Shown: positions 1 through 34,405 of the stretch, in pieces
How positions within the stretch are numbered: the stretch's first letter is position 1
How the letters are laid out: each line of letters starts with the position of its first letter
Assembly (NCBI RefSeq): GCF_001194135.2
Contig: NC_068998.1
Coordinates: 33,720,427 to 33,754,831, forward strand
Source: Octopus bimaculoides
Taxonomy: Eukaryota
Reading direction: 5' to 3'
DNA: 34,405 bases
Program-made: the position numbers and the translations under genes
Notes under the pieces: model-generated
What the model saw: the letters and a program-made list of their open reading frames with translations, nothing else
What the model was told of the DNA's origin: nothing
Databases searched by the model: none

Positions 1-29
<29 letters not shown>
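1..29. repeat. (AT)n microsatellite, probably the internal microsatellite of the SINE-A copy cut by the window edge
   Basis: Pure AT run directly followed by the SINE-A 3' half, as at 4655-4700. Confidence 0.9.
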
Positions 30-32
<3 letters not shown>

Positions 33-240
33 GTGTGTGTTTGTTCCCCCCAGCATCGCTTGACAATCGATGGTGGTGTGTTTACATCCCCGTAACTTAG
101 TGGTTCGGCAAAATAGACCGATAGAATAAGTACGAGGCTTCCAAAGAATAAGTCCTGGGGGCGATTTGCTCGACTAAAAGGTGGTGCTCCAGCATGGCCG
201 CAATCAAATGACTGAAACAAGTAAAAGAGTAAGAGTAAAA
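30..240 (+). mobile_element. SINE family A, 3' half
   Basis: Aligns by eye to 4700-4898 (gcttgacaa..gtgtgtttacatcccc..aagaataagtcctgggg..ctccagcatggccgca..aaatgactgaaacaa). Confidence 0.9.
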
Positions 241-447
241 TATATATATATATATTGCTATACTTCGGGATAGTCACTTCACTTTTCTTTTGCCAATTAA
301 ACAGGCATCGTTTATTGGATATTCACTTTAGTTTTTATTCATGTTATTTTTAGTTTATACTTTCGTTGAAATTCTTTCATTACACATCTTGTGATCGCAT
401 CACTGACTTTCTGTCCCATGTATCTCCTCTTGTCCTGCTTGTACAGA

Positions 448-490
448 GTCACTGATGAGGTCACAGACTGTGTGATGAAAGAACTTTGAC
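448..490 (+). ncRNA. Minimal type-I hammerhead ribozyme-like motif
   Basis: Stem I GTCA(448-451)/TGAC(487-490); core CTGATGA 452-458; extra G459; stem II GTCACA/TGTGAT (460-465/471-476); GAAA 477-480; stem III AG-aa-CT; cleavage triplet CUU. Confidence 0.6.
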
Positions 491-2024
491 AGACATATAA
501 ACCAAACTGTAGATCAAATAGCTAGAGCGTGTGTTTAAGTAGCAAAAAAAAAAAAATACAGGAAAATTGCAGCAAAGCTTGCATGATAGTGGTGTCAGAC
601 ATGGCATGCAGACCATCATATAACTTCTTTTATGTTTTTCTTTTACTTTATTTTGACATGCACATTGTGTTCTTTTTTCTTCTCTTTCGTATTATGAATT
701 CAGTGTGTGCATGCACATTGCGTGTTCATACTTCTCTTTCTGGTTCCTCCTCAAAACTGTTTATAGATCACAACCATCACATGAATGCAGATTTATGAGG
801 AGCACCTCATGCTCCAATGGTTGTGAAAAAAAATTACCATCTTCAAGTACAATAACATTTGTTTCAAACACATGTATGTATAGACCTATAATTACATGTA
901 TACACATAAACAGGATAAATAGGTCCACATAATTATACACCTATACATCAGCATATATTGACATATCCATTTATTTATATATTCATAGATGAAACAAGAC
1001 TTACAGAAGATTAGTTACTGAAGTCCTGATAGTTACATAAAGTAGTGAATATAAGTCAATATATGTTCTGGAGGAATCACTGCCTGGCTAAGGTTATAAA
1101 TACATTGATAAATCATAAATTCAGAAGCATTAAACAGAACACAGAATTTCAAACACGTATTTCAATACTACGGATAACCATATCTTATAGACTAACAGCT
1201 GTAAAGATGGCACAAGTAATAAACATGTTATAATTACATTACAAACCATTTGATTGACACCTTGATAAATAACATTACTCTGTATTATATAAATCAATAC
1301 TGAAAAGTGATTGGAGTGAATAATAGATTACAAATGGTAATTATAAACAGTTGGTATTATAAAGATAGAAAAGATAAATAGATAGTTAGTAAAATAAGTG
1401 GTGCAAGAGTAGTTAGCATATGGACAGTGAAGTTGATAATAAAATTTTACAGTTCATGAATAATTAAATGCTGTGAGATGAAGTTTTGAGAAAAACAAAC
1501 ATAACACCACTGTAAAGAATCAGTGACTGAAAGTGTGACTAAAGATTATAAACTGAAAGCCCACTACTACTAATAGACGGTTGATTTTCACAAACGTCAG
1601 TATTTAAACAATATAACACACATGCACGCACACACACTCACACACACACACATACATGTGTGCATGTGCTGTGGAGTTCTATTTATTGTGTATATGTAAC
1701 AGATGATAATGGAAGTTAAACATACAAAGCAATTACAAAAAAAAAAAATTTATTAATAAACATGGAACAGAAGTATGGAGTAAACAAACAATAGAAGCAT
1801 CATATGTTATTACAAAATGCAATTCATACCTTAATTTTGTAATATAATATTACTAGGGTTATTACTGTCTATATGGGGATTTATGCCATGATATCAGCAA
1901 AGTCTATATCCATGATGATATGGTTTGAATTATAACTAAATTCAGTTTAATACAGACCAGAGATGAAATTACCCTATACCATCACTTTCATTGTTATTTT
2001 TATCAATATTATTCACATTTATAA

Positions 2025-2220
2025 GGCAGTGAGCAGGCAGAATTGTTAGTAAATGCTTAGCAGCATTTCACCAGTCTTGAGTTCAAATTCTGCTGAGGTC
2101 AGCTTCGCCATTCATTCTTTTGAAGTAGATGGAATAAGTTCCAGTTGAGCACTGGGGTTGATGTAATTGTCTTGCCCCCCCCATCCAACTTGGTGGCCTT
2201 GTGCCAAAATTTGAAACCAA
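2025..2220 (+). mobile_element. SINE family B (tRNA-derived head), near full length
   Basis: B-box-like GAGTTCAAATTC; ends ggccttgtgccaaaatttgaaacc; reverse-complement homolog at 24581-24782. Confidence 0.85.
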
Positions 2221-2499
2221 TATTATCCATGTTCTTATTTTCAATACCCAACTGATAATTATTTCATATTATGTAACGGATAAATATCGAAGAGAAATTA
2301 TATCTGTATTGAATCTCAAATTAATTATTTTTGATAAATGATACATCATGATGATATCTCAAGTAATTCTTGTTTACATAACACACATTTTTCCAACCTA
2401 TTTGACACTTTGTAGCTGAAAATAACAGAAATTTATTGGTTGGAATCTCTGTATCTATCACACACACATATACACAATGTATGCCTATACATAGTTGTC

Positions 2500-2930
2500 A
2501 AAGACATTGCCTGGATAGGTGGTGTTAATGGTGAGCTACACACCTCTGATTTGCAAAGGACATCATACTCATTGCCAAAGCCAAAGATCAACAGCAGCCC
2601 ATGCTGACAGAGCTGAAAACCCATAGCTTAGCAGCAGGCCTTAAAATGAACTACATGAAAATAAAATACATATGACCCAAGAACGTAGTATAAAAAGAAA
2701 CAGAGGTGGGAAGTGATGAAATCAAGGTGATAAAGCAGTATGTCTACTTTGTGCATAGAGTGAATATGCACTGAGATATGGATGCTGAAATCTCAAAGAG
2801 AATAGAGGCAGGATGGAAGGCATTTGCCTCAATAAAAAAGGATCTCGAAGCAAAGCTGGACAAGGCTAATACATGTCAGACTCTTCAGTAGCACTGTCCT
2901 ATCTGCACTCTTATATGCAGGTACTAGAAA
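2500..2930 (+). mobile_element. Decayed RTE-clade LINE reverse transcriptase fragment (absent from ORF track)
   Basis: Manual translation from 2550: FAKDIILIA..GLKMNYMKIK..QYVYF..EISKRIEAGWKAF..(fs)LFSSTVLSALLYAG, i.e. the YADD, thumb and C-terminal RT motifs with stops and frameshifts. Confidence 0.85.
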
Positions 2931-3489
2931 TTTTATATTGCTAGTATATTATTCAACAAAATTTTAATATATGTATATACACATATATATATGTATACAT
3001 ATATATATAGATATATGCATACCATATATGTGTGTGTGTAAGAGAGAAATAATGAGAGAAAGTGAGAGAATATGCATGCACATGTGCATATATTCAGTTG
3101 ATCTTGAACAATGTGCTTACAATGTTAAATTTTAGTGTCAAGCTGAAATTTCACCTTCAAATGCATTAATAAATTCTGCTTGCATTGAGTACCTATTCAC
3201 ACACACACACACACACATTTGTATACGTACCTACTTAGTTACATAAATAATATAATGTAAGTGTACACACATACACACACACACATATCTACACACACAC
3301 ATGGAATTTTTTTGTAGAGCAGTATTTAGTAACACATAATAATACACACATGTACAGCAAACTTACATTCTGAATTTACCCTTAAGCCTGTCATTATGAA
3401 TGTACTCAATATCTTTCTACAACTGAAAATATTTACTTAAGTTACATTTGCAAGCAGTGCTAGAGATAATAATGGAACAGTCAATGATG

Positions 3490-3715
3490 GAGATTAATCT
3501 TAGAAACAACCACAATAATAACAATATGGAAAAACAGTAATATCAATGATAACAGTAATGGTAGTAAGAGCAGTATAGTAGTAATATTGATTATACTATT
3601 AATAATAAGGATGATATTAGTATTAAAAGAAATAATAATAATATTTATGAGAAAAAATAATGATAATAACAAAACAACTATTATTATGCTTATGATTATT
3701 ACTATTTTAATATGT
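3490..3715. repeat. Degenerate (AAT/GAT/AGT)n low-complexity tract
   Basis: Imperfect trinucleotide runs; source of the Ile/Asn-rich spurious ORFs. Confidence 0.7.
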
Positions 3716-3919
3716 TTTATATTTACCACAAGGGCTATGGAAATGTGGACATTGCATGGACAAGTTACAAAACATGTGGTGGTTTACACTGATTTGCTGA
3801 GTGTAAAAATGAAAGAAACAGTACATGCAGTATTCAAAATTTTATAATGCTTCCAAAATAGGGTTATCTTGCAGGGCTAGTTAAACTACCTTACATATCC
3901 AAGATTAACTTGCACTTAC

Positions 3920-4026
3920 TGAGAATAGCCCAATTTACTTTTACAAATTTATCAGAGAAAAATACTGTCCTCTCTTCCATCATATTTCTCTCCAAGTTTA
4001 ACCAAAAATAATTGACGAAGGCTTTG
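3920..4026 (-). CDS. Candidate internal coding exon of an unidentified gene (phase 2 to 1)
   Basis: Acceptor gagttttcttttcag|, donor TCA|gtaagt, open frame KAFVNYFWLNLERNMMEERTVFFSDKFVKVNWAIL. No family recognised and no phase-compatible neighbour found. Confidence 0.3.
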
Positions 4027-4492
4027 CTGAAAAGAAAACTCCCAGTGTTCAGTTCTTTCAATACCATCTACAACACATCCTTATTTTCCATTACTCTTTT
4101 TCCATACTCATCAAACAGAGAAAACCAACTTAATCTTCTCAACCAATTTTCATGATGGATTTATCCAATAACTAAGTTCATGCTCAAGTCATGTACATGC
4201 AGAATAGTTTGATTGCTTTATTCCCATTTCTGACACAACCAGATCATAGCACTTCTGTTATTATATTTATTTCTAAAAGCTGCAACATACCAGCCAACTG
4301 ATTCTCATTGAAAGTAAGACATTTACTTATCTATGGTCCTCTCTGTAATGCTAATATGGCATCATTACTCAGATAGTAGAGGGTTGTTGTCTTCTGACAA
4401 CACCACAGTTGGTAAATACAATGTTCATATATTAATCTTCATTTGATCCAAGACTGCCCCTCTGTCAAAGAAACAAGTTTTGAGAACATATA

Positions 4493-4655
4493 GGCACAGA
4501 AGTGGCTGCATGGTAAGAAGCTTGCTTCCCAACAACATGGTTTCAGGTTCAGTTCCACTGCATGGCACCTTGGGCAAGTGTCTTCTACTATAGCCTCAGG
4601 CCAATCAAAAGCCTTGTCAGTGGATTTGGTAGATGGAAACTGAAAGACGCCTGTC

Positions 4656-4695
<40 letters not shown>

Positions 4696-4898
4696 TTGTG
4701 TGTCAGTGTTTGTCCCCACCTTTGCTTGACAACCAATGCTGGTGTGTTTACATCCCCATGACTTAGTGGCTAAGCAAAAAGAGAGTGAAAAAGTACTAGA
4801 CTTACAAAGAATAAGTCCTGGGGTTGATTTGTTTAACTAAAAGGTGGTACTCCAGCATGGCCGCAGTCAAATGACTGAAACAAATAAAAGAACAAAAG
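4493..4898 (+). mobile_element. SINE family A, full length (tRNA-like head, CORE-like block, internal GT/AT microsatellite, 3' domain)
   Basis: Head AGTGGCTGCATGGTAAG, B-box-like GGTTCAGTTCC, CORE-like ccttgggcaagt, microsatellite about 4655-4700; both halves match other copies in the window. Confidence 0.9.
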
Positions 4899-5029
4899 GA
4901 TATGTCTGACAGGTGGTGACCACACCCACTCAGCATCTTGGAATTTCTTGCAGCATTAGTGTGTGAAATTTTATGTATCACCAGCTTTGGCATTTTGAGT
5001 TTGTTGTAAATCAGGTTTTGGCAGCAGAT

Positions 5030-5400
5030 AGCATTTTAGCCAGTAGAATGTATCCCTTCTATAAAAAGGGTGGTGAAAGGAATGTATCCCTTCTATAAAA
5101 AGGGTGGTGAAACAAGCTGCATGAACTAGGAATCCTGTGGATTAATATTATTGAGGATAAATTCCCAAGATTTTTATCACAAATGTAAGATAAATATATT
5201 TCATATCTATACAAGTCAGAGCCCTATGAGCATAAAGGATTCATTGGCCAAGTAGATCTGCTCCTCATTCTATCAACTTTGGTGTCTCAGAGTTCATTTT
5301 TGTCTCATATTCTCCTCCTCCTAAATACATCAATGAGGTACTTCCACCGCGTATATCAACTCCCACTTTTGCACATATGATACTACTCTTTAAATTATAA
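5030..5400 (+). mobile_element. Highly decayed CR1/L2/Jockey-group LINE RT remnant with internal deletion
   Basis: Frameshifted motifs YPFYKKGG (PIYKKGD-like), KLHELGI, GV(P)QSSFLSHILLLL-YINE (GVPQGSILGP..YIND-like) and FAH-DTTL (FADDTTL-like). Confidence 0.6.
5046..5112. repeat. Perfect 33-bp direct repeat, period 34
   Basis: gaatgtatcccttctataaaaagggtggtgaaa at 5046-5078 and 5080-5112. Confidence 0.95.
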
Positions 5401-5562
5401 TGATGCAGATTATAAAATAATTGTTCAAAATACCAGGGATGCTTTTGTAAAACTTAGTTTAGTACAGGGAAGAATATTTGGCTAAAATCGGAACACAATT
5501 ACTTAGTAAGCATGAGATCCATGTTTCAATCCTAGTTGATTAAAAAATATAAATGTATTGTA

Positions 5563-5655
5563 GGCACTGCAAAGCCCCATGGTTAAAAAGTTTGCTTTGA
5601 AACCTTAAAGTCACAGTTTTCATTCCACTGCATGGTTTCTTGGATAAGTATGTTT
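5563..5655 (+). mobile_element. Decayed SINE 5' head, family A-like
   Basis: ggttaaaaagtttgct..ttccactgcatgg..ttggataagt resembles 4510-4580. Confidence 0.5.
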
Positions 5656-5764
5656 TTTTTTTTAATCTTGGCTAAGTATTTTTTTTATTGATTCATACCT
5701 AAGACTGTATTGTGAAATTGAATTATAGATACAATCCACTAATCAGGTGGATTGGATTATATCT

Positions 5765-5875
5765 GTAGTTCAAAGGTCTGACCTTGCTACACTGTCATGC
5801 TGACTATACCTGAGAATTACATAAAGAGTACATCTTATGGAATACTCAGCCACTTACATGTTAATTCATTTATGA
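5765..5875 (+). repeat. Fragment of another interspersed repeat
   Basis: gtagttcaaagg..ctgagaattac..actcagccacttacatgttaatt resembles an octopus repeat I recall; no second copy in the window. Confidence 0.35.
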
Positions 5876-7311
5876 TTGGAAATTCAGACTGATAACCATT
5901 TCATTATTTATATTGACCTCATATTAAACTGTTAGCCATTAAGTTATATATACACACTCAGGACGGTTTCTCCTTTCTTCTTTGCATTTTTTGGAGAGTT
6001 GTAATTACCATCTGCTTCTTAATAATAAAAATGCCTCCATTAACTGCTACTACTGTCCTCCAAACTGTTCTGTCTTTAACAATACTTCTCTGGGTTTGTG
6101 ATCAATATGGCACTTTTGCAAGTTGCTTTTATTGTTGCCTTTGAAATGCAGCTTGGTTCTTCATCTTTGTACTTCCTTAAAAAAAAAAGTCTCACTGAAA
6201 GCAATCGTTTTGGAATCCCTTTTGTGTGCCAGAAATTTTAACATTCTAGTCATCATTATTGATACTGGCACAGGATAGACATTAATTTTGGAAGTTTAGC
6301 TAGCTGCAACACTTTGATGCTGGTGATTTTTATCATGCCATCAAGTGTTTAAGAACTTACAAAGGCACTGAAAATGGAATGAATTCAGCCTTTTCAATTT
6401 CACAATTCTTGAGTAAATAGTCCATGACATTGATTCATGAAACTGAGGATAAACACTTCATAGATTTTGATTTTAGTTCTTCCATGCTATATATTTGTGT
6501 GCATGTATGTGTGTGTGTTTGTGTGTGTGTTGTATGCGGGTGTATATGCATGTGTTGTGTGAGTGTGATTGTGTGTTTGTGTAAACATTTGTTTTAATTT
6601 GATTTTATCAACACAAAATTCATTTCTTTGATACCCTTGAAATTAATTGCTCGTTGTGAGGTGTCATAAAATTCCAATGAAACTCTTTCTCTCTCTCTCC
6701 TGTTTCCCTCTCTTTTTCTAGCTTGCACTCTCTCTTTTGTCTTTTTCCCAGCTCTAAAGGCTAAAAGATATCATCTCAATAAAGTTAATGCTCTATAAAT
6801 ATAATGTTTCACCCCCATGTAGAAAATGGCTTTTAAATCCTATCTAATAACAGTATGTGCTCATTATTTGAGTTGATTTTCTCTTTCATTCACAATTACC
6901 TGCTAATCCTCAAATGCCACTTAATACCTCATTTGCTGCTTCAAATATTCCCACTCAAAGAATCACAAAACACTATTATCTCTTAAAATACTGTTTCCAA
7001 AGGACTTTTCATAGTTTCCCTTCAATTAATATTAGCAGTATCAGCATTCAAGTTCAGATAATTTTTTGATTAAATTTCTAATTTGATATCAACTGATTAA
7101 ATTATATTTAGTAAATCATCATCGAAACTACACAGCAATCAGACAAATGATATTTCATAGTGAAGATTTTAATGAATCACATTTATTTACTCCGACCAGC
7201 AATTGTAAATTATATTAATTATAAATGTAGTTATCATAGCTGAAGCAAAAGTGACAAATGACATGTTGCACATTATTTATTAACCAACTCTGTATGTTGT
7301 GGGCATTAATT

Positions 7312-7410
7312 ATTCTTTTACTGGTTTCAGCCACTGACCAGAGGACACTGTGGGAACTTGAAGTTGTTTAAATAATTTTTATAGTTGATTATATCAACAT
7401 CAATACTTTT
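7312..7410 (-). mobile_element. SINE-A 3' end fragment
   Basis: tcttttactggtttcagccact is the reverse complement of the family A terminus. Confidence 0.5.
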
Positions 7411-7739
7411 ACATCTATTTCTTGAGTGGCAAAGTTTACCTTTTGGTGTGAAGAGACATAATTCAAACATAACCTAATGTCTCTGCAGTATTTTTGTTCA
7501 TTGCACTGAGTTTTTGCAAATATACTCACCTGCACAGACACATATCCACACACAACATACACTTACACAAACTTATATGTATGTGTATGCAGGTGTGTGC
7601 ATGTGTGTGTTTGTGAGTGTGTGTGTGTGCTTACACACACATCTAATATAATAAATGTGAATACTAATTTATGTGTGTCAGTGTGTGTCACACCTTGACT
7701 CTCTCTCTCACTATTGATTGACACTACTACTATTGCTCA

Positions 7740-8175
7740 TGTTGGGATGAGAGTAATAGTAGACATAGAGATTGTGATGGTGGTGGTGAAGACAGACAGA
7801 GAGAGAAAAAGAAAAAGGAGAGAAAGACAAAGAAATTTAGTAGTGTTTATGGTGGCAGTGGGAGTAATAAGAGAGAGAGAGAAAGAGGGACTGACCACTG
7901 AACTAATATGCTGAAGTAACATACTGAATGAACACACACATTTAGCCTTTTTGTGATGATAATGGGCTGTAGTTGTGATAGAAGTGGAGGTGGCTGTGAT
8001 GGTGGTGTTGGTGGTAACCGAGGTGGTGAGGGATGAAGTGAGAATAAGCAATGTGAAAGACAGTGGTGATGATGATGGAGGGGAAGGCGGCGAAGTCAAT
8101 GGTTTTGATGGTAGTGGCGTCAGAAGTCTGAATGTGTGTGTATGGCAGATGAGGTGGTGATGGTAGTGGTACTGT
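7740..8175. repeat. Low-complexity (GA)n and (GGT/GAT)n tract
   Basis: Imperfect purine-rich and GGT/GAT repeats; explains ORFs 7714-8207. Confidence 0.75.
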
Positions 8176-8710
8176 TGCTTATCATGCAGCTTTGCAATAA
8201 AATTCAAGTTGACAAATTAAATCATTGTTTTGATGAAAATTTTTCAATGCTTAAAAAACATTGTTCAAGTATAATAAAGTCTAATATGTACTTAATGCAT
8301 ATAAAGTGTCATTGTTGGACTCAAGGTCTAATGAAGAGCCCTTCATAGGAGCTAGGTTAAAATCTGCCCGATTGGGTGGCTTTTACGCTAGTATATGTAT
8401 ATGTCACAAATCCAGCATAAGGTAATTAGTAGTTAATATCCAACCCCAAAATTCTAATACCAGATATCCTGATGTATTGTGAATCAACTAATAAGACCTT
8501 ACATCTAGATCTAATATATATATATATGGACACACATGTGTATATATTACACACACACACACAAAAAAAAAACTCCTCCCACATTGTATTCAACATACTA
8601 ACCTGTAAGAAAGAATCATGCATATAAACACTACCTCAACTGGACTATTAGTTTGATGACTAGAAAATTTTGAAGTCACTGACTACAGATTATTAAATGT
8701 GTGTGTGACT

Positions 8711-8845
8711 GGTTCTCATACAGTTTCTATTTAAAAGATTTCACTCTCAAGGCATTGGGTAATGTAAGATTATGATATGGAACACATTTGTACATGGTAT
8801 CATACAATGTGATTGAATCTTGAACTTTGTGGTTGTATCTGTACA
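8711..8845 (-). mobile_element. SINE-A 5' half, decayed
   Basis: cagtttctatt..ttcactctcaaggcattgg..gattgaatcttgaactttgtggttg matches the reverse complement of 4520-4650. Confidence 0.6.
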
Positions 8846-9169
8846 CCATTTCTGAGTTTCACTTCAGAATATCTCTATCTTATGTATTGGTGTAGAATAA
8901 AACAGAAGCACATTACTGTCCATGTTAGCAGAAGAAGTGTTATCCTAGTCTTCTATACTTCTTCGCTCTTCTCCTGTCAGTTACTGATTATATACATTTA
9001 TCTTCTCTACACTTGCACTACTACCTCCACAAATACTTTTTACCCAAATGATTTTCTGTAAATAACAATTTATGGTTATCTAACAGTTTTCCCTGTAGAT
9101 ATTGTTTTATATGTTATCTCTTCCATGTTTAAATTTATATTCAAAATTCAATTGGTTTATTCATTACCA

Positions 9170-10155
9170 GCAGCATGGATTGATTCATATTCTCTCAAGA
9201 TCAAATCACAAAATACAACACAAAATGGTTTGTATCTTCTCCCCATACCTAACATGGTGGGCAGTGGTTTGATTTACAAATATCCCCATCATATGCAGCT
9301 TAGCTGTTCTTGCTCCATGGTCTGATTTTAGTCTACCAAGCATATGTCCACCACTTTCTGGTTAGATAATAGAAGCCAGGCAGTGGTTCAGTGGTATCCA
9401 TAACCAGGTCCCCACTACTGAGAGGATAGTTCCTTCATTTATTCCTTTGGGTTTCCTTAATGTTGAAGCTGTCCTTTACAAATTTATAAAAAGGCTTTCT
9501 TAATTAATTTTTCAGGTAGTAGGTGTTGTGACAGTTATTTGTTTCAGGAACCGTATTTCTATTTCCATATGACAATACGGCAGTTGAATGGTTTCCATTC
9601 TATAAAGCACTTATTATTGGCAGACAGATCAAAGTTGTAGATTTAATGACATTAGATAACATTTGCATCGTTTCATTTAGCTGGGTGTTTATTTTATTTG
9701 TATGGGTGTTTTATGTTCGTAATTAGGATACAATATTTAGCTGAGACCAGTGCAGATGTTCTTAGTACATTTTGAAATACTCCACAGGGTACTGCAGTTA
9801 ACCTTCTGATCAGCATGTTTCTCTTTATCACTTTTTGAGCAGTGCTTTCTAGAAGTTGTCTGAATGTTAGGGTCCTGTTGAATATTACTCCAAGGTATTT
9901 AGAGTGTTTTACTGGATGGAGTCATTTGTTATTGAGCAGTATTTGTAGCACTTGGTTTGCCTAATTTTTTACTGGGGTGGAAAAGAGTCATCACACTTTT
10001 GGAGGAAAGGGTTGTTTATAGGCATCATTTGTTAAGCAATTCCATCATGTTGAATTAGTAGGCTGTGGCCATGTAATGTAATCAGCATGTCCTAACATCT
10101 TGGGGTGCTGTTTATATGACTTTCCCACTATAGCTGGGATTCTTAGGAGCAGGTG
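9170..10155 (-). mobile_element. Decayed Ingi/Vingi-like LINE, 3' part (absent from ORF track)
   Basis: Manual minus-strand translation: GHADYIT (YADD-like, about 10078-10092), KYLGVIFNRTLTF, KRNMLIRRL..GVFQNVLRTSAL..SAKYC, INTQLNETMQMLS..KSTTLICLPIIS, PGFY..RKWW, LGRLKSDHG. Order and motifs match the Ingi/Vingi C-terminal region as I recall it. Confidence 0.75.
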
Positions 10156-10378
10156 TGAAAGAGCAGAATGGAATAAAGAATAGGGAAAGATTCATGAAAA
10201 AATTAGCCTCATTTTTCATTTTGTTAATTTTGTTAATAATATCTCCTAGCTTATATAATTACAGGTGCCATCTTTAAATTCACTCCAAGCAGACAACCTC
10301 TTTTGTGGTTGTTTGACATTACTAGATGGCAAATGAATCTTTCTCAAAACATGCCTAGCAGATCACAGGTGTGCTCAA

Positions 10379-10529
10379 TCAGGGTGATAAATTCCATCTT
10401 CTTTTCATTCACATTTAGTCCTATGTTAGCAGCAGCATTTTCCAGGAGATGTAGTAAATGTTCAGCATATTTTGTGTTGTCTGCAAAGAGCACTATGCCA
10501 TCAGTATAATTGGTGTTAGTCAAGTAGGT
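10379..10529 (-). mobile_element. Short RTE-type RT fragment, separate copy of the family at 10701-12103
   Basis: Aligns to about 11330-11480; translates NYTDGIVLFADNTKYAEHLLHLLENAAANIGLNVNEKK; lies outside the TSD of the neighbouring insertion. Confidence 0.85.
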
Positions 10530-10700
10530 TATATTAAACTACGGTTTTACCTTTAAATTACCTACTACTGTATAACTTATAACAAGGACCATACATACTG
10601 AGGTAATACCAGGAGTGCTTTTGGATGCATCTATCCCTTAGACGGTTACATTACCTCTAACTTATATCTTAAATAGTAATTTATACATAAACATAAACAA

Positions 10701-11717
10701 TCATCATCATCTAGTCAGGCTGATTGCCTGGGCCAGTTTGACTACCTCCCTCCATCCCTCCTGTTCTTCCATTAGTGTTTTTAGGTCTTCAACTTGGCAT
10801 CCAACATCTTCTGCAAGCTGTTGTGTAATACGTCTTCCATGGCCTTCCAGCTGCTGTGGTACCAGGATTTGGTGTCCACAGCAACACATTACTCACAAGT
10901 TCTTCTTTACTTCTCCAGCAGAGGCCAGCAAACCTCAACCTCTGCTCTTGGATGGTTGATGAGAAAGTTGGTACATTCTCATATAACTGCTGTTTTGTTG
11001 GGTGCTCTCTCCAAGAGATGTTGAGAACTGCATGTAACATTCTGGTGTAGGCACCATCCAGCATGCACCTGAGTTTCTTGGTTGAGAGTCCAAGTCAGAG
11101 ATCCCTATACAAGCACAGATTCAACAACTGCTCTGAAGAACTGTCTCTTCAATTTATCTGGTAGCATTGACTTCCATATTGTTCTAAGACCATCTATAGC
11201 TGCCCAAGCTTTAGCAACGTGAGATTTAATATCTTTTTCAGTGGACATGATATTGCTGCCTAGATAAGTAAACTTGTTGACATTTTTCAAGGGCTTTTGT
11301 TTGATGGTCTTGATTTCACTTGTTGTGTTCAGGGTGATAAACTCTGTCTTCTTTTCATTTACATAGAGCCCAATGTTAGCAGCTGCATTTTCCAGGAGAT
11401 GGAGTAAATGTTCAGCATTTTTTTGTGTTGCATGTGAAGAGCGCTATGTCATCAGCATAATTGGCGTCAGTCTAGTAGGTGACCAGATATCTTCTGCCTC
11501 TAGACTTCTGTAAAGTGAAACCCAGAACATTGTGTTGAACTACTGAGGTATGCAATACATAATTGAGGCACAAGATGAACAAGCAAGGAGCTAGTGTGTC
11601 ACTCTGCAGTACTCCTGCACAAACGTCAAGGAGATCAGTATCTCCATCTGGTGACTGCACTTTCGCTTGGGTGTTTTTATACAGCATCATTACTGACTTT
11701 ATTGTTTCATCAGGGAT
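10701..11717 (-). mobile_element. RTE-type LINE, sense 3' segment with (GAT)n tail
   Basis: IPDETIKSVMMLY..GVLQSDTLAPCLF..NYADDIAL..FTYLGS..RLRFAG..GRPWKT; tail gatgatgatga ends at 10701; several stops and frameshifts. Confidence 0.95.
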
Positions 11718-12105
11718 GACATTCTTCTTAAATCGTGCAACTCAGTATATCATCAAAGCGAGATAAAAGTCTGGACAGAAGGATGTATTCTACCTTTCCC
11801 CCGAAAAGGGGATCTGGGCCTTGCAATAAACTACAGAGCAATTACATTAACACCAATTGCAGTGAAGATTTACAATGCATTGCTACTCAATCGAATCCAA
11901 CTTCAAATTGAAAGAATTCTTAGGAAAAATCAAAATGGATTCAGGAGGAGCTGCTTTACATCTGGTCAAATTCTCACAGTTAGGAGGGCGTTGGAAGGAG
12001 TACAAGCCAAAAACCTTAATGCAGTTCTGCTCTTTGTTGATTTCTCCAAGGCCTTTGACTCTGTACACAGGGATAAGGTGGCAGAAATCCTTTGGGCATA
12101 TGGAA
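11715..12105 (+). mobile_element. RTE-type LINE, inverted 5' segment of the same insertion
   Basis: Open 130-codon frame 11715-12104: ILPFPRKGDLG..NYRAITL..QNGFR..FVDFSKAFDSVHR..AYG. TSD AAACATAAACAA at 10689-10700 and 12104-12115. Confidence 0.95.
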
Positions 12106-12495
12106 ACATAAACAAAGTTTGTCCAAAAAGAAACAAAATTTTTAAAATAGCACAGCAACCATCTGGTATGGTGTGTTCATGATTGCCATGTTACATATGT
12201 GTGACCTTGATCTTTTCGTTAAATAATAATCACATCAGACAGTTATCACTTTATACCTGTCAGATAAAGTACATATTTAGTGCTCTTGACAGATTTTCAT
12301 GAGTTGAACTATGAAGAATTAGGATATGTAATGTATGGGTATGAAGATTTTTTTCAAATTGAGTAAAACGTTTACAGAAATTTTTTAATATAACAACAAG
12401 CCTATGGGAAGATTCTTTGAGCTGTAAACAGATGTCATGAGAGCAATCCCACCATTTAAAATTAGGAAGAATATCCACTGAAGATAATTCCATAC

Positions 12496-12646
12496 CTTTA
12501 AAAAGACCAACGCAAGTAACTAGAAACATCTTCAATTTTCTTTTCAAAATTTTAGCACAAACTTTTTCAATCTGACTGTTTCTAAAATTCCCAAAAAACG
12601 CATCTTTGGAAACTTCAAAACAATCAGAGAAAGTATATACTATGAT
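12496..12646 (-). CDS. Candidate 151-nt coding exon (phase 0 to 1) overlapping the left hairpin arm
   Basis: Acceptor ctctttctattttatag|, donor AAG|gtatgg; IIVYTFSDCFEVSKDAFFGNFRNSQIEKVCAKILKRKLKMFLVTCVGLFK; the frame stays open to 12260. Family not recognised. Confidence 0.35.
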
Positions 12647-12798
12647 CTATAAAATAGAAAGAGTTTATAGATCACAGTATATGCTTTTGATGATTGTTTC
12701 TAAAGTTTCTAAAGAAGTATTCTTGGGAAATTTTAGAAACATTCAGACTGAAAAAGTTTGTTCTAAAATTTTGAAAGGAAAATTGAAGTTGTTTCTAG
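12520..12798. repeat. Long inverted repeat, arms about 134 bp, 10-nt loop
   Basis: 12520-12653 versus the reverse complement of 12664-12798, roughly 85% identical by eye; loop atagaaagag. Confidence 0.95.
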
Positions 12799-12809
12799 AA
12801 TAATTTTAT

Positions 12810-13170
12810 GCAACATATTCTGACAGATGAACAAAAACAGAACTGAATTACGTTGACTCAGGAACTGTTTGATTATTTGAATGACAATAAGAACTTTCTG
12901 CAAGGAATCACAATAGATGATGACGTGTGAGTGTACAGCTATAATGTCAAAACAAAATAGCAGTAGGTGTAGTGAGTTTGATCATTGTAGACACAATCAA
13001 AGACAGTACATTGGAATTACTCAAATGTGAAGGTGATTGTCCTTTTTTATATGAATAGTATCATTTATCATAAGTTTGTTCCAAATTGATCAGGTGATCA
13101 ATAAAGAGTTTGACTTGTCCTAAAGCATTTTAAAGTGTTTGTATGAAGAAGAAGCTTAAAACTCAGACAG
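12810..13170 (+). mobile_element. Decayed mariner transposase fragment
   Basis: HILTDEQKQN*..QELFD..NFLQGITIDDDV*VYSYNVKTK (ITGDETWVYGYD-like), then SNVKV..HKFVP..INKE. Confidence 0.75.
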
Positions 13171-14580
13171 ATATAACCTAGAGGCTGTAACACAGTCTGT
13201 TCATTTGAATTAAATTTCTCTTTGAATTAGTTATTCTAGAATTTAAAATTTTCAATAAAGATTGTTGTAATTTCAAATGATTATCAAACAAAATATTTAG
13301 CTTTATCTTGATTTTCATATCAGTCTTATTCCATCCTAAAACTGTCATAAAGTAGACAGACATAGAATAGAAAAGGTTAATTGATCAATTAACCCCATCA
13401 TTGGTGTTCTTAGCTCTGTGTCACATCTAATCATTTACAAGGCTTATATGTTCTATAAGACTGAAGTCTACTGCCATTGAATTCCCTAAACCATTGTTTT
13501 AAACCTCTTTCACCAATGTTCTTAAATCAGATGTTAATTTTAGCAGTATTTAAAATGATTCTATCAAACTTTTCGTTGTACCTACCAGCATAGAACAAAT
13601 TGAACAAAATTCAAATTTGAAGAGACTCAATGTCGTTGGCAACCTAATGAGTCAAGACAAAACCAAAATGGAAGTTATATCAATATACAATAAAATCGAT
13701 AAAAATAATTCTTTAAAAGATTTGACTCCTTAGAATGCATCTGAAGTTACTGATGATAATATAGAAGCCTCTTTATTAAGTGATGGTAGCCTGCAGCCCT
13801 CAGACTGACTGTAGCCTGTGTAATACCATGTTTAAACAAATAACTTTTTACTAAAATTTTCTAATATTTAGGTCCAACAATAATATATTTTTATGATTTA
13901 TATAATGTAATTTATAATGTATTCTCTATTACATATGAACTCTGTTAAATTTTAATTTTTATTTTAGCGGTAAAGGCATTTTCATGATGTGTAATATTTC
14001 ATAAGGTATACTTTTGAAAAAATTTCCCCATGCATTTTTAAATGTTCAGTCAATTAGGTCGGAATAAACTGACAAATTTCACTTAAAGATTACCACATTA
14101 AACTCTGTGGTCCCTGATATGGAAAGCCTGCTTAACTAAAGCTGATTAAGGTTAAACAACTAATATTGTACTGTACAAAATTTAGTGTCATATTTCTCTT
14201 TCTGTTTCATCTGTATAGTAGATGTTGGAATGGGTAGGGCACCATATAAAACAACTTAGTGGATTTAGCAACATTTGTTTCATTCATTCCAGGACCAATA
14301 CAATTCATAATGCTACAACCCTTAACAGTAGCAGTTTTTCTTTTATCTTTTAGTATGGAGGAAAGGTAGTGCCCATAATGTGTTATGGAGCCTCCAAGAT
14401 AGGTGGCAGGGAGGGAAGAAGTTATACTCAAACCAGAAACCTTTCCCAAGTGCTTGCCCCTAGGGTACATGTAGTAGACTCCAGTCTGCTACAAGTACCT
14501 AAGGTGATAGACAAAGTCTAGGAACTCAAGCAAACCATGGCAAGATTTATACTCAGAATGCAAAGAGCCAGTCATCCCAC

Positions 14581-14716
14581 CATCTTGGACTGATACTATT
14601 TTATTAACCTTGAAAAGATGAAAGGCAAAGTTGAACTTGGTGGTATTTGAATTCAGAGTTCTGTGGTTTGGAACAGATGTTGTGAAGCATTCTGACTATC
14701 ACTCGAATGACTTTGT
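14581..14716 (-). mobile_element. SINE-B copy, decayed
   Basis: aaagatgaaaggcaaagttgaacttggtggtatttgaattcag is the reverse complement of the family B core. Confidence 0.75.
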
Positions 14717-15169
14717 AGAATGCAGTTTTCATCCAAAACTGATAAGATCTAAAAATGCTAGAGAAGTAAAGGATAACAGGCTATAAGTGATTCGAGGTTC
14801 AATCTCATGGCATGACGTTTTAAGCAAGGTATGCTTCATTAAATTCATTTGTTCAATAACACAAATTTAGTCCCACAGTTTTAAACTTTGAGTAAGTGCC
14901 TTCTGCACTAGCTCTATACCAACAAATTCCTTGTGAGGGAATTTAGTTGAATGAAAAAACGTGTGTGTATGTATATAAATGAATGTATGTAAATGCGTGT
15001 GTGTATATTTGTATGTATTGGTATTTGTATCAGTGTGGAATAAAAATGGATTCAGAGAAAAATACCTTTTGGTATTCATGTTCAGTTGAATTATTTCCCT
15101 CATGGCTACGTCTACATTGCATTTGTGTATCTTACAGGAACAAGGTAATAAATCCTGTTGTCGATATGA

Positions 15170-15243
15170 TATAATTGACAAATATCCTTGAAGATGGTAC
15201 TCCAGCATGACTGCAATCCACTGATAGAAGCCAGTAAAAGAAG
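15170..15243 (+). mobile_element. SINE-A-like 3' end
   Basis: ggtactccagcatgactgca..ccagtaaaaga matches 4846-4890. Confidence 0.6.
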
Positions 15244-15761
15244 CACCACACAAATGTGTACAATGAAAAATGAAATGAATACAATTCTTTGATTCTTTTA
15301 CCTATTGTTATTTATGGTACTACACTACCTACTCATTCAGCATCTAATTATTTTTTCCCCTTCCAATGTCCTTTCTTATATTTGGTTTATGAGAGAAATC
15401 TTGAGGAAGACAGTTAAAGATAAGAAAATTATTTTTGCCATTTTGTCTAAGTTCAACACTTCAATATTTCTTTACTGCTGTTGATCTTTTTGTCTTAAAG
15501 GTTTTTAACTCTTCTGAACTAGATTTCTGTAGTGTAATATTTTTGACAACCATATGAAATAATCACTCCTTCTTTCGTTCTTTCTCTCTCCCTCTATCAG
15601 TCTCACTCTCCCCCTCTCTCACTGTTTCACTCACTTTCTCTCTCTGTCCTCTTTATTGTATCTGCCTGTCTGTAGCAACTCATAAACAAACACCAACACA
15701 GAGTTAGAGATACAGAGATTTAAACAGAACAGAAGTTTGAGGTTTTGTTGTAATTGCATCA

Positions 15762-15765
15762 GATG

Positions 15766-15807
<42 letters not shown>

Positions 15808-15824
15808 CTATCAATGTTTGTATG

Positions 15825-15880
<56 letters not shown>

Positions 15881-15990
15881 ATATATATGTATCTGTATGT
15901 GTGTATATGTGTACCTATGCATATGTCTATGTATACATATGTATATATAAAGATATGAATATATTTATGTATATACACATGCACACACAT
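15762..15990. repeat. Compound (GT)n/(AT)n microsatellite
   Basis: Direct reading. Confidence 0.9.
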
Positions 15991-16494
15991 ATATATATTG
16001 GCTTACAACCCATATACCCACATTTTCTCATCTCAGTTCAGATTTTTTTAAGATGTCACTTCTTATTTGTTTTCCTTTTTCTCATTAATGATAAAAGAAA
16101 CTATTTAAAGATTTATGGAAATATGATTAAAAAAATTAATTAAAAATTTCTTAGGTTTTCAAATCTAGTTTGATGTGTTTTAATTGATGCTATAACGAAT
16201 TAATCTGTGTCTGCTAGATAAGATTTGGTGTCTGCTTGTTTTTTATCTTCCTTTCTATTACATTTTCCACCTCTGTCTCTGTCTCTCTCTTTCTTTCTCT
16301 CTCTCTTTCACCCTTTCACTCTCTCTTTCTCTTTTTATAAATTGATTCTTTTGCTGGTTTCAGCCACTTACCTATTTATCATTTAATATGTGTATTTGTG
16401 TGTGCCTAAATGCATACACACACAGCCACAAACACACACACACGTGTGCACACACACACACATACACATACACACACACACATGTACACAGATA

Positions 16495-16640
16495 TGTGAA
16501 GTTTGCAGTACAACTACTTGATTGTGGTTTCAATCCTGCTGTGCTTCACCCCAGACAAGTGTTTTCTACGATAACCTCAGGACAGTTAAAACCTTGTGAG
16601 TGGGTTTTGTACATAGAAACTAAAGTGAAGCCCATCATAT
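16495..16640 (+). mobile_element. SINE-A 5' half
   Basis: gacaagtgttttctac..aaccttgtgagtggg..gaaactaaagtgaagccc matches 4575-4652. Confidence 0.7.
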
Positions 16641-16760
16641 ATCATCATCATCATCATCACCATCATCATCATTTGACTTCCATTTTCCTTTCTGGTATGG
16701 GCAGAATCATTTGACAAGTAACTGGTGAGCTGCAAGGCTGTGTCAAGCTCCTTGCTGGTA
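16640..16760 (-). mobile_element. Family E repeat 3' end with (GAT)n tail
   Basis: (cat)n then tttgacttccattttcc..ggtatggg, homologous to 18608-18700. Confidence 0.6.
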
Positions 16761-16939
16761 CCATAGACAGATAGACAGTCAGAGAGAGTCATATCATATA
16801 TGTGTGTATAAAGATGTCTGTCTGTTTGTATGTATGTTTTATGTGCACGTGGGCATACATGTATGCATGTTTGTTTATGCATGCAACCACACCTATGAAA
16901 GTTTCATGTAGTGTTGACATCTTCACTTGTCCTGATGAT

Positions 16940-17094
16940 AAATTGTCTGTTTACTTCATGCCTTTGAAAGCATGCAGTCTATGAGATTTCTTATTTGAGA
17001 AACAGGTAATGACCAGCATCAGGAAGGGTGTATACATACATATATAATATATAACCCATGTTAACATGGAATGCTAAATGATGATGATGATGAT
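16940..17094 (+). mobile_element. Family E repeat 3' end with (GAT)n tail
   Basis: aacccatgttaacatggaatgctaaatgatgatgatgatgat is a reverse-complement homolog of 18608-18660. Confidence 0.55.
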
Positions 17095-17319
17095 ATATCA
17101 AGATGGTAAATTGGCAGTGTTCTTAGAACATTCAATAGATTGATTTGTGGTATTCATTCTGTCTCTGTGCTCCAAGGTCTACATTGGCACACCTCTCTGT
17201 TAGTTCAACTACAGCTGTGGTTAACTTTGTCTGTCATCTTTTTTTTTTTGTATCAGTAAAAAGAGTGTCAGTTTTTATCCTGGAATTATATTTTCTCTTT
17301 CATGCTGTCTCTCTCTCTC

Positions 17320-17830
17320 TCTCTCTTTTCTCTCTCTCTTTCATTCCCTCTCCTGTCTCTCTCTCTCTCTCTCTCCTGTTTCTCTCTCTCTCTCTCTAGA
17401 AGGAAGTTGATATGATGAGATCTAGAGTTGGATGGACTTTACCAGGTCTAAGTTTTTCCAAGACATAGCATGTCACAATGGTACCTTTGTCTGAGACTAT
17501 CAGAATTTGACGTTTCTTGGCAAGGCATATGTATGTATGCAAGTATGTATGTATGTATGTATGTATGTATGTATGTATGTATGTATGTATGTGTGTGTGT
17601 GTACGTATTTATGTATGTGTGTTTATATGTATATATGCATGTATGTGAATCTGTAGTATGTATGTGTATGTGTAGTATGTATGTGTGTTTATGTATGTAT
17701 GTATGTATGTGTGTGTACATATGTATATGTGCATATATATATATGTATGTATATCTGCATATGTATGTATATCTATCTATCTATCTATCTGTCTGTATGT
17801 GTGTGTGTGTGTGGGTGTGTGTATGAGTCT
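17320..17830. repeat. (CT)n, (GTAT)n and (ATCT)n microsatellite cluster
   Basis: Direct reading; interrupted by about 120 bp of non-repeat sequence at 17400-17525. Confidence 0.85.
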
Positions 17831-17863
17831 GTGTACGTATGTTTTGAGTTTTATCCTTTGCAG

Positions 17864-17908
17864 AATTCAAGCCAATCATTAATCAAGTGCCAAGGCTCTT
17901 TTACTCAA
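17864..17908 (+). CDS. Candidate 45-nt exon (phase 1 to 1)
   Basis: gttttatcctttgcag| .. CAA|gtaaag; FKPIINQVPRLFYS; phase-compatible with 18274-18377. Confidence 0.2.
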
Positions 17909-18273
17909 GTAAAGAAATTTGTTGAGGGATTTGGTTATCAGTATTAGTTTGTGTGCATATTTGTATGTGCATGTCATGATCGAATACAAAGGTATGTTTT
18001 GTTACTGTTTCTGTGTGTATTCATATGTTTTCCATATGCATATGCGATTGTGTACATACATTTACTCAGAAACCTCAAATGGAGAATCCTCTGATCAGTT
18101 GTATCTGGGGAATGTGAATCAGTTTGCTCTGTTCTGACTCGGAGATCTTGTGCCTTTCTAAGTTTCTATGAGCATCTATTGTTATATAGCCCAGTGCACT
18201 TATAATAATAAGAACAAATGAAAATTTTTATCATGGGTATAAGAGCTGTAGATTTCTCATTTGTTCTCCATAG

Positions 18274-18377
18274 ATGTTCTCTTTGCACCAATTTTTGAAG
18301 AGTCATTCATACCCACTTGCCTGCAAACAATGCTCAACTTTGATTCCCTGCCCCAGGGCCTGTTGTATTTACACCAG
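18274..18377 (+). CDS. Candidate 104-nt exon (phase 1 to 0)
   Basis: tttctcatttgttctccatag| .. CAG|gttggt; VLFAPIFEESFIPTCLQTMLNFDSLPQGLLYLHQ; locally higher GC. Family not recognised. Confidence 0.3.
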
Positions 18378-18493
18378 GTTGGTGTATTTTATTGGACTGT
18401 TCCACCAGTATTCTTTTTTTTTTTAAAGGCGTGGATACTTTCTGGTTCGGGTTCTGATGTACCATCTGTGTCACATAATGTCAAAACAAGAAT

Positions 18494-18494
<1 letters not shown>

Positions 18495-18570
<76 letters not shown>
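18495..18570. repeat. (CA)38 microsatellite
   Basis: Perfect run. Confidence 0.95.
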
Positions 18571-18572
<2 letters not shown>

Positions 18573-18607
18573 CAGTCATACATGCATGCTCCCACACACA
18601 TATGTAC

Positions 18608-18830
18608 CATCATCATCAATATTTAATGTCTATTTTCCATGCTGGCATGAGATGGACAGTTTGGTTGGGTTTCATGAGCTGTATGGCCACATGGTTTGAC
18701 AGGGTTTGAGAAGCTGTATGGCAACATCAAGTTCTGATATCAGCTTTGGTATGGTTTTGATGGCTAGGTGTCCTTCTTAACACCAAACACTTTACAGAGT
18801 GTACTGGATGTGTTTTATGCACTAGCAAGG
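18608..18830 (-). mobile_element. Family E retro-repeat (RTE-related SINE or LINE 3' end)
   Basis: catcatcatc-aatatttaatgtctattttccatgctggcatg..; homologs at 16640 and 16940. Confidence 0.65.
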
Positions 18831-19100
18831 TTGCCAAGTAACTTGCAAGATAAGGAATTAAAAGAACAGGAAGGAAGAAAAAGAAGGGAAAGGAAAAGAA
18901 AAACAAAGAAAAAGCCTCTTCAACTAAATAAGGACTTAGTATTTGAGAGAGAGAGGAAGAGCGATGGTTCCATGTCAGGTGTTAGGAAGCTAGAGTGTGA
19001 TGGAAGTATAAGTCCAGGAGTCTTGCAATTGAGGTACAAGGTGATCCCCATATTACACAAATGAGGATGAGAGTAGCTAGAAAGCTGGAAGGAAGACAGA

Positions 19101-19101
19101 A

Positions 19102-19172
<71 letters not shown>

Positions 19173-19180
19173 ATGTCTGT

Positions 19181-19227
<47 letters not shown>
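19101..19227. repeat. Compound (ATCT)n(GTCT)n(GT)n microsatellite
   Basis: Direct reading; abuts the left TA TSD of the DD37D element. Confidence 0.9.
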
Positions 19228-19229
<2 letters not shown>

Positions 19230-20468
19230 CAGGGTGCCAGGGGTATTTGAGGACAGTTTTGGTATACAATAAAACAACTATATTTCAGCATAAATAAATA
19301 TGTATTTGAATAAACAATCATGTAATTAGTCTTGATAATGATCTTTTTAAGCAAATTATTCTATGAAACCACCTTCGGCTTTGATGACTGCTTCAATGTG
19401 GGACCGAAACCGCTGGCATGCTGACACTATATGGTCCTTATTCATTTCGGACATCACTTGGACCTTCAGTGAAGCTATGGTATTATGAGGATGACAATTA
19501 ATCTCCCTTTCAACAGTCCTACACATAGAGTAGTCCATGGGGTTCAAATCTGGCGAGTTTGGAGGCCACACATTGGGTGTTACATAATTATAAAGATTGT
19601 CTGACAACCATTCTTGGGTGACTAGCACTTTGTAAGAAGGTGCTGGCTCTTGTTGAAACACGAATGGCCTTCCACTGCATGTTTCATCAATCCAAGGCTT
19701 GATAACAGTTTTCAGTACCTCAATGTATCCAGCAGCATTAATTCTAAGACCCTGTGGAAAAAAGTGGGGAGGCACCACATGACCTTTGCTACTTACCGTT
19801 CCTAAAACTATCACAGTTGCTGGAAATTTTGTGTGCATCACTCTGGGTACTTCAGAAGGATCTGCACATAACCACCTGTCATTTCTTCTGTTAGACTTTT
19901 GATCCTGGTTAAATTTTTCCATCAGAGAAAGGTCAAAGCATACCTTTCACTTTGTTAAGTAATCGTTTTGAACAAATGAGACGATTTACCTGTGTCTTTG
20001 CAGACACGAATTGGCCTTCCCACATTACATAGGAATTGTATCGAATGTCATGATGTACCACAGTTCTGATAGTCCACTCTGACACCCTAAGTTCTTTAGC
20101 AATGGACCTCATTGATATTCTGAGGTTTTCATTGATAATGTTTTGAACACGTATAAATTCCAATATCCTTTTAGTGTCTGTGTGTTGTGAGTGTTTTTTC
20201 CTCTTTGATACAGGTGAAACATTACTATCACATGCCTCCAATTCCAACAGAACTTTGTGTACAAATGATCTTGCAAGAATTAGAAAGTTGCTAATTTCTA
20301 AATCACTGTGGTTTGCATGTATAGCAACTATGATTGCATGTCTTTTCATTTCTTGAGTTAGCAGATCTTGAAAGGATTATCTAAAAGAAAACAAAAAAAG
20401 ATACATTAAATAATTTGAAGATGTAATGAACTAAAAATGAAATGTCCTCAAATACCCCTTGCACCCTG
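19230..20468 (-). mobile_element. Full-length maT (DD37D) Tc1/mariner transposon with pseudogenised transposase
   Basis: 26-bp TIRs CAGGGTGC(C/A)AGGGGTATTTGAGGACA with one mismatch; TA at 19228-29 and 20469-70. Transposase 20349 to 19356 has a W-to-stop at 19933 and a frameshift near 19920. FSD / QQE(for D) / WPPNSPDLNPMDY, with 37 residues counted between the 2nd and 3rd acidic positions. Confidence 0.95.
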
Positions 20469-20470
20469 TA

Positions 20471-20645
20471 ATTATGGGCTTCATTCACTCTCTATCTACC
20501 AAATTACCAAATCCACACATAAGGCTGTGGTAGAACCAGAACTATAGCAGAAAATGCTTGCCCAAGTAATGTGACTACGTAATGTGACTGAACCCAAAAT
20601 CAAAAGGGAAACGAACTTCTTAAACTACAAAGCCGTGCCTGTGCC
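20471..20645 (-). mobile_element. SINE-A 5' half, interrupted by the DD37D element
   Basis: gggcttc..ctaccaaat..ccacacataaggc..ctatagcagaa..cttgcccaag matches the reverse complement of 4493-4652. Confidence 0.8.
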
Positions 20646-20707
20646 AACATCAACAACACCCACATATGTATATTGATATAAGCAGATAAAATTCTCCAAT
20701 GCTCTCT

Positions 20708-20768
20708 TGCCCTTGACATATGCAAAGTTTAACAAATGCCCTTGACATATGCAAAGTTTACCAAATGC
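20708..20768. repeat. 29-bp tandem duplication
   Basis: tgcccttgacatatgcaaagttta(a/c)caaa twice, one mismatch. Confidence 0.9.
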
Positions 20769-22068
20769 TTGTTTGTCTGATAAATATTTGTTAAATGTCT
20801 TTTGAATAACAAGCCACTTGATAGAAATCTAGGATCAAACCTATAATCTTTTTGTTTTATCTTAAAAATGACAATATATACTTACTGGAGTATTTGAATA
20901 TGTACCGTTTGAATTTGTGTTTATATGCAAGCATGAGAGTATATATTTTTATTGATTTATATTTGTTAACAACATCGTAAGCTCCAACTGACTTAATCTC
21001 TTCTCCCTGTCTTGCACTAATTGGTATTCTTCTCTGCCCATTCCAATTCCTTTTTATTCCTTTTTCTTTCTCGACATTCAACCTTGCTCTTTTCTAATTT
21101 TTCTGCTCTTCTCCCTCTCAACACATTCACAGAAACTAAGTTTTCACTATTTCCATTCTGCTACTAACCAAGGACACATAAGAAAAGCTTTTCTCTTTTT
21201 CTGATGAAAAACTCAGTCTGAAACACCAAAACATTCTTTTCCAAATAACAAACTTAAAATACATTGTTTACTTTACAAACATAAACACACACACACATGC
21301 ACACATAATAAATTTTAGAAAAGTGTTGTTTTTCTTTTCTCATAACTGTTTTTTTTTTACCTTATATTATTTGTTTAGTTTCTTTTTGCCAAAAATTCTA
21401 TGAAAATAATGGAAAAGAGGAGTATTGTTAATGTTATCATTCCTTCATCACTTTGTATTTTCAAAAATAATAATGAGGAGATAAAAACAGTGTCATTAAA
21501 AGAAAATCGATGACAGAAAAAGAAACACTTAGGAGAAAATCTGAAATCTGCAAAGAAAAACAAATATTCAAATCTGAAAGTGGGAACAAATTTGGCAAGT
21601 TCTCATTTTCAAAATGTATTAACAATATTTGTAATTTATTTGTAAAACTAATTTCAGTAATATAAAAATTCCTTATGGACTTTCATTATTGGTTAAATAA
21701 GATTACTGTTGTTGTTATCTCATTGACAAGATCCTAGTAAGAAAACAAGAGAAAGGTTTACACAGTTGAGGTTTACAGATGATATGCTGAATTATTCACT
21801 TCATATGTGAAACTATCAATTGGAGACTGAAGTTACTAAAGAAACATCAATATCATCAGTCTCTGGTGGGTGTGATTTAAAGAAAATTTAGTTGTTATTT
21901 CTAATAAATCAACCAGACGTATAAAACTCCTACTTTCCCATTGATTTTCTATTATGTAAAATTGTATTAAACAAAAGTTAATGAGAAAGTAGGCTCTATT
22001 TTCATGAAATTCCATGTTACAGCAATATTTTCAGGAATGCAATACTCATATGACACAAGCAATGCCTA

Positions 22069-22141
22069 TACATACATACATGCATACATACATGCATACA
22101 TACATACATACATACATACATACATACATACATACATACAT
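22069..22141. repeat. (CATA)n microsatellite
   Basis: Direct reading. Confidence 0.9.
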
Positions 22142-22518
22142 GCAGACAGACAGATGGATATACATATATATATTAATGGCACAGTGAAGACTTGTAAAAC
22201 ATTCCATAGATTTTGCATCTGAGATTCTTTAGATGAAAAGATGCACGCACTTGGATATGTGCATCAACAGCTCAACCAAGATATCAACTCAACCACATAG
22301 TTACAAACAGCAGGAACTCTCATAGCTTAAAAATATTTTGTTACTTTGTTAGGGACTGGTTTGAACTCTTTTTAGAAGAGCTTATATAAATTTCAAAGAG
22401 AAAACCATACACATATATGTAACTATGCAAGAATGGACATACACATTTGTGTATGCACATATATACAAGCATTTCATCTTTAAACTCCATTCTGTCAGCA
22501 CCTCAAATGTAAAGTTCT

Positions 22519-22609
22519 TCCCTGAAGATGGAAGCTGGTGTTATCTGATGATGGAATCAAGTTATAGGCATTATTTTATACCACCAAGCCCCCAGAAACA
22601 GCTGTTGGA
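22519..22609 (+). ncRNA. Hammerhead-like motif with long stem II and palindromic stem III, copy 1
   Basis: TCC / CTGAAGA (22522-28) / TGG..CCA stem II with inner GCTGGTG:CACCAAGC helix / GAAA (22595-98) / palindrome ACAGCTGT / H=T / GGA. Confidence 0.55.
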
Positions 22610-23964
22610 TACGTAAAACTCTTATTCAGCCCTTTTAATTTCTGATATCATTTCTATTCTGTGTAAGTTGGACTTTTTTTAGATGTATACATATGTACAT
22701 TTTTGGATTAAATGTATTAAATATTTTTTGTATATCAACTCGCCTAACTTGCTTGTCCTTACATTTACTCCATATATGCATGCATGCACATAACGTATAT
22801 ACCTACATACTCACACAGACACTCACAAGAAAACTATTCAGATATCCTTGTCATTTCAATAGCACAAAACACTTAGTTATTGTTATGAAATCTACTAAAT
22901 TTTTTTTTAAAAACTGTTTAACTGTCACAAAGCATTACCCAGAGAGAGATTTGATATTCCTTGATTGCTTTCATGTACATCTTGGTGGCATCATAAGTAA
23001 ATCATCAAGGAAATCTTTCTCACATATGGTATAAATGGATTAACAATTAACTTAGGCTATAAAATGAGACAGAAGGTGGAGAAGAAGAGGGAGGAGGATT
23101 TGTATTGAAGATTGAATGAGTTAAATGGTATGATAATCATGGAAGTATTGAGAAGGAGAAAGAAGAGTTCATAATTTTTGCTTCTTAATGTTGAGGAGAA
23201 TTCACTTTTTTAGTTATTATGTTTCATAATTTCGTTTGTGCAGCTATAATGAAACAATTGCAGTACTTATGTGGCCTTCATTGCCTGTAACTAATGGCCA
23301 CCAAAAGTTTGAGCAGTAGCTTGTAATCAAACATGACAAACAGAAAAAGCTGACCTTTAGACATGCATTTTAAGAGGAAATATTTGTTTTAGAAACAAAT
23401 GCAACTTTCATTGAAAAACATTGTTGATGTGAAGAATGGAAAGTTTGTCTCTGTGAAACATTTCATAGAAATGAAATGATTTAACAGTGATTGATTTTCT
23501 ATAAAGGAGAAATTCTTCGAGATTCTGGCTTTATTTCATATTTTAAGTATAAAAAAGTCAATAAAAAGTATTTCTCTCACTGTTAGAAAGCATATTCAAT
23601 ATCCATCAGTTAAATATGGCTGAATGAAATTGTTTGCAAAAGAAAAGGAAATTCTTTGACAGTAGATGCTGACTTGTCAGTTTTCCAGAGAAACAGATGG
23701 GATTTCAATTTAACTCTCTTCTTTCAGTAAATAAAAGACATGTAAAAATGCAGTATACATTGCCATATAATCAGAGAGTGTGTTGTTCAGATAATTTTAT
23801 TTTTTATCTCACTATATTATATTTTCTGTACTGTTTATAGATATAGAATATTGTTGTATAACATAGTATTTTATTTTTTAAAAACTGTTCAGATTTACGT
23901 TCATCATCTTCGAATTGTTTTTACATTATATATATATAAAACATCACTATACATGATTTTCTAT

Positions 23965-23967
<3 letters not shown>

Positions 23968-24014
<47 letters not shown>

Positions 24015-24045
24015 ACACACACACACACACAATACACACACACAC
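23968..24045. repeat. (AC)n microsatellite
   Basis: Direct reading. Confidence 0.9.
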
Positions 24046-24580
24046 TATCTGAGATAAGAATTTAAAGTATGCTGCCAAAACTTACTTTCACTAATATTTT
24101 TTTGTTCATATTTTCTATGCTTTCTGTTGATACATTATACTGTCATTCAAAGACATAGGTTTTGCTGTATGAAAGAATGATATTCGTATTTACTATAATA
24201 ATTACAATGGAACATTTCACTATTTGCAATATGCTACCCCGAATGTATTTAAAATGTCAAACGCGCCTAACTTGACCTTTACATCAACTACGGGTGACTG
24301 AGTTCAATTCTTTTTTCAGTTAAAATATCAATAAATGTATTTTATCAATCAAACAATTTATAGATTGTGTATTCCACAAATTGTAAAGAATCATTAATGA
24401 CTTTGTGATTGTTGATCTATGAATAATTACTTCCTAGTGAACAAATGCAAACTGTATATATAAAACAACATATTTTGTTTCAATTTCTTATAAATTTATA
24501 TAAAAATAGAATGAAACAAGCATTTATTTTTTAAGTATTAATCTGCTTAGAAAAAGGAAAGATAATATTTCATTAGATAA

Positions 24581-24782
24581 TGGTTTCAAATTTTCACACA
24601 AGGCCAGTAATTTCAGGGCAGGGGATAAATTGATTACTCTGACAGTAGTGCTGTACTGGACCCTTTTTTATTGGTCCTGAAAGGATGAAAGATAAAGTTA
24701 GCCTCATCAGAATTTGAAGACAGACAAAATGCTGTTAAGTATCTTGCCTTGTGTGTTAATGATTCTGCCAGCTTGCTACCTT
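24581..24782 (-). mobile_element. SINE-B, near full length
   Basis: ggtttcaaatttt..acaaggccag .. gattctgccagcttgctacc is the reverse complement of 2025-2220. Confidence 0.85.
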
Positions 24783-24807
24783 CATATTTTATATAAATAT
24801 TGATAAT

Positions 24808-25070
24808 TTTACATTATTTACATTGTTTACATTTGGCGGATATTTGTCCTTATCTTGTTTGTTGTTAATACAATGTTTCAGCTGATATACCCTCCAGCCT
24901 TCATCAGGTATCTTGGGGAAATTTCGAACCTGGGTTCTCATTCTTAAGGTATTCAATGTTATTATTATTATTATTATTATTATTAATATTATTATTCAGG
25001 TCACTGCCTGGAATCGAATTCAGAATCATCGGGTTAGCAGCCTGCGCTCTTAACCACCATGCCGTATGCC
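24808..25070 (-). mobile_element. SINE family C, full copy: tRNA-like head, (AAT)n, hammerhead-like 3' domain
   Basis: Head GGCATACGGCATGGTGGTTAAG..CTGCTAA..GAATTCGATTCC (A box, Ser-GCT-like loop, B box); hammerhead at 24912-24867. Confidence 0.85.
24867..24912 (-). ncRNA. Minimal hammerhead-like motif in SINE-C, degenerate
   Basis: GATAC-CTGATGA-A-GGCTG(gagggtatat)CAGCT-GAAAC-ATT-GTATT. Confidence 0.65.
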
Positions 25071-25074
25071 TACT

Positions 25075-25116
25075 TTCGATTCCAGGCAGTGACCTGAATA
25101 ATAATAATAATAATAA

Positions 25117-25147
<31 letters not shown>

Positions 25148-25330
25148 AAGATGAAGAAGAAGAGGAACATTGAAAAATACTTTAGGAAGGAGAACCCAGG
25201 TTCAAAATTTCCCCAAGACACCTGATGAAGACTGGAGGGTGTATCAGCCAAAACATTGTGTTAACAACAAACAAGATGAGGACAAATATTTGTCAAATGT
25301 AAATAATGTACATAATTACTCATCTCATAA
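25075..25330 (+). mobile_element. SINE family C, 5'-truncated copy inverted relative to 24808-25070
   Basis: Starts inside the B box (ttcgattccaggcagtgacctgaat); internal (AAT)n(AAG)n; rest matches the reverse complement of 24808-25019. Confidence 0.85.
25217..25262 (+). ncRNA. Minimal hammerhead-like motif in SINE-C, degenerate
   Basis: GACAC-CTGATGA-A-GACTG(gagggtgtat)CAGCC-AAAAC-ATT-GTGTT; G12 mutated to A. Confidence 0.55.
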
Positions 25331-26225
25331 TTATAGAACTCTATTGATAGTTTTCATTGTACAAGGACATAATATTAGTTAATTGCAAGAAACTTTTCTC
25401 AGATGTTCTGAGATATATCATCAGTAATGTTATTAAGTTTACAATAGTATTGGTGAGGAGGCTTAAGATATATGGTTTTTGGCAATTCAATATTTTCCCA
25501 AAATGCCACCTAGGGAGATCGAGCCTGCAGCTGCACATACTTGTCTGGCATTTCATTTTTATCAAATCTGAATGTATGAAAGGTAAAGTTAGGTTGCTGG
25601 ACTTTGAACACAAAATATAAAGCAGTATATTATTAGGTACTCCACCAATTCTGCAGTCCACTGTATATGATAAAATGTTAAACACAATTGAATTATTTTT
25701 ATTTAAATCATATCATTTATGAAACCAAAATCAACAATTTAAATTTTTTAAAAGCAAAATTCTAATTTTAATACTGTTTTTAATATGAAAAAACATTTAT
25801 GTAAATGAAGGTTTAAGTTTTTGTGATTTAGCTTTTCTTTTTTTTTTTCTGCATCCCAAATCAATACACATAGTCTGTCTACTATTCATTACCAAATTTG
25901 GTCTTGTATTATTTCCTTATTAAAATAAGTTTGGGGAATATACATACTGGGCATTTGCCAATTCAAGAATTTCTGATGTGAATATATCTCTTACTTTGAA
26001 GTACCACAGTTCTACATTCTAAATTCTCTTAGACAGTAAATGTCAGAATTATGTGACTAAAGAGAAGCATAACATTTGGTTTGTTCTTAAATGAGTAACG
26101 TTTATAGCAGCACACTGTCACTGTTCTCAGTATAATGATAGCCTAGAACTTGACCACATTGCTCTCTGATTATTATGATATATCATTAGTATATGACGAT
26201 AGCCTAAAAGGACATTGATTATATA

Positions 26226-26235
26226 NNNNNNNNNN
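26226..26235. other. Assembly gap
   Basis: Ten N. Confidence 1.
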
Positions 26236-28442
26236 ATTACCTTCTGTTAAAAATCAACTCTAATGTTAATGTTGTCGGTTAGTCTGAACTAAGGGAACAC
26301 AAAGCCCTCTTGATGAACTGAAGTGTGTTTTTGTGGGGTAACTAACAGTGAAGCAAAAAAATGATAAAGAAAGAGAAGGAAGTAACAAGAAGGACAGAAG
26401 AATAAAGGAAACAGAAGGAAAGTTGTTGATCAGTTATTTCCCTGACAGCTATTGAGAATATAAATATTCCTCTTAATGTTCAAAAGCAAATTCACTTCTA
26501 TGACTTGGGTTGGCCTGAAGTAATGACAAAAGCCTCTTACCCAAAATGCTACCCAAAGTTGTGTAATTGCAAAGTGAACTTCTTAACTATTTGGTTAAGC
26601 TGCATCCATATAAACTGATAACCATAACCTAAATGTGTTATCTGAAATAATAATATAACTGTCTCAGTAGCCATCAACCACAATAAATAATTTAAATCTA
26701 TAACTAACTTTAGTGTTGTTGTTCTTGTTTAGCTTCAGGTTAAGATTGCAGAGTGAAACTTGGAGCAGATTTGGCTGCATTGTTTAGCAGGTTCAATGAC
26801 CATGCAAAGCACCCTTGTTGGCTTGTTTAGCATTAATATTGTTTTCACGAGTAAGGAACTTTTCTGTACTTATGATGTGCATCCTCTCAAACTGATGACT
26901 AACACTTTAAGTTAATGAAATTAGATCCTAGTGTAGTACACAACCATTATTCATAAACAAAGTAGTCCTCAAATATTTGATTAATCTCCATCAGTCAATA
27001 ATAAGATACTATATCCAGAAATTGAAAAGCAAAGTAAAGAGGGCTGACTATGCCTGATGATAATGGTGTATAATCAGAAAGATAATTCCTTTATTTCTAT
27101 TATTATCACAAGTTCATGAAGAGTGAAGATGACTAAAATTAATGCATTACAGTATTTAGCTTTGTCTTGCTTGATTTCTACATTCAAATCCTGTTGAGAC
27201 CAAGTTTTCCTTTTGTCATACTAGAATCAATGAAATAAGAATTAGCATTTATGTTATTGTTGGTGCAAAAATATATACCTGTCCTGCTCAAGAAGAGAGC
27301 TTCCCTGTTGTAATTAAACATCATAAATCATTCTTTCCATGGTTCTTCAACATTTAGCATGTATGGATGGTTTTGCCTTCCAATTCTAAATTAAGGAAAA
27401 TTTTTATTGAGTTAAAATCATTATAATATTTAGAAATATTATAAGCAAATTAATAAGCAGAAAATTGATTTGATTACGTTTCTTTGATTATAAGCCTTAT
27501 AAATAACACATCAATGTTGCATTGGGTAATTTTTATAAAGCAAATTGCTCAACACACAATACTGAACCAACAATAAAGGTAGAAGACTGAGAACATGATA
27601 ATTTTCTGCCCTCAGTTCTGTTGAAACCAAACTAATATTTCCTTTTATGAAGACCCCTGAAGATGTTAGATAATCAAAAGGATGGATTAGTCAACACCCA
27701 ACCAAGAGATCAACAATTCACATTTTAGGACTGACTGTGACCTGTATCCTTAAGCAAGTTACCAAACAATCAAAAGATCAATGAAATTGCCTGAAAGTGA
27801 GTATGAAGGCATAGAACTACTTGCTGCTGCAAACATGTTTTGTTAGTTTCAACTTCTGTGGATGTAGCCAGAAATCAAGTTGAATCTCATTGGTCTAAGC
27901 AACCACAGCTGTTCCTCCATTTATAAATATTTCTGTTGATGAAAACTCAAATAATTGATTCAGTTGAGTTAGTTGACTCAAAAAGAAAATAGATTAAAGA
28001 AAGAAAGAAAGCAAATGAATAACTGCATTGTCCATGGTATAATGAACAAATGATATGAAAAATTGCACCTGACCTAATGATCAAGTGGTCCTGTGAATAG
28101 AATGGCATCAAATGCATTGGATTTTAAAAAGGAAGATATCTCAAGATTTAATTTTTCCATTTCTTTTACCTTGAAATTGAATTATGATAATGATTCTTGA
28201 TACTTTGCTGTTGGAACATTCTAGTATTTGACTAGTGTTCTAGAATTTGACTAACTACTTCAGCAGAATTATTAGTGAATTAGACACAATGTAATATTTA
28301 GTTATTGCCCTTTATCTCACAAGGTTAATTTAGATTGTCATCTTTCCAGGGTCCAGGGTTGATAAAGTACCTGTCTGGGACTTGCTTACTTACAATACAT
28401 CCTAGATGTAAATGAAATTACATTAAAAGCATTACCTTTATA

Positions 28443-29685
28443 TCAGGCTGTGTAAAAAGTAAGCAATATATTTCAACAATGCAGAAATTTTATTCATCAA
28501 AGTACCATTACAATTAACTCATTTTTGCCAATGAGTTACAAGTTTGTTTATTCTGGTAACATAAAAATCTGGAATTCTGGAGCTGATGAACTCTTTGAAC
28601 GCACTTTCAATATCAGTTTGATTTTTGAACTCCTTCTCTTGCAGGAAACCATCAAGGTGCTTGAAAAAGTGGTAATCGGTAGGAGAAAGGTCTAGGAAAT
28701 AAGCTGGGTGGGGAAGAATTTCATAGCCAAATTCTCTCAAATTCTGGAGCGTCATTTGTGGTCAAGCATTGTCATCAAGAATGTTGTCCCTCTTCTGTTG
28801 ACCAGTCTGGGATGGAAGAGTAGCAGATTTTCTTTCAATTTTGGCAATTTCATGGTAATATGTTTCTGCAGTAATGGTTTTTCTGGGTTTTAAGAAGTTA
28901 TAATGGATGAGTCCAGCAAGTCACCACCAAACAGCCACCATAACCTCCTTTTTGAAGAGCATGGGTTTAAGGGAGGTTTTTGGTGCTTCATTTTGATCCA
29001 ACCACTGTGAAGAACATTTTTTATTATTGTACAGAATCCACTTTTCATTGCAAGTTACAATACAGGTGAGAAATGGATTGTTCTGGTTACAGAGAAGAAA
29101 TGACGAGCAAATTTCATATCTGCACATTTTCTGCTTTTCATTTAAATCTTGTGGTACCCATTTGTCAAGCTTTTTTGATTTTCCAATCACATACAAATGG
29201 TTGCAGGCAGTTTTCTGGCTAACTTGAAGTTCTTCTGCCAGTTCTCAAGTGGTTTTACATGGATCTTTCTCAATGACGGTCTTTAATTGACCATCATTGA
29301 TGACAGATGGGCGTCCACTATGCTCATGATCTCCAAAGCCCAGATCTCCACTGCAAAATCATTTAAACCATTTTCAAGCTGACTACTCACTGGTCATTTT
29401 CTCACCTAACATTTTCTTGATATCGCAAGTAGTTTCAGCTGCTTTACATCCCTTTTTGAAGTTCAAAAGCAAAATTGCTCGAATATCGACTTTGACAGTT
29501 CTATTTCAGATGACTGTAACAACGGTGAAAAAAAATCAATGTTAATTTATTGATGCATTTGGGTAGGTCTATGTCTGTATTATCAGACAATTTCAAAAAA
29601 TGTTTTAAAAAAATTCAAAACTCTGCAAAAATCTGGTACAAATTCTTTATGGTTCAAAACGTTGCTTACTTTTTACTCAACCTGA
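28443..29685 (-). mobile_element. Full-length cecropia-like (Hsmar1-type) mariner, pseudogenised
   Basis: TIRs TCAGG(C/T)TG(T/A)GTAAAAAGTAAGCAA with TA at 28441-42 and 29686-87; IGKSKKLDKWVPQDL, IVTCNEKWILY (first D to N), DDNA*P, HPAYFLDLSPTDYHFF. Confidence 0.92.
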
Positions 29686-29979
29686 TATTATATTTCACTT
29701 GCAACTTCTGGAAAAATAAAAGACAAAGCAGTCTCTGATTTTGATTTTAAGCACAAAAGGTGTAATTAGATACTGCAGAATTTGTGTGGTGCTCAAGTGA
29801 TTCAACTGTCTGATAATAACTGATATGTAAATTGTTCTTTGCATGTTAGCAATAATGATTTCTCATAATGGTGTGAATGAATGCACACCAACTACAGAAC
29901 TCAATGGTAATGGTTCTATTTTTTATTTATTACATATTCTGAATTCAACTCCTCATATTTACTTTGTTTCTTCAGAGTG

Positions 29980-30090
<111 letters not shown>

Positions 30091-30180
30091 CGCACACACA
30101 CAGACACATACATGCATGCACACACACACACATGTGCGTGTATGTATATTGAATGTTGCTAAACACAATACACTTCCTCA

Positions 30181-30425
30181 CATTGTTGTTGTTTACAGAT
30201 GATGCCAGCCTGCTGGCTAGGCAGCCAGGTCAACATTTTCCCTGAACAGAATGCCAGTCCATTCCAGTATTGCCCATTTACTGCTTAGTGGACTGAAACA
30301 AAGTGACATGAAGTGTTTTTCTCAAGAACACAATGCACCACCAGTCTGTGGTTTTGATTGTGGAATTAAACCCACAATCTTGTGATTGTAAGCATAGCAC
30401 ACTGACCACTAAACCATACACCCTC
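30181..30425 (-). mobile_element. SINE family D, tRNA-headed with CORE-like block
   Basis: cccatttactgcttagtggactgaaac..gaagtgtttttctcaagaacacaa resembles the reverse complement of the CORE domain; ggaattaaaccc..accactaaacc resembles reversed B and A boxes. Confidence 0.65.
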
Positions 30426-32639
30426 GCACACTCACACCTGTTTATAAATGTAATATATTTATATCAGTTTAATCTACTCTAATTTCGAGTGGTGTCTGCA
30501 GCATTATCTTGATTGTCATTTGAAGCAATTTCCTTTTTTATATTAATGTACTTGGGAACGATATGAACATTACAACTTCCATTTTCCCATTCTCTTAAAA
30601 TGTGGTACAAAATTGTGATTAACAATGAAATAAATAAATTTTCTGTGAATAAAATAAGCATTGACATAAATTTGACATAACAATTGTATTTGGATTAAAT
30701 TGAAATATAAAATTACTGAAAATAATAATTGCTGCAAAATAACATATGAATAACATTTGTTTTAATTCATTATTGAATTTTAATAATATGGTTGTTTTAT
30801 CACAATAATTTAAAAATTTTATCATATTTTTGTTTTTTGTGTTTAATTATTTACTTCCGAGAGTATTAGAAAAAATTTTTTTCTTTCTTTTGTGTTATTT
30901 CAACATTTGACAAATGTTGTTATCAATAGACACCGGAATGTGTAAAAAATAGTTTTCACCACAATTTAGAAATAATTGATGGAAATCAAGCGATTATATC
31001 TCTAATGATATTTTATTCTATTTTATTATTTTCTTTTTAATATTATAAACACTGTATAACTCTTTTCTAGATAGATTTTCATTAATATCTTTGGACTTGA
31101 CTCAATGATTATATAGTGGTATCTTTTGATGCATATGAATTGCATTAAAATTAATGTTTGCACTAATGTATGATAATGGCTATGATTGAGACAATTGACC
31201 TAACCATTGATTTGCTGATGCTTTTAGATCATCGATACTCTGTGCCTTCTTTTGGTTTGGTGATCTAAAAAATCTGGAAGATCAAGTATATATATGAAAA
31301 TGTAGCTGTGATTAAAGATTACTTAGCATACCATTACTTTATTATATCTAAAAGATAATTAATTTTAATGAAATAGAGGCCATAAACTTACTTTTTCCTG
31401 AATGTTCTTTGGTTTTTTTTATTATATGAAGTACATTTGAATTTTTTCCTGGTTCTATGAAACTAATAATAAAAAGTCTATGCTTCTAATGTGGATTAAA
31501 TTCTTAAGATATGTTTGATGATATTTCTTTGAGTAAGTTTAATCAATTGCACATACTATGGTTCACAATAGCACCAATACAATCTATTGTACATTTTTTC
31601 TTTTATTTCTTTTTATTTATATACCAATCATACTATATGACAAGGATAGAAATCTATACTTTTCTTTGGTGTTCACAGAGAAGGATCAATTTATTAAAAT
31701 AGTTGCCTGTTGTAGGCAAGCAGTAAAGACCTAGAAGAATATTAAGATATTTTCAAACAGTATTTCATTCTTTGGCTTTATGTTGTTTTTATTACATTAC
31801 AGCTTAGAAATATCTTTGCTGTCTGGTGTTCATAGGTGATGGGGTTGTTTGGTTAGGTTATTGGAGTTACTTGATGAAAAATTCACTTCTATGAAACTTA
31901 AACTGATTCAATTATTGCAGGCCATTTATTGCATTTTACTTTTCTGAATATAGGCGCCAAAACACTTGGAGACTTATTCGTAAATTGAAGCATGTATTGA
32001 AGCAATATATTCTTTAAATAATAGAGGTGAACTTCTGCAATCAAAATGACAGGAAAAAAATCTAGAATCTTCTGGTAAAATTATTTTGTATTTTAAAATG
32101 GTGCAGAAATAAAATATTTTGGTTTGCAGGGAAAATTGTTTTCTAATTTCTAAAATGTTGCCATCATTGATTAAAATCACTTCATAATAATGTTTTGGGG
32201 AAAAAACCAGAACGTCTTTGAATTAAAAGCTGGATAATAGAGAAATTATATCATTCATGCAGTTTCTTAGATTATTAGCAGACTCATTATTAGAGCAGAT
32301 CCTGTTATGAAGCACAGCTGTTTGATTATTGGAGTCACTTGATGAAAAAGCAGATACCATAGTAATATAATTGTAACCATTCTTAGATTGGCCATATTCT
32401 TATGACCATCTTCTCATTTTTTTCTAGTATAGAGCAAACACATAACAGTTTCCTTCTTCCTAGCAACAACAAAGAAAATCAGCTTTAGCAATTTATCACT
32501 CTTAACAACAAAATAACACATTGAGGGCACAAAGATATTAGGAAGTACATAAACACCTCTGCAAACTTCTCAGCAGATATAGATGATGTAATCAAAGAAA
32601 AGCAACATGTAACACCAACACAAATTCCCTTGATTCTTC

Positions 32640-32734
32640 CTCTCTGAAGATGGAATAGTTGGCTTTTACATGGAAATCTTTGCGCATTCAGATATGCAGC
32701 ATATGCACAGCTACCCTAGAAACAGCTGTAGGAG
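32640..32734 (+). ncRNA. Hammerhead-like motif with long stem II and palindromic stem III, copy 2
   Basis: CTCT / CTGAAGA (32644-50) / TGG..CTA with inner TAGTTG:CAGCTA helix / GAAA (32719-22) / ACAGCTGT / H=A / GGAG. Confidence 0.6.
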
Positions 32735-32897
32735 ACTTTGTACATTACTTCTTAATCACTTATTTTCTCTAACAATTTTGTCTGAATTCTAAATTACATG
32801 CTCTCAAATAATACCACATATTTTGTATTTTCATTCTTCCTTTCTAATATATCTATGTATTTATACATATGCACACACTCACACACACTATACATGA

Positions 32898-32988
<91 letters not shown>

Positions 32989-32990
32989 CA
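32898..32990. repeat. (CA)n(TA)n microsatellite
   Basis: Direct reading. Confidence 0.9.
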
Positions 32991-32992
32991 TA

Positions 32993-33225
32993 CAAGGTGC
33001 ATCCAAAGAGTATCTAACTTCATTTTCTCCTGTCAAAACTAATGTTGCAGAGACAAAATCTTTAGGCTGGGAGGTGAAGCCATCCTCCCTGTGCATGCAT
33101 GAACATTTTCATGCTGGTAGGTTGCATCAGTCCTTGGCTGTTACGCCTAGTGTACAGATGTGTACTGCATGCTTGTCAGATTTTCATTTTCAGGCAAGGT
33201 GATCCTATACATCGAGCAGAGAGCA
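32993..33225 (+). mobile_element. Mariner 5' end (TIR-like sequence, UTR, first codons to IEQR)
   Basis: TA|CAAGGTGCATCCAAAGAGTATC resembles CGAGG-type mariner TIRs; ends atcgagcagaga; 33125-33225 homologous to the reverse complement of 33650-33750. Confidence 0.6.
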
Positions 33226-33750
33226 AAAACCCATGTTTCATCACCAGTGATGATGATCATGAAGTCTGGGTCATCGTTTACACAGTTCTGAGTGATTTCC
33301 ATGCAGAGTTGCTCCTGCTGCTCTACCAGGACTTTGGGACCGAATTTTGCTGACACTCTCCTCATGCACAAACCTTCCATTAAAATAGAATGCATTGACT
33401 CTGTGCGTATTCCCACTTCGTTAGCAATTTCTTGGGTTGTTACATGATAGTCTTCATGACCATTTGTCAAACCTTTTGAATTGGCTCCCCGTTTTGGCTT
33501 GTGGAATGCCTGTCTGAGCATGCCTTATTCTCTATTGTGGTTCAGCTATGTTTGAAGGGGTTGTACCACTCCTCGATCTGAGTTTTGTTCCTGACACCAT
33601 CACTGAAAGCTTGAATCTTTTGGATGATTTACGCTTTTGGTAAAAACTAGATGCAATATCTCTGCTTGATGCATTCTGTGAAAACGAATATCCAATGAGC
33701 ATGCACTACATGTCTGTATGTTAGGCATAACAGCCAGAGACTCACAATAA
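33226..33750 (-). mobile_element. Mariner transposase N-terminal half, decayed
   Basis: IKQRYCI*F..TTQEIANEVGI..ILMEGLCMRRVSAKFGPK..DDPDFMIIITGDETWV. Confidence 0.85.
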
Positions 33751-34373
33751 GCAACTCCTTAATAGATAAACCCAAGACTAAAGGAGTGACATCCTTCTCT
33801 TTTGTTAGAAGTAGAGATAATTGGGTCCCTGGAGTCAATTATTCCTTCCCCCTTTACTAACCTTTAATTTTTCTGTTCTGATTAAATATACACTATTCTG
33901 GTAAATCCATTCTGTCAACTGAAATAGTAGCAAAATCATTGAAAGTGTTTTGCTCCATGGATTTTAAACTATGTTTAATCATTTTGAATGTCCTTAATTT
34001 TAATGTTCATGAATTCATCTGACAAAAACGGTTTCTTTATAATTATGTAATGTTTTCATTAATTAATTAAAGGAGTCGTTTGAAATGGCAGTAACAGATT
34101 GACATCTGTACCTCTGCTGTTACCCATTTATATTTCATTCACCTGTCTCGGAATCTGCCCTTTATAAATATAATGTACATGTTTGAATAGAGTGGATTTC
34201 TTTACTCAACTGAGTCTAATTGTCTACATACACTGCAGGAATATTGTTCAGCTGGTACTTATGTAACAGGTTTGATATTTGCATGATATTGCTCTGTGTG
34301 TGTATTACTCCAACCTAACGAGGTGCTTCAAATTAAGTTCCTAAATCAACTGAATCTTTCTTATATATATGTA

Positions 34374-34377
<4 letters not shown>

Positions 34378-34405
<28 letters not shown>
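34378..34405. repeat. (AT)n microsatellite at the window end
   Basis: Direct reading. Confidence 0.9.

What the first reader, a model, noticed from the sequence alone, without database searches (positions are those of the whole stretch)
10689..12115. Complete twin-priming 5'-inversion in a non-L1 (RTE-type) LINE
Seen: (i) 12-bp TSD AAACATAAACAA at both ends; (ii) 3' part on the minus strand with a (GAT)n tail, 5' part inverted on the plus strand; (iii) the parts are contiguous in the protein (..WAYG | IPDETIK..) with essentially no loss; (iv) the inner junction shares GAT/ATC at 11715-11717; (v) the TSD edge AA at 12104-05 matches element sequence GGA-A, as expected for internal priming. Established: this geometry defines twin priming, best known from mammalian L1. 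Inference: RTE-type machinery twin-primes in this mollusc.
Basis: partly seen in the sequence, partly recalled or inferred. Interest (0 to 1): 0.75.

Follow-up and report, generated by a model that had tools for sequence, protein, structure and literature searches.

The report
Twin-primed 5'-inverted RTE-like LINE insertion
A 1.4-kb dead copy of an RTE-like jumping gene was inserted with its front part flipped, the signature of 'twin priming' known mainly from mammalian L1, and related elements elsewhere show the same flip, so the mechanism is probably not L1-specific.

Summary
An exact 12-bp duplication (AAACATAAACAA) brackets 10701-12103. The minus-strand part (11717->10701) is the 3' part of a LINE reverse-transcriptase ORF. 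It ends in (TGA)3, and the stop codon lies inside that repeat. The plus-strand part (11718->12103) is the RT segment lying immediately upstream in intact relatives. The two parts abut to the nucleotide.

Microhomologies are AA at the outer junction and AT at the inner junction.

It is not a misassembly. Short-read unitigs from independent runs span the inner and right junctions in three related species. The left junction is spanned in two of them and depth-covered in the third. The insertion is therefore old and orthologous. No inverted repeat lies at the breakpoints.

Intact relatives have one ~1009-aa APE+RT ORF, no ORF1, and triplet-repeat tails. These are RTE hallmarks, but no phylogeny was run.

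Two of eight copies of a related family in another organism show the same geometry. Two more head-to-head junctions of this family appear in the short-read unitigs.

Verdict: a real twin-priming-type 5' inversion by non-L1, RTE-like machinery. This is a known mechanism in a new clade and host, of moderate interest. No empty site was found, and the host was not checked.

The parts
10689..10700 (.). Left copy of the 12-bp target-site duplication AAACATAAACAA. In the element's sense orientation this is the 3'-side copy. Its 3' end on the + strand is the inferred first-strand primer.
   Evidence: exact, and only two exact copies in the window; an exact 300-nt unitig in run X1 spans 10630-10770. 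An organism C unitig spans it with a 6-nt deletion at 10685.
10701..10712 (-). Terminal microsatellite. The sense strand reads AGA TGA TGA TGA, and the ORF's stop codon is the first TGA unit, so there is essentially no 3' UTR.
   Evidence: Relatives L003, L004 and L006 end in ..TGA(TGA)n. L001 ends with TAG inside (GATA)n, and L005 with TAA inside (GGTAA)n.
10701..11717 (-). Direct (3') segment of the LINE, 1017 nt. It covers RT from IPDETIK through YADD, the thumb and the C-terminal ...WREVV. It is degenerate, with at least 3 frameshifts and at least 2 in-frame stops.
   Evidence: (RVT_1, E 7.5e-27). It aligns to L001 6292-7297 at 71%.
11716..11717 (.). Inversion junction. AT fits both the start of the direct segment (rc = AT of ATC CCT) and the family sequence upstream of the inverted segment (..TTC AAT GAC..). 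This is a 2-nt microhomology.
   Evidence: loose ends ...GACAATTTCA lie before 11716, and six unitig alignments start at 11716. Exact unitigs cover 11688-11764 in X1 and X5. Unitigs with 2 differences span it in organisms B and C.
11718..12103 (+). Inverted (5') segment, 386 nt. It covers RT from DILLKSCN through FVDFSKAFD to WAYG and is an open frame throughout.
   Evidence: It aligns to L001 5905-6291 at 74%.
12104..12105 (.). Outer (5') junction microhomology. AA is both the first two TSD letters and the element's GGA-A. This is the inferred annealing site of the second (top-strand) primer on the RNA.
   Evidence: (joint 11716<->12105, 1 nt fits both sides).
12104..12115 (.). Right copy of the 12-bp target-site duplication AAACATAAACAA.
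   Evidence: Exact unitigs in organism A cover 12040-12500. An organism B contig covers 11831-12500, and an organism C unitig covers 12076-12387.

Best explanation
This is one retrotransposition event of an RTE-like LINE (APE endonuclease plus RT, with a (TGA)n tail) that was resolved by twin priming.

Inferred order of events:
1. The element's endonuclease nicked the window's + strand after ...AAACATAAACAA.
2. That 3'-OH primed reverse transcription on the (UGA)n end of the RNA. cDNA 1 is now 10701->11717.
3. The other strand was cut 12 nt away.
4. The freed 3' overhang (...ATGTTT-3' in sense orientation) annealed by its last two T's to the AA of ...UAUGGAAUCCC... inside the same RNA. It primed cDNA 2, which ran upstream for 386 nt. 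This is now the complement of 11718-12103.
5. cDNA 1 stopped exactly where primer 2 sat, so no element letter is lost.
6. After RNA removal, the two cDNA 3' ends paired through the self-complementary AT and were filled in. This gave the head-to-head junction at 11717/11718.

Shown directly: the TSD, the canonical tail, nucleotide-exact adjacency of the two segments in element coordinates, the two 2-nt microhomologies, and the authenticity and age of the locus. Inferred: the order of events and which enzyme performed them.

The copy has since decayed, and it is fixed in at least three related species.
For: - TSD: an exact 12-mer at both edges. Chance is about 1e-6 to 1e-5. The length lies in the 10-12 bp mode reported for RTE-clade LINEs (PMC6007223).
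- Adjacency: protein alignment to intact homologues, unitigs of collinear copies joining 12105 to 11716, and L001 coordinates 6291|6292.
- Tail: the stop codon embedded in a terminal microsatellite is the rule in six relatives, and it is (TGA)n in three of them.
- Authenticity: exact unitigs in organism A cover the inner junction (X1 and X5), the left junction (X1) and the right junction.
- Orthology: organisms B and C have unitigs over the inner junction and contigs or unitigs over the right junction. Organism C has a unitig over the left junction, and organism B has depth across it.
- No inverted repeat at the breakpoints: the best match is 7 nt, and 229 of 500 shuffles do as well.
- Recurrence in a related family. 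It has about 58% amino-acid identity, the same tail type, and comes from ENA assembly ERZ21867824. Among eight copies mapped on a full-length TSD-flanked reference (L003), three are collinear, three are 5'-truncated and two are 5'-inverted with X close to Z.
  - L004: 11-bp TSD, 6-8 nt duplicated, microhomology CG and CAT.
  - L008: 14-nt gap.
- Recurrence in this family. Two further head-to-head junctions of twin-priming polarity appear in the runs' unitigs: 11032|~11934 in organisms A, B and C, and 11353|~11557-11580 in organism B.
- Fit to a published model: 5' inversion is proposed to need a 3' overhang of roughly 10-20 nt (PMC4245944). The TSD here is 12 nt.
Against: - No empty site was found. 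Organisms A, B and C all carry the filled site, and organism D's low-coverage run is uninformative. A single-step origin is therefore inferred from geometry, not observed.
- Each microhomology is only 2 nt and weak on its own.
- The same final structure would result from an in-place inversion of the 5' segment after a plain 5'-truncated insertion.
- The abundant subfamily in the same genome has a different 3' end. The window copy's subfamily is known here only from this locus.
- Run X5 (organism A, 2015) has no unitig over 10680-10704.
- The extra examples in L004 and L008 rest on one unverified public long-read assembly.
Confidence: 0.85

Rival explanations
1. Post-insertion inversion. An ordinary 5'-truncated copy (element positions of 11718..12103 followed by 11717..10701, all on one strand) was inserted with its TSD. 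Later its first 386 bp were flipped in place, either by two double-strand breaks and end joining or by recombination.
For: The end product is formally identical to the twin-priming product. The locus is old, being shared by three species, so there was time for rearrangement.
Against: - One break would have to fall exactly at the TSD/element boundary and leave the 12-bp TSD intact.
- No inverted repeat at the two breakpoints exceeds chance.
- No letters were lost or added at either junction.
- The same geometry recurs in L004 and L008 of a related family. Independent precise in-place inversions are an unlikely explanation for that.
Confidence: 0.07
2. Two independent insertions. A 5'-truncated copy on the minus strand and an unrelated internal fragment of the same family on the plus strand happened to land side by side.
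For: The neighbourhood is rich in transposable elements. Another fragment of the same family lies only 170 bp away at 10379-10529.
Against: - The plus-strand fragment has no tail of its own.
- Its end is adjacent, to the nucleotide, to the start of the minus-strand copy in element coordinates. This would be expected about once in thousands of cases.
- A single 12-bp TSD brackets both parts.
- No spacer lies at the inner junction.
Confidence: 0.02
3. Assembly artefact. The assembler joined reads from different copies of a repeat in the wrong orientation.
For: The family is multi-copy, with unitig depth up to about 100 times single-copy. Short-read unitigs break inside it.
Against: - The inner junction is carried by exact unitigs in two organism A runs of different years (X1 and X5).
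- The left junction is carried by an exact unitig in X1.
- The right junction is carried by exact unitigs in all four organism A runs tested.
- Organisms B and C have unitigs or contigs over the inner and right junctions. Organism C has one over the left junction.
Confidence: 0.01
4. Trans-mobilisation. The RNA of this element was inserted and twin-primed by the enzymes of another LINE in the genome, so the event says nothing about RTE-type machinery.
For: No feature of a single dead copy identifies the enzyme. L1 is known to twin-prime other RNAs occasionally, giving 5'-inverted Alu, SVA and mRNA copies (PMC2912911).
Against: - The insertion starts at the lineage's own (TGA)n end rather than at a poly(A).
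- The 12-bp TSD is in the RTE mode.
- 5'-inverted copies recur among copies of a related family that carry intact ORFs (L004 has a 1008-aa ORF). This fits cis action.
Confidence: 0.05

Closest known systems
Twin priming of mammalian LINE-1 (Ostertag and Kazazian 2001; statistics in Kojima 2010, PMC2912911)
   Same: - A TSD surrounds the whole insert.
- The 3' segment carries the tail.
- The 5' segment is inverted, with its outer end next to the start of the 3' segment, give or take a few nucleotides.
- Microhomology of 2-5 nt is typical at the 5' junction and is also found at the inversion junction.
- TSDs of 10-17 bp are typical for inverted L1.
- About 31% of human- and chimpanzee-specific L1 insertions flanked by 5-30 bp TSDs are 5'-inverted, against 2 of 8 in the related family sampled here.
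   Different: - The element here is not L1. It has no ORF1 and no C-terminal cysteine-rich domain, its ORF is about 1009 aa, and human ORF2p matches it only at E 1e-22.
- The tail is (TGA)n containing the stop codon rather than poly(A).
- The host is not a mammal.
Single 5'-inverted insert of zebrafish Nimb-2_DR in chicken DT40 cells (Yamaguchi et al. 2014, PMC4245944)
   Same: It is a non-L1 LINE with TSDs of about 12 bp that gave a 5' inversion. This supports the idea that overhang length, not L1 identity, permits second priming.
   Different: - It belongs to a different clade (Nimb) and came from a cell-culture assay.
- It is a single case, and the authors treated it as an exception.
- The cases here are genomic, and in the related family they are recurrent.
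RTE-clade LINEs (C. elegans RTE-1, BovB, plant AdLINE3; hallmarks as summarised in PMC5850137)
   Same: - A single ORF of about 1000 aa with APE and RT.
- No poly(A).
- Labile triplet repeats at the 3' terminus.
- TSDs around 10-19 bp.
- About 3.2 kb of ORF-bearing body (L003 and L004 align over 3194 nt).
   Different: - The full-length relative is 4014 nt, because its 5' UTR is about 970 nt long and holds a partly repeated unit of about 447 nt.
- Clade membership by RT phylogeny was not tested.
- I found no report of twin priming for RTE in the searchable literature.
5'-inverted Alu, SVA and mRNA retrocopies made by L1 in trans (PMC2912911)
   Same: They show the same inverted geometry on non-L1 RNAs.
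   Different: They are rare (1 Alu, and 4 of 477 SVA). They are made by L1 enzymes on poly(A) RNAs. Here the tail and the TSD fit the element's own machinery.

Membership tests
Twin-priming-type 5'-inverted LINE insertion | One target-site duplication flanks the whole composite (inverted plus direct segment). | tested here: met
   An exact 12-mer at 10689-10700 and 12104-12115, with no other exact copy in the window. Chance is about 4e-7 to 9e-6.
Twin-priming-type 5'-inverted LINE insertion | The direct segment ends in the element's canonical 3' tail, directly at one TSD copy. | tested here: met
   The copy ends AGA TGA TGA TGA followed by the TSD. The same (TGA)n end containing the stop codon is seen in relatives L003, L004 and L006. 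Caveat: the abundant subfamily in this genome ends differently.
Twin-priming-type 5'-inverted LINE insertion | The outer end of the inverted segment (X) and the start of the direct segment (Z) are adjacent in element coordinates, give or take a small deletion or duplication. | tested here: met
   X+1 = Z. This is shown by the homologue alignment ..AYG|IP.., by collinear copies joining 12105 to 11716, and by L001 6291|6292.
Twin-priming-type 5'-inverted LINE insertion | Microhomology at the 5' junction and at the inversion junction. | tested here: met
   AA at 12104-12105 and AT at 11716-11717. Each is only 2 nt, so each is weak on its own.
Twin-priming-type 5'-inverted LINE insertion | No pre-existing inverted repeats at the two breakpoints, which would point to recombination. 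| tested here: met
   The longest inverted match within 40 nt of the breakpoints is 7 nt. 229 of 500 shuffles reach that length.
Twin-priming-type 5'-inverted LINE insertion | Single-event origin: an empty site with one copy of the TSD exists, and no intermediate form exists. | tested here: inconclusive
   The site is filled, with the inversion, in organisms A, B and C. Organism D's run has about 4-5x coverage and shows neither form.
[quoted passage not shown] | A single ORF of about 1000 aa with an N-terminal APE endonuclease and RT, no ORF1, and no C-terminal zinc-knuckle or RNase H domain. | tested here: met
   Intact relatives P0149 and P0162 are 1009 and 1008 aa. They hit Exo_endo_phos, Exo_endo_phos_2 and RVT_1 only. 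No other gene is called upstream. The window copy itself holds only the RT and C-terminal part.
[quoted passage not shown] | The 3' terminus consists of short, labile tandem repeats, without poly(A) and with a minimal 3' UTR. | tested here: met
   In all six relatives and in the window copy the stop codon lies inside or directly before the terminal repeat: (TGA)n, (GATA)n, (GGTAA)n or AT-rich. The hallmark is as described in PMC5850137.
[quoted passage not shown] | TSD mostly 10-12 bp. | tested here: met
   12 bp in the window, 9 bp in L003 and 11 bp in L004. Reference range from PMC6007223.
[quoted passage not shown] | The RT domain groups with RTE reference elements in a phylogeny. | not tested
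   No reference set of LINE clades (Repbase or RTclass1) is on hand.
L1 clade | ORF1 plus an ORF2 of about 1275 aa with a C-terminal cysteine-rich domain, and a poly(A) tail. | tested here: not met
   Human ORF2p is the best solved-structure match, but only at E 1e-22 over APE and RT. The ORF ends about 130 aa after the RT motifs. The tail is (TGA)n.

The most novel reading that the evidence does not exclude
Twin priming may be a general and frequent outcome for RTE-type LINEs, on the order of a quarter of insertions as for human L1. More broadly, it may apply to any APE-type LINE whose staggered cuts leave an overhang of about 9-12 nt or more. In that case 5' inversion would be set by overhang length rather than by L1-specific or mammal-specific factors.
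Probability: 0.45. Interest if true: 0.55.

Novelty: new member of a known kind. Interest (0 to 1): 0.42.

Why it matters
Five-prime inversion has been treated as a peculiarity of L1 in mammalian cells. In the one comparative assay I could read (PMC4245944), it was seen only for human L1 in human cells, apart from a single Nimb-2_DR insert. The authors concluded that it depends on LINE species and host, and suggested that a long 3' overhang is required.

The clean, old, orthologous example found here lies in an RTE-like element with a 12-bp TSD. Two more complete examples occur among eight copies of a related family. Together they extend the mechanism to a clade that lacks ORF1 and poly(A), and they fit the overhang-length idea.

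Practically, it means that annotation of RTE-rich genomes should expect head-to-head 'two-fragment' copies that are really single insertions. This affects copy counts, age estimates and insertion-site calls.

Tried and rejected
1. **Doubt about the tail.** All of the roughly 65-70 other copies in the same genome diverge from the window copy at 10704-10708. They continue CCTCGAT + (A)n. I first suspected a 3'-truncated, internally primed insertion. I rejected this after relatives L003, L004 and L006 showed the same (TGA)n end containing the stop codon.

2. **Empty site.** Organism D (X19) laid on 10560-12260 gave only five joints, none of them 10700->12116, and no junction-spanning piece. This is inconclusive.

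3. **Second locus (joint 11032|~11934).** I looked for its outer end near 11033. No flank-type loose end was shown, although 7 loose-end rows were not displayed. The geometry remains incomplete.

4. **Joint 11715<->11789 'opposite strands'.** It looked like another inversion. In element coordinates it is a collinear internal deletion of about 315 nt in another copy. I rejected it as an inversion.

5. **Joint 11141<->11321 in X19.** Its polarity could not be determined.

6. **Names for homologues.** None of the 120 best hits or the five clusters carries an informative name.

7. **Octopus RTE-2_OV (PMC9115989).** It has UTRs of about 600 nt and a zinc finger. It is not shown to be this family, and the host's identity stays unverified.

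8. **Ichiyanagi and Okada 2008** on RTE mobility pathways is not held in the library.

9. **L003's apparent 16-nt 'TSD' and L004's first apparent 5' end.** The first is a satellite repeat. The true TSD of L003 is ATACAGAAA. The second turned out to be the inversion junction.
Full report
**What is in the sequence**

The 12-mer AAACATAAACAA stands at 10689-10700 and at 12104-12115. There is no other exact copy in the 34-kb window. Given the window's composition (A 0.32, T 0.34), the chance that this 12-mer recurs at a fixed place is about 4e-7. Allowing 25 combinations of boundary offsets raises it to about 9e-6.

Between the two copies lie two pieces of one LINE on opposite strands.

- On the minus strand, 11717->10701 reads IPDETIKSVMMLYKNT...NYADDIALF...YLGS...WREVVKLAQAISLTR. 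It ends ACT AGA TGA TGA TGA directly against the left repeat. It has at least three frameshifts and two in-frame stops.
- On the plus strand, 11718->12103 is an open frame: DILLKSCNSVYHQSEIKVWTEGCILPFPRKGDLG...FVDFSKAFDSVHRDKVAEILWAYG.

Joined in that order, the protein hits Pfam RVT_1 at E 7.5e-27 and nothing else.

**The two pieces are neighbours in the intact element**

A search of the large protein collection gave 2287 homologues, the best with 54-68% identity. In an alignment of ten of them, the sequence runs ...IPPEVWKT..F(N/D)DILLKSCN...WTEGCILPFPKKGDL...ILLAYGIPxETV... without interruption. WAYG|IPDE is therefore a contiguous stretch.

At the nucleotide level:

- Unitigs of other copies of the family in related organisms join 12105 to 11716 on opposite window strands, with one letter fitting either side.
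- Loose ends after 11717 in organism A read TCCATATGC.., the complement of ..GCATATGGA.
- The two parts align to the closest relative fetched (L001, a TARA metagenome scaffold, 72% nucleotide identity) at 5905-6291 and 6292-7297. These are exactly adjacent.

TATGG ends at 12103. The next two element letters (A of GGA, A of ATC) are identical to the first two TSD letters, 12104-12105. The A of ATC is also present as the complement of 11717. So nothing is lost, and at most one letter is duplicated.

At the inner junction, other copies read ..GAC AAT TTC A|AT GAC ATT.., and their alignments to the plus part all start at 11716.

**Is the tail a real 3' end?**

This needed work. Unitigs and raw reads of the same species show about 65-70 other copies that match the last 60 nt of the ORF at 85% or more. 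All of them leave the window copy at 10704-10708 and continue ...GGATGATG-CCTCGAT-(A)7-17 before variable sequence. The unitig across 10689-10765 is single-copy. This raised the possibility of an internally primed, 3'-truncated insert.

Six relatives fetched with their DNA settled the point.

| Relative | 3' end |
|---|---|
| L003, L004 | ATA TGA (TGA)4 |
| L006 | AGA TGA (TGA)3 |
| L001 | GGA TAG ATAGA |
| L005 | TAA inside (GGTAA)n |
| L002 | TGA, then AT-rich repeats |

A stop codon embedded in, or directly before, a short terminal repeat is thus the rule in this lineage, and (TGA)n is its commonest form. The window copy has a complete canonical end. The abundant subfamily carries a derived one.

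**Is the locus real?**

Yes.

- Inner junction: exact 77-nt unitigs (11688-11764) at about single-copy depth in two organism A runs of different years. Unitigs with two differences span it in organism B (11684-11789) and organism C (11688-11789).
- Right junction: exact unitigs from 12040 or 12063 to 12500 in four organism A runs. An organism B contig reaches from 12500 to 11831, and an organism C unitig covers 12076-12387.
- Left junction: an exact 300-nt unitig in X1. A 195-nt organism C unitig has a 6-nt deletion in the left TSD region and one substitution. Organism B has depth across it. One older organism A run has no unitig there.

The insertion, with its inversion, predates the split of three species, which fits its decayed ORF. 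No empty site was found. Organism D's run is too shallow to show either form.

**What kind of element is it?**

Intact relatives (P0149 and P0162, 1009 and 1008 aa) contain only Exo_endo_phos, Exo_endo_phos_2 and RVT_1. No other gene is called upstream. L003 and L004 are 97% identical over 3194 nt.

The full-length copy L003 is 4014 nt and is flanked by a 9-bp TSD (ATACAGAAA) inside a satellite. Its 5' UTR is about 970 nt and contains a partly repeated unit of about 447 nt.

A single APE+RT ORF of about 1000 aa, labile triplet repeats instead of poly(A), and TSDs of about 10-19 bp are the hallmarks given for RTE in PMC5850137. PMC6007223 gives 10-12 bp as the RTE mode. Human L1 ORF2p is the best solved-structure match, but only at E 1e-22, and the ORF lacks L1's C-terminal domain.

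I therefore call the element RTE-like. The host ('mollusc') was not verified, because organisms are coded.

**Mechanism**

The anatomy is exactly that predicted by twin priming as described for L1 (PMC2912911). Written in the element's sense orientation it is: TSD – complement of [X..Y] – [Z..tail] – TSD, with X+1 = Z.

The inferred course is:

1. A nick on the window's + strand after AAACAA.
2. First cDNA synthesis from the (UGA)n end up to Z.
3. A second cut 12 nt away.
4. The freed ...GTTT-3' end pairs its last two T's with the AA of ..GGAAUC.. and primes a second cDNA, which runs 386 nt upstream.
5. The two cDNA 3' ends pair through the self-complementary AT and are filled in.

The geometry, TSD, tail and microhomologies are shown. 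The order of events and the enzyme are inferred.

The main rival is an in-place inversion after an ordinary truncated insertion. It would need a break exactly at the TSD boundary with no loss, and there is no inverted repeat at the breakpoints (best 7 nt, matched by 229 of 500 shuffles). Two independent insertions and misassembly are excluded for practical purposes. Trans-mobilisation by another LINE cannot be excluded from a dead copy, but it fits the tail and TSD poorly.

**Recurrence**

While checking relatives, I mapped eight copies of the (TGA)n-tailed family of ENA assembly ERZ21867824 onto L003.

- L003, L011 and L012 are collinear. This fixes the canonical orientation of the 5' region.
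- L007, L009 and L010 are 5'-truncated.
- L004 and L008 are 5'-inverted with the same geometry.

L004 has an 11-bp TSD (ATATATACACG at 666-676 and 4539-4549). Its inverted segment runs from element position 832 to 34, and its direct segment from 825 to 4014. Six to eight letters are therefore duplicated. CG is shared at the outer junction and CAT at the inner one, and the 1008-aa ORF is intact.

L008 lies in an (AT)n microsatellite. Its inverted segment runs from about position 492 to 1, plus 11 nt of a further upstream repeat unit. Its direct segment starts at about position 507, leaving a 14-nt gap.

Two of eight is a small and biased sample from an unverified assembly. It still resembles the ~31% of 5'-inverted copies among human and chimpanzee L1 insertions.

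In the window's own family, unitigs show two further head-to-head junctions of twin-priming polarity:

- 11032 joined to about 11934, at single-copy depth in organisms A, B and C.
- 11353 joined to sense RT sequence near 11557-11580, in organism B.

The outer ends of both could not be located.

**Comparison with what is known, and novelty**

Twin priming itself is long known. In the searchable literature I found no report of it for RTE or for invertebrate LINEs. One key paper is not held in the library.

The comparative assay of Yamaguchi et al. (PMC4245944) saw 5' inversions only for human L1 in human cells, plus one Nimb-2_DR insert. It proposed that a long overhang is needed. The 9-12 bp TSDs here fit that idea.

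I rate this as a new member of a known kind. It is a sound and somewhat useful extension of a known mechanism to another clade and host, not a new mechanism.

Noticed in passing
window 10379-10529 (minus strand): A second, short internal fragment of the same LINE family. It is 85-88% identical to 11329-11480 and covers the YADD..EKKTEF region. It lies 170 bp outside the TSD, has neither a tail nor a 5' part, and is not part of the twin-primed insert.
   Followed up: partly
window 10530-10671: A very high-copy repeat of about 140 bp. Its unitig depth is up to about 90 times single-copy in all four organisms, with sharp edges at 10530 and 10671. It may be a SINE or a SINE fragment and was not identified.
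   Followed up: no
window 10701-10765 versus other copies (runs X1, X21, X16, X20): The abundant subfamily of this LINE in the same genome has a different 3' end: ...ACT GGA TGA TG-CCTCGAT-(A)7-17. The 3' terminus has evidently been remodelled within the lineage, from a triplet repeat to a short unique sequence plus an A-run.
   Followed up: partly
window 11032 joined to ~11934; window 11353 joined to ~11557-11580 (unitigs of other loci): Two further head-to-head inversion junctions of this family, at other loci. The first is at single-copy depth in organisms A, B and C. The second is in organism B. Their polarity is as in twin priming, but their outer ends were not found.
   Followed up: partly
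L004 666-4549 and L008 ~1590-5541 (ENA assembly ERZ21867824): Two complete 5'-inverted copies of a related (TGA)n-tailed RTE-like family. L004 still carries an intact 1008-aa ORF. They were found among eight copies sampled.
   Followed up: yes
L003 1528-2500: The full-length relative has a 5' UTR of about 970 nt. Element positions 1-93 recur at about 440-538 (87% identity), so the UTR contains a partly repeated unit of about 447 nt. L008's inverted segment implies a source RNA with a further unit. This recalls the monomeric 5' UTRs of mouse L1.
   Followed up: partly
window 19356-20349 (minus strand) and 33147-33521 (minus strand): ORFs resembling Tc1/mariner-type transposase remnants by eye (for example ..NSPDLNPMDY..). 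Pfam gave only a weak helix-turn-helix hit, so they were not confirmed.
   Followed up: partly
window 12520-12798 and 24813-25316: Two inverted-repeat structures. The first has 101-nt arms that are 86% complementary and 77 nt apart. The second has 185-nt arms that are 80% complementary and 134 nt apart. They may be MITE-like elements. The first lies 400 bp from the insert.
   Followed up: no
window 124-235, 4787-4898 and 15191-15242: Another dispersed repeat family with 79-92% identity between copies. The window also holds very many (AC)n, (AT)n and (ACAT)n microsatellites.
   Followed up: no
window 10680-10704 in run X5: The 2015 run of organism A has no unitig over the left TSD/tail junction, although it has the inner junction. 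This could be a coverage gap (97% of the run was read) or a polymorphism in the left flank.
   Followed up: no
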